Shown here one piece after another: positions 1 through 64,000 of a DNA stretch of 64,000 nucleotides. A model generated the notes under the pieces. The model ran no database searches and was not told where the DNA came from. It saw only the letters and a program-made list of their open reading frames with translations. Numbering within the stretch: the first letter of the stretch is position 1; each line of letters begins with the position of its first letter. Source of the DNA: an uncultured Pseudomonadota bacterium. Its GTDB lineage: Bacteria; SAR324; NAC60-12. The stretch is from contig CAJWCD010000001.1 of assembly GCA_913020725.1 (NCBI GenBank), positions 23,564 through 87,563 on the forward strand, written 5' to 3'. The translations under genes were made by a program, and so were the position numbers.

Positions 1-224
1 TGGGGCTTGGTGCCCACAAACAACACCGTCTGGCCCTGAGCCGAGGACTTTTTCACAAAGTCGTAAGCGTCCTTCAGCTTGCGCAGGGTTTGACGCAGGT
101 CAATGATATGGATACCGCCCTTGGCACCGTAGATGTACGGGGCCATTGCCGGATGCCAGCGTTTGGTCTGGTGCCCAAAGTGAGCGCCAGCTTCTAGGAA
201 TTGTTTCATCGATAAGACAGCCAT
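1..224 (-). CDS. rpsB: 30S ribosomal protein S2, 5' portion (gene continues beyond window start)
   Basis: Absent from the ORF track because it has no in-window stop. Reverse complement from the ATG at 222-224 reads [59 protein letters not shown]..., the conserved S2 N-terminus (LEAGxHFGHQT.RWnP.M...IHIIDL). Confidence 0.85.
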
Positions 225-384
225 GAGGTCTCCTGTGAAATGGCTTGGGTGAACCCTTGGGACAAGGGGTCCGGATCAGGGAAATGTGAATCTTCGCCGC
301 AGGCGCTCACGATCTGGTCCCGCAGATTTGAACTCTCCTTTAACGACGTGCGCATTTGCGCAGGTAAACAGACTTTTATAACCG

Positions 385-852
385 ATGGCCGAGCGATTTT
401 CAAGCTATTTCTCTAGAGACGTGTGGGAGTGGCGTCTCGGAACCCCCGAAGAGTTGAGTCGGTTCGATACAATTTGCTTCGTGCGTCCGTGGCAATCTCA
501 GGATTTCGACCAGATGCTTGCCCAGAAAACCATCCATGCTTGGACGGGTCGGATTTCAGGAGAACCGGCCGGCTACGCCTGCGTGCAGTTCATCCCGCCA
601 GAGCTTGAGATTCTACGGTTTGGAGTGCTCCCGGAGTTCCGCAACCAAGGACTCGCCCGGAAAATCTTGAAGGAACTGGAATCGTGGGCGAGGAAGGTCG
701 GAGGGGAAACCATCTTCTTGGAGGTCCACGCAACGAATCATCCGGCCAGAAGGCTGTATGCCGGAAGTGGCTTTCGGGACGTGGGAATCCGGAAGGGCTA
801 CTACACCGACCCTCCGGGAGATGCGCTGCTGCTCCAAAAAACGCTCGGCTAG
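385..852 (+). CDS. GNAT family N-acetyltransferase, RimI-like (ribosomal-protein-alanine acetyltransferase family)
   Basis: 155 aa with acetyl-CoA-binding GNAT motifs (RNQGLARKIL..., ETIFLEVHATNHPARRLYAGSGF). Divergent from rpsB. The stop TAG at 850-852 shares the CTAG tetranucleotide with the convergent uvrA stop. Confidence 0.75.
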   Translation: MAERFSSYFSRDVWEWRLGTPEELSRFDTICFVRPWQSQDFDQMLAQKTIHAWTGRISGEPAGYACVQFIPPELEILRFGVLPEFRNQGLARKILKELESWARKVGGETIFLEVHATNHPARRLYAGSGFRDVGIRKGYYTDPPGDALLLQKTLG

Positions 853-3800
853 GCCGCTCCAGAATCCGGTACAGACAAGGCCGTTCCGGGGGCCATTCCG
901 AACAAGGGAGAGAGAGCCTGCCCCGTGTAGCTGTCAGGGCAGCGGGCACAATCCTCCGGAGTTCCGGAGAACAGCAAGTGACCTCCAGCCCCCCCTCCTT
1001 CCGGTCCCAAATCAACAAGCCAATCTGCTGTCTTGATCACCTCCGGATTGTGTTCGATGACGACCACAGTGCTGCCTTCGTCCACCAGTCGATGCAACAC
1101 CTTGAGCAGGCGGGCTACGTCGTCTACGTGCAATCCGGTGGTCGGCTCGTCGAGGATGTAGAGCGTCCCGCCTTTGGAACGCTTGGCGAGTTCCGCCGCG
1201 AGTTTGATGCGCTGGGCTTCGCCTCCGGAAAAGGTGTGCCCAGCCTGCCCCAGCTTCATGTAGCCCAAGCCCACGTCCTGAAGGGTCTGGAGGATGCGGC
1301 GAATGCGGGGCTGAGCTTCGAACAACTCCAACGCCTGCGTGATTTCCAACCCCAGCACATCAGCGATCGTCTGCCCTCGGTAGGTCACGGTCAGCGTCTC
1401 GCGGTTGTAGCGCTTGCCCTTGCAGGCATCGCAGGGAATCCAGACATCCGAGAGGAAGTGCATCTCGATGAGGTGATAGCCCTGCCCATCGCAAGTGGCA
1501 CAGCGTCCTTCGGCAGCATTGAAGGAAAAGCGACGTTTCGTGAAACCCCGTGCCTTGGCTTCGGGCATCATCGCAAAGACATCCCGGATCGGATCCAGCG
1601 CCTTGGAGTAGGTCGCAGGGTTCGAGCGCGGAGTGCGGCCAATCGGGTCTTGGTCAATGACCATGAGTTGCGAAACGTACTCCAGCCCCGTGATTTTCCG
1701 GTGCGCCCCAACCTCGACTCGCTTTCCGGACACCCTGCGCTCGGCGGCCCGCAAGAGCGTGTCCACCACCAGCGAGGATTTCCCGGAACCCGAAACCCCC
1801 GTCACCACTGTCAGCACACCCAGCGGGAATTCCACATCAACCTCTTTGAGGTTGTGTTGGGATGCCCCCTGAATCAGAATGGCGCGTTGCGAATTGACCG
1901 GCCTGCGCTCTTCCGGAATCAGGATTCCCTTTTTGCCACTGAGGTACTTTCCGGTAATCGAACTGCCTTTGTGTTCGACCTGCTTCGGACTCCCGGAGGC
2001 CACCACCATGCCACCGTAGTGCCCCGCCCCCGGTCCCACGTCCACCAGGTGATCTGCTTGTCGGATCACCTCAAGATCGTGTTCGACCACGATGATCGTG
2101 TTGCCCAAGTCCCGCAACCGCTTGAGGGTGCGGACGAGACGGTCCGTATCGCGGGGGTGCAGGCCGATGGTGGGTTCATCAAGAACGTACATCACACCTA
2201 CCAATCCAGAGCCGATCTGCGATGCCAGCCGAATGCGCTGAGCTTCTCCGCCGGAAAGGGTGGCAGCTCGCTGATCTAGCGTGAGGTAATCCAGCCCTAC
2301 ACTTTCCAGAAACTCCAGCCGCGTGAGGATCTCACGCAAGGGCTGCTCGGCGATCACTTGCTCGTTGCGCGTCAACCGCCACGACTCCAGTTCTGCACGA
2401 GCCTCACACACATTAAGTCGGCAGAGCTGGCTGATGTTGAGCCCCGCGATTTTCACAGCCCGCACCACCGGCTTGAGGCGTTCGCCTCCGCAGTCCGGAC
2501 ACTTCGTCTCCCCGCGATAACTGGACAGTTCCCCCAAACCGTCACAGTGCGGACACGCTCCCACATGCGAGTTGAACGAGAACATCCGGGGCGTCAACTC
2601 CTCCTCCAAGAAAAAATCATCTTCCACATCGGCCGGAACTTCCGAGAGCCATTCCGTCTTTTTCTTGTCCGGAAAACGCAGTTTAAGCAAGCCATGTCCT
2701 CGACTGAAGGCAGTTTCAAACGCCTCCGCGAGCCGTTTCTGTTCCTCGGCCTCCACCCGCACCCGATCCACCACGAGGTCCACACTCGTTTTCCGGGTGA
2801 GCTTGCGCGGCTTTTTTGCCGTGTCCCACTCGTCCAGCAGCACGGGCTTGCCGTTGACGAGCATCCGCACAAAGCCATCCTCCCACAAGGACGAAACCAC
2901 ACTCGACAGGTGATCCGGACGATCCAGTAGTAAATCCTTTGTCGAGCCGGGCAGAAAGAGCGGAGCCAGCACTTCCACGCGCTCGCCATCGTGATGCTCG
3001 GTGACATGCAGCGCCGCCCGGGTGGGGGTGAAGTGCCGGAGCGGACGCCCGGACTTGGGTGAGTGCGGTTTGCCTATGCGGGCAAAGAGCAGGCGCAGGT
3101 AATCGTAAATCTCGGTCGTTGTGGCAACGGTGGAGCGGGGATTGCGACTCGCTCTCTTTTGGTCAATCGCAATTGCCGGAGTCAACCCTTCGATCGAATC
3201 CACTGGCGCCTTGTCCATGCGTCCGAGGAAACGACGGGCGTAGGTGGAAAGTGATTCTACATAGCGAGCCTGTCCCTCGGCAAAAAGCGTGTCGAACGCA
3301 AGGCTCGTCTTCCCGGAACCCGAAACCCCCGTGATGACCGTCAGCTTGTTCGCCGGAATGCGGACATCCACATGCCGCAGGTTGTTCTTGGACGCGCCCT
3401 TCACCACCAAATCCCGCAACGGCACTTTGGGAAGTGCGCGGAATTTTGCGGACGAGTCCGCGATTGTTTCCGTTGCGGAATTGGTGTGGGCGCGGGTACG
3501 CTGCCTCGTGCTACCGCCAAGTCCCTTTGGAACTTTGCCCCTCTGGAACTTTGCCCCTTCCCTCAGCACTTGGGCGAGGAACTGCCCCGTGAGCGTTTTC
3601 TGCTCAGCCAAGTGTTCTGGAGTGCCCACACCAACGACTTGGCCTCCGTGCTTCCCACCACCTGGGCCAAGTTCAATGACGTGATCCGCGACTTTGAGGA
3701 CGTCAAGGTTGTGTTCGATGACCAACACCGTGTTGCCCTGCACGACCAATTCGTCGAGCGCTTTCAGCAGAACCCGGATGTCCTGAAAGTGCAGTCCGGT

Positions 3801-6389
3801 CGTCGGTTCATCGAAAATGTAGAACGTGTTGCCCGTGGCTTTTTTTCGTAACTCAGAGGCGAGTTTCACACGCTGCGCTTCTCCTCCGGAAAGCGTCGTG
3901 GAGGGTTGCCCAAGCCTGACGTAGCCTAGCCCCACGCTTTGCAGGGCTTGCAGGATGGGAGCGATCTTGGGCTGGCTTGAGAAGAACTCTGCCCCTTCGT
4001 CCACCGTCATCTCTAACACATCGATGATCGTCTTACGCTTGTAGCGGATTTGCAGAGTTTCGGCGTTGAAGCGTTTCCCCTGGCAGGTGTCACAGGGAAT
4101 CTGCACATCCGCCAAAAACTGCATCTCGATGGTCTGCACTCCGTTGCCGTTGCAGTCCCCACAACGCCCACCCCAGACGTTGAAGGAGAAACGGCTTTTG
4201 GTGTAGCCCCGCACCTTCGCTTCCGGAACCTTTGCAAACAGGTCGCGGATGGGGTCCAACACCTTGGTGTAGGTCGCGGGGTTGCTGCGCGGGGTGCGGC
4301 CAATCGGGGCTTGGCTAATCTCGATGACGCGGTCCACATGCTCTAGTCCCGTGATGCGGTCGTGTGGTCCCGGAACCTCAACACTGTTTGGGATGAGTTT
4401 TTGGGCGATCGCCTTTTTGAGAATGCCATCGATGAGCGACGATTTCCCGGAGCCGGAAACCCCCGCCACCGCCACGAAGCAGCCCAGCGGAATCTCGACC
4501 GTCACATCTTGCAGGTTGTTGAGGCGGGCACCGTGGACGGTGAGCCTGTTTTCGCCAAGAGTCCGGTGCTGCTCCGGAAGCGCGATTTGCTCGATGCCTG
4601 CGAGGAATTTTCCGGTGACCGATTCCGGGGTGTTCCGAAGATCACTCACGCTGCCTTCAGCAGTGATGTACCCACCCTCCAACCCAGCGACTGGGCCAAT
4701 GTCCACCAAGTGATCGGCAGATTCGATGGTTTCTTCGTCATGCTCGACCACCAGCACTGTGTTGCCACGATCCCGCAGTTTTTTGAGGGTGCGGATGAGC
4801 TTCTGGTTGTCGCTCTGGTGCAGGCCAATGGAGGGTTCATCCAAGACATAAAGCACCCCTTGGAGTCCGGCTCCAAGTTGTGAAGCGAGCCGGATGCGCT
4901 GGCCCTCGCCGCCAGCGAGTGATCCTGCGGAGCGGTCGAGGGTAAGGTAGCCGACCCCAACATCGTTGAGGAAGTGCAACCGGTCACGGATTTCCCGGAA
5001 AATGTCCCGGCCAATCTTCTGCTCGGTTTCGGTGGGAACGAGGTTCACGAAGAAATCGAGGGCTTCTTCGATGGACACCTCGCTGAGTTGGTCAATCGTG
5101 CGCTCGTGAAAGCGCACCGCCAAGGCCATCGCACTGAGACGCTTGCCGTGACAGTCCGGACAGATCGAGGAGTCCTGGAACTTTTCCATCGGCCCCCGCA
5201 CAAAGCGATAAACGAACTCCAAAATTGGCACCACTCCGGGCCAGTGCCCCTGCTGAATCTTGCGGCGGAGTTGTCCGGGAAAGCGAAAGACATTGGACAC
5301 GCCCAAGGGGGCACTGCCCTTGCCGTGCAGGATGAGGTTGCGCTGCTCTTCCGGAAGCTCACCCCATGGAGTGGACCAACTCACCTTGAGCTTGTTGCTG
5401 GCGGCCTGAAGGTGGGTGTGGTCAATGCGGGTAAAGAGGATATTGCCGCGCTCGGTACAACAAAGCAACGCCCCATCCCGCAGTGAAAGTGCGGGATCGC
5501 AGAGCTTGTCCTCGACAAAGGTGTTCAGCACCCCAAGGCCGTTGCAGGTGGAACATGCCCCTTGCGGAGCGTTGAACGAGAAGAGCCGAGGCTCCATTTC
5601 TGGAAGGGCGGTCTGGCACTTCGGACACGCAAGCAGTTGGCTGAAGAGGTGATCGTGGTCGCAGTAGTTCAGCACCACCAGCCCGTTTGCGAGTTGCAGA
5701 GCTTTCTCCACGCCCTCAGTGAAACGACTCTTTTCGTCGGAGCTGAGCGTGAGGCGATCCAGCACCAACTCGATGGTGTGCTTCTCGTAACGAGCGAGGG
5801 TGATTTCCTCATCAAGCCGCCGCACCTCGCCATCAATCCGCGCCCGCACAAAGCCCTCCTTCGCCCAGCCGACCATTTCCTTGCGGTACTCGCCCTTGCG
5901 TTCGCGGACCATCGGCGCAAGCAGCAGGCAGGTTTCGCCCTCTGCGTCGGCATACGCGAAATCGGTGATCTGCTCCGGAGTTTGGGTGGTCACCGGAACT
6001 TGACACTTGGGGCAGTGCGGAGTGCCCAACCGTGCGAAGAGCAACCGGAAGTGGTCGTACACCTCCGTGATCGTGCCCACCGTGGAGCGTGGGTTGCGGT
6101 TTACCGTTTTCTGGTCAACAGAAATGGTTGGACTGAGCCCCTCGATGTGTTCCACCTTGGGCTTTTCCATCTGCCCAAGGAACTGGCGGGCGTAGGGCGA
6201 GAGTGACTCGACAAAACGTCGCTGGCCCTCCTTGAAGATGGTGTCAAAGGCGAGGGAGGATTTCCCGGAACCGCTCACTCCCGTGAAGACGGTGAGCGCA
6301 TTGCGGGGCAGGGTGAGATTGACGTCCTTGAGGTTGTGTTCGGACGCACCGACAATGACGATTTGGTCAGGCGAATCCGGAGCATCCAT
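849..6389 (-). CDS. uvrA: Excinuclease ABC subunit A, tandem-fused double UvrA (two complete UvrA modules in one 1846-aa ORF)
   Basis: Single 5.5-kb ORF. Four Walker A sites are visible (TGVSGSGKSSLAFDT, AGVSGSGKSSLIDG, TGVSGSGKTSLAFDT, TGVSGSGKSSLVVDT), plus four ABC signature/Walker B pairs and UvrA zinc modules (CPKCQ...CPKCQ, CSTCNGLG, CPHCDGLG, CGDCNGNG). A second UvrA N-terminus (RDLVVKGASKNNLRHVDVRIP...) restarts near residue 940 after a low-complexity linker. Confidence 0.9.
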   Translation of the reverse strand: MDAPDSPDQIVIVGASEHNLKDVNLTLPRNALTVFTGVSGSGKSSLAFDTIFKEGQRRFVESLSPYARQFLGQMEKPKVEHIEGLSPTISVDQKTVNRNPRSTVGTITEVYDHFRLLFARLGTPHCPKCQVPVTTQTPEQITDFAYADAEGETCLLLAPMVRERKGEYRKEMVGWAKEGFVRARIDGEVRRLDEEITLARYEKHTIELVLDRLTLSSDEKSRFTEGVEKALQLANGLVVLNYCDHDHLFSQLLACPKCQTALPEMEPRLFSFNAPQGACSTCNGLGVLNTFVEDKLCDPALSLRDGALLCCTERGNILFTRIDHTHLQAASNKLKVSWSTPWGELPEEQRNLILHGKGSAPLGVSNVFRFPGQLRRKIQQGHWPGVVPILEFVYRFVRGPMEKFQDSSICPDCHGKRLSAMALAVRFHERTIDQLSEVSIEEALDFFVNLVPTETEQKIGRDIFREIRDRLHFLNDVGVGYLTLDRSAGSLAGGEGQRIRLASQLGAGLQGVLYVLDEPSIGLHQSDNQKLIRTLKKLRDRGNTVLVVEHDEETIESADHLVDIGPVAGLEGGYITAEGSVSDLRNTPESVTGKFLAGIEQIALPEQHRTLGENRLTVHGARLNNLQDVTVEIPLGCFVAVAGVSGSGKSSLIDGILKKAIAQKLIPNSVEVPGPHDRITGLEHVDRVIEISQAPIGRTPRSNPATYTKVLDPIRDLFAKVPEAKVRGYTKSRFSFNVWGGRCGDCNGNGVQTIEMQFLADVQIPCDTCQGKRFNAETLQIRYKRKTIIDVLEMTVDEGAEFFSSQPKIAPILQALQSVGLGYVRLGQPSTTLSGGEAQRVKLASELRKKATGNTFYIFDEPTTGLHFQDIRVLLKALDELVVQGNTVLVIEHNLDVLKVADHVIELGPGGGKHGGQVVGVGTPEHLAEQKTLTGQFLAQVLREGAKFQRGKVPKGLGGSTRQRTRAHTNSATETIADSSAKFRALPKVPLRDLVVKGASKNNLRHVDVRIPANKLTVITGVSGSGKTSLAFDTLFAEGQARYVESLSTYARRFLGRMDKAPVDSIEGLTPAIAIDQKRASRNPRSTVATTTEIYDYLRLLFARIGKPHSPKSGRPLRHFTPTRAALHVTEHHDGERVEVLAPLFLPGSTKDLLLDRPDHLSSVVSSLWEDGFVRMLVNGKPVLLDEWDTAKKPRKLTRKTSVDLVVDRVRVEAEEQKRLAEAFETAFSRGHGLLKLRFPDKKKTEWLSEVPADVEDDFFLEEELTPRMFSFNSHVGACPHCDGLGELSSYRGETKCPDCGGERLKPVVRAVKIAGLNISQLCRLNVCEARAELESWRLTRNEQVIAEQPLREILTRLEFLESVGLDYLTLDQRAATLSGGEAQRIRLASQIGSGLVGVMYVLDEPTIGLHPRDTDRLVRTLKRLRDLGNTIIVVEHDLEVIRQADHLVDVGPGAGHYGGMVVASGSPKQVEHKGSSITGKYLSGKKGILIPEERRPVNSQRAILIQGASQHNLKEVDVEFPLGVLTVVTGVSGSGKSSLVVDTLLRAAERRVSGKRVEVGAHRKITGLEYVSQLMVIDQDPIGRTPRSNPATYSKALDPIRDVFAMMPEAKARGFTKRRFSFNAAEGRCATCDGQGYHLIEMHFLSDVWIPCDACKGKRYNRETLTVTYRGQTIADVLGLEITQALELFEAQPRIRRILQTLQDVGLGYMKLGQAGHTFSGGEAQRIKLAAELAKRSKGGTLYILDEPTTGLHVDDVARLLKVLHRLVDEGSTVVVIEHNPEVIKTADWLVDLGPEGGGAGGHLLFSGTPEDCARCPDSYTGQALSPLFGMAPGTALSVPDSGAA

Positions 6390-6428
6390 GCGGGATCAAG
6401 CGATAGTGTCAATCTAACAGGGAAAACT

Positions 6429-9158
<2,730 letters not shown>

Positions 9159-9265
9159 TGAGCCTTGTCTGGTGCAATCTGGAGGTGGGCGGGAGGTTGC
9201 TCCGGAAGGGGGCGGAAGTCCCGGACTCACCGCGAAATGATGGGCTGGCGCAGCCTTGAGTGGTT

Positions 9266-11281
9266 CTAGGAAATTTTAGCAGACCACCGGGATGAGTCAA
9301 GCCGTGCCACAGTTTGCCTCTCAGCCCGAGACAGGGCTTTCGCCGAGGCTGACACTTCGCGGGTTTGATTCCGGATATACTGTTCGGCCTCGCACAGAAA
9401 GGCGTGAATCTCCACCGCCAACGCCTCCGGAATGCCCGGTGCTTCCGCGATCTCGGCCACTGAGGCCGACTGTAGCCGCTTGAGACTGCCAAAATGCCGC
9501 AGCAGCCCACGCTTGCGCTGTGGCCCCACTCCGGGGATCTCGTCGATGAGCGAGCGCAGGTTCTGCTTGCGCTTGAGGGCACGCTGAAACTCGACAGCAA
9601 AACGATGGGTCTCATCCCGGATGTTCTGGAGAAAGTGGAGGACGACTGAATTCCGAGGCAGCCGAATTTCGTTCTTTTGATTGGGACGTACCACATATTC
9701 GAAATCCTCGTTGTGCTTGCGGCGGATCCGGCCCCGGCGTTCGCTTCGACCTTTTGCCAACCCCAGTAGTTCCACCTCCCCGCTGTGGATGCCGAGCCTT
9801 TGCAAAACGGCGGCGGCGGCGTTGACTTGCCCCTTGCCCCCGTCAATGAGGATCAAATCCGGGAGCGGCATTTCTCCACTGGCGACTCGTTTGTAACGCC
9901 TAGCCAGCACTTCCTCCATGCTGGCAAAATCATCTCCATCCGAAACGCTCCGGATCCGGTATTTGCGGTAGCCTTCCTTGCAGGGGCGGTTCTGCTTCCA
10001 GCACACCATCGAGGCGACTGTCATCGTTCCGGAAAGGTGGGAAATGTCGAAAGCCTCCACCATTTCCGGAAGCTTGCGCAAGCGCAGGAAACGCTGGACC
10101 TGCTCCAGCACGTTGCTTTCCCGATCAAGGCGTCCGCGCTGCTCCGTGAGGTTGAATTTAGCGTTGTTGAACGCCATCGTCACCAACTCGTGCTTGCGAC
10201 CTTTTTTTGGGACGGAAACGTACACCCGCCGCTCGGCCCGCTTATTGAGAGCTTCCGCCAGTGCCTCCTGATCGGAGTATGAAAACGGCAGCAGGATTTC
10301 GCGGGGGATGTGCGCGGATTCGCCCGTGTAAAGTCGGTTGAGAACAAGTCCAAGCAGGTTGTCCTCCGACGCTTCGCTGCTTCCGGATTCGTAGAAGAAG
10401 TCGCTCCCCAGCAAACGGCCATTACGAATGAACAACACCTGAACGACAGAACTTTCGCCCTCGCGGTAGAGGTTCAGCACATCCTGATCCTCGCCCTTGG
10501 TGCTAAGAACCATCTGCCGCTCAAAGACGCGCTTGAGTGATTGAATCTGATCCCGGATGGCCGCCGCTCGTTCAAACTCCAAACGCTCAGAGGCCTCCTG
10601 CATATCGGTTTCAAAATCACCCATCAACTCCTTGTCCCGTCCCCGTAGAAACATCCGGACGTGGTTCACAACCTGCTGGTATTCGCTGACCTCAACGGTT
10701 CCCCGACAGGGAGCGATGCAACGCCGCAACTGGTAATTGAGGCAGGGGCGATAGGCTTTGGTGCCGTCCAGCACCATCTTGCTGGTCCGCAATGGAAAGT
10801 AGCGGCTCACCACTCGCAGCACCTGCCGAGCGTCCTTGACTGAAGGATACGGACCGTAATACTCGGCTTTGGGATCGTGCTTCTCACGCACCAGAAACAG
10901 GCGCGGGTACCTCTCGTTGACTGTGAGCTTGCAGAAAGGATAGGACTTGTCGTCCTTGAGCAGGACATTGTAGCGCGGACGGTGGCTCTTGATGAGCTGC
11001 TCCTCCAGAATCAGTGCTTCCGCTTCCGTGTCCGTGATGATCAGAGTGACATCATGAACCAGCGAGACCATAATCTGGATGCGTAGGGTGTGGTTCGCGG
11101 AGGGCTGGAAGTAAGAGCGAACCCGCTGGCGAAGGGACTTGGCCTTGCCAATGTAGAGGATGTCGCCCACAACACTCCGAAACTGGTAAACCCCCGGAGC
11201 GTCAGGCAAGTGCTGGAGTTTTTCACGGATGGGGGCGTCGCCCCACGATACCTTTCCGGATTCTTGAACTTGCTTGGTCAA
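9266..11281 (-). CDS. uvrC: Excinuclease ABC subunit C
   Basis: N-terminal GIY-YIG motif (GVYQFRSVVGDILYIGKAKSLRQRV), UvrBC-interaction region, RNaseH-like endonuclease domain and C-terminal HhH pair (LLRHFGSLKRLQSASVAEIAEAPGI). 671 aa. Confidence 0.9.
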   Translation of the reverse strand: MTKQVQESGKVSWGDAPIREKLQHLPDAPGVYQFRSVVGDILYIGKAKSLRQRVRSYFQPSANHTLRIQIMVSLVHDVTLIITDTEAEALILEEQLIKSHRPRYNVLLKDDKSYPFCKLTVNERYPRLFLVREKHDPKAEYYGPYPSVKDARQVLRVVSRYFPLRTSKMVLDGTKAYRPCLNYQLRRCIAPCRGTVEVSEYQQVVNHVRMFLRGRDKELMGDFETDMQEASERLEFERAAAIRDQIQSLKRVFERQMVLSTKGEDQDVLNLYREGESSVVQVLFIRNGRLLGSDFFYESGSSEASEDNLLGLVLNRLYTGESAHIPREILLPFSYSDQEALAEALNKRAERRVYVSVPKKGRKHELVTMAFNNAKFNLTEQRGRLDRESNVLEQVQRFLRLRKLPEMVEAFDISHLSGTMTVASMVCWKQNRPCKEGYRKYRIRSVSDGDDFASMEEVLARRYKRVASGEMPLPDLILIDGGKGQVNAAAAVLQRLGIHSGEVELLGLAKGRSERRGRIRRKHNEDFEYVVRPNQKNEIRLPRNSVVLHFLQNIRDETHRFAVEFQRALKRKQNLRSLIDEIPGVGPQRKRGLLRHFGSLKRLQSASVAEIAEAPGIPEALAVEIHAFLCEAEQYIRNQTREVSASAKALSRAERQTVARLDSSRWSAKIS

Positions 11282-11367
11282 GCTCTGCTCCCTGTTGTGG
11301 AAATCCGTACGTGGTTTGAGGCATTGTTACTCCTCAAAAGGAGCAGATGACCTACGAAGCGAAGAAA

Positions 11368-11976
11368 TCACTTTGTCAGCAAATCTTCAAAGGTTTCCGG
11401 CACTTTATCTGTAAAATCAGCCATTGACCCGTAGCGGCCAATGTCCATCTTGAGGCTGCCCATCAGGATCACGCTGGGGGTACCAGTCACGCCATACGCA
11501 TTGGATTTCTGGATGCCTGCCTGAATGGCTTCGTTGACCCACGGTTTGTTTTTTTCTTGCGAGTACACAGCCCCCAAGCCAAGCGAGCGAGCCAAATAGT
11601 TGCAGATGCCCGCATCAAAGACCTCAACCCCGTGGACGAAACGGGCATCAAACAGGGCTGTCCGAACCAAGTCCCCCTTGCCGACTGATTGGGCAACATA
11701 GTAGAGCCGCAGGGGTGAATCGTCCTGTCCTCGGAAGGTGATCGGAATATCTACGAACTCTACGCGGTCTCCCCATTGTTTCCGCAATTCTTCAGAGGCC
11801 TTGCGCAAATTGTTGCAATGGGCGCAGCCAAAGTTGATGATCTCCTCATAGATCACCTTTTGCACACTATGGGATTCAGGCTTGGTGCCCACCAAGGAGT
11901 AGTGGCCGCGAATCTTAGCGGCAAACAAGGGAGTGGAAAGCAGGAGGAATCCTGCACTGAGAGCCATCCATCGCAT
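11368..11976 (-). CDS. Periplasmic thiol:disulfide oxidoreductase, DsbA-like (thioredoxin fold, CAHC active site)
   Basis: Signal peptide MRWMALSAGFLLLSTPLFA. CxxC motif FGCAHCNN in a thioredoxin-like context. About 200 aa. Confidence 0.65.
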   Translation of the reverse strand: MRWMALSAGFLLLSTPLFAAKIRGHYSLVGTKPESHSVQKVIYEEIINFGCAHCNNLRKASEELRKQWGDRVEFVDIPITFRGQDDSPLRLYYVAQSVGKGDLVRTALFDARFVHGVEVFDAGICNYLARSLGLGAVYSQEKNKPWVNEAIQAGIQKSNAYGVTGTPSVILMGSLKMDIGRYGSMADFTDKVPETFEDLLTK

Positions 11977-12015
11977 CTATGAACTCGGTTCGGGTTGATA
12001 AGTGGCTGATTTACG

Positions 12016-12783
12016 CTAGCTGTTTTCCGGAGAGTTGCCAGTCATTCCTGCGAAGCCCAAGTCTCCGTGGAGGAATTGCAGGATCGCCGCAACGCCCAAC
12101 ACCGCCGTTTCCGTGCGCAGAACCCTTGGCCCCAAGGCCACCTCACAAAAACTTCGGCTCCGTGCCCATGCGACCTCATCCGGATGCAGCCCGCCTTCCG
12201 GACCAATCAACACCTGATGGGTTGGTACCATCAGGCTCCCACCTTGGTTCAGCAAGCCCCGTTGAGCTTCCGGAGTCAGCACCCAGCGCTGTGTCGGAGT
12301 TGCGGTTTTCTCAACGGCATCTTCCAGCCGCTCCCGCCATTGCAGTTGCGGAGGAAACTGACGTCCGGACTGCTTGCACGCCTCCTCAGTGATCCGCTGC
12401 CAGCGCTGAAGCCGATTCTTCGTGGAATCCGTGTGTTTCGGAGAGAACTTTCCGGGAAACAAAGTGAGGCGAGAGACTCCCAACTCGGTGCTTTTTTGCA
12501 GCACGAAATCAAGGGCCTTTTCTTTGGGAAGGGCAACCAGCAGTTCCAAAACCAAGGGAGACAGCGGTGGCACTGGAAGCTTCGACTCCACCCGGAACCT
12601 CACAGAGCGGCGCTCCACACTACTAACGACCACGGCCTGAAACCGTGCCCCTGTGGAATCCTGAACCTCGATCCGCTCTTCCGGTCGCAGTCTGCGGGAC
12701 TGTTTGGCGTGCTGAGCTTCCGGACCAATCAGCGTTGCACTTTCTCCGCTTCCCAGCTTTTTATTGTAGCGAAAATAGGGCAT
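12016..12783 (-). CDS. rsmE: 16S rRNA (uracil1498-N3)-methyltransferase RsmE
   Basis: 255 aa. RsmE/SPOUT signature LIGPEGGLHPDE and RTETAVL near the C-terminus, with a PUA-like N-terminal domain. Confidence 0.8.
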   Translation of the reverse strand: MPYFRYNKKLGSGESATLIGPEAQHAKQSRRLRPEERIEVQDSTGARFQAVVVSSVERRSVRFRVESKLPVPPLSPLVLELLVALPKEKALDFVLQKSTELGVSRLTLFPGKFSPKHTDSTKNRLQRWQRITEEACKQSGRQFPPQLQWRERLEDAVEKTATPTQRWVLTPEAQRGLLNQGGSLMVPTHQVLIGPEGGLHPDEVAWARSRSFCEVALGPRVLRTETAVLGVAAILQFLHGDLGFAGMTGNSPENS

Positions 12784-12815
12784 GGGAAAAAGCCCCCCCG
12801 GAGCAGCGAAGCAAG

Positions 12816-15059
12816 TCAGGAGTACTGGAAAATGAGCTGGTCCTCTTTGAGATCAATAGTCACCTCCCCGCCATCGGTGAGCTTGCCAAAGAGCACCTCG
12901 TCAGCAAGAACAGTCTCGATTTCCTGCTGGATGAGACGGGCCATCGGGCGGGCTCCAAACAGCGGATCATAGCCTTTCTTCGCCAGCCAGTTCTTGACTT
13001 CGTCCGAGACGCCAATGATCACCTTCCGCGCCTGAAGCCGAACCTCCAATGCCACAATGAGTTTGTCCACCACCATCCGCACCACCGGTTCCGGGAGTTG
13101 CGAGAAGGTGATGATCGAGTCGAGTCGGTTACGGAACTCTGGGTTGAAGGTGCGCTCGACCGCCTGCTTTGACGGCGACTTGGGGGTGCTGCTACCGAAG
13201 CCGATCACCGAAGAGGCCATCTCCTTAGCACCGATGTTTGAGGTCATGATGAGCACCACGTTCCGGAAATCAGCCTCACGTCCGTTATTGTCCGTGAGGG
13301 TGGCGTGGTCCATCACCTGAAGCAGGATATTGAAAATGTCCGGATGCGCCTTTTCAATCTCATCCAGCAACACGACGCAGTGGGGGTTCTTGCGGATCGA
13401 GTCGGTGAGCAAGCCCCCCTGATCGAAGCCGACATAACCCGGAGGCGCCCCAATCAACCGGGAAACCGTGTGCTTCTCCATGTACTCGGACATGTCGAAG
13501 CGGACGAAGTGGATGCCCATGATCTGGGCAAGCTGCTTGGCCAGTTCAGTTTTTCCAACCCCCGTTGGCCCCGTGAAAAGGAAAGAGCCGATGGGCTTGT
13601 CTGGATCACGCAATCCGGCACGGGAGCGCTTGACCGCTTTTGCAAGAATCTCGATCGCGGAATCCTGCCCGAAGACCTGCATCTTCAACTCCTTCTCCAA
13701 ACCTCGGAGCTTGTCCTTGTCCGTGCTGGTCATGCGCTCGAGCGGGATACGGGCGATGCTGGAAACCACGCGCTCGATGTCCTGTGGGTTCACGGTTTTG
13801 CGCTTCACGCCCGGACGCAACCGCACCATCGAACCGGCTTCGTCAATCACGTCAATGGCCTTGTCGGGAAGGAAACGATCGTTGATGTGCTTGGCAGCAA
13901 GGTCCGCTGCTGCGCGCAAGGCCGGGGTCGTGTAACGGAGTTGATGGTGCTGCTCGTAGTAACCCCGGAGCCCCTTCAGAATTTGGAAGGTTTCCTCTGT
14001 GGACGGCTCAGTGATGTCAATTTTCTGGAAGCGTCGGGACAGTGCCCGATCCTTCTCAAAAATCTTCTTGTACTCCTCATAGGTGGTGGAACCGATGCAG
14101 CGGATTTCTCCTTGTGCCAGCGCCGGCTTGAGAAGGTTCGACACATCCATCGAACCACCGCTCGTTGCGCCTGCGCCAATGATCGTGTGGATTTCGTCAA
14201 TGAAGAGGATCGAACCCTCATGCTGTAGGAGTGCCTTCAGCACAGATTTGATGCGCTGCTCGAAATCCCCTCGAAACTTTGTCCCGGCAAGTAGGGCACC
14301 GATGTCGAGCGAGAAAACCTCGACCCCCTCCAGCACATCCGGCACCTCAGCAAGATGAATCTTGAGGGCAAGCCCTTCCGCAATCGCGGTCTTCCCGACT
14401 CCTGGATCTCCAACGTAGATCGGGTTGTTCTTGCGGCGGCGGCAAAGGATCTGGACCGTGCGGTCGAGTTCGTGCTGGCGGCCGATCAGCGGATCGAGTT
14501 TCTTGTCCTCGGCGAGTTTTGTGAGGTTGACCGTGTAGAGTTTGAGGGGGTCTTGCTCTTTCCGACTAGAGGGGACTTCCTCTTCGTCAGAGCCGTCATA
14601 GTTGAGCCCCTCCTCCTCCTCCTCTTCAACCGGCACCTTGGCAATCCCGTGGGAGATGAAGTTGAGCAAATCGAGGCGTGTGATGCCCTCCTTCTGTAAG
14701 AAGTAGGAGGCGTAGGATTGCGATTCCCGGTGGATCGCCACCAGAATGTCGCCCACGTCCGCCGAGGATTTGCCCGAGCTGTTGACGTGCATGATCGCCA
14801 AGTGCAACACCCGCTGAACCGCCCGTGTCTGTTGTGGGGATGAGTTTTCTTCCTGGATGGTTTCCTGCTGGGAGAAGAACTCTTCAAGATCGGACTTGAT
14901 GCGGTCCACGTTGCCGCCGCAGCTTTGGATGATGCGGACTCCGGCGTCGTGGTGCAGGAGGGCGTAGAGAATATGCTCCACGCAAAGGTATTCGTGCCGA
15001 CGTTCTTTGGCCTCGTTCTGGGCCGCCATCAGGCACATTTCCAAATCTCGGGTAAACAT
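12816..15059 (-). CDS. clpA: ATP-dependent Clp protease ATP-binding subunit ClpA
   Basis: 747 aa. Clp N-domain plus two AAA+ modules (GDPGVGKTAIAEGLA / ILFIDEIH and FLFTGPTGVGKTELAKQLA). There is no long ClpB-type middle coiled coil. It lies immediately downstream of clpS. Confidence 0.88.
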   Translation of the reverse strand: MFTRDLEMCLMAAQNEAKERRHEYLCVEHILYALLHHDAGVRIIQSCGGNVDRIKSDLEEFFSQQETIQEENSSPQQTRAVQRVLHLAIMHVNSSGKSSADVGDILVAIHRESQSYASYFLQKEGITRLDLLNFISHGIAKVPVEEEEEEGLNYDGSDEEEVPSSRKEQDPLKLYTVNLTKLAEDKKLDPLIGRQHELDRTVQILCRRRKNNPIYVGDPGVGKTAIAEGLALKIHLAEVPDVLEGVEVFSLDIGALLAGTKFRGDFEQRIKSVLKALLQHEGSILFIDEIHTIIGAGATSGGSMDVSNLLKPALAQGEIRCIGSTTYEEYKKIFEKDRALSRRFQKIDITEPSTEETFQILKGLRGYYEQHHQLRYTTPALRAAADLAAKHINDRFLPDKAIDVIDEAGSMVRLRPGVKRKTVNPQDIERVVSSIARIPLERMTSTDKDKLRGLEKELKMQVFGQDSAIEILAKAVKRSRAGLRDPDKPIGSFLFTGPTGVGKTELAKQLAQIMGIHFVRFDMSEYMEKHTVSRLIGAPPGYVGFDQGGLLTDSIRKNPHCVVLLDEIEKAHPDIFNILLQVMDHATLTDNNGREADFRNVVLIMTSNIGAKEMASSVIGFGSSTPKSPSKQAVERTFNPEFRNRLDSIITFSQLPEPVVRMVVDKLIVALEVRLQARKVIIGVSDEVKNWLAKKGYDPLFGARPMARLIQQEIETVLADEVLFGKLTDGGEVTIDLKEDQLIFQYS

Positions 15060-15068
15060 AGGGGTGTC

Positions 15069-15389
15069 TCAGGCTTCTTCCATGCTGGATTTGAGGGGAA
15101 ACTCATACTGTTCAGCGAGGTCATGCACAGCGGACACCTTGGTTTCGGCGATCTCGAAGGAATACACCCCGCAGACGCCGATACCGTTTTCGTGAACCCG
15201 GAGCATGATCTGAGTCGCCTCTGAAGGACTTTTATGGAACACGGACTGGAGCACATACACGACGAACTCCATAGTGGTGTAATCATCGTTGTGCAGCAAG
15301 ACCTTGTACTGGACCGGAGCCTTGAGCTTCTTCCGGGTCTTGGTGACAACCTGCTCTTCCGTCTGTTCTTCCGTTTTGATCTCACTCAC
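15069..15389 (-). CDS. clpS: ClpA adaptor protein ClpS
   Basis: 106 aa. ClpS core YKVLLHNDDYTTMEFVVYVLQSVFH. Forms the classic clpS-clpA operon arrangement. Confidence 0.9.
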   Translation of the reverse strand: MSEIKTEEQTEEQVVTKTRKKLKAPVQYKVLLHNDDYTTMEFVVYVLQSVFHKSPSEATQIMLRVHENGIGVCGVYSFEIAETKVSAVHDLAEQYEFPLKSSMEEA

Positions 15390-15489
15390 GTGGAACTCTC
15401 CTTGCGCTACTTTTCCCGATAGGGTTCTGAGTCAATTAAGCAAACTGCTGGAAGCTTTAGGCAATCGCCCGTGCAAGTCAACGCAATTT

Positions 15490-16503
15490 CTACGCAAACG
15501 CCTTTCGCTCCCGAACTTCCTGCTGGAGCGAGGGATCCTTGAGGTAAACCCGGCTGTTTGGAGGTACACTATGAGTGAGCCAGACGTTCCCGCCGATGAT
15601 TGACCCCGCACCAATCACGGTGTCACCGCCAAGGATCGTCGCTCCAGAGTAGATGATGACGTTGTCCTCAATGGTTGGGTGGCGCTTGTCCAGCGGATGC
15701 CCCTTGTGCTTTTTCGGGCTAAGCGCTCCAAGCGTGATCCCCTGATACATCCGCACATTGTCTCCGATGATGGTGGTCGCTCCAATCACAACCGCCGTAC
15801 CGTGATCCAGCATGATGCCTTGGCCCAGCCGGGCGTTCGGATGGATGTCGATGCCAAAGCGGGAATGCACATGCTCCGTCATGATCCTTGGGATGAGCGG
15901 CACCCCATGATTGTGTAGAAAGTGAGCGATGCGGTAAACGCTCAGTGCTTGCAACCCCGGATAGGCCAAAACGATCTCGCGCTTGCTCGTGGCTGCCGGA
16001 TCTCCTGCGAAAATTGCATCAACATCCTCCGCCAGAATTCCGCGCAGTTCCGGAAGGTACTCCAGAAACTCAAAGACGATCCCCTCCACTTGATCCCGGA
16101 AATCCTCCCGCTGATGGCAGTCTTCCCCGCCTTGGGAATACTCCCAGCACAACACCTCTTCAATGTACTCCTGAAGTTGCTCGAAGACCGTGGCGGTCCT
16201 TTGCCCCATCGCATAGGGAAGGTTCAGAGAGTCGAAGCGCTCCTGGCGAATCAGACCGGGAAACAGCAGCACTTGGATGCCTTCGACCAACCGCACGATA
16301 TTCTCTTTGCTCGGCAAAGGAGTTGTTCCAATCCGCTCGATTTCCGGATACTTTCCGTATGAAGCCAACAGTCCATCAACCGCATTTTTCAGGCGCTGCT
16401 TCCGGTGTTCTTCCGACTCGTCCTGCAAAGTGACCGGACTGAGTTGGCTGTTATCAGCAAATGCTGATACTATTTCAAGGTTCTCATCATTCGGTGCCAT
16501 CAT
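15490..16503 (-). CDS. cysE: Serine O-acetyltransferase (CysE-like) with N-terminal extension
   Basis: C-terminal left-handed beta-helix hexapeptide repeats (GIDIHPNARLGQGIMLDHGTAVVIGATTIIGDNVRMYQGITLG...HPTIEDNVIIYSGATILG). The SAT N-terminal helical domain is present (DPAATSKREIVLAYPGLQALSVYRIAHFL). About 140 extra N-terminal residues. The start codon overlaps or abuts the divergent pyrE start. Confidence 0.7.
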   Translation of the reverse strand: MMAPNDENLEIVSAFADNSQLSPVTLQDESEEHRKQRLKNAVDGLLASYGKYPEIERIGTTPLPSKENIVRLVEGIQVLLFPGLIRQERFDSLNLPYAMGQRTATVFEQLQEYIEEVLCWEYSQGGEDCHQREDFRDQVEGIVFEFLEYLPELRGILAEDVDAIFAGDPAATSKREIVLAYPGLQALSVYRIAHFLHNHGVPLIPRIMTEHVHSRFGIDIHPNARLGQGIMLDHGTAVVIGATTIIGDNVRMYQGITLGALSPKKHKGHPLDKRHPTIEDNVIIYSGATILGGDTVIGAGSIIGGNVWLTHSVPPNSRVYLKDPSLQQEVRERKAFA

Positions 16504-17179
16504 GAATTCTTACAAGTTTGAGTTCGCTCAGTTTCTCATCCGGGAGCAAGCCCTGCAGTTCGGTCAGTTCACGCTCAAGAGTGGCCGGGTCTCTCCGTAT
16601 TTCTTCAACTCCGCTCGGTTCAACACGGGACGCGCTCTTCGGGAATTGGGCGAGTTTTATGCCCGCGCCATTGCCGACCACCTGCCGGGATGCACTTCTG
16701 TTTTCGGCCCGGCCTACAAGGGCATTCCCCTCTGCATCGCCACCGCGCAGGCACTGGAAATCTTCTCTAATCAAACTATCGGATATTTCTTTAACCGAAA
16801 AGAAAAAAAAAGCCACGGCGACGCCGGACGGCTGGTGGGACGCACTCCCACGCCGGAGGATCGGATCGTCATGGTGGACGATGTGATCACCGACGGCCTC
16901 ACCAAACTGGAGGCGGTCGTCATGGTCCGGGAAACCTGTGGGGTCGAGTTCGCAGGCATCGTTGTTGCCGTGGACCGCATGGAGCGCAACCAATCCGGAC
17001 AAGACGCTCTGCTGAGCTTGGAAGAGCGCGTGGGAGTTCCGGTGCGGGCGCTCATCAACATCCGGGAGGTTTGCGAATTGCTCACTGATGTCGAGGTTGA
17101 CAGTGCGGTGGTGCTGGATGTGACCAAGCGGGAACAGATCGAAACGTACCTGCGCCAGCACGGCGCTCAGGACCGCTGA
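16502..17179 (+). CDS. pyrE: Orotate phosphoribosyltransferase
   Basis: The track ORF starts at 16277, but the canonical PyrE N-terminus MNSYKFEFAQFLIREQALQFGQFTLKSGRVSPYFFN begins at ATG 16502. PRPP-binding motif IVMVDDVITDGLT and flexible loop RKEKKSHGDAG are present. Confidence 0.9.
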   Translation: MNSYKFEFAQFLIREQALQFGQFTLKSGRVSPYFFNSARFNTGRALRELGEFYARAIADHLPGCTSVFGPAYKGIPLCIATAQALEIFSNQTIGYFFNRKEKKSHGDAGRLVGRTPTPEDRIVMVDDVITDGLTKLEAVVMVRETCGVEFAGIVVAVDRMERNQSGQDALLSLEERVGVPVRALINIREVCELLTDVEVDSAVVLDVTKREQIETYLRQHGAQDR

Positions 17180-17190
17180 CTCGCTCCACC

Positions 17191-17625
17191 ATGCAAAAAG
17201 CCACTGCCAGTGATCGAGCACTCCGACGCGCTCGCATTTCTTGGGAACAATCTCAGGAAGACCTCCGCATCGCCAAGTCCCGCATCCGTGACTCTCCGGA
17301 AGTGAGCTGCCTGCAATCCACGCAAGCCGCCATTAACGCCTTGGGGTCTGTACTTGAGGCGCAGGGACATTTTCAGCTTCCTGCGTTTTCATCCGTTGAA
17401 ATGCTGGATGCCTGCGTTTCGATTGTTGCAGACTTGGAGTCGATCCGCTCCCAGTGTTATGTCCTCGACAGCATACTGGAGCGCGACATGTTGGGCAAAG
17501 CCCGTCAGAAAAACGTGCGCTTCACTCCGGCGTTTGCCAAAACCTGTCAGCGCGCCGCCGAGAGCATTCTTAGCGAAATCCGGAAGTTCTGGAGCCAAAT
17601 CCCAACCCCGCGCACCACCTCATGA
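17191..17625 (+). CDS. Hypothetical protein (144 aa), no family recognised
   Basis: Sits between pyrE and the NUDIX gene, and its stop overlaps the downstream start by 4 nt. Mostly helical, charged sequence. No assignable motif. Confidence 0.45.
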   Translation: MQKATASDRALRRARISWEQSQEDLRIAKSRIRDSPEVSCLQSTQAAINALGSVLEAQGHFQLPAFSSVEMLDACVSIVADLESIRSQCYVLDSILERDMLGKARQKNVRFTPAFAKTCQRAAESILSEIRKFWSQIPTPRTTS

Positions 17626-18284
17626 CACTGGCGGACTCGGGGTCGCTGGAGCAGATTCGTTCACGCCTCTGCAATCTCAACCTTCCCCTCAACTCCAAGG
17701 TTAAAAAGCGAGCCTCCGTGCTGATTCCGTTGCGTCAGATCGATGGTGAGTTACACCTACTCTTCACCCAACGAGCCTCCCATCTGAACTCACACTCCGG
17801 ACAGGTCTCCTTTCCCGGAGGCAAGCAGGATCCCCAAGATCGCTCTGCGCTTGAAACCGTACTTCGGGAGTGCGAAGAGGAAATCGGACTCACTCCCGAA
17901 CAAGTGGAATGCCTTGGCCAGATTGACCAGATTATTTCGCTCTACCACTATCTGGTCACACCTTTTGTTGCGATCATCGCTTCGGATTTTATTTCTCGTC
18001 CCAACTCGGATGAGATCGACGCGGTTTTTGAGGTACCGCTTTCGTTTTTCCTCAACCCAACCCATCACATCTCCGAGGAAATTTCTTACGAGTATCCCAG
18101 ACTTTCTCACCATTTTCTCTTCGGTAATTACGACATCTGGGGAATGACCGCCAAATTGGTGATTCGCTTTTTGGAGCTCGGCATCGGATATGTTCCCGAA
18201 TATCCGATTCATCATCACAAGGGTCCGAACTGGCTCCGGCTGGCCCAACGGTTCACCGGACAACCCCACAAGCCGTCTCAGTAA
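17622..18284 (+). CDS. NUDIX hydrolase, CoA pyrophosphatase (NudL) family
   Basis: Nudix box GGKQDPQDRSALETVLRECEEEIGL. Upstream RASVLIPL... motif typical of CoA pyrophosphatases. 220 aa. Confidence 0.75.
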   Translation: MTLADSGSLEQIRSRLCNLNLPLNSKVKKRASVLIPLRQIDGELHLLFTQRASHLNSHSGQVSFPGGKQDPQDRSALETVLRECEEEIGLTPEQVECLGQIDQIISLYHYLVTPFVAIIASDFISRPNSDEIDAVFEVPLSFFLNPTHHISEEISYEYPRLSHHFLFGNYDIWGMTAKLVIRFLELGIGYVPEYPIHHHKGPNWLRLAQRFTGQPHKPSQ

Positions 18285-19447
18285 TATTCCGCGACTTGAA
18301 ACAACGGAAGGTAGATGGAGAGCAGGAAAACCAGCACCCCGGAGGCAATCAGGAGCATCAGTGCTGGTTCCAAATAGGCGTTGAAGCGTCCCAAGGTGCG
18401 TTCCACCTCAATCCGACAATTCTCCGAAACATGAGTGAAGGCTCCGGCCAAATCCCCGGTTGCCTCACCCGCGCTCACTGCGTTGGAGAATCTTGGCCCC
18501 AGTCCGGCAACTTGCTGGTATGATTTTCCCAAGCCTTCTCCGTGTTCGACCCGCTCCCGCAGTCTTGCAAGCTCGGACGAGCGAAAATCCATCAGCATCG
18601 GCTCCATCAGTTGCAGGCACAGGGTCAACGGCATCCCCGAATGCAGGCCGGACGACATGGTTCGCGCATACATCATCATCTGAATCTCTCTTCGCAGTTC
18701 CCGGACTCCGGGAACCTGCGCCCAAAGGTTTCCCCATTTTCCATAGTGCCGGAGTCCCAGCCCACCAAGTCCGAGCAGAAGGACTGCGGCGAACCAGCCT
18801 TCCGGACTACCTCGCAACAACTCGCTCAGGGCAACCATCACTTGCGTTGGCCAAAACAACTGATCCCCGGCAACTGCGTACAAGCGACTAAACATGGGGA
18901 TAACGTACAGCAGCATGCCAACAGCCAAGAGTACAAACACCCCCAACACCGTCAGTGGATACAGCAACAACCGTCGCTGATCCCGTGAAAATTTTTGGCG
19001 GAGCTGCAACAGTTCACACAATTCATCGATGCTTTCTGCCAGCCGATCCGAGGATTCTGCCGCCACCAAAGTCCGGGTGACCATGCCCGGAATCACCTTT
19101 GTGTTCGCCAGCGCATTCCCGAACGATTCTCCTTTGAGAAGCTGGTCACGAACCACACAGAGGTGGTATTTGAGATTGTATGGTTTGAAGTGCTGGATCG
19201 CCTCGTTGAGGCTGAGGTGGAGATTAATCCCGGAACCGAGCAAGCGGCCTAGAAAACTCAGCACGGCGTGGAGTATTTCCTCACCAAGATTTTGCTGAAC
19301 CGCATAATCCGAGAGTCTGCGGAGCGAAATCCTGAACTTGCCCTGTCGGTTTAATTCGGCGGTAACCGCAACCGCAGAGTGTCCTCCGATCGCCCCGGTT
19401 TCCTGAATGCCCTGCTCGCCGATGCCCGTCCACAAAAACCGAGACAC
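18278..19447 (-). CDS. Type II secretion / type IV pilus platform protein, GspF/PilC family
   Basis: 389 aa. Two repeated GspF-type modules with three TM segments (LLYPLTVLGVFVLLAVGMLLYVIP...), and a C-terminus ending ...LPLFQVAEYY as in GspF/PilC. No GspE/GspD/pilin genes in the window. Confidence 0.75.
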   Translation of the reverse strand: MSRFLWTGIGEQGIQETGAIGGHSAVAVTAELNRQGKFRISLRRLSDYAVQQNLGEEILHAVLSFLGRLLGSGINLHLSLNEAIQHFKPYNLKYHLCVVRDQLLKGESFGNALANTKVIPGMVTRTLVAAESSDRLAESIDELCELLQLRQKFSRDQRRLLLYPLTVLGVFVLLAVGMLLYVIPMFSRLYAVAGDQLFWPTQVMVALSELLRGSPEGWFAAVLLLGLGGLGLRHYGKWGNLWAQVPGVRELRREIQMMMYARTMSSGLHSGMPLTLCLQLMEPMLMDFRSSELARLRERVEHGEGLGKSYQQVAGLGPRFSNAVSAGEATGDLAGAFTHVSENCRIEVERTLGRFNAYLEPALMLLIASGVLVFLLSIYLPLFQVAEYY

Positions 19448-19456
19448 CGTCTGGAC

Positions 19457-23250
<3,794 letters not shown>

Positions 23251-24327
23251 TCACTCCACAATCCGTCCTTGAAAAATCTGGATTTTCTCGCCATGAACCG
23301 CTCTTCCTTGAGGAAGGGTTGTCGAAGTAATAAAGACTTGGTTCTCCATTTTTTCAAGCGTTGAAATTGTATGGTTGACTACCCTTTGATCCAACTCTGA
23401 AAACAAGTCATCCAAAATGATGACCGGATGGTTCCCCGTCTTCTTTATTAATACCGAATTTATACACAATTTTAAAGACAAATATGTGATGCGATACTCT
23501 CCTTGAGAAAAGAACTCCCGATCTCTTCTCTCACCAAGTTGCATCCGGTAGTCATCCCGGTGAGGACCAACCAGCGCATGGCCGTATTGTCGTTCCCTCC
23601 CAAGGGAACTCTCAATTTCATGAAGAACCGAATCCTCTCCTTTATCCCAGCTGCGGAGAGCAGGTTCGTACTGCAATTCAAGAGCCTCCTCTCGCCCTGT
23701 CAATTCCTGAAAAACCGAGGAGAGTGTTTCGTTGACTTGTGCAACAAATTTCTGTCGTTTTTTTGTGATGCTGACTCCATAACGAGCGAGCAGTTCGTTC
23801 CACGGTTTTATTTCCGCTTCAAGCTGCTGTTTTTTTAGTAGAATATTTTTCTGACCCAGCACCTCCTTGTAGCTCTGCAAATCGGCAAGATGGGTTGAAT
23901 CAAGCAATGAAAGGGTTCGGTTAAAAAAACGGCGGCGTTCCTGAGGTTGATTCCGGAACAAGCTCACACCTTCTGGAGCGAAGGCGAGCGAGGCAAAGGA
24001 CAACATATATTCGGAAGTCCGTTGGAGCACCTTGTGGTCCAAGAGGACGCGTCGACCTTTCTCGTTAACCGTGATGTCGATTTTGTGAAGGACGGAGTTC
24101 CGTTCAACTTCGCCTACAAGACGGGTTGCACAACTCCCGGTGTTGAGCAGGATGGTGGTTTTGCGTGTCCGGAAGGATTCGAGGTTGCAGAGATAGTGGA
24201 TCGCCTCAACCAGATTGGTTTTTCCTTGGCCGTTGCTCCCGATGATCCAATTGCAGGAGGGCGAGAACTTGGCGGAAAGTGTCTTGTAGTTTCGAAATCC
24301 GGTCAGGTTCAGCCCGCGAACTACCAT
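23251..24327 (-). CDS. recF: DNA replication and repair protein RecF
   Basis: Walker A GSNGQGKTNLVEAIHYL and SMC-like signature/Walker B (ILDDLFSELD). 358 aa. Start overlaps the dnaN stop by 7 nt. Confidence 0.88.
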   Translation of the reverse strand: MVVRGLNLTGFRNYKTLSAKFSPSCNWIIGSNGQGKTNLVEAIHYLCNLESFRTRKTTILLNTGSCATRLVGEVERNSVLHKIDITVNEKGRRVLLDHKVLQRTSEYMLSFASLAFAPEGVSLFRNQPQERRRFFNRTLSLLDSTHLADLQSYKEVLGQKNILLKKQQLEAEIKPWNELLARYGVSITKKRQKFVAQVNETLSSVFQELTGREEALELQYEPALRSWDKGEDSVLHEIESSLGRERQYGHALVGPHRDDYRMQLGERRDREFFSQGEYRITYLSLKLCINSVLIKKTGNHPVIILDDLFSELDQRVVNHTISTLEKMENQVFITSTTLPQGRAVHGEKIQIFQGRIVE

Positions 24328-25448
24328 TCAATCCGCAAAGGCATAATCACCGACAGGAAGGAACCATCGGCTTCCTCTCGGACTACACTGGGACTCATGG
24401 GGTTCTTGAACTCCATACGAACCTGAGCGGTGGACATCACTCCGAGGGTATCCAGCAGGTAACGGGAGTTGAAGCCGATCTGGAAATCCTCTCCGGAATA
24501 CTCTGCATCCAGTTCATCACTAACCTCACCATACTCGGCCTTTTCACTTTCCACCCGGAGTTTCCCGGAACTCAGCGTCAGTTTCACAGGACGGAGCTTT
24601 TCCGTGCTGATGGAGGAAACAATCTTGAGTGAACTGACTAAACGCTCCCGGTCCACTGTGGCCACCAAAGTGTTGTCCTTGGGAATGATCGGATCGCAGT
24701 TCGGGAACTTTCCCTCGATCAGCCGTGTCTTGTAGGCGAGGTCATTGCCCATAAACTGCATCACGCGATCATTGAAACTGACCTGAACGGTGTCCCCAAA
24801 CAGCTCAACCGAGCGTCTCACCTCGCTCAGTGCTTTCCGGGGAATAATCACCTCCTGCACTTGGGAAAAGCTTGTACTCTCCGTTTCGGAAAGCACTTGT
24901 GCAAGCCGATGCCCGTCCGTTGCCAACCAACGCACCTTTCCCGTCTCCGGAGTGGTCAAGTTCACCCCCATCAGGTTTCTGCGGGACTCGTTCGTCTGCG
25001 CCGCGAAAAGCGTCATGTCGATTCCGCGCTTCAGATCCTCGACCGGAATTGAGAGTTTTTCCGGAAGGTCCTCAATCTCCGTCTGTGGATACAAGCCGAC
25101 CTCCACAGTTGGAAGCCGGAGTTCCGAACTCCCGCAGGTGGCGTTCACCCAGAGTTGCTCTGTCGATTGAATGTGAACCATCTCTCCGGAAAATTCCCGA
25201 ACGATGTCATACATCTTTCTCGCATTGACGCAGATGCTCCCTTCCTCACGAACCTCAACGGAATGTCTTTCGATCAAGGACAACTCATAATCTGTTGCCG
25301 TGAATTCCGCTTGGGTCTCATCTCCTTCGGCCTCCAAGGTTTTGATTAGAAAATTGGACAGAATTGGTTTCGCCAAACTCTTGTCGATTACGGCAATCAC
25401 ATTCTGAAGAGCGTCTCGTAATACTGAAGTCTTAATTAAGATATCCAT
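24321..25448 (-). CDS. dnaN: DNA polymerase III beta sliding clamp
   Basis: 375 aa with three-domain clamp architecture. N-terminus MDILIKTSVLRDALQNVIAVIDK... and C-terminus ...MPLRIEW are typical of DnaN. Confidence 0.88.
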   Translation of the reverse strand: MDILIKTSVLRDALQNVIAVIDKSLAKPILSNFLIKTLEAEGDETQAEFTATDYELSLIERHSVEVREEGSICVNARKMYDIVREFSGEMVHIQSTEQLWVNATCGSSELRLPTVEVGLYPQTEIEDLPEKLSIPVEDLKRGIDMTLFAAQTNESRRNLMGVNLTTPETGKVRWLATDGHRLAQVLSETESTSFSQVQEVIIPRKALSEVRRSVELFGDTVQVSFNDRVMQFMGNDLAYKTRLIEGKFPNCDPIIPKDNTLVATVDRERLVSSLKIVSSISTEKLRPVKLTLSSGKLRVESEKAEYGEVSDELDAEYSGEDFQIGFNSRYLLDTLGVMSTAQVRMEFKNPMSPSVVREEADGSFLSVIMPLRIEW

Positions 25449-25667
25449 AATTCTCTTTAAATAGTAGTTAGAGGGCAGTTGATTTGTTGATAACTCTACA
25501 ATGTACTGAATTTAATAAATATTTTATCTTTATCAAAGGTCTGGAAGAAGTCGATATAGTTTACCAAACCTTTATCCAATGTAGCAAGAACTGGACGAAA
25601 CTACAGGATTTTTTTGGTTCTGTTGATAAATGTTGGAAGAGTTTTGAAGGAAGGGTTGATAACGTAG
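25449..25667. promoter_or_regulatory. AT-rich dnaN upstream region with repeated DnaA-box-like 9-mers; candidate replication origin or dnaN promoter
   Basis: GTTGATAA[C/A] occurs three times (25487-25496, 25624-25633, 25665-25674). Its reverse complement TTATCAAC(A/C) is 1-2 mismatches from the DnaA box TTATCCACA. TTTATCCAAT is at 25570-25579. A long A+T run (25506-25540) could serve as a DUE. No dnaA gene is adjacent. Confidence 0.35.
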
Positions 25668-26360
25668 CTATCTTGTTGATTTCATATATTTTATGAAAAC
25701 TCCGGAAAGAATGGCTTGGCGACTGAGACTGAGTACGCCATCCAACCAAACCTCTTGCTCAGTGATGAGGGGAGGGCAAAGACAGTGCAACTGAAATTGA
25801 AATCCATTCCAATCTGGTAGCAGAATGATGGTTGCATCCTGAAATTTCAGAGGAACTCGACAGCGGGGAAACAGGCATTTGTAGATTGATTCCTTGGCAG
25901 AAAAGATAGCCTTCAATCCCAAATCAGCTTGAGCGGAGTCAAGGCTCTTCAGCCAAGTTATCTCATCCTCGGTGCAGACGAGCCGGGCAATTCCGGGGTT
26001 GACGGATCGTTCGATCTGTTCCACATCGATCCCAATTGCTGCGATTTCAGAAACTGACGCTGTTGCTGCTGCTGCCCATTTTCCTGAGTGGGTGATGCTT
26101 CCAACGACACCATCTGGCCAGAGGGGTTCTCGAGTGTCCGGATTTCTAGGAATCGGTGAGTCGATCTGCATTTGCTGAAGTGCGAGTCGAGCGCAATGCC
26201 GTCCGCGCCGAAACTCCTTGAGCCGGAGCGGGGAACTGATGGCAGAGGTTGTGGCTTCTTCTTCAGGCAATGCCAAAGGAGGCTCAGGGATACTGGACGC
26301 GAAAAAGTGGACGCTAGAAGGAAAAGGAGAGGGAAGTTCAGAACGCGATTTGTAAGCCAA
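25668..26360 (-). CDS. 4'-phosphopantetheinyl transferase (EntD/Sfp-type)
   Basis: PPTase motifs: WPDGVVGSITHSGKWAAAA, GIDVEQIER and FSAKESIYKCL. 230 aa. Confidence 0.75.
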   Translation of the reverse strand: MAYKSRSELPSPFPSSVHFFASSIPEPPLALPEEEATTSAISSPLRLKEFRRGRHCARLALQQMQIDSPIPRNPDTREPLWPDGVVGSITHSGKWAAAATASVSEIAAIGIDVEQIERSVNPGIARLVCTEDEITWLKSLDSAQADLGLKAIFSAKESIYKCLFPRCRVPLKFQDATIILLPDWNGFQFQLHCLCPPLITEQEVWLDGVLSLSRQAILSGVFIKYMKSTR

Positions 26361-26973
26361 CCGTGGTCATGCCTCCTGAGTAGGATTTTTTCTGTTCAAC
26401 GTTGCTGGCGGTATGAGAACTGTAGTCTCTACTGCTGCCTTTCAGTCGATCAAGCTTGGGGGTGCTAAGGACGTGGTATCCCAAGTGAAACTCCAGCATG
26501 TGGTAGAAGGGCAGACCAATGTGGATGAACCCTTCAGTGACATTGCCTTTGTCGCTGAGGTCTTCTGTACTGGAATCTAAGTCTGCATTTGCGGAGGTCT
26601 TGATCGTGCCAAATCCTACACCAACTGCCATGGTGACCACAGGAAAGGGAATGTGGTAGAAGAAGTTGATCGTTTGGAGTTTGACCTTGGTTACCAGATT
26701 CAGCTTGGAAGAAGAGGGCGAGGTGACGCTGCTAGTTTCTGTATCTGTGAAAGCAAGGGCGCTCCCACCAATATTGGGAATCAAGGGAATCGGATGGGTG
26801 ATGCCAATGGATCCTCCACTCAAGCTTTTTGCAGTGACATTGGTCGCCGAGTAGGCGATTGCGACATCTGTGTTCATCCCGATAAATTGGGCATTGGCCG
26901 ACCCACCCCAAGCCACAGCGGTGAGGACGAGGACAGCAGTGGTTAACGATGCGGTGCGGTTGAGCCCGGCCAT
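26338..26973 (-). CDS. Small outer-membrane beta-barrel protein, paralog 1
   Basis: Signal peptide (...AWGGSANAQ), alternating hydrophobic beta-strand pattern, C-terminal ...TVGLQIAF ending in Phe (OMP sorting signal). Paralogous to the downstream ORF. Confidence 0.6.
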   Translation of the reverse strand: MAGLNRTASLTTAVLVLTAVAWGGSANAQFIGMNTDVAIAYSATNVTAKSLSGGSIGITHPIPLIPNIGGSALAFTDTETSSVTSPSSSKLNLVTKVKLQTINFFYHIPFPVVTMAVGVGFGTIKTSANADLDSSTEDLSDKGNVTEGFIHIGLPFYHMLEFHLGYHVLSTPKLDRLKGSSRDYSSHTASNVEQKKSYSGGMTTVGLQIAF

Positions 26974-26982
26974 GAGGATTTT

Positions 26983-27579
26983 CTAGAATCCGATCTTGAC
27001 ACCGATTCCTGTAACCGACCCACCCAGATTTGCTTTGGTGGAACTACTGCTCTCTCGTACAACGGTGTGGGAGGAGACCTTTCGGTAGCTCAGGTGAACA
27101 TCGATCAAGGGCAAAATGTTGTAGCCAATGCTTGCTAGAAACTGAGTGGGGTTGCCAGCCTTCCAGTCGGTGCCCAACTCACTGGAAGTTGAGGAAATCT
27201 TTGTCTGCCCGGTACCCAGTCCGAGTGTTATGTTAACAATGGGAATGGGCAGGTTGAAGAGGATATCGGCCATGGTTGTGGAAACCGTTGTACTGCTGCG
27301 GTCCGTGCTGCCAATTGTCTTGAGCTTGGTTTCGTAGGACTCAACTCCAAAACCGACGAGGAACGGGAGGGTGAGTCCGAGAAAGACTCCAGAGGTGCTA
27401 CCTGCCGTGATGCTGGATTCTGTTCCGGAAGAGGTGTATTTTCCAGAAAACTGGTGTGAAAGTGGGATGCCCACGCTTACAGAAATGGTATCCGCCTTTG
27501 CCGAGTTCAAGCTTCCGAGTAGCAGCCCTGCAACAAGGACTGCACTGATTTGCTGAATCTTCCTAGTCTTCATCTTCAT
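26983..27579 (-). CDS. Small outer-membrane beta-barrel protein, paralog 2
   Basis: Likely start MKMKTRKIQQISAVLVAGLLLGSLNSAKA (signal peptide). The track ORF extends to 27627. C-terminal ...GIGVKIGF. Shared blocks with paralog 1 include NLPIPIVNITLGLGTGQTKIS vs YHIPFPVVTMAVGVGFGTIKTS. Confidence 0.6.
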   Translation of the reverse strand: MKMKTRKIQQISAVLVAGLLLGSLNSAKADTISVSVGIPLSHQFSGKYTSSGTESSITAGSTSGVFLGLTLPFLVGFGVESYETKLKTIGSTDRSSTTVSTTMADILFNLPIPIVNITLGLGTGQTKISSTSSELGTDWKAGNPTQFLASIGYNILPLIDVHLSYRKVSSHTVVRESSSSTKANLGGSVTGIGVKIGF

Positions 27580-27907
27580 TGGATTCCATTTCTTTCCAGC
27601 CATCAATGACCCCCATGGGGCGTACAAACGTAAAGCGGAACGGACTGACGACCAGTGCGTCCCAAGTTGCCCCTGTGCTTCCCGAGGTCAGAGCAAAGGG
27701 AAGGACCACCAAGAAAACCCCTGACCCAATAACGGTGGCTCCGATACCAAACACACGCAAGGGAAGATCCACGACAATTGCTATTGCGTCGGGAGCCTTT
27801 CGTTCAGCGGCCTCAAGTCCGGTTGAGGAAAATGCAAGAAGCAGGCAACCAATCAAAGCGATCTTCAGTCTTTGGCAGAGGAAGTATTTCATCAAGAGCA
27901 GGTCCAT
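27563..27907 (-). CDS. Hypothetical small exported/membrane protein (114 aa)
   Basis: N-terminal hydrophobic signal-like segment (KIALIGCLLLAFSSTGLEA), a second hydrophobic stretch, and an acidic C-terminus. Lies between xth and the OMP pair on the same strand. Confidence 0.4.
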   Translation of the reverse strand: MDLLLMKYFLCQRLKIALIGCLLLAFSSTGLEAAERKAPDAIAIVVDLPLRVFGIGATVIGSGVFLVVLPFALTSGSTGATWDALVVSPFRFTFVRPMGVIDGWKEMESNEDED

Positions 27908-28935
27908 TCCAACTCGCAGATTACAGGAGCATGATCAGAAGGCTTCAAAGCCGCACGGGGGTTCATGTCAATCCAGCACGACTTGCAGGTTTGCTGAGCT
28001 GTGGAATTGGCGAGGATGTAGTCAATGCGCATACCCTCGTCTCGTTCAAACCCACGGGTTCGGTAATCCCACCAAGAGTAGTGCCCGGCTCCGGATTCGT
28101 ACTCGCGGAAAAGGTCCGTGAAGCCAAGTTGCTGAACCTGACGAAGCCATGCGTGTTCATCCGGATGGAAGCTGACCTTGCCTGCCATGACTTCCGGTGC
28201 AGCCAAGTCCCTCGTCTCCGGAGCGATGTTGAAATCGCCCATCACTAAAAGTGGCTGGTGATCAGGGAACTCCTCCAACTCCTTCCGGAACTGCTCTAGG
28301 AATTCCAGCTTGTAGCGGAACTTGTCTGATTCCACCGTTTGCCCTTGGGGAACGTAGGCGTTGATGATGCGGAGTCCTTGAACTTCCGCCGAGATCAGCC
28401 GAGCATTTTCTGGATCATACCCGTTTTGGAAGCCTTTTTGTACTTCCATGAGTGGAAAACGGGAGAGCAGGGCAACGCCATTGTAGGTTTTTTGACCGAA
28501 GGTTGCGAGAGTGTACCCGAGATTTTCGAACGCCTCGCGAGGAAAGAATGGATCCTCAGTCTTGGTTTCTTGAAGACCAACGACGTCAGGCTGGTGGGCT
28601 GCAAACCATTGGAGGAGGTTGGGAAGCCGAGAACGGATGGAGTTGACGTTCCAAGTCGCAATCCTTAGAGTTGTCTGTACGGGTTTTGCCGCAATCCGGA
28701 GTAGGTCGTCCGGAAGTAGGCAGTTGCTCTCGGAGTATTCCGAGAGGATGGGAGGTTCCAGCAACCCCCCCCAACTCCGTAACACTTCAAGCCGCTCAGA
28801 TTTCCACAGGGAAAAAAGGAGGGGGATGAGTCGCTGGGGATCGGGTTGGGAATCCCGAAGTTCGGAAAACACCACCCCGCTTTGGAGGGCGGAGTTGTGT
28901 TCCAAGGGGAGTTGGGATTCCTCGAGGTCAGGCAT
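27892..28935 (-). CDS. xth: Exodeoxyribonuclease III (Xth/APE1 family) with ~90-aa N-terminal extension
   Basis: The C-terminal ~255 aa match the EEP nuclease fold (LRIATWNVNSIRSR..., VVGLQETK, LMGDFNIAP, catalytic SDHAPV). The N-terminal extension has no recognisable domain and contains a G8 (C8 on the + strand) homopolymer. Confidence 0.8.
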   Translation of the reverse strand: MPDLEESQLPLEHNSALQSGVVFSELRDSQPDPQRLIPLLFSLWKSERLEVLRSWGGLLEPPILSEYSESNCLLPDDLLRIAAKPVQTTLRIATWNVNSIRSRLPNLLQWFAAHQPDVVGLQETKTEDPFFPREAFENLGYTLATFGQKTYNGVALLSRFPLMEVQKGFQNGYDPENARLISAEVQGLRIINAYVPQGQTVESDKFRYKLEFLEQFRKELEEFPDHQPLLVMGDFNIAPETRDLAAPEVMAGKVSFHPDEHAWLRQVQQLGFTDLFREYESGAGHYSWWDYRTRGFERDEGMRIDYILANSTAQQTCKSCWIDMNPRAALKPSDHAPVICELEWTCS

Positions 28936-29062
28936 CCTCCTCAGTAAGCTTCTGGATAATCCGGATGTTTTCCTGAATCTGCTTCAGGCGCTTCTTGAGG
29001 TTGCGCTTGTTAGGATGCTTTTTGTTTTTTCTACGGGCTGCAGTCGCTGCTTTAGGGGACAT
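28928..29062 (-). CDS. Possible small basic protein (44 aa), uncharacterised
   Basis: MSPKAATAARRKNKKHPNKRNLKKRLKQIQENIRIIQKLTEEDA. GGAG lies 8 nt upstream of the ATG. Not in the track because it is under 60 aa. Its 3' end overlaps the xth start. Could be spurious. Confidence 0.25.
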   Translation of the reverse strand: MSPKAATAARRKNKKHPNKRNLKKRLKQIQENIRIIQKLTEEDA

Positions 29063-29157
29063 TGTTCGTCTCCGATAGGGTTAAAGATAGTTCTGAAAGT
29101 ATAGCGAGTACCCAAAAAATTGCGAGTTTTTTCTTTGTTAACGAACTTGGAGCGAAA

Positions 29158-29460
29158 GTGGCACAGGGAATCAAACTAGATCGACTCATGGATATGCCCC
29201 TCTCTGTGCGCTTAGTGTTGGGCAAATGCGACATGGAGATTGAGGAAATTCTCAAGCTGGGGCAGGGGTCGATCATTGAGCTGGATGCCGAGAATCGGAC
29301 ACCGCTGGAGGTGTGGGTGAACAACCGTATGGTCGCGAAAGCCGAAGTGGTCTTGTCCGATGATCAGATTTGTGCCCGGATTCTGGAGGTCTCGGCGCCC
29401 AAGGAACGCCTTCGGGGGGTTCAAGAAAGCAGCGGGAGAGCAGGAAGCAAGAGTAAATGA
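29158..29460 (+). CDS. FliN/SctQ-like protein (SpoA / surface-presentation-of-antigens domain)
   Basis: C-terminal SpoA motif LPLSVRLVLGKCDMEIEEILKLGQGSIIELDAENRTPLEVWVNNRMVAKAEVVLSDDQICARILEV. The likely start is the GTG at 29158 with GGAG 5 nt upstream (the track ORF starts at 29062). The stop overlaps the heptosyltransferase start (ATGA). Confidence 0.65.
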   Translation: MAQGIKLDRLMDMPLSVRLVLGKCDMEIEEILKLGQGSIIELDAENRTPLEVWVNNRMVAKAEVVLSDDQICARILEVSAPKERLRGVQESSGRAGSKSK

Positions 29461-30509
29461 AAATCCTGCTTATCCAACTCCGGCAGATTGGGGATGTGCT
29501 GATGACGACACCAGCCATCCGTGCCCTCAAGCAAAACAATCCAGATTCGTACCTGAGCTTTGTCACGGAATCCCCGAGCGATCAGGTGCTGCGACTCAAT
29601 CCCTATCTCGACGAATTGCTCCTGTTTGACAAACGGTGGGGAGTTGGTGAAGGCTGGGGCTTCATCCAAAAACTCCGGAGAGGTCAATATGATGCGGCGA
29701 TTGACTTTCACGGAAACCCTCGCAGTGCGTTTTTGTGCTGGATGAGCGGTGCTAAGACTCGGATCGGTTTCAATCACCGTGGGCGCCACTTGGCGTATCA
29801 CCACAAGGTCCGGCCCTCTGATCGGCCCTCCTACTCGGCGGCGGACAAGCTGCGTCTCATCGAACCCCTTGGTGTCAGCGGCGGGACGCTTGCGCTTGAT
29901 TTTCCGATCAGTGATCAGGAGCGTGACTACGCCCAAAAGTTGCTTGAGGGAATGGGAGTAATGCCAGATGATCTGCTGATTTCGATTTCCCCAGTCTCTC
30001 GGCAACCCTACAAGGTTTGGCCCAGCGGATATTTTGCGCAGGTGGCCGACTGGCTGGTGGAGGACTTTCGGGCTAAAATCCTGTTTTTATGGGGACCGGG
30101 AGAACAACATTTCGTAGAAGCCGTGCGTTCCAAGATGAGGAATCCGGCACTTCCGGATTATGAGGTGCCGACGCTTGGCCAGACGAGTGCATTGCTGGAG
30201 AAGGCGTGGTTGCACGTTGGCAACGACAACGGCCCTCGGCATTTTGCGATTGCAGTCAACACTCCGACCGTTGCGGTGTTCGGCAGACCTCGGGTCGTGA
30301 GTTGGACTCCTCCGGATTCCGGCAAGCACTTGGCGCTTGAGCATGACCCCGGATGCAAGTCGCAGTGCCGATTTCCGGATTGTGGCCTTGAGTGTCTTCA
30401 CGGCGTGTCGGTCGTTGCGGTGAAGTCGGAAATTTTACGTCAGTTGAAGATTTTTTCAGGAAACGAGAGTGATGCTGGAAACAAAGGCTCTGCTGGAGCT
30501 TCAGCTTGA
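29457..30509 (+). CDS. ADP-heptose:LPS heptosyltransferase (glycosyltransferase family 9, WaaC/WaaF-like)
   Basis: GT9 N-terminus [26 protein letters not shown], and a C-terminal nucleotide-sugar-binding half ([24 protein letters not shown]). 350 aa. Confidence 0.82.
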
Positions 30510-31083
30510 GCAGGTGAAGCAGTGGCACCGGAAAGCTCCCAGAGCTTGGAGCCAAGATTTTGAGGAAATTTTGAGCCAGCAGCACTTTGCTAATTTCCTG
30601 CTGTGGCACGAAGAGGATTTGGCTCGGGATGCCGAGGCGGCTGATGCTGTGATTGCTCAGGTCAAGCGGGAGATTGATCGGTTAAATCAGTGGAGAAACG
30701 ATTTGATTGAGCAGGTTGATGATGCGCTGACGGGATGGCTTCAGAAGCAGAACCAAGGTGAAGCGACGCTGGAAGAGATGAACAGTGAAACTCCCGGAAG
30801 CATCGCGGATCGGCTCTCCATCAATGCCCTGAAAATTTATCACATGGGAAGCGAGGTGACACGGTGGGACGCCAAGATCACCCACCGCCAAGCGTGTCGG
30901 CAGAAACTGGACTTGCTCTGGGAACAGCGTGAGGATCTTGGCCAGTGTCTGGAAAAGCTCCTGACAGATTTAAAATCTGGGCAGAAGCACCTGAAAGTGT
31001 ATCGTCAGTTCAAGATGTACAACGATCCTGAACTGAATCCAGTGCTTTACCAAATGGGAGAGAAAAAGTGGGGTTGCTGCTGA
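30469..31083 (+). CDS. Conserved hypothetical protein (204 aa), translationally overlapped with the heptosyltransferase
   Basis: Helical/coiled-coil sequence with motif [16 protein letters not shown] and a C-terminal KKWGCC. It overlaps the upstream gene by 41 nt, which suggests co-transcription. It may correspond to a DUF family often found beside GT9 genes, but that recall is uncertain. Confidence 0.5.
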
Positions 31084-31221
31084 TTTTCATGATGATTGGG
31101 GCGATGGTGGCCTTGGGAATCTGGGAAAGAAAGCGTTCCCATCGTCGCTTTCTTGCTGCCCGCAAGCAGTTGCACGAAATGGATACCGCTACACCAAGTG
31201 AAGGTTCTTCTTGACTATGGC

Positions 31222-31494
31222 TCAGCTTCCGGGTTTTCGGGTCAACTGCTGCTTCAGGTTCTTGAGTTCGCTAAGCATGTTAGAGGTGTCGGCCTGTTGC
31301 GGTTCTGGAGGCGAAGCAATCTCAGCTTGGCCCAAGAGTTGGGCAACCGCCTTGGGGCGAGACAAGTCGTGATTGGTGGCGTATTCGTCCAGTTGTCTTA
31401 GTACGGACTCCGGAAGCCCCAGCAGTATCTTTTTGACCGGCTCGTTGTATTCCTTTTTCCGACCGGCTCCTTCTCGGTACCCTCCTCTTGGCAT
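31222..31494 (-). CDS. Ribbon-helix-helix (CopG/Arc/MetJ-like) DNA-binding protein, orphan
   Basis: 90 aa starting MPRGGYREGAGRKKEYNEPVKKILLGLPESVLRQLDEYATNHDLSRPKAVAQLL. This has an N-terminal beta-strand plus two helices typical of RHH repressors or antitoxins. AAGGA lies just upstream of the ATG. No partner toxin gene is evident. Confidence 0.6.
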   Translation of the reverse strand: MPRGGYREGAGRKKEYNEPVKKILLGLPESVLRQLDEYATNHDLSRPKAVAQLLGQAEIASPPEPQQADTSNMLSELKNLKQQLTRKPGS

Positions 31495-31567
31495 ATCCTT
31501 TTGGCCTTAGCTGATTTTCTTGCTCAAGATATTCGTTGAAATGCCGATACGAGGGATGAGTATCCTG

Positions 31568-31596
31568 CCACTCGATGGAGAGTGGTGGTTTTTTTT
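31568..31596 (+). terminator. Intrinsic-terminator-like hairpin (CCACTC-gatgga-GAGTGG) followed by T8
   Basis: 6-bp perfect stem, 6-nt loop, then tgg plus an 8-T run at 31589-31596, read on the + strand. A second hairpin (CTCTCCG-catt-CGGAGAG, 31603-31620) follows immediately. Confidence 0.35.
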
Positions 31597-31635
31597 GCAC
31601 TCCTCTCCGCATTCGGAGAGTTTCCTAGGAGAATT

Positions 31636-31737
31636 ATGAAGACTGTAAAATCCATGCCTACCCGTCGTCTGGCAATTCGCACCCGCTGTTTTCACCTGCT
31701 CACTCCGGAGGAGGTGATGATCCGCAAGGGGTTCTAG
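31636..31737 (+). CDS. Possible 33-codon small ORF with strong SD
   Basis: AGGAG at 31627-31631, 4 nt before the ATG. Translation is MKTVKSMPTRRLAIRTRCFHLLTPEEVMIRKGF. It sits directly downstream of the terminator-like hairpins in an otherwise non-coding ~430-bp gap. Confidence 0.25.
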   Translation: MKTVKSMPTRRLAIRTRCFHLLTPEEVMIRKGF

Positions 31738-31803
31738 GACATTCCTCTGACTCACTCTCCAAGGCTGAGTGTAAGATGATTTGTCCAGTGACACTGGGCG
31801 GTT

Positions 31804-31880
31804 ATATCTAATTGAATAGATATTGTCAACAATCAAACGCCCATTGACCCGCATTTCTTGGCGTTGCACCTGCATTTCTT
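31804..31880. promoter_or_regulatory. Operator-like inverted repeat plus 13-bp direct repeats upstream of the proline-rich ORF
   Basis: ATATCTA-attgaa-TAGATAT (31804-31823) forms a 20-bp dyad. CC(C/T)GCATTTCTTG is repeated at 31848-31860 and 31868-31880. TTGACC is at 31845-31850. Confidence 0.3.
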
Positions 31881-31928
31881 GAGGTGACACCGGAGTGCGG
31901 GTTGGACACGTTACTCAGGAAAAACGCG

Positions 31929-32360
31929 ATGGATTTAGCCAGTCAGGTCAAATGGTTACAGGCCCTGAACGAACGCCTGATCGCTCTGAACGAGCAACTT
32001 GCCCAGCAACGGTCTGCCGACCAAGAGGAGCGACGAGAGTTACTGGATTTGGTCCGTGAACTGAGCCGGAACCTGTTTCAGGCCAAACCGCTTCTGCCGC
32101 CGCCAAGAACCCCTCGTGCGGATTTGCAAGAACCTCCCCCTGACGACCCTCCCCCTGAATTTTCTTCCGAGGCGGCTATCATTCCTTCGGGGGCAGAGTT
32201 TCCAGATTCAGCCAACCCCAAGGATCTCTCTAGGCTGTTCATGTCTCCTACAGCGGTCTCTCGAAAATCTGCACCCTCGATTTCTTCCCCTCGTCTTTCC
32301 AGCAAGCTCCCCGAATTCACCGACTTCGAGTTCTTTCCGGAAGATCGCCGCAAGGTGTAA
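31929..32360 (+). CDS. Hypothetical protein: N-terminal coiled coil plus proline-rich, low-complexity C-terminal half
   Basis: ATG at 31929 with AGGAAA 8 nt upstream (the track ORF begins at the GTG at 31884). MDLASQVKWLQALNERLIALNEQLAQQRSADQEERRELLDL... is followed by PLLPPPRTPRADLQEPPPDDPPPEF and ends EFTDFEFFPEDRRKV. Confidence 0.45.
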   Translation: MDLASQVKWLQALNERLIALNEQLAQQRSADQEERRELLDLVRELSRNLFQAKPLLPPPRTPRADLQEPPPDDPPPEFSSEAAIIPSGAEFPDSANPKDLSRLFMSPTAVSRKSAPSISSPRLSSKLPEFTDFEFFPEDRRKV

Positions 32361-32445
32361 GTCTCGCCTCCGGCAACTCCGCACTTACGGATTTTCTGAA
32401 AATATGGGATAGTGAAAGCTTTACTCGCCGACCTCCATCATTTTC

Positions 32446-34028
32446 ATGCATAAGGTTCTGATCACCGGGGCGATCCATCCGGTTGGGCTTGAGCGCTTGC
32501 AACAAGAGTCCGATGTCGAAGTCCACTACGCTCCGGATTTGCCCTCCGGCGAAATCCTCAAGATCATCGAACTCTTCCACTGCATCCTGACCCGTTCGGA
32601 AACGCCGATTACACGAGAGTTGCTTGACTGCGCCCCGCATCTATGGGTGGTGGCTCGTGCTGCGGTTGGGGTGGGGAACATCGACATCGCCTACGCCACA
32701 GAGCGTGGCATTCTGGTGATCAACACGCCCGCCAAAAACACGAACTCGGCTGCGGAACTCACGCTGGGGCTGGCTGATCAGCACCATGCGCAAGTTGGTG
32801 CCTGCCCACTTGCACATGGCCAGCGAGGGCTGGGATCGGCACCAATTCACCGGCACCGAACTGCTGGGCAAGATGATCGGAATTGTTGGGCTGGGGAACG
32901 TTGGGCATCGAGTCGCACGGTTTGCGCAGGCGTTTGAGATGAAGGTTCTGGCCTACGATCCCCACATTGCCGATGAGGTTTTTGAGCGGCACCAGGTCCG
33001 GAAGGTGAGTTTGGAGGAGTTGCTGACCCAAGCGGATGCCGTCAGTGTTCATGTGCCCAAGAATGCCGAGACCACCGGAATGATTGGGGCAAGCGAGCTT
33101 GCCCAGATGAGGCCCGGGAGTGGTGATCATCAACGCAGCCCGTGGCGGCGTGGTGGATGAAGCGGCTCTGCTGAAAGCTTTGCAATCGGGCCAGGTGGTG
33201 GCGGCTGGAATTGACACTTGGGAGGAGGAACCCCCGCAGGACAATCCTTTCCGGGATTTGCCGCAGGTGGTGATGACACCGCACATTGGGGCATCAACGG
33301 TTGAGGCGCAGATTCGCATTGCGGAAACTATTGCCGTTCAGGTTCCCAAGGCGTTGCGTGGGGAGGTGGTGGATTTTCCCGTGAACATGCCCGCCGTGCA
33401 AGTGCTGGACAGTCCGGTGGTGAAATCCTACACCACCCTTGCGGAGCGTTTGGGGTTGTTTGCCTCGCAGTACATCGGGTTTGCTCCGGATCGGCTGAAA
33501 ATCCACTACCGGGGAGGATTGGCAAAATACGATCCCTCGTTGCTGCGGCTTTGCTTTTTGCGAGGATTGCTGGGCAACACGCACGAGTATGTGAGCTACG
33601 TCAACGCGGACCAAGTCGCCGAGAGTTCCGGGTTGCATGTGGAAGAGGTGCAGGATCCCGGATTCACGGATTATGAAAGTGCGGTCAAGTTTCAACTGGC
33701 TGGAAAGGCGGGAGAGTTCCAGATTAGTGGGGTGGTCTTCAGCGGACCTCACCCCCGGATCACCCGGCTGAACGATTTTGTTTGTGAGATTGAACCAGAG
33801 GGAACAATTTTGGTGACAACCAATGAAGACCGCGCCGGAATGATTGGGATCATTGGCACCTGCCTTGGCGACAATCAGGTCAACATCAACCAATTTGAAT
33901 TGTCCCGGACGAGCCGTGGCGGGGAGGCGATGGCCATGATCCGGGTGGATGACGGCGTTTCGGGGCGGGTCTTGGAAAACCTCCGCACCTGCCCTGGTAT
34001 CACCTCTGTGCGTAAGGTTGTGTTGTAG
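32446..34028 (+). pseudogene. serA: D-3-phosphoglycerate dehydrogenase (SerA) interrupted by two +1 frameshifts
   Basis: Three consecutive ORFs in frames 1, 2 and 0 (32446..., 32786..., 33120...) together give a full SerA. These are the nucleotide-binding GIVGLGNVGHRVARFAQAFEMKVLAYDP, the catalytic ...NAARGGVVDE...TPHIGAST, and the C-terminal ACT domain. Removing one g near 32770-32772 (ctggggctgGctgatc) restores TLGLLISTMRKLVPA. Removing the a at 33119 (cccgggAgtggtg) restores MRPGVVIINAARGG. Confidence 0.7.
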
Positions 34029-34030
34029 CC

Positions 34031-35989
34031 ATGCGGTACCTCAAGTCCTTGATGGACCAGAACTTTCTGGAATATGCGTCCTATGTCATCAGGGACCGTG
34101 CGATTCCGGACATTGACGATGGGCTCAAACCGGTGCAGCGCCGCATTCTCCACACGATGTGGAAAATGGACGACGGCAAGTTCAGCAAGGTGGCCAACAT
34201 TGTTGGCGAGACCATGAAGTTGCACCCACATGGAGACGCCTCCATCGGCTCGGCACTGGTAGTGATCGCCAACAAGGAGTACTTCATTGAGAAGCAGGGA
34301 AATTTCGGCAACTTCTTCACCGGCGACCCCGCCTCTGCCTCGCGTTACATTGAAGCTCGCCTGACTCCGCTGGCGAAGGAGGTGCTGTTCAATCCGGAAA
34401 TCACGGCGTTTGTTGAAAACTACGACGGGCGCTCTCAGGAACCTGTTGCGCTGCCCTGCAAGATTCCTGCGGTGCTGCTGCTGGGAGCCGAGGGCATCGC
34501 CGTGGGCATGTCCACCCGCATTCTGCCGCACAACTTCAACGAGGTGCTGGACGCTCAAATCGCGCTGCTCCAAGGCGAGGATCGTCAACTCTTCCCGGAT
34601 TTCCCCACAGGCGGACTCATGGATGCCGCACTCTACGAGGACGGCAACGGCAAAGTTCGGGTGCGCTCCCAAATTGAGCAGGTGGACGACAAAACTCTGG
34701 TGGTCCGGGATCTGCCCTACGGCGTCACTACCGAATCGCTCATTCAATCTATTCAGGATGCGACCAACAAGGGAAAGCTGAAGCTGACCTCCATCAATGA
34801 TTTCACCACCGACACGGTGAACATCGAACTGCGGGCCGCTCGTGGGGTGAGTGCAGGAGAAGTGCTGAAGCGGCTTTATGCGTTCACTCAGTGCGAGGTG
34901 TCTATCTCTGTGAACCTGTTGGTGATCCACAAGAACCAGCCCGAGCTAACAAGCGTCACCGACGTGCTCAAGCACTGCACAGATTGGTTGCAGACGGTGC
35001 TGCGCCGAGAGTTGGAACTTGCTTTGGAGCAAGCTCGGTTGCAGTGGCACCGCAAGCGCCTAGAAATGTATTTCATTGAGAATCGTATTTACCAGCAGAT
35101 CGAGGAGTGCGAAAACTATGAGGAGGTGCAATCCACGGTGGCGAAGGGGTTGTTTTCGTTGCAGTCGGAACTGGATCGGTTGATCACAGATGAGGACGTT
35201 GAAGCATTGCTTTCCTTGCAAATCAAACGGCTTTCCCGCTATGACTGGGAGCGTAGCCAGAAGGAACTGGACAAGCTGCAAAAGCGGATTCGTAAACTGA
35301 AGCATAACCTTCGGACGCTCAAGGACTACACCATTCAATACTTGCAGGGATTGAAGGAAACTTACGGGGCCATGTATCCACGACAGACCTCCTTGGAGGG
35401 TTTTGATGCCATTCGGAAGGAGGAAGTGGCCGAATCCTTCAGCGTGGGCTGGGATCGAAAGTCCGGGTTCTTGGGAGCAGAGGTGAAGGGCAAGCAGACG
35501 TTCACCTGTTCGGTGCTGGATCGGCTTCTCATTGTCCACAAGGATGGTCGCTACCGCGTGGTGAGGGTTCCGGAGAAACTGTTCGTGGGCAAGGATGTTT
35601 TGACAATTGAGAAAGTAGATGGTCGCGTGGTGTTCAATCTGGTGTACTCCAGCGGTGACAGCCAAATCTGTTACGCCAAGCGGTTTCAGGTTCAGCAATT
35701 CATTCTGGATCGTGAATACCGTCTTTTCAAACGGGCAAAGGGCGCCAAGATTATCCACCTGAGTCAGGGGCCGGGTGTGATGCTGGAGGCACACTATGTG
35801 CCGACCCCGCGACTCCGGAAATCTCGGGAACTGCTGATGTTTGACACCTTGGCCATCAAGGGGATTCAGGCGCGGGGGAACCGGGTTTCCACAAAACCGG
35901 TGCAGAAAGTTCGGCAGGTGACAGAGGTGGCCGCAGAATCCTCTACACAACTCACGCTTCCGGAGCCGAAGGCAGATCATGCATCCTGA
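34031..35989 (+). CDS. Type IIA topoisomerase A-subunit-like protein (GyrA/ParC N-terminal breakage-reunion domain, C-terminal beta-pinwheel domain absent)
   Basis: 652 aa. KPVQRRILHTMW, HPHGDASIGSALVV and the active-site tyrosine context ASRYIEARL. It continues through the tower and coiled-coil regions but ends without the ~300-aa GyrA C-terminal domain. No B subunit is adjacent. Confidence 0.7.
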   Translation: MRYLKSLMDQNFLEYASYVIRDRAIPDIDDGLKPVQRRILHTMWKMDDGKFSKVANIVGETMKLHPHGDASIGSALVVIANKEYFIEKQGNFGNFFTGDPASASRYIEARLTPLAKEVLFNPEITAFVENYDGRSQEPVALPCKIPAVLLLGAEGIAVGMSTRILPHNFNEVLDAQIALLQGEDRQLFPDFPTGGLMDAALYEDGNGKVRVRSQIEQVDDKTLVVRDLPYGVTTESLIQSIQDATNKGKLKLTSINDFTTDTVNIELRAARGVSAGEVLKRLYAFTQCEVSISVNLLVIHKNQPELTSVTDVLKHCTDWLQTVLRRELELALEQARLQWHRKRLEMYFIENRIYQQIEECENYEEVQSTVAKGLFSLQSELDRLITDEDVEALLSLQIKRLSRYDWERSQKELDKLQKRIRKLKHNLRTLKDYTIQYLQGLKETYGAMYPRQTSLEGFDAIRKEEVAESFSVGWDRKSGFLGAEVKGKQTFTCSVLDRLLIVHKDGRYRVVRVPEKLFVGKDVLTIEKVDGRVVFNLVYSSGDSQICYAKRFQVQQFILDREYRLFKRAKGAKIIHLSQGPGVMLEAHYVPTPRLRKSRELLMFDTLAIKGIQARGNRVSTKPVQKVRQVTEVAAESSTQLTLPEPKADHAS

Positions 35990-36053
35990 GGTTGCATTTT
36001 CTGTCTGTTCTTTGTAAGATTACTTGTTTTGCTACCAACATAGAGTTTTCATC

Positions 36054-36248
36054 ATGTCTTTTAAATGTCAAATCTGCGATAAGCATCCTGGGTACGGGAA
36101 CAACGTCAGTCACGCGAACAACAAGACTCGTCGACGCTGGCTCCCCAACCTGCAAAACGTCCGGGTCCGGACGCCTGATGGCAACCGCAAGAAAATGCGG
36201 GTCTGCACCCAGTGTATTCGCTCAGGAAAGACTCTCGCTAATCTCTAG
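36054..36248 (+). CDS. rpmB: 50S ribosomal protein L28
   Basis: [59 protein letters not shown]. Start at the internal ATG 36054 (the track ORF begins at 36024). Confidence 0.88.
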
Positions 36249-36266
36249 TCTGCCTCACCTTCCCGG

Positions 36267-37112
36267 ATGATGCTGCCGCAGGGCTGCTCCCGGATCATCA
36301 CGCTTGGGCCGCAAGGTACTTTCAGTGACCTCGCGGCCCAACGGGTTCTTCTGCCTTCTGTTTCTTGCCACTATGTCCGGACTTTTACTGAAGCCCTGCT
36401 TGAGGCGTCGGAGCGCCAGGACACTGTTGCCGTGGTTCCGATTGAGAACTCGGTGGCAGGAACCGTGGTTCCCGTGCAGGATGCACTGGTTCGCTGGAGT
36501 CTGCGTATTTTGGGCGAGAGCAATGTGTCAGTGCGTTACGGTTTGCTGGCAAACGTTGTTCTGGAAAACGCCGAAACTCTCTTTGCCCATCCTCAGGCGT
36601 TTGAGCAGACAAGCGATTTTCAGGCGCATCACCTACCGGAAGCACGGCCAGTTTTCACGGACAGCAACATTGATTCGGGTGTTCGCTTTCTGAAAGAGGT
36701 GGACCAACCCGGATTTTCGGGTGCGGCGATCGTGCCTCTGAGCTTTGCGGAACAGAATCCGGACTATCTCAAGCAGTCCGACATTCAGGATTACCCGAAC
36801 AACACTACACGTTTTTTGGTGGTTGGCTCCAGTCAGCCGGAATTTGCCTTCGATTTCGGCCGTACCAAGACCTCGGTGTTCATCGAGAGTTCTGAGGATC
36901 GTGCGGGCTTGCTCTACGACCTGCTTAGCGTCTTTAACCGTTTCCACATCAACCTCTGCCGCTTGGAATCACGTCCTTCCAAGAAGGTTCCGTGGATATA
37001 TGTGTTCTACGTTGATTTCTACAACTCCAGCGAAACGCAGTCTTGTCTGGATGCATTGTCGTCCTCACAGTTTCAGTTCCAAATTTTAGGCAGCTACGAC
37101 TCCTTGGACTAA
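36267..37112 (+). CDS. pheA: Prephenate dehydratase
   Basis: PDT domain (ITLGPQGTFSDLAA, VPIENSVAGTV, TRF) and C-terminal ACT domain (TSVFIESSEDRAGLLYDLLSVFNRFHINLCRLESRP). 281 aa. Confidence 0.82.
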   Translation: MMLPQGCSRIITLGPQGTFSDLAAQRVLLPSVSCHYVRTFTEALLEASERQDTVAVVPIENSVAGTVVPVQDALVRWSLRILGESNVSVRYGLLANVVLENAETLFAHPQAFEQTSDFQAHHLPEARPVFTDSNIDSGVRFLKEVDQPGFSGAAIVPLSFAEQNPDYLKQSDIQDYPNNTTRFLVVGSSQPEFAFDFGRTKTSVFIESSEDRAGLLYDLLSVFNRFHINLCRLESRPSKKVPWIYVFYVDFYNSSETQSCLDALSSSQFQFQILGSYDSLD

Positions 37113-37202
37113 CTTACCTTGCCTTCCGTCAGTTTTTTTGCTATGTTCAGCATTAGACAGGAACATACGTTCGTGAGTACTTTTTTTTCTATGGAGGTCA
37201 CA

Positions 37203-38408
37203 ATGTCCAATTCACTGAAATTGAGATTCCGGCTTACTTTGTTGCCGTTGGCGTGGCTGATGCTCTGCGGAATCGAGCGGGGTCCGAAGCCAGGCTATGA
37301 GGGCTTCTCGCTCGGAGACCTACAAGCGAATTACGAGGGGCCTTCGGTGATCCCGACCTCGTTTTATTACTTGCTGGCTTTCGTGATTGCCGCAGGGGTG
37401 GGGGGATTCTTTTTGTTGCGCTACATCCGGGCCAAGCAGGAGCAGGAGGAACTGGACAAGATCGTTGACGAGCAGGCGCAGTTGGAACTGGACACGGAAC
37501 TGGAGGCCCGCCGAGTAAGCGAAGAAAACCGGGAGTTTCTCAGAGAACTGTGTGACACGGAGGATCCGGTTGAACTGGTTCCAGTGATTATGTCCTTTGA
37601 GGAGTTTGAAAAGGTGGTGGAGGAATTCAAGGCCTCTCCCCGCTTCCGGGCTCCTGCGCTTGCGCAGATATTCAACCTTCGCAAGGCTTTGGGTTTCACG
37701 ATCAAGAACTCCGAATACGCCTTCCTTTGCACACAAATGCTGCTGAATGGGACGAAGTTGGAATGCCAGATTCATAGCAAAGGCAAGTCTGTTGCGTTTA
37801 TGACAAGTGTGTTGGATGCGAACGAGACAGAGTTGCTGATCAAGCCTCCGACGGTCAAGCGGCGTCCGGCGAACCTGAAGCAGTTTCCCGAAATCGCCTG
37901 CCGATTACGGCGAGAAGGAGATGCCGATTATGACTTCACGCTCCGGGTGCTTGATCAGATCACGGATGAGATGAATGCGGTGGTGCTGGAGCAGTCTAAG
38001 CACATCCGCACAATGAGAATTCGCCAATCAGAGCGGATCTCCGTGAACATAGAGATGGATTTTCAACTTGTATCCGAGGCTCAGTACGAGTTGGAGAAGA
38101 TGGAGGAGCAGTCTCGCGGGGAACACATCCCTATAACCGCCAAGGTGGTGGACATGAGCGCAGGAGGGATCAAGTTGCAGATTTCTAAAATGCCCGCCCG
38201 TCCGATCATCACAGGGGACGTACTGGTGTTTCACTTGGCCCGATCAAGCCTGCGCCAAGATCTGGCTGCTGGAGTATTGCAGGTCGTTCCCCGTGGAGGG
38301 CTTTTCGACCTGCACACGACTTTCCGGGAGATGGATACCTTGACCAGGATCAAGATCAACCAGTACCTTGATCGTGTCCAGAAGAGTGAAATTCCACAGG
38401 CGGCTTAG
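37203..38408 (+). CDS. Membrane-anchored PilZ-domain protein (putative c-di-GMP receptor)
   Basis: Start at ATG 37203 with GGAGG 7 nt upstream (the track ORF begins at 37119). Two N-terminal hydrophobic helices, a coiled coil, and a C-terminal PilZ signature RIRQSER(RxxxR)...DMSAGGIKL (DxSxxG). Confidence 0.6.
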   Translation: MSNSLKLRFRLTLLPLAWLMLCGIERGPKPGYEGFSLGDLQANYEGPSVIPTSFYYLLAFVIAAGVGGFFLLRYIRAKQEQEELDKIVDEQAQLELDTELEARRVSEENREFLRELCDTEDPVELVPVIMSFEEFEKVVEEFKASPRFRAPALAQIFNLRKALGFTIKNSEYAFLCTQMLLNGTKLECQIHSKGKSVAFMTSVLDANETELLIKPPTVKRRPANLKQFPEIACRLRREGDADYDFTLRVLDQITDEMNAVVLEQSKHIRTMRIRQSERISVNIEMDFQLVSEAQYELEKMEEQSRGEHIPITAKVVDMSAGGIKLQISKMPARPIITGDVLVFHLARSSLRQDLAAGVLQVVPRGGLFDLHTTFREMDTLTRIKINQYLDRVQKSEIPQAA

Positions 38409-39697
38409 ACGAACAGCACCTCGGTGAATCGGCTCCGGAGTCGGTTCACTTCGTCCTTGGCGGAACCCCCGCTGATCACGGCTTTGACTAGGGACGCTAA
38501 CTCTCCCATCTCGTCTTCCTTCATCCCATACCGCGTCATTTCCTGAACGCCGATCCGAAGCCCGGAGGGATTACGGGCATCGGTATCTCCTGGAAGCATA
38601 TTGTAGTTGAGGATGATGTCGTTGTCCGCCAAACTCCGGGCGATGTCCTTTCCTAGGCCGAAGTTGGAGACGTTAATCGCAAGCTGGTGGCTTTCCGTGA
38701 AGCCAAAATCCTCGGCTTCCACTTGCACCCCTTCATCCATCAAGGCTCGTCCAAACGCTTTCGCATTCGCAACAATTTGCTGAGCGTAAGCGGCACCGTG
38801 AGCCTTGGCTTCACGGATGGCGATCACGAGCCCTGGCAAGGTGTGGAGGTGGTGACTGCTTGATGAACCCGGCATCACGCCTCGGTCAATGCTCTGCCAC
38901 CACTTGAGTTCTTTGTCGGATTTCAGGTTTCCAAGAATCACCCCACGCTGAGGTCCGGGGAAAGTCTTGTGGGTGCTGGCATTGATGAAGTGCGCACCTT
39001 CAGCAAAGGGGTTCTGGAACTGCCCTCCGAGGATCAAGCCAAGCACATGCGCTCCGTCGAACAGCACGGGAATCCCAAAGGATCGGCAACACTCCGCAAT
39101 TGCTTGAACTGGCTCCGGGAACAGGAACAGGCTTTTTCCCAGCATGACCAGCTTGGGCCGGACTTGATCCACCAGCGCGACACACTTTTCCGCGTCGAGG
39201 TGATAGCCATCCGGGGTGGTCGGCCAATAGTGCAGGGAGATGGAGTTGTCCTTTCCGGGAAACAAGGATTGGCCCCGAGTTTGAATCCGTCGGCCCACCA
39301 CTCCAATCGGGTTGTGGCTGATGTGTCCGCCCGCGTCAATGGAGTTGACGATCACGGAGTCGGCTCCGCGCAGGAGGGCAAGGGCGATTGCGGTGTTGGC
39401 GGCGTTGCCGCTGATGGGCCGCACGTCGGCCTGCTCGCATCCAGCCAACTCGATGAGTTCCCGCGTCGCCATGCTCTCGATCTCGTCAATGTAGCAAGTC
39501 CCCTCGTAGTAGCGGTTGTCGGTGTCCGGGGTGTTAGGATGCCCTTCGGCGTAGCGCCCCATGAAGTCGTTGCACTCCACCTGCCTGATTGCGGGAGACT
39601 GCACGTTCTCGCTAGCGATGAGATTGATTGTTTCTTGCCCGCGCCAGTAGTTTTGGCGTTCAACGATGCCAAGAACGTCTGAAATTTCGACTGCCAT
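38405..39697 (-). CDS. glyA: Serine hydroxymethyltransferase (divergent GlyA / SHMT family)
   Basis: LIASENVQSPAIRQV...YAEGHP and the PLP-lysine motif STHKTFPGPQRGVILG. 430 aa. Divergent from the canonical bacterial GlyA N-terminus. Confidence 0.72.
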   Translation of the reverse strand: MAVEISDVLGIVERQNYWRGQETINLIASENVQSPAIRQVECNDFMGRYAEGHPNTPDTDNRYYEGTCYIDEIESMATRELIELAGCEQADVRPISGNAANTAIALALLRGADSVIVNSIDAGGHISHNPIGVVGRRIQTRGQSLFPGKDNSISLHYWPTTPDGYHLDAEKCVALVDQVRPKLVMLGKSLFLFPEPVQAIAECCRSFGIPVLFDGAHVLGLILGGQFQNPFAEGAHFINASTHKTFPGPQRGVILGNLKSDKELKWWQSIDRGVMPGSSSSHHLHTLPGLVIAIREAKAHGAAYAQQIVANAKAFGRALMDEGVQVEAEDFGFTESHQLAINVSNFGLGKDIARSLADNDIILNYNMLPGDTDARNPSGLRIGVQEMTRYGMKEDEMGELASLVKAVISGGSAKDEVNRLRSRFTEVLFV

Positions 39698-39723
39698 CTG
39701 GTTATCTTTTTGTTTGGTTGGGA

Positions 39724-41127
39724 TTAGTACTTTTGAAGGTATTCGAGTTTTGCTTCTACAGTTTTGATTGCAGCGGTTTCCGGAATCTCTTGGTTCCGGT
39801 AGCGCTCTCCTTTCACAACGATGTCCGGCTTCATGCGCAGGATGAGTTCCTCCGCATTCGGTTCGTCAAAAATCACCACTCGGTTGACAGCTTCCACCGA
39901 AGAGAGCAGCAGTGCGCGCTCTCGTTCGTTCAGTAATGGTGAATGACCTTTTTGCTCCTCAATCATGCGGTCACTGTTGATCCCAACCACGTTGAAGCCT
40001 TTGAAACTCTGGAGCTGGTGCAGGAATTTGAGGTGTCCGGACGAGATTTCATCAAAGTAGCCATTCGTGAAGACCACAGGCAGGTCTTGATGCGGGAGGT
40101 AGCGGCAAAGCTGCTCAAGCGTGACGATCTTGGAGGAGGATTCTCCAAACTCGAAACGATGCAGCAGTTCTGATTTCGTGAAGGACACCACTCCAACATG
40201 CTGCACCTCCATGCTGGCCGCAAGTTGAGACCAGTAAGCCGCATGTTCGATTGGAGTTCCTCCAGCAAGCATGAACGCCAGTACACTGATCACCATGTCG
40301 CCAGCGCCAACGACATCGAACACCTCTTGAGTTTCTGCGCCAAAGAACTGATAATTCTGGGAATCTTGGAATAACAACAGTCCCTCCTTGTCGAGACTGA
40401 TGACCACATACTCCACCCCGATCTGGTACTTGAGGTGCTGTGCAGCCCGCAAAACGCTTGCATGGTCTTTAAGCGTAAAGCCAACGGCAAATTCGGCTTC
40501 CTTGCGATTGGGCTTGATGAGCATGAAGTCTTGGTAAATGCCGTAATCCACATTGCGGCGCGGATCAGCAATAATTGGTACCGAATGAGTTTTGCCCAGT
40601 GCTGCGATGGTCCGGAGCATCGAATTGCTGAGCGTCCCTTTTCCATAGTCCGAAACCAAAACAGCATGGACCGTCGGAATCGTTGCTTGCAAGTACTGCA
40701 GCAATGCCTGTTCTTCCGGGGGGCTGGCTCCTGCTGAGGGGTCCACATCCATGCGGAGCAGGTGGGTATGCCCGGCGATCATACGGTGCTTCAGCACCGT
40801 GTTATTGGAGGAGTTTACCACCCCTTCGGTACCGATTTGATGCTCCGCCATGAGGTTGCGAGCGGCGTGGCCGGCTTCGTCATCCCCGAGGGCTCCACAC
40901 GCCAAGACCTCGGCCCCGAGCGCACTCAGGTTCATCATGACATTTCCCGCACCGCCCAGCCGCTGATCTTCCCGGAGAACTCGCAGGACCGGAATGGGCG
41001 CCTCTGGGGAGATGCGCTCCACGGCACCCCAAGAGTACCGATCAAGCATGATGTCTCCAACGACTAGAATGCGAGGAGCTTCAACGGTTTCGAGAGCGTT
41101 CCGGAGTTCTTGTGGAGTCATGGTCAA
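39724..41127 (-). CDS. hldE: Bifunctional D-beta-D-heptose 7-phosphate kinase / D-beta-D-heptose 1-phosphate adenylyltransferase (HldE/RfaE)
   Basis: N-terminal PfkB-type sugar kinase (ILVVGDIMLDRY, DVVGAGDMVISVLAFMLAGG) fused to a C-terminal cytidylyltransferase-like domain (VVFTNGYFDEISSGHLKFL). 467 aa. Confidence 0.85.
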   Translation of the reverse strand: MTMTPQELRNALETVEAPRILVVGDIMLDRYSWGAVERISPEAPIPVLRVLREDQRLGGAGNVMMNLSALGAEVLACGALGDDEAGHAARNLMAEHQIGTEGVVNSSNNTVLKHRMIAGHTHLLRMDVDPSAGASPPEEQALLQYLQATIPTVHAVLVSDYGKGTLSNSMLRTIAALGKTHSVPIIADPRRNVDYGIYQDFMLIKPNRKEAEFAVGFTLKDHASVLRAAQHLKYQIGVEYVVISLDKEGLLLFQDSQNYQFFGAETQEVFDVVGAGDMVISVLAFMLAGGTPIEHAAYWSQLAASMEVQHVGVVSFTKSELLHRFEFGESSSKIVTLEQLCRYLPHQDLPVVFTNGYFDEISSGHLKFLHQLQSFKGFNVVGINSDRMIEEQKGHSPLLNERERALLLSSVEAVNRVVIFDEPNAEELILRMKPDIVVKGERYRNQEIPETAAIKTVEAKLEYLQKY

Positions 41128-42149
41128 GAATCAGGGTTCAGGTATTTTTCGATGTGCTCGACGAAATTTTGATACGGTAGTGCTCCAGAAAGTAGGTCTC
41201 CCACCACCACCTTAGTCTTAGGGTTGTATCGTCCGATCACGAATCCGGGAGTTCCAGTGATGCCAATCTCGCTCCCATCGTCCATGTCTTGATCCACTAA
41301 ACTGCGGTAGCGTTCGGACTCAAGGCATTCATCAAACTCCTTCAGGTTGGGGATTTTGATGCGCCGAGCATACTGCTTGAGGTGGCGCAGGGTTTGGGCT
41401 TTTTGATTTTCATAAAGCAACTCGTGCAGTTCCAAGAACTTGTCTTGCTCACGGGCGCATTCGACGGCAATTGCTGCTTCGTCGGCCTCGGTGTGGAAAG
41501 AGAGAGGGAAGTGCCGATATCCATACGAAATGCGGTCTTGATAGCGGTCCATCACCCGCTTGATGGTACTCCGAGCGCGTCGGCAAAAAGGGCACTGGTA
41601 ATCGGAGAATTCAAGCAGCATCACCTTCGCATTCGATTTCCCTTGTAGGTAAGCCGTTCCCACTTTGGCTCGTACCAGAAAATCCGTCGGCGGGGCGAGG
41701 TGGGTCGTGACCCAACCCTTTTCCAGAGCCAAACCATACTGGTTTTGGAGATGTTCAAACCGGAGTTGACCCTTCAGAAACTTCCGGATTTGTGGAGCTA
41801 GAGCTTGGTACTTGCCTCGGCTTTGGAGGTTTTTTGCTTTGTAGAAGGCCAGGATTTGCTGCTCGGAAACCGTGATTTTGGGATTGAGGTCGATTTCTTT
41901 GTGATGAGGCTGAAGGCGTTCCAGAATGACTTCCGGAAGCCGTTGTTGAAGCTGCTGGTAGAGTTGCAGCGTGAGATCGTGAATGGCCTTGGTCTTCACA
42001 TCGTCCAAGGTAATGGCTTGGCCCTCCACAGTGGCCAGCAGCGGATTACTTTGGTAGGGAAGCGGTTCTGCGTGTGAGGTGAGAGCGAACAGTGTCAGCA
42101 GAGTGACAAGAAGGAATCGGCAGATATGGAGTTTTTGTTGAGATTTCAT
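41124..42149 (-). CDS. Periplasmic DsbA-family thiol:disulfide oxidoreductase (CPFC active site) with N-terminal extra domain
   Basis: Signal peptide (LLTLFALTSHA) and thioredoxin-fold block LLEFSDYQCPFCRRARSTIKRV...GITGTPGFVIG. 341 aa. Confidence 0.7.
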   Translation of the reverse strand: MKSQQKLHICRFLLVTLLTLFALTSHAEPLPYQSNPLLATVEGQAITLDDVKTKAIHDLTLQLYQQLQQRLPEVILERLQPHHKEIDLNPKITVSEQQILAFYKAKNLQSRGKYQALAPQIRKFLKGQLRFEHLQNQYGLALEKGWVTTHLAPPTDFLVRAKVGTAYLQGKSNAKVMLLEFSDYQCPFCRRARSTIKRVMDRYQDRISYGYRHFPLSFHTEADEAAIAVECAREQDKFLELHELLYENQKAQTLRHLKQYARRIKIPNLKEFDECLESERYRSLVDQDMDDGSEIGITGTPGFVIGRYNPKTKVVVGDLLSGALPYQNFVEHIEKYLNPDS

Positions 42150-42152
42150 TCT

Positions 42153-42794
42153 TCAGTTGATTTGTATGTTGGAGGTCGTTCCGCTGGTTGTTTCGGCCAC
42201 TGCCATTTCCATCAGAGTGAGTAGATATTCCCAACGCATGGAGAGGTTGGGAGCTTCCAGTAGCGCTTGTTTCTCGGTGCAGGAAAAATCAAGGTTCATG
42301 CAGAGGATGTTGACGAGGTAATGAACGGGGATCGCCTCGATTTTCTGCCACTCGATCTGGATGAATTTTTTCTCGGTGTAGTGACGAAAGGCCTCGTACA
42401 GCTTCTCAGGATTCTTACTGAGGGACTGGTCGTCCAAATCCTGCTCATACGAGGTGTAATCGACCTGTGCCTGTCGGTAAAGTGAGTTCACCTCCAACTC
42501 CCGGACCACGTTGAAGCGAATCGACCCGTGGAGTTGAAGCATGTAATTCCCATCCGGAAGCTGCTGAAGTTGCTCAATTTTCCCAAGGCATCCGGTTTGG
42601 TAAAGCCCTTTGGAATCCTGCTCGACAGGTTGAATCATTCCGATAACCATCTCCTTCTCTGAGACGGACTCGACCATCTGCCGATAGCGCGGCTCAAAGA
42701 TGTGCAGCGGCAGCACAGTGTTGGGCAGCAGGATGGTTCCGCTCAAAGGGAAAAGAGGAACAACATCGGCAAACAGTGTGGACGTTGAATCCAT
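42153..42794 (-). CDS. Lon N-terminal (LON substrate-binding) domain protein
   Basis: LFPLSGTILLPNTVLPLHIFEPRYRQMV matches the LON_N/PUA-like N-terminus. The start is chosen at the ATG at 42794 (MDSTSTLF...), giving 214 aa. The track ORF extends to 43025, which would overlap ribF. Confidence 0.65.
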   Translation of the reverse strand: MDSTSTLFADVVPLFPLSGTILLPNTVLPLHIFEPRYRQMVESVSEKEMVIGMIQPVEQDSKGLYQTGCLGKIEQLQQLPDGNYMLQLHGSIRFNVVRELEVNSLYRQAQVDYTSYEQDLDDQSLSKNPEKLYEAFRHYTEKKFIQIEWQKIEAIPVHYLVNILCMNLDFSCTEKQALLEAPNLSMRWEYLLTLMEMAVAETTSGTTSNIQIN

Positions 42795-42795
42795 T

Positions 42796-43740
42796 TCAAG
42801 TTGCGCTTGAAAGGGAGGGCTCCGCATTGAAAAAGCGCTCGGCGGCTTGAATGTCTTTGCTGATTTGTTGTTTGAGTTCGTCCACTCCTGAAAAGCACTG
42901 CTCCGGACGCAAGAATCGTAACGGCCACACCTCCATGGGCTCTCCATAGAGATCTCTAGAAAAATTAAAAATCCACGTTTCGACTGCGGCCTCGTTTCGT
43001 CCGAAGGTGGGTCGCACCCCAACATTGGTCACACCATGGTACTCTTGGCCTTGGACGGAAAGTCGTGAAACGTAGACTCCTCGTGGCAACGCCAAGGGGA
43101 CTCCCGGACGAAGGTTGGCGGTGGGAAAACCCAACTGCCGACCCCGCTGGTCTCCTTGCTCAACCATGCCGAGAATGCTGTACGAGCGCCCAAGGAACTC
43201 AGGCAGAGCTTCAAATTGATGCCCTTGGATGAGTTGGCGGATGTGAGTGCTACTCACGGTTTGCTGGTTCACCTTGATGGGAGCAACCTCCTCAACCTCA
43301 AACCCATGGCGATACCCCAGTTCCTCAAGCGTTTTGAAGTCGCCCTTCCGGTTTTTTCCGAAGCGGAAGTCATAGCCGATGACGAGCTTTTCCAACTGAA
43401 AGCGCTGGATCAGGAAGCGATATGCAAATTCTTCTGCCTCCAATTTGGACAATTCATGAGTGAACGGAAGGATGTGAACTTCATCCAGGGTGGCTTGTTC
43501 AAAGAGAGACAACCGCTGTATCGACGTGCAAATGCGGTAAACCGGGTGTCCCGGATGAACAATCTCCTGAGGGTGGGGATCGAAGGTGAGGAGCGCTTTT
43601 CGGCAACCGGACTGTTGGGCCTCTTCAACAACTTTCCGGACCAAAGCTTGATGTCCGAGGTGGAACCCATCAAAATTGCCGATGGTCACGACTGATCGAG
43701 AGGGGGGACGGTTGATGTTGAATCGGTCGATCACATCCAT
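42796..43740 (-). CDS. ribF: Bifunctional riboflavin kinase / FMN adenylyltransferase
   Basis: VVTIGNFDGFHLGHQALV (FAD synthetase) and the C-terminal riboflavin kinase (GFPTANLRPGVP...GVYVS). 314 aa. Confidence 0.88.
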   Translation of the reverse strand: MDVIDRFNINRPPSRSVVTIGNFDGFHLGHQALVRKVVEEAQQSGCRKALLTFDPHPQEIVHPGHPVYRICTSIQRLSLFEQATLDEVHILPFTHELSKLEAEEFAYRFLIQRFQLEKLVIGYDFRFGKNRKGDFKTLEELGYRHGFEVEEVAPIKVNQQTVSSTHIRQLIQGHQFEALPEFLGRSYSILGMVEQGDQRGRQLGFPTANLRPGVPLALPRGVYVSRLSVQGQEYHGVTNVGVRPTFGRNEAAVETWIFNFSRDLYGEPMEVWPLRFLRPEQCFSGVDELKQQISKDIQAAERFFNAEPSLSSAT

Positions 43741-43791
43741 AACAACAGCTAAAATCTCCAGGAGTTTCTGTCGATTGGCAACTCTAAAATT

Positions 43792-44955
43792 TTAGCCTTC
43801 CGCCGTAGAATTGACAAGGTTCATCTCAAGGGTTCCCCGAAAGACCTGCGCTTGGGGCGTGACGTGTTTTGCAGGGGGGAGGCGGCATAAACCTCCGGGA
43901 AGGACGATCCGCAGAGGGGCTTGTTCAAGATCGACGAGAGGCGTGGTTGTCAAGGGAACCGTCTGACCTTGTGGGGTGACACAGGACAGGAACTCTCCTT
44001 CACGAAGGAATTCGTGGACCAAGATCACGATTCCGGAGGTGCGATTCGTTTCCAAAACCGTTCCCACCGACTGGGAACCTGCCGAGCGCAGGTGAGGATT
44101 GTTCAGGTGCCGGAACGCACGGTTGGTCCGGTTGGCTCGGAAAAATCCGTGGGTTGTAGGCTGTGGCCATGATTTCTTGAATTGCTTTCGTTTACTGAGA
44201 TCAGGATCATGAGCAGCCGCATCAATGTTTTCGATGATGGAGAAATCGCGTTTAAGCCTGAGATCGATTCGGATGTTGGAGACTCCAACCGCTTTCAGTT
44301 GATCCAACCGATCCAGCAGAAAAAGATCACGACGGTCAAAGAGAAAAGTACCGTGTTGGCTCTCGATGACAGGGTTGTTCTGAAGGTGTTCGGGATTGCG
44401 CAGAGACTGAGTTGTTGTCTTGCTGTGTCCAGAAGACAAGAGTTTTCGAGGGGTCTGGTACAGTAGCAGTGGTCCGAGACCTAGAACCTCGAGAGGTACT
44501 CTCATTTTGCTGGCACACTCTTGGATTTGAGTGGACGACAATTCCTGAGACACCGCAATACGCTGCGGGTGGAAGTGTTTGGCTAGTTGACCAAGAGATA
44601 CTAAATTGTGGTATCCAGATTCAGCAATGAGGTGCAATGCAGTGTCAGTTTTGTGAGTGCGGACCCATTCAGCTGCTCCGGTGTCCTGCACCCGGATGGC
44701 ATCGAAAGGGAGAGAGTACAGGGTTTTTAGGACAGGCAGGCACTCCTGAAATTCTGGCTCCGTCATGAGTCGATCCCATTGAAGGAAAACGGAGAATTCT
44801 TGTTGCTTTAGCTGTCTGGTGAGGTCGATTAGATCGTGGGTCGGCAATCCACCAAGTTGAGAGAGGAGGCTGTGTTCAACGATCACCTCGCGGATATTGG
44901 TGTTTGCCAAGTACTCAAGCTGAGCTTGAGTCCGGAGGTAGGTGCAGTATTTCAT
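43792..44955 (-). CDS. Peptidase U32 family homolog, divergent (conserved Cys cluster apparently absent)
   Basis: Blocks resembling U32/YhbU are DAIRVQDTGAAEWVR, PLEVLGLGPLLLY and TFLFDRRDLFLLDRLDQLKAVGVSNIRIDLR. The ATG at 44955 overlaps the ABC-ATPase stop (ATGA). Alternative starts exist at 44970 and 44979. Confidence 0.45.
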   Translation of the reverse strand: MKYCTYLRTQAQLEYLANTNIREVIVEHSLLSQLGGLPTHDLIDLTRQLKQQEFSVFLQWDRLMTEPEFQECLPVLKTLYSLPFDAIRVQDTGAAEWVRTHKTDTALHLIAESGYHNLVSLGQLAKHFHPQRIAVSQELSSTQIQECASKMRVPLEVLGLGPLLLYQTPRKLLSSGHSKTTTQSLRNPEHLQNNPVIESQHGTFLFDRRDLFLLDRLDQLKAVGVSNIRIDLRLKRDFSIIENIDAAAHDPDLSKRKQFKKSWPQPTTHGFFRANRTNRAFRHLNNPHLRSAGSQSVGTVLETNRTSGIVILVHEFLREGEFLSCVTPQGQTVPLTTTPLVDLEQAPLRIVLPGGLCRLPPAKHVTPQAQVFRGTLEMNLVNSTAEG

Positions 44956-45653
44956 GGGGCATTTAGCCATCCGGAACAAGTCTCTGGAGTGAGGCCGATT
45001 GCGGGAATGTCACGCAGGAGATGCTGTTGGTGCAAAACTAACACTCGATCTGCGAGTTCCAAACCCAAGTCTAACTGATGCGTGATGAGCATGATGGCTC
45101 CTCCGGACTTACGGAATTGCTTGAGGTGAGTTTGGAACCATTCAACCGAAGAGGGATCCAGTCCTGTGTACGGTTCGTCCAAGAGTAAGACCTTGGGTTG
45201 GATAAGGATCATGTGTGCGATCATTAATCGCTTAGTCATGCCGCTACTGTAGGTCCGGACAGGCAAAGTTTTTGCCATGACCAGCCCCACCTCGTCCAAT
45301 ACGGAGTTTATACGCTGTTCTAGTTCCGGGATGTTGTAAAGCGTTCCAAAGATGTGAAGATTCTCCATTGCACTCAGGTCGGGGTACAGTCGGCTTTCGT
45401 GTCCCAGAAAACCAATGTTTCTCCGCACTTCCGGTAGGCACTCACGATAAGGACAGGAGTTAAAACGTAGGGTTCCGGAAGAAGGGTGTGAGAGGCTACA
45501 GAGTAAGCGGAAGAGCGTTGATTTTCCAGTACCGTTGTTGCCGATCAGCAAGATGAACTCTTCCGGGAACAGGTCGAAGGTGACTTGCTGGAAAATGGTG
45601 CGGTAGCCGAAGCGTTTGGAAACTTGCTCTGTAGAAAGGAGAGGGATGGGCAC
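44952..45653 (-). CDS. ABC transporter ATP-binding protein (CcmA-like, 233 aa); no permease adjacent
   Basis: Walker A GNNGTGKSTLFRLL, signature YSSGMTKRL, Walker B LLLDEPYTGLD. Confidence 0.8.
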   Translation of the reverse strand: MPIPLLSTEQVSKRFGYRTIFQQVTFDLFPEEFILLIGNNGTGKSTLFRLLCSLSHPSSGTLRFNSCPYRECLPEVRRNIGFLGHESRLYPDLSAMENLHIFGTLYNIPELEQRINSVLDEVGLVMAKTLPVRTYSSGMTKRLMIAHMILIQPKVLLLDEPYTGLDPSSVEWFQTHLKQFRKSGGAIMLITHQLDLGLELADRVLVLHQQHLLRDIPAIGLTPETCSGWLNAP

Positions 45654-45675
45654 GGAAGTTTTTTGCCCTGTTCCG

Positions 45676-46575
45676 TTAGTTGCCCGGTAGGGGATAGGTT
45701 TGATCCATCACAAGCGATCGTTCAGCGTTCCAAGCGACGATGCGGACAATAGAATCCGGAGATTTCACCCGCAGGTTTTTCGTGATCATGCGAAACCGCC
45801 GGATTCGGAAGGGAGTGGTCCGGAAACTGCCGTACACGACTGGAGTATTCTCATTGCCAGGACGTGACAAAGTCACTCCGACCCGTCCTGCTTGCTGCTC
45901 TTCGGTTATGTTGGTGAGCCGGAAGTTGATGGTAAGGGTCTTGCCGTCAAACTTCATTTTTAGCTGTTCCACACTAACCGTTATAGAAGCGGCGGAATTT
46001 GTGGCTATTTCTGTTTTTGGAGCGGCTTCTTTTGCCTCCGACTGGGATTGGTTCAGGACCGTAAGCTGGTCCTCTAGCTGCTTGCGGTCAGTCTGAGTCA
46101 CACTCAGGATTTGCTTGGATTCATGCAAGCGTTGCTGGAGTGTGTCAATCTGAAGCTGGGATGAGTGCTTTTCTACTTGGAGTTGCTGGACCACCTTCTC
46201 ACGTTGTTCAAGAACCGAACGGAGTTCTTGAAGCTTCCGTTTTTGTTGTTCGATGAGCATGGCCTGCTGGCGTGATTCTTCACGTTCCTGCTCGGTGAGC
46301 GCTAGTGCGGATTCACGGCTCTCGGAGCGCTGCTCCAGCAGAAGCGCCTGAAGCTTCCGGTTTTTAAGCGATTCCCGCTGATACAACTCGCCGAGTCGCA
46401 TTTGCTCCTGCTGAAAAAACCAGTATTGTCCTCCAATAACGGCGACGAGGACCAGAAACAGAGTGACCAGCGTGTAAATGATGCGCCGGACCTGCGATTC
46501 CTGGAGTTGGAGGGTCCGCTTGGTTCCAACAATGTAGATGACGGTATCGAGCTTGCTGGTGGCTTCGCCAGACAT
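45676..46575 (-). CDS. Hypothetical single-pass membrane protein with long coiled coil and beta-rich C-terminal domain
   Basis: TM helix IIYTLVTLFLVLVAVIGG, then ~150 aa rich in Q/E/R/L heptads, then a ~100-aa C-terminal domain. No family recognised. Confidence 0.5.
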   Translation of the reverse strand: MSGEATSKLDTVIYIVGTKRTLQLQESQVRRIIYTLVTLFLVLVAVIGGQYWFFQQEQMRLGELYQRESLKNRKLQALLLEQRSESRESALALTEQEREESRQQAMLIEQQKRKLQELRSVLEQREKVVQQLQVEKHSSQLQIDTLQQRLHESKQILSVTQTDRKQLEDQLTVLNQSQSEAKEAAPKTEIATNSAASITVSVEQLKMKFDGKTLTINFRLTNITEEQQAGRVGVTLSRPGNENTPVVYGSFRTTPFRIRRFRMITKNLRVKSPDSIVRIVAWNAERSLVMDQTYPLPGN

Positions 46576-46576
46576 G

Positions 46577-47743
46577 TCAGCTTCTCGGCTCGAAGGAGAT
46601 GTTGTCTTCTAGCTGATAGGTTTGTCCGTGCAAGCGAACAAAGCCCATCAACTCCAGTTCTACGAGGGCAGAAAGGACGATACCGATTTCAATCCCGGTT
46701 TGTGCATGAAGGTCATCTGCTGTGGAAGTTTTCTGCTCAAGGGTTTTGAGAATCTGGTGATGCGAGTCCGGCAAATCTCCCACAGTCACTTGCTGTGATG
46801 GGGGACTCAGAGGGAGCGGAGATTGGATTTTCAGAGCATCTGTTGGTAAATTCGGGAACTCCTCTAGGATATCAGACGCGGAAGAGACGAGCTTGGCTTG
46901 ACTGCGGGAGATCAGACGATTGGTGCCCTCACTGGCAGGTGAGTCTACACGCCCGGGAAGGGCAAACACCTCTCGGTTTTGCTGAAGGGCAAAGGCAGCA
47001 GTGATATTCGCCCCACTTTTTTTGTGGGCTTCAGTAACGACCACCCCAAGCGAGACTCCACTGATTACTCGGTTCCGGATAGGAAAATTCCGGGCGAGGG
47101 GCCTGACGGCAAGGGGAAACTCCGAAATCAAAGCACCCTTTGCTTTGATGGCCTCTGCCAAGCTCTGGTTTTCCGGCGGATAGAGATGCTGCAATCCTCC
47201 AGCTAACACGGCAACCGTTTTTAGGTTATGTTCCAACGCAGCTTCGTGGGCAGCGGTGTCAATGCCGCGGGCCAGCCCACTGACAATGACGGCATTCGGC
47301 ATAGCTTCTGCGATTTCCATCACCAGCCTTTTCGTTTGTTGCCGCCCATAAGGAGTACAACGTCGCGATCCGACAAACGCGAAACACGGCGCTTCCAAAT
47401 GCTCAAGATTGCCCTGCCAGTACAGTACGCTAGGAGGGGTAGAGATTTGAGCAAGATGCGTCGGAAAATCTTGTGATTCCGGGCAAAGCAACCGGATTTC
47501 GGGGTTCTCGTCCAAGAGACGGCACTCCATCCGAAAGCTTCGCGCCTGAGTTGCCCGCGAAATCCGCAAGGCCAACTCTTGAGAGACCTTCCCTAAATCC
47601 TTCAAGTCTTGTGCCGGACGACTCAAAACGTCGGCAACACCACCAAACCGCTCTTGCAGTTTGCGGATGGTTTTGAACCCCAATCCGCCCACAAGACTCA
47701 ATGCCAGCCAACCATATTCCGGACTGTCAGGTGAGAGTGTCAT
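46577..47743 (-). CDS. dprA: DNA processing protein DprA (Smf)
   Basis: Rossmann-like DprA core FAFVGSRRCTPYG...IVSGLARGIDTAAHEAAL...ISEFP...RNRVISGLS, with an N-terminal SAM-like domain and a C-terminal winged-helix-like tail. 388 aa. Confidence 0.85.
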   Translation of the reverse strand: MTLSPDSPEYGWLALSLVGGLGFKTIRKLQERFGGVADVLSRPAQDLKDLGKVSQELALRISRATQARSFRMECRLLDENPEIRLLCPESQDFPTHLAQISTPPSVLYWQGNLEHLEAPCFAFVGSRRCTPYGRQQTKRLVMEIAEAMPNAVIVSGLARGIDTAAHEAALEHNLKTVAVLAGGLQHLYPPENQSLAEAIKAKGALISEFPLAVRPLARNFPIRNRVISGVSLGVVVTEAHKKSGANITAAFALQQNREVFALPGRVDSPASEGTNRLISRSQAKLVSSASDILEEFPNLPTDALKIQSPLPLSPPSQQVTVGDLPDSHHQILKTLEQKTSTADDLHAQTGIEIGIVLSALVELELMGFVRLHGQTYQLEDNISFEPRS

Positions 47744-48204
47744 CCGGAATCACGCAGGGAGCGCTCCACTTCCCTTTGGGCATCACGACGCTTGATGGCC
47801 TCCCGCTTATCGTGCAGTTTCTTGCCTTTGACAAGTCCGAGTTCAAGCTTGACGCGTCCCTTTTTCAAGTAAAGCTTCAGGGGAATGAGTGTGAGCCCTT
47901 GCTCACGAATCTTGCCGTACAACCTGTAGATTTCTTCCCGATGCAGTAGCAGTCGTCTGGGACGCAAAGGGTCGTGGTTGTGCCGGTTGCCAAAGTCATA
48001 GGGAGCAATGTGGACGTTTTGCAGCATGGCTTGCATATCCTCGCTGATTCGGCAGAATCCTTCGCTGAGATTGATCTGTCCTAACCGGATACTCTTGACT
48101 TCAGTTCCCTTCAGCTCAATTCCAGCCTCTCGCGTCTCCAGAATTTCATACTCAAACCGGGCACGTCGGTTGGTTGTGAGGATCTTGATGCTCATGTAAG
48201 ACAA
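47740..48204 (-). CDS. smpB: SsrA-binding protein
   Basis: IKILTTNRRARFEYEILETREAGIELKGTEVKSIR and the basic C-terminal tail. 154 aa. Confidence 0.9.
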   Translation of the reverse strand: MSYMSIKILTTNRRARFEYEILETREAGIELKGTEVKSIRLGQINLSEGFCRISEDMQAMLQNVHIAPYDFGNRHNHDPLRPRRLLLHREEIYRLYGKIREQGLTLIPLKLYLKKGRVKLELGLVKGKKLHDKREAIKRRDAQREVERSLRDSG

Positions 48205-48241
48205 GTCTAGGCGAAACCGGAACTATAGGAACACGAAGCTC

Positions 48242-49594
48242 TCAAGAGCAAGTCAATATGGTTTTTTGCACCCATTTCACCGCTTGGTTCTTGTCTTGTA
48301 GCTCGCCATCGAGCTGGAGTTCAAACACCTTGTGAAGCAGTTGTCCGAGCTGGGGTCCGGGCAGTATTCCAAGCTTCAGTAGATCTTTGCCTTGGAGGAA
48401 TGGGGTTGGGGGGTAGTTCAAAACTCCCAACTTTTGAGCCTCGGTGTGCAGCCACACTGCGGGGAGGTGCCCCTGCATGGAGTTTGCCCAAGCGTGGCAG
48501 GCATGAGAGAGCCGGGTGAGCTGGGCAATCGATGCCTTCAGAGCAAGTCGGTGGAGAGTGCCCTGCTTCATGCTCCGTCTCCAGCGGTACAGCAAATCGG
48601 GCATTTGCTGTATCCGGACCAGATGGGGAACAGTTTGGTACAGCTCACGTTGAGGAGCAAGACCCTGAAGAAACGCGACACACGCTTGTTGGCCGTGCAA
48701 GGTGTGTCGCGGAAAAACCCAGTTGGAGGCGAGGCGTTTGCCTACATGTGGCTGGCCAAGCGCATGGCATAGTACTGCCAGCATCATGGTCAAGTGAGAG
48801 TCACCGTTGCTACGGGCATAGGAGGCCATGCAGTCAACGGCAGCGAGCGTCTTTGGCCAAAGTAAGACGGTCTCGTTTGCTACATCCCAGTCGACCATCC
48901 TGCGAAATCCCGGAAAGAGTGTAAGGACGTTTGTTTTTCGCATCACCTCCAAGCCTACGGAAGGAGCAGGAGCTTCGATCAGTAAACGCTTCAATTCCTC
49001 GAAAACCCGCTCGCGAGGTAGTTCGTGCAGATTGAGCCTTCGGCAGAGGGCAAGGGTCACATCTGAGACATCAAAATTCAAGCTGGCTGCAAGTCGTGCT
49101 GCGCGCAAAACCCGTAAGGGGTCTTCACTAAATGCGGGACCGATGTGTTGCAGGATACGACGCTGCAAATCTTGTCTGCCGTCATAGGGATCCAACCAAG
49201 TATTTGAATGGACATCGAACCCGATGCTGTTGATTGTGAAATCACGTCTTCGTGCAGCTTCAGCAAAGGAGAGGTTGGGGTTAGGATGAACTTCGAAGCC
49301 GCGATGCCCGGGGCCACACTTGGACTCTTGGCGTGGCAAGCTGATGTCATAGCAGGCAGCCGGAGTTTTGAGTTTCCAAACGCTGAAACTGCGCCCGACC
49401 AGTTGAACCTTACCAAAGCCTTTCAGTACTGCTTCAAGCTGGTCGGGCAAGACACCAAACACTTCAAGGTCAAGGTCTTTTGAAGTGTTCCGGTTGAGAA
49501 GAAAATCCCGAACCGCTCCACCGACCACCACCACTCGGCCACCATGTCGCTCAAAGTGCCGATGGAGTTCCAGAATTTCTTCCGGAAGGTGCAT
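48242..49594 (-). CDS. cca: tRNA nucleotidyltransferase (CCA-adding enzyme / poly(A) polymerase family, class II)
   Basis: Head domain VVVVGGAVRDFLLNRNTSKDLDLEV...RRDFTINSIGFD, and a body/tail of ~450 aa. Confidence 0.82.
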   Translation of the reverse strand: MHLPEEILELHRHFERHGGRVVVVGGAVRDFLLNRNTSKDLDLEVFGVLPDQLEAVLKGFGKVQLVGRSFSVWKLKTPAACYDISLPRQESKCGPGHRGFEVHPNPNLSFAEAARRRDFTINSIGFDVHSNTWLDPYDGRQDLQRRILQHIGPAFSEDPLRVLRAARLAASLNFDVSDVTLALCRRLNLHELPRERVFEELKRLLIEAPAPSVGLEVMRKTNVLTLFPGFRRMVDWDVANETVLLWPKTLAAVDCMASYARSNGDSHLTMMLAVLCHALGQPHVGKRLASNWVFPRHTLHGQQACVAFLQGLAPQRELYQTVPHLVRIQQMPDLLYRWRRSMKQGTLHRLALKASIAQLTRLSHACHAWANSMQGHLPAVWLHTEAQKLGVLNYPPTPFLQGKDLLKLGILPGPQLGQLLHKVFELQLDGELQDKNQAVKWVQKTILTCS

Positions 49595-49624
49595 GTTTGA
49601 TAGGGAGTATAGTGTTTCGGAGAG

Positions 49625-51904
49625 TCAGCCCAGCGTTTGGTTATACTGCTTGCGGGACTGGGGATCACTCAAGGTGTCGTAAGCCTCCCGGACTTGGCGA
49701 GTCATGGCCTCGGCTTGCTCTCGAATCCATTCAAACTCGGTTTGCTGATGTCGGTCAGGGTGGTACTCCTTGAGCTTTTCGTGATAGGCGCGCTTGATTT
49801 CCTCCAAGGATGCCGACTTGGAGATTCCCAACAATTGGTAGTGATCTGGCGAGGTCGTTTTCGGAACAGGAGGTGGAGATGGCTTCCGAGAAGACGAGGC
49901 GGCCTTGAACCGTAAACTGCGCAGGGTTTGCTGAAGCACGAGTAGCTTGCTAGCCAAATCGCGAAGCTTGGCTTCCGGTCGTTGGGCTTCATGCTCCATC
50001 ACCACCACTTCAGCTTCAAAATCCATCAACCGTGTTGTGTGTTCCTGCAGGATGTCACGCTGCTTGACCAATCGCAGTAGTTCCTTGGTTTTGTCCAGAG
50101 CTTTCGCAAATTGACGGATATCTTCCTCGATGGACCTTCCAGTTTGTTGAAAGGAGGCTTGTGACGGAGCGGTTTGCTGACTAGACGGGGACTGCGGTTC
50201 TTCGCCAAGAATCCACCCTGTCCATCGGGTTCGGTTTTTGATGACCCAGATTCCGGAGCCAACGAGCAGGATCGCAAAGCCTGTCGCAATCAGAAAATAG
50301 GTCAGCCAAACTTGTCGTTCCTGGGTTTCGACAAGCTCTAGCATTTCCAAAGCTCGCTCGTGCTCTGGGTCTTTTTTCAGAGCTTTCTGGAGGTGAACCG
50401 TGGCTCCTTTCCAATTTTGCAGCCGGATTTCTTTTTCGGCATTTTGCAGGGTCAGGACGAGTTGTGCTTGTAGTTCAGCGACTGAAATGAGTTGTCTCGC
50501 TTCGTTGTAGTGTGGGCTGGACGGAGGAATCCGCGTGAGTAAGGTGATCGCCCGCTCATAGTCCTGATTGGCCAACAGTTGGCTGGCTTTTTCCACTTGG
50601 AGGGTGTCCTGACGGCTTTGTAAACGTTGCTTCGCATCGAGTGCGGTTGAGTTGTTGAGAGAGATCGTGAGGATTTCCTCACTAAGTCGTTCCACTTCCA
50701 ACCACTGCCCCATCTGCTCAGAAACCTTCAGGTTTTCTTCGAGGATGCGGAGGGTAGTGCCACCCTCACCCGCAGACTCCACGCCCAGAGCAGATTTAGA
50801 GTCGAGGTGGTTCCGGTAACGTCGAGCCGTTTCGTTGGCCCCGGACTCCATCAAGTGCCGCAAATAGGTTTCTGGTGGAACGCTGAGTGCTGAACGAAGC
50901 AGGACGAGTTGGTTGGGAGCGGCTCCAGCCGAGGCAACATAAGCACCGGTTGGGCTGACCGCCACAGCTTCAGGTCGACTGACCGGAATTCGGTGGAACG
51001 TGGTGCCGTGTTTATCCAGCACATACGCAAATCCGGAGGACTCCCCTTGCTTTTGAGTGGTGACCAGAAAAACTTGGTCCTGATAGAGAGAGGTCAGCGA
51101 GCGGGCGACTTCATTTGACTGAGCGCCATTGATTTTGGGGTTGTCCAACTTGATTCGGGTTCGGACACTTCCTCGAATGAGGTTACGGGCTTGGTCAAGC
51201 GAGAGCAAATGTTGCGAGGAGGTGAAGTGGAAACCTGCCAAAGGAAACAAGTGATAGTCCAGCGGAGGGATTTTTCGGTCAGACTGCAAATAGTGGAACT
51301 GAATTCTAGACGAGGAAGGCTCAGACCAAGCAAGTAGGAGTTCCTGCTCGTCCATGGCAAAATGCTGTACCCCAGATGGGTGCGATAGGATTTCGAATTC
51401 CTTCAGTGACTCAAGGTTCAGCGAGTGAACTCCGGAGTTGTCGCTCCAGTCAAAAACTGAGGATTGCACTCGAAACAAGCCGTAGGTGGCGTGAACCTCT
51501 TTTGACCAGCGTTTGTGGGATTCCGGAATCGGAGTTGGGCCTGAGGAAAGTTCCCCAATCTCCCAGAGTTCTAAACGTTTTTCTCCGCCAAAGATCAGCA
51601 ATCGTTTTTCAGGGGAGGTTTTGATAAAAACAGGTGGGTTTTGCGGGGAGACGATTTGGTTGATAAGCTTGAGGGCTTGGCGATCCAGCAAGGTAATAAC
51701 ACCATCTCCGGAATCGTTGGTGTGTGCGACAAGCAGGAGGGCTTCATCAGCGGTGAAGGCAAGATCGCGGGCAGGGTGTAAGAGTTCGCGAGACTGGATT
51801 TGGCTAAGAAAGCTGGGGTTGGCAAAGCAAGTTGCCGCCCACGAAATGATCAGTCCGGCAAGTCCGGGTTTCCACCAACGCATCATGTTTCCATTCCGCA
51901 ACAA
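49625..51904 (-). CDS. Membrane protein with periplasmic beta-propeller-like and TPR-like domains and a cytoplasmic C-terminal J (DnaJ) domain
   Basis: 759 aa. Signal peptide (GLAGLIISWAATCFA), ~480 aa with repeated beta-propeller-like blades, TPR-like helices, one TM helix (VWLTYFLIATGFAILLVGSGIWVI), a coiled coil, then the J domain DHYQLLGISKSASLEEIKRAYHEKLKEYHPDRH with an HPD tripeptide. Confidence 0.7.
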   Translation of the reverse strand: MLRNGNMMRWWKPGLAGLIISWAATCFANPSFLSQIQSRELLHPARDLAFTADEALLLVAHTNDSGDGVITLLDRQALKLINQIVSPQNPPVFIKTSPEKRLLIFGGEKRLELWEIGELSSGPTPIPESHKRWSKEVHATYGLFRVQSSVFDWSDNSGVHSLNLESLKEFEILSHPSGVQHFAMDEQELLLAWSEPSSSRIQFHYLQSDRKIPPLDYHLFPLAGFHFTSSQHLLSLDQARNLIRGSVRTRIKLDNPKINGAQSNEVARSLTSLYQDQVFLVTTQKQGESSGFAYVLDKHGTTFHRIPVSRPEAVAVSPTGAYVASAGAAPNQLVLLRSALSVPPETYLRHLMESGANETARRYRNHLDSKSALGVESAGEGGTTLRILEENLKVSEQMGQWLEVERLSEEILTISLNNSTALDAKQRLQSRQDTLQVEKASQLLANQDYERAITLLTRIPPSSPHYNEARQLISVAELQAQLVLTLQNAEKEIRLQNWKGATVHLQKALKKDPEHERALEMLELVETQERQVWLTYFLIATGFAILLVGSGIWVIKNRTRWTGWILGEEPQSPSSQQTAPSQASFQQTGRSIEEDIRQFAKALDKTKELLRLVKQRDILQEHTTRLMDFEAEVVVMEHEAQRPEAKLRDLASKLLVLQQTLRSLRFKAASSSRKPSPPPVPKTTSPDHYQLLGISKSASLEEIKRAYHEKLKEYHPDRHQQTEFEWIREQAEAMTRQVREAYDTLSDPQSRKQYNQTLG

Positions 51905-51907
51905 ACT

Positions 51908-52858
51908 TTAGCCTTCTTGGAGCAATCCGTCAAAATAGGCAATGGTCTTTTGCAAACCCTCCTCCAAGGGAACCTGAGGTTGCCAGCCTAGTTTCTGCTG
52001 GGCCAATGAGATGTCCGGACGTCTCCGGGTGGGGTCGTCTTCCCTTTTTTCCTGGGGAATGACTTGGGAGCGGGAGTTCGTCAGTTGAATAACTTTCTGT
52101 GCCAGTTCCATCACCGTGAACTCTCCGGGGTTGCCAAGGTTGACCGGGCCGATGAAGTCTTCGGATTGCATCATTCGCAAGATGCCTTCGATGAGGTCAT
52201 CGACATAGCAAAAGGACCGGGTTTGGGAGCCATCCCCGAAAAGCGTGATGGGGTCGTTGTTGAGGGCAGCCACAATGAAGTTGCTGACCACCCGGCCATC
52301 GTTGGGATGCATCCGAGGGCCGTAAGTGTTGAAAATTCGGATAATTTTCACGTCCACCTGATTCTGTCGATGATAGTCCATCACCAGCGTTTCGGCCACC
52401 CGTTTGCCTTCGTCGTAGCAACTTCTGGGACCAATCGGGTTGACCGAACCCCAGTAATCTTCGGTTTGAGGGTGAACCTCCGGATCTCCGTATACTTCGG
52501 AAGTGGAAGCTTGGAGTATTCGGGCCCGGACTCGTTTGGCTAATCCCAGCATGTTGATTGCGCCCATTACGCTGGTCTTGACCGTTTTAACGGGATTGTA
52601 CTGGTAGTGAACGGGTGAGGCGGGACAGGCGAGGTTAAATATCCAATCGACTTCGATCAGGATTGGCTCCACGACATCGTGGCGGATCAACTCAAAGTTT
52701 GAGTTGCCAAAGAGGTGATCGATGTTCTGCTTGGAGCCTGTGAAGAAGTTATCCAGTGCAATGACTTCGTGGCCTGCGGTCAGCAGTCGTTCGCAGAGAA
52801 AGGAACCAAGAAAACCGGCTCCTCCGGTGACAAGGGTGCGTTTAGTGGCGGAGAGCAT
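51908..52858 (-). CDS. UDP-glucuronate decarboxylase (UDP-xylose synthase / ArnA C-terminal-like SDR)
   Basis: [30 protein letters not shown] and [16 protein letters not shown] are typical of UXS. 316 aa. Confidence 0.78.
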
Positions 52859-52972
52859 ACCGTGTGTTGAAATCGTTGGAGTCGTTTCAGGTCATGCAAC
52901 TTGGTGGCCCAAGTATAGGTCTGGCCTTCTTTAGGGTTTGCGAATTCCTCCCTATGCCAATAGCATGACTTT

Positions 52973-52985
52973 CTGTTGTTAACAG
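52973..52985. promoter_or_regulatory. Palindromic element CTGTTgttAACAG (core TGTTAACA) 32-44 nt upstream of recA
   Basis: Dyad symmetry CTGTT-N3-AACAG, seen directly. Its position is compatible with a LexA-type SOS operator, but the motif does not match a consensus I can name for this lineage. Confidence 0.25.
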
Positions 52986-53016
52986 CATTGATTTATTAGC
53001 TTACGAAGGTCGTATC

Positions 53017-54063
53017 ATGTGGAGCGAGGACAAGCGCAAAGACTTGGAACTGGCGATTTCTCAGATTGAGCGTCAGTACGGGAAGGGATCCATCATGCGG
53101 ATGGGTGATGGTGCAGTGAACATGGCCTCGGCGGTGAGTTCCGGAAACCTTGGCTTAGACATCGCCTTGGGGGTGGGGGGGTACCCCCGAGGGCGGATTA
53201 TTGAGATTTATGGTCCGGAATCTTCCGGAAAGACGACGCTTGCGCTTTGCGCGATTGCCGAAGTCCAAAAAGCTGGTGGAGTGGCTGCTTTCATTGATGC
53301 GGAACATGCCCTGGATCCCGTCAATGCTGGTATATTGGGAGTCAACATGGAGGACTTGCTGGTGGCTCAGCCTGACTATGGAGAGCAAGGACTCGAAATT
53401 GCCGAGCAAATGGTGCGGGTCGGTAAGTCAGACATTGTAGTGGTTGACTCTGTGGCCGCCCTTGTCCCCAAGAATGAGCTTGAGGGCAACATGGGGGATT
53501 CCCACATGGGTCTACACGCCCGCTTGATGTCTCAGGCTCTCCGTAAATTGACAGGATCGGTCTCCAAATCAAACACGATCTTTGTCTTCATCAACCAACT
53601 CCGTTCGAAAATTGGAGTCGTGTTTGGAAATCCAGAGACCACGACCGGGGGCAATGCGCTCAAGTTCTACGCCACTATCCGGCTTGATGTTCGCAAGACC
53701 AGCCAGATCAAACAGGGAGACGAGGTGAGAGGGCACCGGATGAAGGTCAAAGTCGTTAAAAACAAAATGGCTCCACCCTTCCGGATTACCGAGTTCGATT
53801 TGATTTATGGGCAGGGGATTTCTCAGATGGGGATCCTATTGGATTACGCAGTTAATGCTGAAATTATTCAGAAAAGTGGAACGTGGTTCTCTTATGGCAA
53901 GGAGCGTCTTGGGCAAGGCCGGGATAATTCCATCAGGTACCTTGAAGAGAACTCGGAATTCGCCGCTGACCTCGATCGGCAGTTACGCCAACTCCATAAG
54001 CTGATTCCAGACGACACGGAAGAAGGCACGGATGCTTCAGCCGCGACCGAATCCGCAAAGTGA
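53017..54063 (+). CDS. recA: Recombinase RecA
   Basis: Walker [13 protein letters not shown], the L1/L2 loops, and the typical N-terminus ...[24 protein letters not shown]. 348 aa. Confidence 0.92.
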
Positions 54064-55135
54064 GCCGCAAGCGGATTCCTCTGCTTCAAACGAGTTCCAA
54101 AGCCGCATTGAGGGGTATCTCCGAGGCGCGTGTGGCACAGTTGAGATTGAGGATGCCCTAGAGCAGGGCGACCTCTTTGTCGATGTCCGAACGTTTGAGG
54201 AGTATCAAGATGGAGCGATCCCCACCGCTGTTAACGTTCCACTCTTTGATCATTTGGAGCGTACTCAGATCGGTATCCTCTATAAGCACTCCGGGCCTGC
54301 TGCTGCACTGGAGCGTGGCAAAACCTTAGTCGCCACTCGTATCGACTCACTGCTTCAGCAACTCTCACCTCACCGGAAACGCCCCCTTATCGTTTACTGT
54401 GCACGAGGAGGCATGCGTTCTGCCTCTATTGCCCGACTCCTCCATCATGAAGGGTTCCAAGTCCGTCAGCTTGTTGGAGGCTACAAGTACTATCGTCAGC
54501 ATGTTCTGCGCTTTCTTGAGAATTTGCAGTGGCCGCTGATTGTGCTGCACGGCCAAACAGGGGTTGGCAAAACACAGGTCTTGAATCGGTTGACTCCCTC
54601 CCTTGATCTTGAAGACTTGGCACAGCATCGCAGCTCACTTTTTGGTGGGATCCATCGGAAACCCAGAACCCAAAAAACCTTCGAGGGGTTGCTGTTTCAT
54701 GAGTTTCTGCAACTTCCTCAAAATACTCCATGCTTCATTGAAGGCGAAAGTCGGAAAGTTGGCCCGGTTTATTTGCCCAATGCACTTGTAGAGGCAATGC
54801 GAGAAAGTAGGTTAGTGCTACTGACAGCATCGTTGGAAACCCGAGTCTGCCGCATCGTTGAGGAGTATCACGTTGTGGATGAATCCTCGCGCATCGAGGC
54901 CGACCGGATCATTTGCTCACTGAAACCTGTTTTGGGCAACAAGCAGGTGGAGTACCTTCGAGACTGCCTGAGGCAGGGGGAGACTCCCGAAGTGGTGCGT
55001 GTGCTTCTGCGAGAACACTACGATCCTCGCTATGAGTACGCTATGAGTGGCTACCAATATGCCTTGGAAGTTTCTACAGAAAATTTGGATGTGGCTGTGA
55101 GTGAATTGGTCAAGTATTATTATGATTTTTTGTAA
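54032..55135 (+). CDS. selU: tRNA 2-selenouridine synthase (SelU/MnmH)
   Basis: N-terminal rhodanese domain ([17 protein letters not shown]...[10 protein letters not shown]) plus a P-loop domain ([16 protein letters not shown]). The ATG overlaps the recA 3' end by 32 nt. Confidence 0.72.
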
Positions 55136-55160
55136 GCTACTTATTTTAAAGGTTATTTCT

Positions 55161-57878
55161 ATGCAGTCGTTCAAGGTTTTTCTACTGTGCTCTGTATTTG
55201 GCCTCTTTGGAAGTAGCACTCAGATTTTCAGTCAGCAACTACCGTCTTATGTGGAAACCAGGATGGGGAAATTTCCACTGGAGATTCCAGCGTTGATGCT
55301 TCCGGAACTTCAGCCTCTGAGGTTGGCTTCGGTTCCAGATCCTGCCTTTCCCGAACTTCCGCTCTGGCATTTGGAACCGCAATTGCGACCACCCAGACCT
55401 AGTTGGCTGGATCGTGGCGGAGAAGAAGTGGAGGTTGCCTTTGAGCGGTTGGTGAGCATCCAGTCTGAAAACTATCACGAAAAACGTGAGAACCTGCATC
55501 GAGCCATCCGCCAGTTTGCAAAGGTTGTCTCGGAATACCCAGACACTCATTGGCGTGTTCTTGCGACATTCTGGGGGAGTTACGCGCAACTTCAGCTCAT
55601 TAGAGCTGAAGCCGAGGAAAAACGGAAGACTGGGGAGCCTACTAAGCGCAAATTGTGCCAGAAGAATGAGAGTTTGGTTTCCCTCCGGCAAAGGCTGAAA
55701 CAATTATTGGAGGAGGATTCTGCCAGCGAGTATCGATCACAAACTGTTGTTTTGTTGGCTTGGATGTCACTTTTTGAGCGTTGTTATGATCAGGTTCCAC
55801 AGAAAATTAGTCAATATAATCAGCTAGTAGTGCGACGATCTAAGGAGCATGAGAAACTGCTAAAATTTGGCTTCTATGCTTATTTTAAGAAGGGTGATTA
55901 CAACGAAGCCGTTGCGACCCTGCAAAAGCTCAAAACTTTGTTTCCCCAACAGCACTCATACACTGTAGCTGAAGCAAACCTGCACTACCAAACCCAGCAA
56001 AGGGAAGCGTTGGAGCAACTGGGTAGCCGCATGGCGAGTCGCCTTTTTAACCATGCGGAAACGCAGTACATCTTGGAATTGGTGCTGCGTTCTCATTTAG
56101 AAAGTCGACAGTGGGATAAAGCCCAAGAGGTCTTGAAACAGCTTGGGAGTCGAGGAGGGGTTAGTGATTTGGAATTATTAGGACACGGTGAAATCGCAAT
56201 CCAGCAAAATAACTTGGAGTTAGCGTTCCGGAGTATTCAAGGGATTCGAGATTTGTTTCTCCGGACCAAGATGTGGAAGCGGTTGGTTCATAAGACAGCA
56301 ATGCAAGCAGATTACAGATTATTGCTATCCTTCAATAGGGCATCCACTCTTCAAAAAGATGCGGAATATCATCTCATCCACGGCTATGCCTTGTACCAAG
56401 ATGGGCTTCACTTGCGAGCTTATGACGCTTTTCAGCAAGCCTTTACCTCGTCCCAAGGGGGGGAGGTATGGATTCGGGAGCAAGCACTTTTCCTGCGTTC
56501 CACAATTGAGTTGCACTCCCGTGATTTTGAGCAAGCGGAGAAGCATCTTCAGGAGTTGCTTTCAGAATTTGAGGAATCTTCTCAACGCTCCGAGTATTAT
56601 TTTTGGTTGGGAGTTCTACAACTGGAACAGCGGCAGTCACTTAGGAGCATCCATCTCAGTATGCGACAAGTGGATCCTGAGGGGGTGCGAGGGGACGGGC
56701 GTTGGTATGTGCTTGGATTTTCGAGCCATGAAATGAATGAATGGGGAAAAGCAATTGCCTTCTTTAAGCAACTACTTGAAAAGCACTCGCAGTCGTTATT
56801 TCGGGAAGAGAGTTTTTACCGATTGGCCGATGCTTATTACCAACAGGGGCAGCATTTGGAAGCGGATCAGATATTGTCAGAATATCGAGAAGAATTTCAG
56901 CAGCTTAGTAATGCGGTGCGTGTGATTGAACGCCAAGCACAGAACATGGTCAAGCTTGGGAGACTACAGAAGGCGCATGCTTTGTTACTGAAGGAAGTGC
57001 CGATTCATCCAGACTTCCGACTTGTCGCACTTCATTTGGATATCCTTAATCAGTTACAGGATGATCTCGGAATGCTGGAGCTGGCGATTCGAACTTATAA
57101 CTATGATTTCTTAAGTGACCAGCGAGGACTTATTTCTTACCATCAGGCCAATTCGCTTTTCCGGATGAAGCGTTTTGAGGAATCGCTGAGTTCCTATTTG
57201 GAGGCACAACGAGATCCCCCACCAGATCGTCTCCGATTCATTAAATATCGAATCATTCAAGTCCACCATACTCTCAATCATTATGCGCAATTCTCAGCAC
57301 TGTCTGAAGGTTTTATTCAAGAAAATAAAAATGATGGGAAGGGAAATAGAATATTGGCTTGGCTGAGTGATTATTATGAGCAGGAGGGGAAATTGAGCCA
57401 AGCAATTCCTCATTGGAAGCAGCTAGCAGTGAACTATCAAGCTACGGCTGGTCAAGTGTCGCTCCCGATGGAAAAGCGATTGGAACTCATTATTCGGATA
57501 GGTGGGTTGTACAACAAATTAGCTGACTACAAAGAAGCCGAACGTTGGGTGGACCAAGGATTCGTGCTGAATGAAAAGGTGGGAGGCGAAGGTCAACGAG
57601 GACGAACTCTAAAGCTACTCAAGGAGAAAGGGATTGCTGCTTATGGATTGGGCCAACACAAGCGTGCTCTGGCGGCCAGCTTGAAAGTTTCTTACTTAAA
57701 CCGTGCTATGCCTGAATCGGAAGCTTATCAGCTTCATCTTCGTATTGCGAATAGTTATCAACAGCTTGGGCGCGTACGCGAGGCTAAGGCCATTTATCGA
57801 AAATTGCTTCAGCGGTTACAAAATACTCAGCGGCGTGGTGTAGTTCAGCAGCGGCTCAAAACATTAGAAAATGGATAG
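55161..57878 (+). CDS. Secreted tetratricopeptide-repeat protein (~905 aa) in a lower-GC stretch
   Basis: Signal peptide MQSFKVFLLCSVFGLFGSSTQIFSQQ (the track ORF begins at 55101). Repeated TPR-like helical hairpins throughout. GC is about 42-45% by rough count, versus about 57% in flanking genes. Confidence 0.6.
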   Translation: MQSFKVFLLCSVFGLFGSSTQIFSQQLPSYVETRMGKFPLEIPALMLPELQPLRLASVPDPAFPELPLWHLEPQLRPPRPSWLDRGGEEVEVAFERLVSIQSENYHEKRENLHRAIRQFAKVVSEYPDTHWRVLATFWGSYAQLQLIRAEAEEKRKTGEPTKRKLCQKNESLVSLRQRLKQLLEEDSASEYRSQTVVLLAWMSLFERCYDQVPQKISQYNQLVVRRSKEHEKLLKFGFYAYFKKGDYNEAVATLQKLKTLFPQQHSYTVAEANLHYQTQQREALEQLGSRMASRLFNHAETQYILELVLRSHLESRQWDKAQEVLKQLGSRGGVSDLELLGHGEIAIQQNNLELAFRSIQGIRDLFLRTKMWKRLVHKTAMQADYRLLLSFNRASTLQKDAEYHLIHGYALYQDGLHLRAYDAFQQAFTSSQGGEVWIREQALFLRSTIELHSRDFEQAEKHLQELLSEFEESSQRSEYYFWLGVLQLEQRQSLRSIHLSMRQVDPEGVRGDGRWYVLGFSSHEMNEWGKAIAFFKQLLEKHSQSLFREESFYRLADAYYQQGQHLEADQILSEYREEFQQLSNAVRVIERQAQNMVKLGRLQKAHALLLKEVPIHPDFRLVALHLDILNQLQDDLGMLELAIRTYNYDFLSDQRGLISYHQANSLFRMKRFEESLSSYLEAQRDPPPDRLRFIKYRIIQVHHTLNHYAQFSALSEGFIQENKNDGKGNRILAWLSDYYEQEGKLSQAIPHWKQLAVNYQATAGQVSLPMEKRLELIIRIGGLYNKLADYKEAERWVDQGFVLNEKVGGEGQRGRTLKLLKEKGIAAYGLGQHKRALAASLKVSYLNRAMPESEAYQLHLRIANSYQQLGRVREAKAIYRKLLQRLQNTQRRGVVQQRLKTLENG

Positions 57879-58593
57879 AGTGTTTCACGTGAAACAACAG
57901 GGATTGAACAAATTTATCGTTGTGGCGATTGATGGCCCGACTGGGGTAGGCAAAAGTACACTGGCTCGGAAATTGGCAGATCGGTGGCGATTTCTCTATG
58001 TGGATACTGGAGCAATGTTCCGTTGCTTGGCCCTGAAGTGGAAGGCTCTCGAACATCCGGAAGAGGATGAGGCATTGCAAATGCTTGGAGACAATACTCA
58101 CATCGCTTTTTCAGTCGCAGGGCAAGTGATTTGTGATGACCAGGATGTGAGTACTGAAATCCGGACGGAGGAAATCTCCAAACTGGCCTCACGGATCAGC
58201 AAGTTTGGAGTGATTCGTGAAGTGATGAAACGGCAACAACGTCAACTTGTCACTGAAACCAAAAAGCAACAAGTGTATTCCGGGGCTGTGCTAGAAGGCC
58301 GTGATATTGGGACAGTGGTACTTCCGGACGCTACGATTAAGTTTTTTGTGGATGCGGATCCTAAAATCAGGGCACAGCGAAGGACAGATCAGCTACTGGA
58401 GCAGGGGCAGCAGGTGGATTATACTGAAGTCTTGAAGGCTCTTCAGGAGCGTGATCAGCAGGATCTAAATCGAGCAATTGCCCCGCTGAAGCAAGCAGAA
58501 GATGCGGTTTTGGTGGACACCACACAGTTGACTCCGGAGCAAGTGCTTGAACAGATGTCCGATCAAATCTTACATTCAGCTCATTCGGATTGA
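57871..58593 (+). CDS. cmk: Cytidylate kinase
   Basis: IVVAIDGPTGVGKSTLARKLA, and YVDTGAMFR. 240 aa. Confidence 0.88.
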   Translation: MDRVFHVKQQGLNKFIVVAIDGPTGVGKSTLARKLADRWRFLYVDTGAMFRCLALKWKALEHPEEDEALQMLGDNTHIAFSVAGQVICDDQDVSTEIRTEEISKLASRISKFGVIREVMKRQQRQLVTETKKQQVYSGAVLEGRDIGTVVLPDATIKFFVDADPKIRAQRRTDQLLEQGQQVDYTEVLKALQERDQQDLNRAIAPLKQAEDAVLVDTTQLTPEQVLEQMSDQILHSAHSD

Positions 58594-58596
58594 ACC

Positions 58597-59787
58597 ATGC
58601 AGGCAGTCATACTTGCAGCGAACGCCAGCGAACGTCTCCAACCGTTTACAGAAACACGGGCAAAACCCATGCTTTGGGTTGGGGGTGATTTTATACTGAG
58701 CCACACGCTGCACCAGTTACGCGAAGCTGGGGTGCGAGAAATCATTCTGGTCGTAAATCATTGCGAAGCTGAAATTCGCAACCATTTCAAGAGTGGTGCA
58801 GCTTGGGGGGTGACGATTCGTTATGTGCTCCAACCCGAGATCAAAGGGATTGGTCATGCCTTGCTTTGCTGTCAGCAGCATCTGAACCAGAAACCCTTTC
58901 TGCTGATCTATGGGGATTTGCTGGCGGTTGGAGATCTTTACTCTCCAACACTTGGGCGGTTTACTGAGTTTGGTGAACCCGTTGCTGTGGTGACACTCCC
59001 TGCCTCATCACATGAGTATGGCAATATCTATTTTGATCACGAGATGCGAATCAGCCGACTCGTGGAAAAACCGCAGCAAGGGCAGGCAAATTATGTTCTC
59101 GCCGGAGTTTTTGTGCTGCCGCACGAATTTTTAAGACGTTTGGAAAAAGCCAACCAGAATATTTTGGAATGCTTTCAGGACCATATTACGCAGGGACAGT
59201 TTCATGCTCAACTCTGGGAGAAGGGCTGGATGGATATGATTCACCCTTGGCACATTCTGGAAGCCAATAAAATGATTTTGAATCAATGGGTTACAGCAAG
59301 TATTGATACCTCGGCTCAACTCAGAGGTAACGTTCGGATCGAGGGAGCCGTGCGCATTGAGGGGAATGTGGTCATTGAATCCGGCAGCGTACTAAAAGGC
59401 CCCTGTCTGATTGGAAAAGGCTCTTATATTGGCAATAACGTTCTCATTCGCAACCACAGTGTGGTCGGGCCAAAATCTGTGGTGGGCTATGGCTGTGAAC
59501 TGAAGAACTGCATCACGTTTGGAGGGAACGACATTGGGCGCCTTTCGTTCCTTGGGGATAGTGTGCTGGGAGAAGGAACCGTTTTGGGGGCTGGTGTTAC
59601 AACAGTGAATAGAGTTCCGGACAACTCAGAAATCATCTGTAATATCAATGGAGAAGAAACACGAACAGGGTTAAATAAAATTGGTGCGTTGATTGGTGAT
59701 CGTGTGTTTATTGGGGCAAGACAGACATTCAGACCCAGTACGACAATCTCTAGCGGAACTGTCATTCCGGACAACATTAGCTACTGA
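58597..59787 (+). CDS. Sugar-1-phosphate nucleotidyltransferase with C-terminal left-handed beta-helix (GlmU-like, archaeal-type bifunctional)
   Basis: NTP-transferase N-terminus (MQAVILAANASERLQPFTETRAKPML...IYGDLL) and hexapeptide repeats in the C-terminal ~150 aa. It lies immediately upstream of glmS. Confidence 0.6.
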   Translation: MQAVILAANASERLQPFTETRAKPMLWVGGDFILSHTLHQLREAGVREIILVVNHCEAEIRNHFKSGAAWGVTIRYVLQPEIKGIGHALLCCQQHLNQKPFLLIYGDLLAVGDLYSPTLGRFTEFGEPVAVVTLPASSHEYGNIYFDHEMRISRLVEKPQQGQANYVLAGVFVLPHEFLRRLEKANQNILECFQDHITQGQFHAQLWEKGWMDMIHPWHILEANKMILNQWVTASIDTSAQLRGNVRIEGAVRIEGNVVIESGSVLKGPCLIGKGSYIGNNVLIRNHSVVGPKSVVGYGCELKNCITFGGNDIGRLSFLGDSVLGEGTVLGAGVTTVNRVPDNSEIICNINGEETRTGLNKIGALIGDRVFIGARQTFRPSTTISSGTVIPDNISY

Positions 59788-59789
59788 AA

Positions 59790-61604
59790 ATGTGTGGAAT
59801 TAGCGGCATAGTTGACTTGGAACCGATTGGCACTCGGCTATTTACTTCAATCCGTAATCTTGAGTACCGAGGATACGATTCATGCGGTATTGCGACCTTG
59901 CACGAAGGTCAAATCAATGCGCGGAAAAATATCGGGGGAGTCGATGAGGTCAACTCAATGGAGCAGTTGGATCAACTGCCAGGAACCATTGGCATTGCCC
60001 ATACAAGATGGGCCACTCATGGGGGAGTCACCCAGGAAAATGCACATCCGCACCTTTCGATGCGGAATGAGTTTGCCATCGCTCATAACGGGATTATTTC
60101 CAATTATCAACGGTTGCGGGAGCAGTTAGTCCAGCAAGGGTTTGAGTTCCGATCCCTGACCGATTCCGAAGTGATTAGCAACTTGCTGGAAAATGCTTTT
60201 TATGAGGAGCAGGATGTTGAACAAGCCCTTCAAAGCACACTGAAAAAGCTGGAGGGAACCTTTGGATTGGTGATGATCTCCTTGCACGATCCGGAGCGGA
60301 TTTATGCGGCAAAACGAGAATCGCCACTCATGGTTGGTCTGGGAGAGGGGACAAATTATGTCGGGTCCGACATCAATGCATTCTTGGAGTACACTCGCCG
60401 GGCTTGGGTGCTGGAAGATGGAGAGTATGCGGTTCTTAGCCGTGAGCGGGTGATTATCCGGAAGTTCCCCTCTGGCAAGGTGGTCCAGAAGCAGGTGCTA
60501 CAAATCGAGTGGGACTTGGAAACCACCAAGAAAGGCGTTCACTCCCACTATATGATCAAGGAGATTTTTGATGAACCTCAGACGATTCGCCAAGTACTAA
60601 AGGTTCCGGATGAGCAAATCCAAAAACTTGCAGACTCTCTGACTGTAGCCACACAAACTTATCTCATTGGAGTTGGGACCACCTTCTACGTCGCTCAATT
60701 GGGGCAGTACTTTTTCTCCAGCTTGGCAAGCCGCTTTTTTCCGGTGGTCAGTTCTGATGAGTTTCATGCTGTGGGGCAAGTCCAGCCTGGCAATGCAGTA
60801 TTGGCAGTATCACAATCCGGGGAGACTTATGACACCAAGCACGCCTTAGCGATGGCAAAGGAACGTGGTGCTCAAACGGCGGGGATTGTGAATGTGATGG
60901 GTTCGTCCATCTCAATGATGGTGGACCAAGTGATTATGCAGGGATCCGGGCCAGAGATTTGTGTGGTTTCCACCAAGACAGCTTTGGCTCAAGCCTTGAT
61001 TTTATTAAGAACGGCACTGCTTGCTGGAGGAAAAAACATTCCTGAAAAAAGGCGAAATGCTCTTCATCAGAGTTTGCTGGATTTCCCAGACTTGGTTCAG
61101 CGAGTTTTGAACGAAAAATCAGGATTTGTCCGGAATCTGGCAAATGCCACCAGCCATGTGGATCACTGGCTATATCTCGGATGTGGAGCCTACTACCCAG
61201 TAGCGATGGAGTCGGCTCTGAAAATGAAAGAAGTGACGTATTGCCACGCAGAAGGCATGCCGGCAGGTTTTCTCAAGCACGGCACCTTATCGATGGTGGA
61301 GCCTCGGGTCCATTCCTTGCTCTTTGTTCCGCCTCCGGAAGATGCTGTTTTGCATGAGCGGACACTGGTTGCGATGGAGGAAATCCGCACTCGTGGCGGC
61401 ACCGTCGTGGGCTTCTACTTTGAGGGGGATGAAGCTTCCCGTCCGTTACTCAATCATTCCGTGGAACTTCCTCCCACTGATCCCGTGCTTGCACCCGTGT
61501 TGCAGATGATTGTTGCACAGCTTTTTGCGTACTATGTGGCTCTGGCTCTGAATCGCAATATTGATAAACCCCGCAACTTGGCCAAGTCCGTTACTGTGGG
61601 CTAG
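59790..61604 (+). CDS. glmS: Glutamine--fructose-6-phosphate aminotransferase
   Basis: MCGISGIV N-terminal nucleophile, two SIS domains, and C-terminus ...KPRNLAKSVTVG. 604 aa. Confidence 0.92.
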   Translation: MCGISGIVDLEPIGTRLFTSIRNLEYRGYDSCGIATLHEGQINARKNIGGVDEVNSMEQLDQLPGTIGIAHTRWATHGGVTQENAHPHLSMRNEFAIAHNGIISNYQRLREQLVQQGFEFRSLTDSEVISNLLENAFYEEQDVEQALQSTLKKLEGTFGLVMISLHDPERIYAAKRESPLMVGLGEGTNYVGSDINAFLEYTRRAWVLEDGEYAVLSRERVIIRKFPSGKVVQKQVLQIEWDLETTKKGVHSHYMIKEIFDEPQTIRQVLKVPDEQIQKLADSLTVATQTYLIGVGTTFYVAQLGQYFFSSLASRFFPVVSSDEFHAVGQVQPGNAVLAVSQSGETYDTKHALAMAKERGAQTAGIVNVMGSSISMMVDQVIMQGSGPEICVVSTKTALAQALILLRTALLAGGKNIPEKRRNALHQSLLDFPDLVQRVLNEKSGFVRNLANATSHVDHWLYLGCGAYYPVAMESALKMKEVTYCHAEGMPAGFLKHGTLSMVEPRVHSLLFVPPPEDAVLHERTLVAMEEIRTRGGTVVGFYFEGDEASRPLLNHSVELPPTDPVLAPVLQMIVAQLFAYYVALALNRNIDKPRNLAKSVTVG

Positions 61605-61625
61605 GCGAGGCTTTCCTCTTCCAGT

Positions 61626-61641
61626 TTTCTGAACGTTCAGA
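61626..61641. repeat. Perfect 16-nt palindrome TTCTGAACGTTCAGAA between convergent glmS and motB
   Basis: Seen directly. Possible bidirectional terminator stem, but there is no adjacent T-run on either strand. Confidence 0.25.
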
Positions 61642-61650
61642 AATCCGGAT

Positions 61651-62286
61651 TCACTGATTCCCGTCAAAGAGCAGACTGGCCTCCGCCATTGACTTGGGCG
61701 GGGTTGTGAGGACAATCTCAACGCGACGGTTGGTACGCCGGGCGACCTCTAGGGCGGTGTCTCGCAGTGGATTGCCGCTAGAATCCTTATAACTCACTCT
61801 GGGGCGGGTGTCGGAATATCCGTTGACTGAGATAGTGCCCGAGGGATAGTCCATCTTGTTGATGAGCATGGTGGCAACGTTGGTGGCGCGAGCCGTACTC
61901 AACTCCCAGTTGCTAGGGTACTTGTCGGTACGAATGGGGAGATTGTCGGCATGGCCTTCCACAATGACAAGGTCGCCTTGATGTTCCGGAAGATCTCGTA
62001 TCTTTTTGAAGAACGGAGTTAGCACTCGGATCGCTCCTGCCTTGAGTTCGGCATCTCCGGAACGGAACAGGAAATCTTGAGGCAGGGAAATGATACAGGA
62101 AAGCTTGGTGGAGCGGAGTTGGTAGTTCTTAAAAATCCCAACATTTTCCGTCATGAACTTTTCAAGGCCGTTACAGTTCTTGGGCTGTGTCGAAAGAACT
62201 GTAAGCAGCACGAAAAAACAAAACATCAGGGTCATCAGGTCAGCAAAAGTGATGATCCAAGCACTTCCTCCTTCGCGTCGTCTCAT
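61651..62286 (-). CDS. motB: Flagellar motor stator protein MotB (OmpA-like peptidoglycan-binding C-terminus)
   Basis: N-terminal WIITFADLMTLMFCFFVLL TM/plug signature and C-terminal OmpA-like domain (GYSDTRP...NRRVEI). 211 aa. Confidence 0.8.
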   Translation of the reverse strand: MRRREGGSAWIITFADLMTLMFCFFVLLTVLSTQPKNCNGLEKFMTENVGIFKNYQLRSTKLSCIISLPQDFLFRSGDAELKAGAIRVLTPFFKKIRDLPEHQGDLVIVEGHADNLPIRTDKYPSNWELSTARATNVATMLINKMDYPSGTISVNGYSDTRPRVSYKDSSGNPLRDTALEVARRTNRRVEIVLTTPPKSMAEASLLFDGNQ

Positions 62287-62295
62287 GCTACTTTC

Positions 62296-63261
62296 CTACA
62301 ATCCCAATCCTTGCCCCAGTGCTGCCTGCTCCTCGCTCAGGATTTTCTTGCGCAGCTTGGGAGACAAATAAATGATGAGATCCTTGGCGGCGGTTTCGGG
62401 CAACTCACGACGCTTCAGGTAGAGGAGTCCTTCCCGGATCATTTCCAGCAATAGCACCTGCGATTCCTTGAGCTGAAACCGTTTGGAAGCAATGGGCGTG
62501 AAAACAAGCTGCGAGAGTAACACTCCATACAATGTGGTGATGAGCGCAACAGACATTCCACCCATCACACCTGCAATGTCTGCTCCTTCGGCACTCGAAC
62601 TTCCCAGCATGAGAATGAGTCCCACCACCGTGCCGATCATGCCAAAGGCCGGAGTGGCTTTGCCCATGAACTCCAGCAGGTCAATTTCCTCAAAAGAGCG
62701 ATAGTTGTACATCTCGATCTCGGATCGAACAATCTCTTCAATCATCTCCTCTGAGACAAGGTCCACAGCGATGAAGTCTTGAAGCCAAGTCCGGAGGTCC
62801 GTATCATTGACGGCCTCAATTTCCTCATCTGTGATCAATTCATTATTTGTCCGCTTCTCGCACATATTCACAACGGTTTGGTACACTGCCAAAAACTCGT
62901 CCTCCCGACGTCCCTGTCGAAAAGCCTGACCAACATATAAGATGGCCCGCATGGCATCACTGAAGCGAAAGGCTATCATTGTGGCTGCGTAAGCGCCACC
63001 AAGGACAATGAACAACGATTTTAGATCCACGAAGCGTGCGATGGTTCCTATCCACGAGTCTTGGAAAATCTTGAATTCAGCTTGAAGGGCTCGGATTTCC
63101 TCAATGGCCACTCCTTGCTCCCGAAGTGCCGCCATTGTGGTTTCAAACTCCTTGAGTTGGTAGAGGTAGAAGTTGGAAAGGTAATCCGGCCAAGTGATGC
63201 CCAGAAAAACCAAGAAACAGCCTAGCATCAGGCCAAAGATTGTACCGATGGTGTCTTTCAT
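62296..63261 (-). CDS. motA: MotA/TolQ/ExbB proton-channel family protein (MotA-like stator subunit)
   Basis: Four TM segments with the conserved channel region ...MIGTVVGLILML... and plug-interacting loops. 321 aa. Adjacent to motB. Confidence 0.75.
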   Translation of the reverse strand: MKDTIGTIFGLMLGCFLVFLGITWPDYLSNFYLYQLKEFETTMAALREQGVAIEEIRALQAEFKIFQDSWIGTIARFVDLKSLFIVLGGAYAATMIAFRFSDAMRAILYVGQAFRQGRREDEFLAVYQTVVNMCEKRTNNELITDEEIEAVNDTDLRTWLQDFIAVDLVSEEMIEEIVRSEIEMYNYRSFEEIDLLEFMGKATPAFGMIGTVVGLILMLGSSSAEGADIAGVMGGMSVALITTLYGVLLSQLVFTPIASKRFQLKESQVLLLEMIREGLLYLKRRELPETAAKDLIIYLSPKLRKKILSEEQAALGQGLGL

Positions 63262-63395
63262 GAGTTGCGGTTGGGTTTGTTTTTAAATCAATTGGTCGAA
63301 TGGCATTCTTTTAGCTGTATCTTGCAGGACTCCAGAAGTATTTTCAACATACTATACTTGCTTGAGCAAGTCAGATAATTTCTTACGGAAAAACG

Positions 63396-64000
63396 ATGTC
63401 TAGACTTTCAGTATTTTTTCAAACCCTTAAGGTGAATTTAGAATTTAATAAACAATATCAATTATTTATATTAAATATAGGCTATCATAAACCTGCTTTG
63501 AACAGAATCGAGTTGTACAACAAGTGGTTGGACGCCTATCTTCCTTGCGTAGGCATTCAAGTTAATCCGAGATCACCTTTTGGAGAGTTGCGGGAGGTTT
63601 ATCAACTGGTAGAGCAACTGGATGGGTACTATGTACGCCAAGATGAGTTAAAGCATTTGCTACGCCATTGCCGTGTTCTCACGGCAGCTCAGCAAGAACA
63701 ACTCGTTGAAGCAATCGTAAGGTTTTTGCGCCTGATCGAGCAGGCGGAGTTGAACCCGGAGCGTCTTGTTGAGGAGCAACGACTAGAAGACTGGTGGAGA
63801 TTGTTTCCGGAGGGACAGGAGTGGGGTGTACTGGAGTGGTTGTGTTCGTTGGGATTGGAAGTTCCGTATTCGCGTGATGGGGATCGAGCTTGGAGTCGTG
63901 TTGTTCATGGACGCACCCCAGAAGCAAGCGAGCATCCACGAGAGTGGGTGCAGCATTGTCGGAAGGAAGGGGCAGAAGTTTGGGGAGATGCAATAAGCGC
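63396..64000 (+). CDS. Hypothetical protein, 5' portion (open to window end)
   Basis: Not in the track because it has no in-window stop. An ATG at 63396 after a ~130-bp AT-rich gap opens a frame with no stop to position 64000 (MSRLSVFFQTLKVNLEFNKQYQLF...LVEAIVRFLRLIEQAELNPERLVEE...). GC and codon usage rise to coding-like levels from about 63530. Confidence 0.4.
   Translation, partial: MSRLSVFFQTLKVNLEFNKQYQLFILNIGYHKPALNRIELYNKWLDAYLPCVGIQVNPRSPFGELREVYQLVEQLDGYYVRQDELKHLLRHCRVLTAAQQEQLVEAIVRFLRLIEQAELNPERLVEEQRLEDWWRLFPEGQEWGVLEWLCSLGLEVPYSRDGDRAWSRVVHGRTPEASEHPREWVQHCRKEGAEVWGDAIS

Follow-up and report, generated by a model that had tools for sequence, protein, structure and literature searches.

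A predicted DnaA-dependent replication origin directly upstream of dnaN, with no adjacent dnaA, in a marine SAR324-cluster bacterium

Results

The window analyzed here (a term we use for the whole 64-kb stretch of DNA) carries a minus-strand gene cluster, dnaN-recF-gyrB-der, whose first gene is preceded by a spacer and a gene for a 4′-phosphopantetheinyl transferase (PPTase). The elements of the locus, together with a parS site farther along, are arranged as follows:

19457-20803, minus strand: der
20800-23199, minus strand: gyrB
23251-24327, minus strand: recF
24321-25448, minus strand: dnaN (beta clamp; Pfam DNA_pol3_beta, three domains), leading dnaN-recF-gyrB-der
25449-25667, no strand assigned: predicted oriC, the entire spacer upstream of dnaN (219 bp, 32% GC; G-C change point at 25450)
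25668-26360, minus strand: PPTase gene (Pfam 4PPT_N and ACPS), in the usual place of dnaA
57881-57896, no strand assigned: perfect canonical parS palindrome TGTTTCACGTGAAACA (zero mismatches), 32 kb from the predicted origin

The hallmarks of oriC used by Ori-Finder and DoriC are an intergenic position, a skew inversion, a separation from the terminus of roughly half the chromosome, multiple DnaA boxes, and adjacency to dnaA or dnaN (PMC2650636). The spacer is intergenic, running from the start of dnaN to the stop of the PPTase gene, and it lies directly upstream of dnaN. It has 32% GC versus ~53% for the window; specifically, 25432-25631 ranks second in AT-richness among all 200-bp stretches window-wide, and the first 36 nt of dnaN have 31% GC versus 52% over the whole gene. 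An earlier, sequence-only reading had described the spacer as the sole strongly AT-rich intergenic block in the first half of the window, located directly upstream of dnaN-recF-gyrB, flanked on both sides by minus-strand genes, and with a PPTase where dnaA would be expected. Each of these points was borne out by the 200-bp ranking, by the Pfam assignments, by the minus-strand orientation of both dnaN and the PPTase gene, and by a tblastn search of the window that returned no dnaA. Rfam and tRNA scans of the window, spacer included, gave no match, and hence an RNA gene does not explain the spacer.

The DnaN protein of the window is encoded in identical form on numerous contigs of marine metagenomes, TARA among them, and in the MAG GCA_029936015.1, and its homologues at 60-70% identity are labelled SAR324 cluster bacterium or Candidatus Lambdaproteobacteria. 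The genome is represented by MAG contigs of up to 97 kb, and 21 kb of the related complete chromosome OZ242383.1 were read. SAR324 is a marine phylum that is abundant worldwide; we know of no cultured representative. Scanning species-representative genomes yielded 44 dnaN loci (L011-L054) with 46-93% DnaN identity, plus loci from other phyla. L011-L054 belong to the SAR324 clade by similarity, with only some of the records carrying the SAR324 label.

Plotted cumulatively across the 64-kb window, G-C declines steadily as far as 25335, its minimum, and climbs from there to the end; the best two-segment change point (25450) coincides with the edge of the spacer. The skew, which was measured over 25 kb and 38 kb of flanking DNA, takes values of −0.050 left of this point and +0.079 right of it. 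Because both flanks of the spacer carry minus-strand genes, these genes were compared separately: their mean skew is −0.060 on the left (n = 13) and +0.059 on the right (n = 20; Mann-Whitney p = 1.4e-4), and third codon positions give the same switch (p = 1.6e-3). The inversion is therefore not a by-product of gene orientation. Of the 27 related loci that have 4 kb or more of sequence to either side, 24 switch from negative to positive skew where dnaN starts, as the window does, and 11 of these related loci have their skew minimum no more than 200 bp from the dnaN ATG. The GC-skew check named in the sequence-only reading thus points to the spacer within the flanks of 25 and 38 kb.

The leading strand is usually G-rich, and a negative-to-positive polarity on the plus strand fits an origin. 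Reading the switch as a terminus was rejected on account of this polarity and of the orientation of dnaN-recF-gyrB away from the site. To the left of the spacer, a leftward fork would run co-directionally with 13 of 14 genes, including dnaN, which is transcribed away from the predicted origin; to the right, 13 plus-strand and 20 minus-strand genes show no co-orientation bias, and the five genes adjacent to the predicted origin are head-on.

The elements discussed below extend slightly past the spacer, with the predicted functional elements of oriC reaching from about 25432 to 25682:

25432-25458, no strand assigned: predicted unwinding element, AT-rich DNA past the trios that spans the ribosome-binding region and start codon (25446-25448) of dnaN together with its first codons
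25459-25467, plus strand: DnaA-trios, 5′-AAA TAG TAG-3′ (3′-GAT GAT AAA-5′), reading CTACTATTT on the minus strand
25473-25476, no strand assigned: short G/C cluster that reads GCCC on the minus strand and separates the box pair from the trios, with a G/C-rich spacer likewise placed in relatives
25477-25485, minus strand: weak second box AAATCAACT, four mismatches to TTATCCACA, sharing a 1-nt overlap with the strong box
25485-25493, minus strand: strong DnaA box TTATCAACA, distal member of the trio-proximal pair, one mismatch to TTATCCACA, kept in L011, in L012, and clade-wide
25500-25536, minus strand: A+T run with a promoter-like TTGATA-16-TAAATT (25536..25509) directed toward dnaN, from a sigma-70 scan
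25571-25580, plus strand: TTTATCCAAT, the fourth box of the sequence-only reading, present in the window and not conserved in L012 or L011
25577-25588, minus strand: conserved block CTTGCTACATTG, resembling an extended −10 (TGnTACATT), invariant in the window, L011, and L012
25621-25629, minus strand: DnaA box TTATCAACA, an exact copy followed by an A-tract; TTTATCAACAGAA is invariant in the window, L011, and L012
25654-25662, minus strand: DnaA box TTATCAACC, two mismatches to TTATCCACA, its position kept as ATATCAACA in L012 and as ATACCAACA in L011
25674-25682, minus strand: box-like AAATCAACA in the last PPTase codons, kept in L012 and reading AAATCAGCA in L011

At 25674-25682, coding constraint on AAATCAACA is inseparable from box function.

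The variant motif GTTGATAA(C/A) occurs five times in the window versus 0.6 expected, a count that none of 100 shuffles reached. Three of the five copies (at 25486, 25622, and 25655) fall in the spacer, where about 0.01 would be expected by a hand estimate from 32% GC, and two of the three exact copies of TTATCAACA in the window are located there as well. The three copies reported in the sequence-only reading were thus recovered, and the 9-mer proved to be both locally enriched and conserved in relatives. Multiple DnaA boxes are therefore present, i.e., TTATCAACA twice, TTATCAACC once, and weaker sites, which is a modest count for the window alone. All three boxes lie within one mismatch of the clade consensus TT[ATG]TC[AG]ACA and have one, one, and two mismatches, respectively, to the E. 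coli box TTATCCACA. The variant departs from TTATCCACA at the usually conserved position 6 and is predicted to be bound by the SAR324 DnaA. Under the loose definition of no more than one mismatch to TT[ATG]TC[AG]ACA, six other 250-bp segments of the window also reach three to four hits, so box clustering is only moderately exceptional in the window alone.

Comparative sequence data make the box clustering convincing. Across about 40 SAR324-clade loci, matches to TT[ATG]TC[AG]ACA (one mismatch allowed) number 20-48 per kb in most dnaN-upstream spacers versus 1-4 per kb in the rest of the locus. The commonest 7-mers of the spacers contain TCAACA or TCGACA cores in each clade, and the spacers of one clade hold about a dozen copies of TTTTCGACA. 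Relatives carry 6-17 boxes per spacer; the window, L011, and L012 form the box-poorest lineage, with two to three good boxes (13.7 versus 1.16 per kb).

An AT-rich spacer of 220-550 bp precedes dnaN in every SAR324-clade locus, and the gene on its other side varies. This gene encodes the PPTase in the window and in most marine lineages, and elsewhere a racemase-like protein, MeaB, Sua5/YrdC, or KAS III; dnaA itself takes this place in the deepest relatives, whose DnaN identity is 46-51%, and in every other phylum retrieved. Since the spacer remains AT-rich and box-dense despite these different upstream genes, it travels with dnaN. An upstream edge that has repeatedly been a breakpoint, as the changing neighbors imply, might suggest a chance AT-rich spacer or a skew switch that has nothing to do with replication and instead marks a rearrangement breakpoint or the boundary of an island. 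We give this explanation hardly any credence: the skew polarity is the same in 24 of 27 loci regardless of the upstream gene, the counts of 9-mers exceed expectation both in the spacer (three versus about 0.01) and window-wide (five versus 0.6), and the motifs are kept down to 46-50% DnaN identity.

The dnaA gene is linked to dnaN in the deep relatives and in other phyla, and in the core clade the spacer adjoins dnaN with dnaA unlinked. When four deep-clade DnaA proteins served as tblastn queries, neither the window nor L001-L045 gave a dnaA match; the gene is missing from the 25 and 38 kb that flank the spacer in the window and from the surrounding 10 kb of every core-clade locus. A profile built from six deep-clade DnaAs returned the deep clade followed by Chloroflexi and Gemmatimonadota-type proteins and no dnaA of this lineage, and a domain-I-only profile returned three fragments and likewise no lineage dnaA. 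Three candidate groups (P0234, P0212, and P0223) were rejected as the lineage DnaA; they come from other lineages, in which dnaA and dnaN are still linked. From the distribution of linked and unlinked loci, we infer a derived loss of dnaA-dnaN linkage in the core clade.

A module comprising a pair of boxes and DnaA-trios has been reported to be broadly conserved (Richardson 2016/2019; Pelliciari 2021, PMC8287927; PMC7561715). Under the published rules for this unwinding module, termed the basal unwinding system or BUS (Pelliciari 2021, PMC8287927), a DnaA box has no more than two mismatches and an optional tandem box no more than four, the box-to-trio spacer is 0-16 bp long (13 being commonest), and three or more trios follow one another, each with a central A and with the consensus 3′-GAT-5′, the strand and side being set by box orientation. 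In the window, TTATCAACA (one mismatch; 25485-25493) is paired with AAATCAACT (four mismatches; 25477-25485), and both are followed by 3′-GAT-GAT-AAA-5′ on the plus strand (25459-25467), which provides the minimum of three trios where relatives have four to six. The first trio is 17 nt from the strong box, with 16 as the published limit, and 9 nt from the weak box. AT-rich DNA follows, with 25432-25471 among the three least stable 40-mers of the window. We checked the orientation of the trios against the C. difficile sequence. It presumably also agrees with that of E. coli R1.

A stringent scan (a box with up to two mismatches, a spacer of up to 17 nt, and three or more [C/T]T[A/T] triplets) gave a single hit over both strands of the window, namely TTATCAACA - 17 nt - CTACTATTT at 25459-25493 on the minus strand, versus 0.3 hits in composition-preserving shuffles; counting both strands, the module was thus hit once in 128 kb. 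The homologous site, 9-16 nt ahead of the ATG, was hit in 20 of the 40 relatives; its spacers measure 13-14 nt from the distal box and 2-3 nt from the proximal box. Spacers between dnaA and dnaN from other phyla served as a positive control and show the same module; they include L056-58 (labelled delta proteobacterium), L060-65 (Elusimicrobia-labelled), and L069, L072, L074, and L084. Aligning the last ~85 nt before the dnaN ATG in 25 loci revealed a conserved order of box, 2-3 nt, box, short G/C cluster, CTACTACTA... repeats, AT-rich DNA, and ATG, with CTACTA... kept 9-16 nt before the ATG in about 25 divergent loci. The module of the window is slightly eroded, having a weak second box, a 17-nt spacer, and three trios. 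Another markedly AT-rich spacer (63262-63480) was also considered as an origin candidate and rejected, as it is a divergent motA promoter region without a box cluster or trio module.

By nearest-neighbor calculation over the 64-kb window, two of the three least stable 40-mers are located at the spacer. The first (25497-25536) is the least stable 40-mer of the region and corresponds to the A+T run that the sequence-only reading had called suitable as an unwinding element, and the second (25432-25471) spans the trios and the dnaN start. The BUS orientation predicts opening at 25432-25471 and not at 25497-25536. We therefore place the putative unwinding site at 25432-25458, where it would overlap the dnaN start codon because the trios lie so close to that codon. 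The description of the A+T run itself stands, with 34 bp of 88% A+T (25500-25533) and low stability; its suggested role is not supported, given that the run is mostly non-conserved and opening is predicted elsewhere.

We next consider which positions are kept among close relatives, using an alignment of the window with L012 (84% DnaN identity) and L011 (93%). Both upstream boxes, the A-tract, CTTGCTACATTG, the −10-like TTTATTAAATTCAG, the box pair, and the trios are invariant or nearly so in all three, and AAATCAAC, at the weak second box, is invariant. The center of the spacer varies, including TTTATCCAAT and most of the A+T run, where conservation is limited to TTTATTAAATTCAG and strain SNPs occupy the remainder. 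Among ten strains with 99.1-99.96% nucleotide identity to the window over the aligned locus, SNPs in the spacer are confined to the variable center and spare the boxes and trios. Boxes and trios that stay invariant while neighboring bases vary indicate purifying selection, and motif conservation extends down to 46-50% DnaN identity. As for TTTATCCAAT, the sequence-only reading was right about its presence (at 25571), but its lack of conservation in L012 and L011 suggests that it is probably not a functional DnaA box. We rejected TTTATCCAAT and the A+T run as core origin elements, both of them lying in the non-conserved center.

These data also bear on whether the spacer is a relic of an ancestral dnaA-oriC-dnaN origin that is still recognizable in the window lineage but has become inactive, with its boxes decaying. 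The window lineage has three boxes where relatives have 6-17, its trio run has been cut to three and the spacer between box and trios lengthened, and dnaA is gone from the locus. A relic of this kind is nevertheless very improbable in our judgment, as the skew switch is equally sharp as in box-rich relatives (difference, 0.13) and the remaining boxes and trios are invariant in relatives with 84-93% identity, which indicates purifying selection.

A generic sigma-70 scan found one promoter-like site, the one in the A+T run, with one expected by chance; promoter assignments are therefore tentative. Blocks homologous to CTTGCTACATTG are present in other clades as TTGCTAnATT or TGATAGATT, and the CTTGCTACATTG block is possibly a second dnaN promoter. 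A dnaN promoter probably resides inside the predicted origin.

Promoter-like elements that face dnaN, with conserved −10-like blocks, could also mean that the spacer is merely a DnaA-regulated promoter and leader of dnaN-recF-gyrB and that the true origin lies elsewhere, e.g., beside dnaA. Regulation of replication genes through DnaA boxes is common, the dnaN leader would then contain the box pair and trios, and our searches did not locate dnaA. Still, a promoter gives no strand-independent skew inversion, and yet the window and 24 of 27 relatives have one; the oriented arrangement of box pair, G/C cluster, trios, and AT-rich DNA is an origin-unwinding module that was hit once in 128 kb; and parS is nearby. 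parS sites are origin-proximal, and the distance of 32 kb fits such a location. We consider this explanation unlikely on balance. The sequence-only reading had held that the minus-strand flanks would fit a pure dnaN promoter or DnaA-regulatory region as well as an origin, a view that leaves both the strand-independent skew switch and the box-pair/trio module unexplained.

Discussion

With a probability of roughly 85%, we interpret the spacer as the DnaA-dependent chromosomal oriC of a marine SAR324-cluster bacterium that would operate by the ordinary box/trio mechanism. The skew, the conserved boxes, the unwinding module, and the perfect parS site all support what the sequence-only reading had proposed as a candidate oriC or DnaA-box cluster without an adjacent dnaA. 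Judging from its elements, this is very probably an ordinary type of origin that stayed with dnaN while dnaA moved elsewhere.

In the mechanism that we propose, DnaA would bind the variant 9-mers TTATCAAC(A/C) at 25654, 25621, and 25485, as well as weaker sites. Facing dnaN, the tandem pair next to the trios (25477-25493) would load a DnaA-ATP oligomer onto the trios at 25459-25467, and this oligomer would stretch and open the AT-rich DNA at about 25432-25458, i.e., at the ribosome-binding site and start codon of dnaN. Helicase would be loaded at the opened DNA, and forks would depart both ways. One or two promoter-like elements of the spacer probably also drive dnaN-recF-gyrB, reading through the box pair, so that DnaA occupancy would modulate dnaN expression as well. 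In evolutionary terms, the ancestral order dnaA-oriC-dnaN would have been kept in the deep relatives, and in core SAR324, dnaA would have been separated while the unwinding module stayed at dnaN.

The closest likeness is to the BUS of the B. subtilis incC (boxes 6/7 and trios) and of C. difficile oriC2. As in those systems, two tandem boxes face a short G/C cluster, followed by trinucleotide repeats complementary to 3′-GAT-5′ (CTACTA...) and then by AT-rich DNA, directly upstream of dnaN. The trio of C. difficile oriC2, 5′-CACCTACTACTATTACTACTATGA-3′, is likewise found upstream of dnaN, and its CACC cluster is analogous to the G/C cluster of the window (PMC8287927; PMC7561715); the sequence CACCTACTACTATTACTACTATGA is nearly identical to the conserved repeats described here. 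The spacer of 13-14 nt in most SAR324 relatives also agrees with the commonest published length of 13. The differences are that SAR324 boxes have A or G, not C, at position 6, that the window has a 17-nt spacer and three trios, and that the SAR324 AT-rich region runs into the dnaN start codon, 9-16 nt past the trios. Furthermore, dnaA is not upstream in SAR324, and thus there is no second, dnaA-flanking box cluster and the origin is not bipartite around dnaA.

Origins that are linked to dnaN with dnaA elsewhere are known from cyanobacteria and Sorangium cellulosum (PMC7198777, PMC2650636). Among these, the origin of Synechococcus elongatus was mapped experimentally, those of Microcystis and Prochlorococcus are also dnaN-linked, and that of Sorangium was predicted (PMC7198777, PMC2650636). 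Like them, the SAR324 locus combines an oriC upstream of dnaN at the GC-skew shift point, a dnaA located elsewhere, and a lineage-specific box variant. It differs in its phylum, in its box (TTATCAACA or TTTTCGACA versus TTTTCCACA in cyanobacteria and TTATCCCCC in Sorangium), and in that the point at which dnaA linkage was lost falls inside the SAR324 phylum, since deep relatives keep dnaA-dnaN.

With E. coli oriC, located in the gidA-mioC spacer, the SAR324 spacer shares a box cluster beside an AT-rich unwinding element, and neither origin adjoins dnaA. We take E. coli R1 to have the same orientation as the box nearest to the unwinding element here. Unlike E. coli oriC, the SAR324 spacer adjoins dnaN and is without 13-mer repeats, no such repeat family having been found in a repeat search. 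GATC sites number 0 in the spacer versus 350 in the window. The spacer therefore combines neither the GATC cluster nor the 13-mer repeats of an E. coli-type origin controlled by Dam and SeqA, and the absence of GATC means that Dam/SeqA-type control does not apply.

Our literature search found no description of a SAR324 replication origin. The proposed mechanism is ordinary and unsurprising, and it reveals no new mode of initiation. What is specific here is the phylum, boxes that have A or G as their sixth base, a separation from dnaA visible within the phylum, and a predicted unwinding element over a translation start. A more far-reaching version, which we hold to be doubtful though worth stating, is that the core SAR324 clade has an origin permanently uncoupled from dnaA, with boxes changed at position 6, a co-evolving and possibly divergent DnaA, and opening coupled to the dnaN start. 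If this is true, the changed position 6 would imply a co-evolving DNA-binding domain of DnaA. The core-clade DnaA may indeed be unusually divergent, because the profile search that found the deep-clade proteins missed it. Likewise, as the ribosome-binding site and start codon of dnaN fall inside the predicted unwinding element, origin opening and beta-clamp expression would be physically coupled.

A confident origin call would serve as an anchor for coverage-based growth-rate estimates (peak-to-trough ratio) from ocean metagenomes, and it helps to orient and check MAG or long-read assemblies and to support replichore-level analyses. It also offers a phylum-level example of a box-pair/DnaA-trio module that stays at dnaN when dnaA moves away. 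Finally, the box variants differ by lineage, with TTATCAACA in the lineage studied here, TTTTCGACA in another, and possibly TTGTAAACA in a third, and this natural variation at position 6 of the DnaA box could be used to study the co-evolution of initiator and DNA.

Variation in DnaA boxes and DnaA-trios

Among the SAR324-clade dnaN loci, five (L013–L016 and L018) carried a module of ~45 bp, AATCATTTCAAGCCAGTCGACAGGTTTTCGACA(A/G)GTTTTCGACAG, as a direct repeat at both ends of the dnaN-upstream spacer, with DnaA-trios (the trinucleotide repeats of the unwinding module) following the dnaN-proximal copy only. The DnaA boxes at these loci read TTTTCGACA, not TTATCAACA. Five core-clade loci, i.e., from lineages with no dnaA at dnaN (L039, L043, L044, L037, and L042, including the complete chromosome OZ242383.1), retained CTACTACTA trios before dnaN; boxes of the TTATCAACA type were nearly absent from them, and the motifs TGTAAACA, TGCAAACA, and TTTACAAACA were repeated there, suggesting a box that has diverged further. 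In two Omnitrophota dnaA–dnaN spacers (L072 and L084), boxes whose position 6 is A, TTTTCAACAAATTCAACA and TTATCAACAGTTTGAACA, adjoined trio-like repeats; therefore, this variant is not unique to SAR324.

DnaA proteins

A database search with a profile built from six DnaA sequences of the deep clade (relatives with dnaA directly upstream of dnaN) returned proteins of the deep clade, followed by those of other phyla; none could be assigned to the core clade of marine SAR324, which is heavily sampled. The core-clade DnaA was either missed by the candidate filter or is unusually divergent. One group of DnaA proteins of ~443 to 450 aa (P0181, P0206, P0208, P0212, P0214, P0215, P0227, and P0234; loci L091–L093) belongs to an unrelated lineage with the gene order dnaA-dnaN-gyrB. 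These proteins have DHATVIY in place of the DHTTVLH or DHSTVLH of most DnaAs, with changes at what we take to be the equivalents of the E. coli DnaA base-contact residues T435 and H439.

Gene block upstream of dnaN

A conserved block of five genes (window positions 25668–28935; also at L011, L012, and L020–L045) adjoins dnaN upstream in most lineages of the core SAR324 clade, encoding an Exo_endo_phos protein (347 aa), proteins of 114, 214, and 211 aa, and the phosphopantetheinyl transferase (PPTase). Three of the five proteins had no Pfam match, and the 214-aa protein is present in one to three paralogous copies in some relatives. All five genes are oriented head-on to the predicted rightward fork.

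parS palindrome and box-like 9-mers near cmk

A perfect canonical parS palindrome is located at the 5′ end of cmk, and three DnaA-box-like 9-mers lie no more than 160 bp upstream of it, within the 3′ end of a TPR gene (57725–57802):

57725, plus strand: box-like 9-mer TTATCAGCT
57755, plus strand: box-like 9-mer, exact TTATCAACA
57794, plus strand: box-like 9-mer TTATCGAAA
57881–57896: parS palindrome TGTTTCACGTGAAACA

Neither parA nor parB was seen among the ~40 ORFs scanned, which cover most of the window.

Other genes in the window

The serA-like D-3-phosphoglycerate dehydrogenase gene (32446–34028) appears as two ORFs of 163 and 302 aa separated by a 182-bp gap, while near-identical contigs have it called as a single 413-aa product or as different fragments; the split could reflect frameshift polymorphism or assembly errors. 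The GyrA/ParC-like protein (34031–35989) is just 652 aa long and matched a single domain, DNA_topoisoIV, so the greater part of the C-terminal domain that such proteins usually carry is missing. Its length is identical across all related contigs.

Follow-up and report, generated by a model that had tools for sequence, protein, structure and literature searches.

A compact small-gene cluster of the SAR324 phylum and its proposed role as a sigma-28-timed microprotein/ribbon-helix-helix regulatory module

The segment 30469-32445 of a 64,000-nucleotide stretch of SAR324 DNA (the window) is a compact, vertically inherited small-gene cluster of the SAR324 phylum. It comprises a DUF4254 protein accompanying a GT9 glycosyltransferase, a 48-aa membrane protein, a CopG-like ribbon-helix-helix (RHH) protein, a 33-aa basic microprotein and a coiled-coil/Pro-rich protein. 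The invariant core of the cluster consists of the RHH gene, a divergent microprotein gene at a fixed 100-230 nt and a membrane-protein gene that converges on the RHH 3' end. Taken as a whole, comparison of the sequences suggests that the cluster is best explained as a sigma-28-timed microprotein/RHH regulatory module, with a probability of about 0.55.

Gene content and synteny of the segment

The initial annotation described this segment as poorly conserved and as having the lowest gene density of the window. Neither description was borne out, since five ORFs fill about 1570 of its 1977 nt (coding share ~79%) and the entire block recurs in syntenic order in 15+ SAR324 genome loci and in about 75 loci from metagenomes. 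Four of the five ORFs are backed as genes by a family hit or by coding-frame conservation, and the fifth, of 143 aa, by protein-level homologs only. Gene models and linkage are shown, and the trio of RHH, microprotein and membrane-protein genes was found to be kept together despite a wholly different surrounding genome. The features of the segment are as follows.

29457..30509, plus strand: GT9 family glycosyltransferase (LPS heptosyltransferase-like), left boundary (Pfam PF01075)
30469..31083, plus strand: DUF4254 protein, 204 aa (Pfam PF14063)
31053..31054, no strand: deletion junction (three-way alignment of the window, L001 and L002)
31068..31214, plus strand: 48-aa single-pass membrane protein gene (homologs, codon-position differences)
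31222..31494, minus strand: CopG-like RHH protein, 90 aa, with basic N-terminal arm MPRGGYREGAGRKKEY (profile, model, conservation)
31523..31550, plus strand: predicted sigma-28 (FliA)-type promoter, CTCAAG (31523-31528)-N14-GCCGATAC (31543-31550) (conserved motif)
31565..31596, plus strand: GC-rich 9-bp hairpin followed by U8, CTGCCACTC-gatgga-GAGTGGTGG (terminator scan, MFE fold)
31603..31620, plus strand: second leader hairpin, CTCTCCG-catt-CGGAGAG, just 5' of AGGAG (31627-31631) (fold)
31636..31737, plus strand: 33-aa basic microprotein gene, MKTVKSMPTRRLAIRTRCFHLLTPEEVMIRKGF (intact ORF, codon-position variation, linkage)
31801..31829, minus strand: predicted sigma-70-type promoter, TTGACA (31829-31824)-17 nt-TATAAC (31806-31801) (sequence conservation)
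31847..31902, plus strand: long hairpin in the Pro-rich gene leader, with the 13-mers CC(C/T)GCATTTCTTG inside (fold)
31929..32360, plus strand: 143-aa protein, coiled coil at the N-terminus (LNERLIALNEQLAQQRSADQEERREL), disordered Pro-rich tail with an LSRLFM motif (protein homologs)
32446..34028, plus strand: serA (D-3-phosphoglycerate dehydrogenase) with two frameshifts, right boundary (tblastn)

All features listed initially were found at their coordinates. The overall observation is partly confirmed: the micro-ORF, RHH gene, hairpins and dyad are real signals beyond standard annotation, and family searches were indeed needed, but the specific readings given to these signals failed. The statement that nothing here belongs to a known system holds for the microprotein, the membrane peptide and the Pro-rich protein, which fall in no described family, but not for DUF4254, the CopG-like fold and the sigma-28-type promoter, which are recognisable.

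At the left boundary, the GT9 product scored 100.7 bits against Pfam PF01075 (cutoff 22) and 122 bits against the NCBIfam heptosyltransferase III model, under its 170-bit cutoff. At the right boundary, serA is broken by frameshifts near 32772 and 33115, as a tblastn search with the SerA of locus L081 matched in three segments, in frames 3, 1 and 2. L007 and L015 have a truncated copy of the gene, and L001, L002 and L017 have none at the corresponding site.

The 204-aa ORF (30469-31083) overlaps the GT9 gene by 41 nt, as initially noted, and the family search identified it as a full-length member of DUF4254 (E 8.5e-50, 168.8 bits, cutoff 27), a family of no known function, for which a literature search gave single mentions in 2 papers. 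Relatives in genome contigs number 352, and the window protein adjoins a GT9 glycosyltransferase as is the case in other loci, a GT9 gene lying at most 1.5 kb from the DUF4254 gene in 35 of 80. The window member differs by its C-terminus. Alignment with L001 and L002 showed that its last ~10 codons (...MGEKKWGCC) lie in sequence that once preceded the next gene, and that ~620 bp of L001 and about 250 bp of L002 are absent from the window at 31053/31054. The terminal KKWGCC noted initially is not a motif but the product of a ~620-bp deletion that fused the ORF to downstream sequence. The lost DNA had carried the DUF4254 stop codon, a minus-strand gene of 68-72 aa and the upstream region of the membrane-peptide gene. 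Homologs of the 68-72-aa protein were found in L001, L002, L081, L083, L085 and L158-L169, and none in the window.

The ribbon-helix-helix protein and its small partners

The 90-aa ORF on the minus strand at 31222-31494 appears from profile and model comparisons to encode a CopG-like RHH DNA-binding regulator, the fold statistics being weak. Its best match in a profile search of the PDB was CopG (1b01, E 0.021), and Pfam scores stayed under cutoff. The AF2 model reached a pLDDT of 71.6, with both helices at 87-89, and its top Foldseek matches were nearly all RHH proteins, CopG superposing with an rmsd of 0.5 A over 35 residues at an E above 0.4. The N-terminal 57 residues are 77-82% identical across SAR324, compared with ~50-65% for the neighbouring genes and about 55% for DUF4254 in the same loci, and 30 columns are invariant within the first 51 residues of 22 family members.

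CopG of plasmid pMV158 (PDB 1b01/2cpg), together with the Arc/MetJ-type repressors, is the closest known system in the size and order of its elements, in sequence among solved structures and in the superposition of both helices. Like autoregulated RHH repressors, the SAR324 gene faces a likely target promoter. It differs from CopG by the family-invariant basic and Gly-rich N-terminal arm of 20 residues, by a C-terminal leucine-rich helix in many members and by its phylum-wide chromosomal location, in place of a plasmid or phage.

The RHH gene had been described as stand-alone, without a partner gene. On the contrary, the same two small neighbours accompany it every time, a convergent membrane protein of 45-72 aa and a divergent ORF of 33-36 aa. 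In the window, 7 nt separate the membrane-peptide and RHH genes, and in L081, L083 and L085 they overlap by 20-41 nt. The membrane peptide was called as a gene beside RHH in L081-L089; its homologs amount to 68 unique coding sequences from 95 loci, in which pairwise differences by codon position (27719/18008/41202) display a third-position excess. Family searches with the peptide gave no match.

The divergent 33-codon ORF (31636-31737) and its AGGAG (31627-31631) were located as annotated. In all 15 genome loci the ORF is uninterrupted, its SD and ATG are present and its distance to the RHH start is 140-162 nt. Counted by codon position, 12/7/25 columns vary and the pairwise differences add up to 478/246/1173, and the family shares the core P..R....R.RC.H.L.P.E...R. 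The micro-ORF is a real gene whose amino-acid sequence is under purifying selection. Of 80 metagenome loci, 75 have a divergent RHH gene next to it; among the other five, four are at contig ends and one is a phage-like contig. Microprotein homologs occur in four distinct genomic contexts, each with RHH beside it, and precede unrelated genes in different clades (serA, rsmE, an IS element, phage genes). A terminator directly follows the micro-ORF in most clades; in the main SAR324 clade it is bidirectional and no antisense promoter is found. Two phage contigs, L161 and L170, carry the microprotein without RHH, the phage homologs lying in early-gene arrays beside an anti-restriction gene. Only 4 microprotein clusters were found among 1.84 billion representative proteins, and searches of Pfam, NCBIfam, PADLOC and PHROG gave no match. 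A search of Rfam likewise found no matching family.

The control regions of the cluster

Every locus carries a bipartite fixed-gap motif ahead of the micro-ORF, and this motif turned up off-target just once in 2.8 Mb. It was also present in most metagenome loci and in L087-L089 and L168, and took the form CTAAAG-N14-(T/G)CCGATA(T/A) in L083 and L085; its spacer is fixed in length and freely variable in sequence. The 14-nt gap is common to this motif and to the fliC promoter of P. aeruginosa, a reference from outside SAR324, which reads TCTAAAG (-36..-30) and GCCGATAA (-15..-8) (PMC12784957). Each box of the window has one mismatch (TCAAG for TAAAG, GATAC for GATAA). From this resemblance we infer a sigma-28 (FliA)-type promoter and its use for the micro-ORF, with a predicted transcription start near 31558. 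Flagellar motility genes have been reported for all SAR324 genomes (PMC9031357), and in the window fliN is adjacent to the module, with a YcgR-like PilZ gene at a distance of 5 kb. A search of the 64-kb window for further sigma-28-like sites found none.

With this promoter upstream, the hairpin initially called a terminator falls within the 5' leader of the micro-ORF, at +8 to +39 of the predicted transcript. The hairpin with its T8 run (31565-31596) and the second hairpin (31603-31620) were both recovered. Terminator prediction returned the former as the sole strong site of the region, and terminator-like sites as a class were no commoner than in shuffled sequence (2 found, 2.3 expected). Both hairpins are kept in L001, L002 and L160, the first with U.G/G-C exchanges. 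In its strong form the first hairpin is confined to the clade of the window. It may be a 5' leader hairpin, possibly an attenuator, or else it may stop transcripts that read through from the convergent operon upstream.

The last of these readings, a plain intrinsic terminator of the GT9-DUF4254-membrane peptide operon whose leader position is incidental or doubles as insulation, is possible, if rather doubtful. Its anatomy is that of a canonical terminator, and no other plus-strand terminator was detected by the scan between 31214 and 31565. Moreover, the membrane-peptide stop (31214) lies just 7 nt from the RHH stop (31222), and these genes overlap in the three loci cited above; this leaves no terminator room before RHH, so that the upstream transcript would run antisense across it. 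However, the hairpin stands 350 nt beyond the stop codon and just 3' of a conserved promoter, and other clades have a 5'-proximal hairpin at the equivalent promoter-relative position with a different sequence and U-tract. Termination is in any case compatible with a leader role.

It is unlikely that the motif, written yTmAAG-N14-GCCGATA, is instead an RHH operator or a promoter recognised by a different alternative sigma factor, in a module unrelated to flagella. This would fit the absence of flagellar genes beside the module in L083-L087, the comparison having been made with a P. aeruginosa promoter and not with a SAR324 sigma-28 promoter, and the two further TTCAAG copies in the leader of the main SAR324 clade, which could be protein-binding sites. 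Nevertheless, boxes and exact spacing fit the sigma-28 consensus, including the diagnostic -10 element GCCGATAA, the spacer keeps its length while its sequence varies, and the orientation of the motif and its distance to the ORF suit a promoter.

Downstream of the micro-ORF, the dyad ATATCTAattgaaTAGATAT lies at 31804-31823 as annotated, and a search within the window found it once (0.02 expected). It forms the spacer and part of the -10 element of the predicted minus-strand promoter, which points towards the RHH gene, antisense through the micro-ORF. The window, L001 and L160 share the 43-nt block GGTTATATCTAATTGAATAGATATTGTCAACAATCAAACGCCC letter for letter, and L002 has a near-identical version, between diverging flanks; L081 retains TTGACA-17-TATAAA, and the rest of that spacer does not align. 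The proposal that RHH binds the dyad stays plausible on sequence grounds, given the place of the dyad as spacer in a conserved promoter facing the RHH gene. This promoter was confined to loci with the Pro-rich gene next after the micro-ORF, and it may thus serve the regulation of that gene rather than of RHH.

The Pro-rich gene itself was located as a 143-aa ORF at 31929-32360. Its product has only 7 close database matches and no family match in Pfam or NCBIfam; relatives of 30-48% identity adjoin the RHH module or lie close to it in L081, L083-L086 and L159-L169. The protein family evolves fast and accompanies the module. The two 13-mers upstream are exact copies at 31848 and 31869, but their reading as operator-like repeats did not hold, as the pattern occurs at chance frequency (4 occurrences with up to 2 mismatches, 4.4 in shuffles) and the second copy is not retained in the relatives L002 and L160. 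In L160, the closing stem of the surrounding hairpin is kept with one-sided changes and its interior is not conserved.

A toxin-antitoxin-like locus, with RHH as a type II antitoxin deprived of its toxin or with the membrane peptide or microprotein as a type I toxin under antisense control, is improbable. Weak RHH profile matches to VapB, BrnA and HicB-like antitoxins (each E about 0.01), the presence of VapB and MazE among the top Foldseek matches, the type I toxin architecture of the membrane peptide with its convergent overlapping partner gene and the minus-strand promoter antisense to the micro-ORF all point that way. Yet the locus is single-copy, syntenic and vertically conserved phylum-wide, its RHH domain is more conserved than the housekeeping neighbours, neither a toxin domain nearby nor a PADLOC match was found, and in the main clade the micro-ORF is followed by its bidirectional terminator and lacks an antisense promoter. 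The highly basic, non-hydrophobic nature of the microprotein also speaks against the small toxic peptide first suggested.

The attenuator proposed initially, in which terminator, antiterminator hairpin and leader peptide would control the Pro-rich protein or serA, can be set aside despite the close grouping of terminator-like hairpin, second hairpin, strong SD and short ORF and the alternative pairing of the second hairpin with the terminator 3' arm (inverted repeat I8), since it is contradicted by the order of the elements, the ORF coming after the terminator and not before, and by the conservation of a peptide under purifying selection that is also kept in phages, and since the downstream genes vary by clade (serA, rsmE, IS element), a terminator comes right after the ORF in most clades and the ORF has no regulatory-codon run.

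Proposed regulation and related systems

In the sigma-28-timed module, the FliA-type promoter would drive the microprotein gene together with late flagellar genes. The mRNA would begin near 31558 with the hairpin-U8 first, and this would work as a leader structure that may attenuate transcription. We infer that a dimer of RHH recognises operator sites within the shared control region and/or the dyad of the minus-strand promoter, whose transcript would be antisense to the microprotein mRNA and would read into the RHH gene.

Several known systems resemble parts of this scheme. The AmrZ protein of Pseudomonas is an Arc-like RHH protein that represses fleQ and flagellar genes (PMC10146422; PDB 3qoq). 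It is likewise an RHH transcription factor linked to motility control and a structural match (Foldseek rank 38), but it has no specific sequence relationship with the SAR324 protein and no microprotein or membrane-peptide partner, and the flagellar link of the latter consists of the promoter motif and the neighbouring fliN only. With the FlgM/sigma-28 checkpoint the module has in common a small protein under a sigma-28-type promoter, which could exert feedback on transcription; the microprotein differs by lacking FlgM similarity (no Pfam hit), by its 33-36 aa versus about 100 and by its partner, an RHH protein and not a sigma factor.

In Listeria, the MogR excludon consists of a long motility-repressor transcript antisense to flagellar genes. 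The predicted minus-strand transcript, antisense to a sigma-28-driven micro-ORF and continuing into a regulator gene, is reminiscent of it, but the SAR324 arrangement is a prediction limited to clades that have the Pro-rich gene behind the micro-ORF. Finally, phage anti-repressor and acr-aca pairs couple a small effector gene to an RHH/HTH autoregulator. The SAR324 pair also couples a small-protein gene tightly to a small DNA-binding repressor gene, and has homologs of the small protein in phage early-gene arrays by an anti-restriction gene. It differs in being a core chromosomal locus with divergent and not operonic genes, and in that the phages with the microprotein have no RHH. The microprotein would then be a small modulator acting in trans, the most economical guess for its target being the RHH regulator or the RHH targets, which would explain its carriage by phages that have no RHH gene.

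A conserved small-gene cluster and its surroundings

The segment at 30469-32445, located between a GT9 glycosyltransferase gene and serA, had been singled out as gene-poor and poorly conserved. All the sequence features named there by the initial annotation were found in place and are listed below. The observation is real but was misframed. Once the small genes are counted, about 79% of the segment is coding, and tblastn of the window proteins against the loci of related genomes recovered the same gene order in L002-L017, so the segment is not poorly conserved (L001-L170 denote genome, metagenome or viral contigs). This order is xthA (minus strand), fliN, GT9, DUF4254, a small membrane protein, RHH (minus strand), the micro-ORF, optionally the Pro-rich protein, serA and parC.

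Features of the segment (window coordinates)
30469-31083: 204-aa ORF, overlapping the GT9 gene by 41 nt
31222-31494, minus strand: 90-aa ORF, probable ribbon-helix-helix (RHH) protein
31565-31596: GC-rich hairpin of 9 bp followed by T8
31603-31620: second hairpin
31627-31631: AGGAG (Shine-Dalgarno sequence)
31636-31737, plus strand: 33-codon micro-ORF
31804-31823: 20-bp dyad
31848 and 31869: two exact 13-mers
31929-32360, plus strand: 143-aa ORF, Pro-rich protein

The comparison shows a conserved small-gene cluster, the core of which is made of the RHH gene, the microprotein gene and a membrane-peptide gene (48 aa, 31068-31214, plus strand). L081 and L082 carry a syntenic variant devoid of GT9 and DUF4254, while in L083-L086 the module sits in an unrelated context (groES/EL, moxR, rsmE, fxsA, TPMT); L087 provides a third context, and L088 and L089 two further ones. 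In all of L081-L089 a 33-36-aa microprotein homolog is divergent from the RHH gene, and a 56-64-aa membrane-protein gene is convergent on or overlaps the RHH 3' end, except in L087, where the contig stops 26 nt past the RHH gene. The RHH gene had been described as stand-alone, which does not hold, as the divergent microprotein homolog accompanies it in every context examined. In addition, when the microprotein alignment was searched at the DNA level through 241 million metagenome records, 88 stretches matched; 80 loci were kept, and the RHH gene is divergent from and adjacent to the micro-ORF in 75 of them. In four of the other five the micro-ORF lies at most 170 nt from a contig end; the fifth is the phage-like contig L161.

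The 204-aa protein, for which a family search had been proposed, is a full-length DUF4254 protein (PF14063, E 8.5e-50, 168.8 bits, well above the gathering score of 27; residues 33-177 on profile positions 2-144 of 144). No function is known for this family, which two papers were found to mention. With one genome per species, 352 relatives were found, the closest being 90%, 80% and then about 55% identical and coming from SAR324 cluster or 'Deltaproteobacteria' MAGs. In 35 of 80 DUF4254 loci, from SAR324 and Planctomycetota, a GT9 homolog is found at most 1.5 kb away. The GT9 gene itself matches PF01075 (100.7 bits, gathering score 22), and every NCBIfam equivalog (heptosyltransferase I/II/III, RfaQ) falls below its cutoff, so no substrate was assigned to its product.

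Alignment with L001 and L002, the closest relatives, indicates that about 620 bp (size relative to L001) were lost from the window at ~31053/31054, in a deletion that may be genuine or may stem from faulty assembly. Gone with it are the DUF4254 stop codon, a minus-strand gene for a 68-72-aa protein that co-occurs with the Pro-rich protein, and the region upstream of the membrane-peptide gene. As a consequence the '...KKWGCC' C-terminus, which had been pointed out, is a tail whose codons used to form the ribosome-binding region in front of the membrane-peptide gene. An exact-sequence look-up of the 204-aa protein returned no record, as expected since its C-terminus is a deletion fusion. Its single-sequence AlphaFold model was too poor to use (pLDDT 51), and a sequence search against the PDB gave coiled-coil noise alone. 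In several clades, the gene of the small membrane peptide is separated from DUF4254, or from the 68-aa gene, by one for an 85-88-aa protein predicted to have several membrane helices (L081 4391-4657; L088 5623-5880; L089 1181-1438). This slot is filled by the 68-72-aa gene in L001, L002 and L158-L160, and the window has neither gene.

The Pro-rich protein, counted as 144 aa in the initial annotation, has only seven close homologs in the protein database, and the family search suggested for it gave no match in Pfam or NCBIfam. Relatives detected by tblastn are 30-48% identical and have in common an N-terminal coiled coil and an LS(R/Q)LF(M/L) motif. A relative occupies the same position in L081 and lies a few genes from the module in L083-L086 and L162-L169. 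The homologs in L083 and L085 are preceded by a stretch of some 500 nt of non-coding DNA (5534-6047 and 5494-6044, respectively), with blocks common to both loci, a TTGCAG-17-TACTTT promoter-like site and GC-rich hairpins, e.g. CCTACCatcgGAGGTAGG. This stretch has no Rfam match and could represent a structured RNA not yet described, or else a long leader.

Several other observations were made around the module. Upstream lies a solitary fliN-like gene (29062-29460) and, 5 kb downstream, a gene (37119-38408) for a 429-aa protein with YcgR-type PilZN and PilZ domains, of the c-di-GMP flagellar-brake type; flagellar genes are reported to be scattered in SAR324 genomes (PMC4782131), as they are here. 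Two frameshifts, near 32772 and 33115, break the window serA (32446-34028) into three frames. It is otherwise 58-74% identical to an intact homolog and is either a recent pseudogene or an assembly error; serA is missing at this position in L001 and L002 and truncated or missing in L007, L015 and L017. Finally, the cumulative GC skew reaches its minimum at 23000-26000 (intergenic 25449-25667), where two 1-kb bins fall to 0.44-0.47 GC. Minus-strand dnaN (24321-25448), recF (23251-24327) and probably gyrB stand immediately left of this AT-rich 220-bp spacer, which contains DnaA-box-like words of the TTATCCAA and TTGATAA types. The chromosome probably has its replication origin here, some 6 kb from the segment.

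The microprotein gene, its predicted promoter and its leader

In an alignment of the RHH-proximal intergenic region, a Shine-Dalgarno sequence, an ATG and a 33-35-codon ORF were present in 15 of 15 loci, with the ORF start 140-162 nt from that of the RHH gene. Across the 27 C-terminal codons free of gaps, variable columns are distributed 12/7/25 and pairwise differences 478/246/1173 among the three codon positions, with 828 synonymous against 578 non-synonymous codon differences. This third-position excess and the preponderance of synonymous differences indicate that the micro-ORF is a gene that encodes a protein and evolves under purifying selection. The core of the family reads P..R....R.RC.H.L.P.E...R. 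An exhaustive phmmer search of 1.84 billion representative proteins retrieved four clusters, all of the same family, and a 51-aa extended ORF used as query only three near-identical proteins; no match was found in Pfam, NCBIfam, PADLOC or PHROGs.

The same intergenic alignment contains two invariant boxes separated by a spacer of variable sequence and fixed length. By sequence they correspond to a sigma-28 (FliA) promoter, defined by -35 TAAAG and -10 GCCGATAA 14 nt apart, with the spacing fixed in at least 20 loci. The sites cited in this section are as follows.

Promoter-like sequences
Window, sigma-28-type: CTCAAG 31523-31528, 14 nt, GCCGATAC 31543-31550; one mismatch per box
L085, sigma-28-type: CTAAAG-N14-GCCGATAA
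L083, sigma-28-type: CTAAAG-N14-TCCGATAT
L081, sigma-28-type: TTAAAG-N14-GCCGATAA
Window, minus strand, sigma-70-type: TTGACA 31829-31824, 17 nt, TATAAC 31806-31801

The pattern [CT]T[AC]AAG-N15-CCGAT[AG] occurs 20 times on both strands of 2.8 Mb of fetched DNA, 19 of them upstream of a micro-ORF, and the motif recurs in nearly all metagenome loci, with small variations in L087, L088, L089 and L168. The Pseudomonas aeruginosa fliC promoter, with TCTAAAG at -36..-30 and GCCGATAA at -15..-8 (PMC12784957), has the same 14-nt gap as the window motif. SAR324 genomes are reported to encode flagellar motility (PMC9031357; PMC4782131), Group 2B with half of the motility genes (PMC9031357). Scans with a sigma-28 PWM and with CCGATA found no second such site in the window, and the fetched loci contain no flagellin gene. 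The conserved bipartite motif is best described as a predicted sigma-28 promoter of the microprotein gene, which would be expressed with sigma-28 timing.

If transcription starts at the predicted ~31558, the hairpin and U8 at 31565-31596 occupy +8 to +39 of the micro-ORF mRNA. With a 9-bp stem including five GC pairs, a 6-nt loop and the U-tract, this element has the anatomy of an intrinsic (Rho-independent) terminator, as had been proposed, and its termination activity is predicted. The second hairpin (31603-31620) precedes the Shine-Dalgarno sequence. Both are kept in the window's clade (L001, L002, L159/L160), where exchanges of the U.G to C-G type preserve pairing; in other clades the same place is taken by another 5'-proximal hairpin, followed in the main SAR324 clade by a second, AU-rich hairpin with a U-rich tail. 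The element at 31565-31596 is likely a leader structure with a possible attenuating role. Alternatively or in addition, it could end read-through transcripts of the convergent operon upstream, where space for a separate terminator is lacking. A leader-peptide attenuator, suggested at first by the layout, can be discarded, because the ORF lies downstream of the terminator, 40 nt past the U-tract, and encodes a conserved peptide under purifying selection. Rfam searches gave nothing significant in window positions 29000-34000 (best E 1.7, an unrelated snoRNA model) and no match in L081, L083 and L085.

In the main clade (L003-L017), the leader contains three copies of the word TTCAAG, namely the -35 box itself and one copy in each loop of the two leader hairpins, at spacings of 41 and 34 nt (hand count, L007). 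The window's clade is devoid of this repeat, which could be a protein-binding word.

The RHH protein and the dyad

The RHH gene product is probably a member of the CopG/Arc/MetJ superfamily. Pfam and NCBIfam models of the RHH type match it at E ~0.01-0.03 only, and all these matches remain below cutoffs. A homolog search returned 140 proteins, all at E < ~1e-18, from SAR324 / Lambdaproteobacteria MAGs and annotated as 'hypothetical', apart from one CopG/Arc/MetJ regulator. Alignment of 22 members revealed 30 invariant columns among the first 51, including the arm M.RGG.R.GAGRKKEY, the presumed strand L.G.P.SVL and LSRPKA. Identity over the first 57 residues is 77-82% in loci where it is 49-63% for DUF4254, GT9, XthA and ParC. 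The family profile found CopG as its best PDB match (E 0.021, positions 21-62). The AlphaFold2 monomer has a mean pLDDT of 71.6, with helices 29-42 and 46-59 at 87-89, and the expected strand (residues 20-27) comes out helical, as can occur for the monomer of an obligate dimer. Its top Foldseek matches are nearly all RHH proteins (VapB, MazE-mt10, MatP, CopG, CdbA, AmrZ, Arc), CopG superposing with an rmsd of 0.5 A over 35 residues (TM 0.75-0.79 normalised to target), although for so small a domain none is statistically significant (all E > 0.4). Searches of the five proteins in PADLOC and PHROGs gave weak RHH-repressor matches only.

An RHH gene next to a hydrophobic peptide gene that is convergent and overlapping recalls toxin-antitoxin loci of type I, and an orphan antitoxin may also come to mind. 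These readings are unlikely because the module is conserved vertically and syntenically across the phylum, unlike type I modules with their patchy and often multicopy occurrence, and no toxin domain was detected. The neighbours of the RHH gene are the convergent 48-aa membrane peptide and the divergent 33-aa basic protein, with no co-operonic toxin of known fold, and a type II system was rejected as neither matches a toxin family in Pfam, NCBIfam or PADLOC.

The 20-bp dyad was confirmed as unique in the window (0.02 occurrences expected). It belongs to a 43-nt block, GGTTATATCTAATTGAATAGATATTGTCAACAATCAAACGCCC, of which the window, L001 and L160 have identical copies and L002 a nearly identical one, while the flanks diverge; the core of the block is kept in L081, where the region is otherwise unalignable. 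The dyad coincides with the spacer and part of the -10 element of the sigma-70-type sequence TTGACA-17-TATAAC (counterpart in L081: TTGACA-17-TATAAA), which is, for this predicted promoter, the classical position of an operator. Its transcript would run antisense through the micro-ORF and then into the RHH gene. The RHH protein might bind the control region shared with the micro-ORF and/or the dyad promoter. The block is present only where the Pro-rich gene comes after the micro-ORF, and is absent upstream of the Pro-rich homologs in L083 and L085. In L157 and L158, as read by eye, the block and the Pro-rich gene give way, directly after the 3' hairpin of the micro-ORF, to the 3' end of a putative ISAs1-like transposase gene. 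The 13-mers, which had been called operator-like, were rejected as operators: with up to two mismatches, four were found against 4.4 in shuffles, and they are not conserved in L002 or L160, unlike the closing stem of the long hairpin at 31847-31902.

Phage copies and a possible motility switch

Two phage or viral contigs carry a microprotein homolog without an RHH gene. L161 is phage-like, encoding a terminase small subunit (phrog_51, E 1e-17) and an ArdC-like anti-restriction protein (phrog_7245, E 1e-57), and just after the latter gene a 41-aa homolog (3980-4105) lies in an array of small genes. L170, an IMG/VR contig related to L161 (647 bp, 74% identity), has a 46-aa homolog (~5040-5178) in a similar array. 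No RHH homologs were found in IMG/VR viral contigs. The microprotein would act in trans, with which these copies lacking an RHH gene are consistent.

The segment holds a previously undescribed microprotein/RHH module with a credible link to the late flagellar regulon. A more specific reading is a flagellar checkpoint circuit unrelated to FlgM, in which the sigma-28-timed microprotein is a new trans-acting switch captured by SAR324 phages. We consider it improbable as a whole, at about 0.15. Synthesis of the 33-36-aa basic protein would have to wait until flagellar assembly ends and sigma-28 becomes active. Its target would be the invariant RHH regulator, or else RNA polymerase or the ribosome, and its binding would reset a phylum-specific transcription programme. 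Phages would have captured it to force the switch during infection. Two more levels of control would come from the convergent membrane peptide and from the antisense promoter.

In the dark ocean, few bacterial lineages are more abundant than SAR324, which has, to our knowledge, no cultured representative, so that its regulation can be studied from sequence alone. The locus stands out by a predicted RHH DNA-binding domain more conserved than the neighbouring housekeeping genes, by a microprotein that gene callers mostly miss, by a recognisable, predicted promoter of late-flagellar type and by phage copies of the microprotein. A stretch that looks gene-poor and poorly conserved can be packed with genes of less than 50 codons, which makes flagging such stretches worthwhile. 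If the microprotein modulates the RHH protein, it would constitute a small-protein checkpoint new to motility control, and its phage copies would exemplify the hijacking of a host microprotein.

Follow-up and report, generated by a model that had tools for sequence, protein, structure and literature searches.

The serA locus analysed here raises a simple question. A phosphoglycerate dehydrogenase (PGDH) gene that can be read only by joining three frames could be a genuine pseudogene, the product of two local sequencing or assembly errors, or a gene that still yields enzyme by an unusual route; and if it is dead, it has to be asked where the cell obtains its serine. The locus lies on the plus strand at positions 32446..34028 of the window, i.e. 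of the whole 64,000-nucleotide stretch of DNA that was analysed. The original prediction had described the two frameshifts and had left pseudogenisation and localised error side by side.

The layout of the reading frames shows that the locus, as it stands, cannot encode PGDH. The first piece (frame 1, 32446..32937, plus strand, 163 aa) contains the authentic residues 1-109 followed by a 54-aa out-of-frame tail, and covers the greater part of the substrate-binding lobe with its R50-S-E-T53 motif. The second piece (frame 2, 32786..33160, plus strand, 124 aa) comprises residues 114-224 with the NAD-binding GxGxxG region and ends in a 13-aa tail. The third (frame 3, 33120..34028, plus strand, 302 aa) comprises residues 225-526, with the catalytic residues R232, E261 and H279, the intervening ASB domain and the ACT domain. 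A single uninterrupted PGDH frame is not present; the longest native products are these three of 163, 124 and 302 aa. When one base is dropped at each of the two sites, a frame of 1581 nt and 526 codons without a stop results. This computationally repaired translation, to which the model match and all domain tests refer, fits the TIGR01327 model of type I D-3-phosphoglycerate dehydrogenase end to end (570.1 bits against a cutoff of 454; residues 3-526 of 526 on model positions 1-525 of 525). It had been claimed that SerA is recoverable only from three joined frames and that deleting one base per site restores a collinear protein, and both statements hold. The repaired protein has the domains 2-Hacid_dh, 2-Hacid_dh_C, PGDH_inter (ASB) and ACT; PF00389, PF02826 and PF19304 pass their cutoffs, and ACT, with 23.9 bits, remains just under its cutoff of 27 bits. 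R232, E261 and H279 stand in invariant columns, and the GxGxxG motif is present as G148-L-G-N-V-G153.

The genome around serA is not generally degraded. The ORF map and the Pfam matches depict a dense run of full-length housekeeping genes and reveal no second gene with a split frame anywhere in the window, in agreement with the earlier statement that all long genes of the 64 kb except serA are intact. Intact are secA, uvrC, a clpA/B-type ATPase gene, der, gyrB, recF, dnaN, parC, rpmB, pheA, glyA, ribF, dprA, smpB, recA, cmk and others. Two seeming irregularities, a non-coding stretch of 646 bp (42150-42795) and an unusual ORF of 92 aa behind parC, were discarded, as an intact Lon-N-like gene and rpmB occupy these places. 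Directly downstream of serA lies parC (topoisomerase IV subunit A; 34031..35989, plus strand), intact with 652 aa in the window and wherever a contig is long enough; it served as the control for constraint. Its start is 2 nt past the serA stop, and judged from this spacing the two genes probably share one transcript. A scan of the plus strand for promoter and terminator consensus sequences at the serA-parC junction gave no site and performed no better than shuffled controls. The gene for serine hydroxymethyltransferase, glyA (38405..39697, minus strand, PF00464), follows 4.4 kb downstream of serA and is intact with 430 aa on all contigs. Neither serB nor serC nor a second PGDH or other 2-hydroxyacid dehydrogenase was found within the 64-kb window. 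The Rfam and tRNA scans of the window returned no match; the serA locus is accordingly not linked to a glycine riboswitch or T-box.

The nearest named proteins and genomes belong to the SAR324 cluster (GenBank labels also include Deltaproteobacteria and Candidatus Lambdaproteobacteria). In SAR324 relatives at 60-70% amino acid identity serA is a single uninterrupted match; a scan of GTDB contigs with one genome per species gave no match above 70% amino acid identity. The gene order FliN-GT9-DUF4254-serA-parC-pheA-PilZ-glyA is shared with relatives that carry an intact serA (L001, L004-L006, L016 and L017) and with the sister lineage described below. Thus the broken gene is by genomic position the ortholog of the normal serA of the relatives and not a spare copy. 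In distant relatives no serC was found adjoining serA; only a short 2-hydroxyacid dehydrogenase gene occurs there, in L010.

For the comparison at short distance, 23 contigs covering the serA locus (L021-L043) were used. They were retrieved via proteins of close relatives, the ORF pieces of the window, its ParC and a DNA pattern. Twenty-one of them belong to the same clade as the window, with 97.3-99.9% nucleotide identity over serA, and the remaining two (L024 and L041) form a sister lineage at about 86-88%. The contigs are of unrelated origin, both in project and in assembler: a Tara Oceans run, several ENA assemblies made with megahit and SPAdes, JGI metagenomes, five NCBI MAGs and Logan assemblies covering three SRA runs. 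As the ORF pieces of the window led to L036-L040 and an identical ParC to L026-L035, allele frequencies in this set are biased, and the count of L036-L040 says nothing on the frequency of the second insertion; the assemblies are nonetheless independent. Among the unbiased finds (L021-L023, L025, L042 and L043), the first insertion occurs in four, an intact sequence in one and a deletion of the site in one.

Alignment with the relatives places the first insertion, G to GG in codon 110, at 32772..32773 on the plus strand (GGGGCTGCTG to GGGGCTGGCTG; GGGGCT-GCTG before the insertion), in line with the extra g predicted near 32770. Of the 20 informative copies in the clade of at least 97% identity, the window counted, 19 carry it, which makes 18 contigs besides the window; L025, where the region is deleted, and L030, which has a scaffold gap there, are uninformative and were left out of the 20. 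Carriers include Tara ERR599125, CAOS20-1, ERZ272xxxxx megahit contigs, Logan SRR5324534, JGI Ga0310125 and the NCBI MAGs GCA_012960405.1 and GCA_002313905.1. Among the informative clade copies it is absent from L023 alone. Neither member of the sister lineage carries it, despite near-identical flanks. The first insertion is the oldest and most widespread lesion of serA.

The second insertion was located less exactly by the original prediction, which had taken the extra base for an A at 33119. Relatives read AGGCCGGGAGTG or ATGAGGCCGGGAGTGGTG, i.e. CC without an extra C, and the change is a C in a CC to CCC insertion in codon 223/224 at 33111..33113 on the plus strand (AGGCCGGGA to AGGCCCGGGA). 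Either repair gives the same protein, MRPGVVIINAARGG. Six copies, the window and L036-L040, carry this insertion and 14 other clade copies lack it; it is a secondary lesion of one sub-lineage. The exact 163-aa product of the first piece was found on two other contigs, and the exact 124-aa product of the second piece, which needs both shifts, on five.

An uninterrupted frame in a close relative had been named as the observation that would speak against the prediction. Such frames do exist: serA is uninterrupted in L023 at 98% nucleotide identity, though F431 is lost there by a one-codon deletion, and in the sister lineage (about 87%) it is an uninterrupted gene of 526 aa. What they document, however, is the ancestral state and not an error in the window. 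The suggested comparison with serA of related genomes hence supports the loss, with the first insertion nearly throughout the clade, the second in a part of it, and the sister lineage intact.

Nucleotide alignment revealed five additional independent lesions in other strains: an extra T after 32906 (L035), an extra G after 33804 (L022 and L038), the loss of 2 bp at 33962-3 (L033 and L034), a nonsense change CAG to TAG in codon 249 (L039), and an in-frame deletion of 240 bp by which the GxGxxG NAD-binding motif is lost (L025). Two further candidates, a 594-bp deletion in L030 and an 11-base insertion in L033, were dropped, as both are N-runs of scaffolds. Protein clusters contain corresponding serA fragments, some of which run into an out-of-frame tail (after residues 109, 168, 215, 224, 262 and 453), while others have no tail (after residues 248 and 424). 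The commonest form is an ORF of 413 aa (codons 114-526), which is left in strains with the first insertion only. None of the 10 contigs whose ParC is identical to that of the window has a full-length serA. All four combinations of the extra C at 33113 and the extra G at 33804 were seen (window, L022, L038 and L021), indicating that the lesions are reshuffled by homologous recombination among alleles or arose by recurrent mutation.

Is the gene also free of selection? Measured against the sister lineage, the window has a dN/dS of 0.107 in serA, 0.059 in parC and 0.098 in pheA; for most of its past, serA was hence under constraint. Within the clade the picture is different. Segregating sites amount to 53 per kb in serA versus 11-24 in seven flanking genes, and variants are distributed over the three codon positions as 26:24:34 in serA versus 2:3:18 in parC. 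The serA variants comprise 50 nonsynonymous, 32 synonymous and one nonsense change, those of parC 6 nonsynonymous and 17 synonymous ones. On a matched set of carriers of the first insertion, the unweighted Nei-Gojobori pN/pS was 0.45-0.5 for serA, significantly below one, and 0.06-0.23 for parC, pheA, glyA and the PilZ gene. Taken at face value, the serA figure of 0.45 lies significantly under the naive neutral value. Yet the polymorphisms are strongly transition-biased (ts:tv 48:8), and once this 6:1 bias was corrected the deviation vanished: at the observed ts:tv the neutral nonsynonymous fraction for the serA sequence is 0.673, and 33 of 54 changes were nonsynonymous (p=0.38; omega about 0.76 from few substitutions). 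In the 413-aa ORF of strains with the first insertion only, 18 of 26 changes were nonsynonymous, which corresponds to an omega of about 1.08, likewise from few substitutions; this argues against a functional truncated enzyme. After the same correction, omega was 0.10 for parC, 0.18 for pheA, 0.21 for glyA and 0.37 for the PilZ gene, all with p<0.02. Neutral evolution of serA within the clade is thus supported only after correcting for transition bias.

For an estimate of age, we used 144 near-invariant positions, with conservation of 95% or more among 115 diverse PGDHs. At these positions the window adds only three conservative changes to those of the intact sister gene (I69V, K222R and I524V) and no radical ones. 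Together with the retained catalytic residues this indicates that the pseudogene is young. Single strains carry scattered radical changes, e.g. R50C in L021. The intact-frame allele of L023 has T53M and A70T at near-invariant sites, and L025 with its 240-bp deletion sits in an L023-like background. These changes, together with the loss of F431 in L023, suggest, though in small numbers, that relaxation of the constraint on serA preceded each individual lesion and concerned the whole clade, and did not set in only after the first insertion.

We conclude with a probability of roughly 0.92 that serA of the window is a genuine pseudogene of a SAR324-cluster lineage. This reading is carried by disabling lesions which intact orthologs lack and which are reproduced in independent sequences (the first insertion in 19 copies, the second in 6), by the relaxed selection (omega of about 0.76-1.08 within the clade, compared with 0.10-0.37 in flanking genes and 0.107 over the earlier history of serA), and by the additional lesions in other strains. 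Of the two options named at the outset, pseudogenisation has thereby been borne out. The course of events is then as follows: a one-base insertion (G to GG) in codon 110 severed the substrate-binding lobe from the rest of SerA and then spread through nearly the whole clade and many ocean samples. With constraint gone, sub-lineages gained more lesions, among them the CC to CCC insertion in codon 223/224 in the sub-lineage of the window. The dead gene probably persists because it is young; its place directly upstream of the essential parC may possibly contribute.

What this means for serine supply is a separate matter. If no active PGDH arises from the locus, the phosphorylated serine pathway would be blocked at its first step. 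Serine would then most likely be derived from glycine via the intact and constrained neighbour glyA, and/or be taken up, as in SAR11. SAR324 genomes have been reported to contain genes for glycine-betaine demethylation (PMC12478193), a route which could supply glycine and C1 units.

Possibly, however, serA is a true pseudogene and the cell is nevertheless no auxotroph, with the enzyme made redundant by a second PGDH paralog, by glycine and methylene-THF via glyA, or by a non-phosphorylated glycerate route. This explanation competes only with the physiological part of the pseudogene reading, and we give it slightly better than even odds. It is favoured by glyA, which is intact on every contig and under purifying selection, and by the reported demethylation genes as a possible source of glycine and C1 units. 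The history of the clade points the same way: the deletion in L025 appears to be an independent inactivation of serA, and even the allele with an intact frame has changes at near-invariant sites. Against it stands that relatives show only one serA at the locus, to which the broken gene is orthologous by synteny, and that the window contains no second 2-hydroxyacid dehydrogenase gene.

The bolder interpretation of the pseudogene is that a cosmopolitan, mostly deep-ocean SAR324 lineage is turning into a serine/glycine auxotroph, with broken serA nearly swept, few intact copies and recombining lesions. We consider this proposal rather improbable. If it were true, and the cells had no other PGDH or internal glycine source, it would represent a second, independent and far more recent origin of the glycine/serine dependency of the SAR11 type, with intermediate stages still observable in nature.

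A further explanation is that serA still works, be it through programmed +1 ribosomal frameshifting as in prfB or as a split enzyme assembled from pieces. There are features that would fit: a G-rich, Shine-Dalgarno-like GGGG just upstream of the first site, the retention of the catalytic residues R232, E261 and H279, and the 413-aa ORF being the commonest form. The resemblance to prfB (RF2) is confined to the need for a +1 shift and the G-rich stretch upstream. Programmed frameshift sites are conserved. The sites in serA, in contrast, are limited to the clade of at least 97% identity and absent from L023, L024, L041 and all more distant relatives. They also lack what a shift requires: CUG-G at the first site offers tRNA-Leu no slippery codon, and the 0-frame codon that follows is not a stop and not rare either; in CUG GCU GAU (first site) and CCC GGG AGU (second site) there is no stop and no slip competent for re-pairing. 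Unlike in prfB, the downstream frame is unconstrained and has acquired more lesions. Where the 413-aa ORF is the sole product, its omega of about 1.08 means that this frame is without purifying selection, and other strains show no fewer than five different disruptions of the ORF itself. A split enzyme fares no better, as the main product lacks residues 1-109 and with them the R50-S-E-T53 motif, which is conserved in the substrate-binding lobe. We therefore rejected programmed frameshifting, with its unconserved sites, its lack of a slippery codon combined with a stop or rare codon, and its unconstrained and repeatedly broken downstream frames, and regard a functional serA of either kind as very improbable.

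An artefact, i.e. two wrong extra bases in one assembly of a truly intact serA, is effectively refuted even though both insertions extend a short run (G to GG, CC to CCC) and an intact allele is known at 98% nucleotide identity (L023), since identical insertions recur at identical positions elsewhere, on 18 contigs (first site) and 5 contigs (second site) that differ in project, run and assembler, since L023 and L024 have identical flanks without the extra base, so that the context does not induce the error, and since independent extra lesions and neutral evolution are impossible from errors in one assembly.

The pseudogene reading is of use beyond this locus. How ocean microbes depend on one another is shaped by amino acid auxotrophies, for which the usual evidence, genes missing in incomplete MAGs, is weak; with a dead serA, the evidence for loss is positive. 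The series of alleles found in global metagenomes constitutes a natural time course of decay in a free-living organism with a non-reduced genome. There is also a practical aspect: annotation pipelines label the 413-aa or smaller pieces of serA as 'phosphoglycerate dehydrogenase', and serine biosynthesis may then be counted as complete by mistake in reconstructions from MAGs. These points concern mainly marine microbial ecologists and those who reconstruct metabolism from MAGs, and a specialist will hardly be surprised by them. Our literature searches on SAR324 serine auxotrophy, serA pseudogenes and PGDH returned nothing on this locus.

How does the locus compare with known systems? The closest solved structure to the repaired SerA is the type I PGDH of M. 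tuberculosis (1YGY/3DDN; also 3DC2). The two proteins are of nearly equal length (526 aa repaired here, 528 aa there), consist of the same four parts (substrate-binding lobe, NAD-binding lobe, ASB and ACT), and align, in the case of 3DDN, over residues 23-506 with an E value of 7e-93. Unlike a working type I PGDH, the window copy has its frame broken twice, and it is otherwise broken in sister strains; it is a relic of the family.

With regard to physiology, SAR11 (Pelagibacter) is the obvious counterpart, for which a glycine-serine auxotrophy was reportedly described in 2009. There, the genes of the phosphorylated serine pathway are, as far as is known, simply absent, and the auxotrophy was reportedly demonstrated in culture. 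The SAR324 lineage would resemble it as an abundant oligotrophic marine bacterium which, as far as the gene content tells, has no working phosphorylated serine pathway at this locus and a glyA product that interconverts glycine and serine. A dependence of the SAR11 type means that glycine or serine comes from outside, or from the catabolism of C1 compounds and osmolytes. The SAR324 case differs in that serA is still present as a young pseudogene, in that some strains are intact, and in that it is known from sequence alone.

As a process, the decay of serA corresponds to losses of the Black Queen type and to unitary pseudogenes, with which it shares the small indel, the later lesions, an omega moving toward one and an otherwise intact genome. 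Both the pseudogenisation of biosynthetic genes and marine glycine/serine dependency (SAR11) are already known, and serA is an ordinary, if unusually well documented, case of them. It is thus the same in kind as other gene losses in free-living bacteria and unusual only in that the process was caught while still ongoing, in many alleles from the global ocean.

Within the clade of serA copies with at least 97% nucleotide identity to that of the window, only the allele of contig L023 (578-2155, protein P0001) retains an intact reading frame. This allele carries the substitutions T53M, A70T and L245S at near-invariant positions of phosphoglycerate dehydrogenase, and F431 is lost by a one-codon deletion. 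In its close relative L025 (4167-5504, protein P0003), an in-frame deletion of 240 bp removed the NAD-binding motif. Judged from these sequence changes, serA may therefore be non-functional or relaxed even in the 'intact' strains.

Two of the frameshifting insertions, CC to CCC at 33111-33113 (+C33113) and an extra G after 33804 (+G33804), occur in the population in all four possible combinations, represented by the window, L021, L022 and L038. Moreover, many substitutions have a patchy, homoplasic distribution. Together, these patterns in the alleles indicate homologous recombination within the clade or, alternatively, recurrent mutation.

The N-gaps of two independent scaffolds fall exactly within serA (L030, ~3100-3250; L033, ~690-870). 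In alignments these gaps imitate deletions or insertions. The breaks in these metagenome assemblies may be caused by the high strain heterogeneity of serA, which evolves neutrally.

Among the four main flanking control genes, constraint was weakest in the PilZ-N-domain gene downstream of pheA (37119-38408, plus strand; omega ~0.37). Its longest ORF in the window comprises 429 aa, and its called length varies across contigs (399, 401, 403 and 411 aa). Also in the window, rpmB (~36054-36248) is intact. The region 42150-42795 was considered as a gap and rejected, since the ORF and domain check placed an intact Lon-N-terminal-like ORF of ~214 aa on the minus strand within it. Scans of the whole window (1-64000) found no tRNA genes, and no Rfam families at the gathering threshold.

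The cumulative GC skew, calculated over the 64-kb window, has its minimum at ~24-26 kb. This minimum coincides with gyrB (20803-23199), recF (23254-24327) and dnaN (24324-25448), all on the minus strand, and the region 20803-26400 is probably the neighbourhood of the replication origin. In the gene map of the window, the next gene upstream of dnaN encodes a 4'-phosphopantetheinyl transferase; dnaA was not found adjoining dnaN, an unusual arrangement for a putative origin region.

At 852-6389 on the minus strand lies a gene for a double-length UvrA-like protein of 1846 aa. The UvrA interaction domain is matched in two stretches of this protein, which also has several ABC ATPase regions; it looks like a tandem-fused UvrA.
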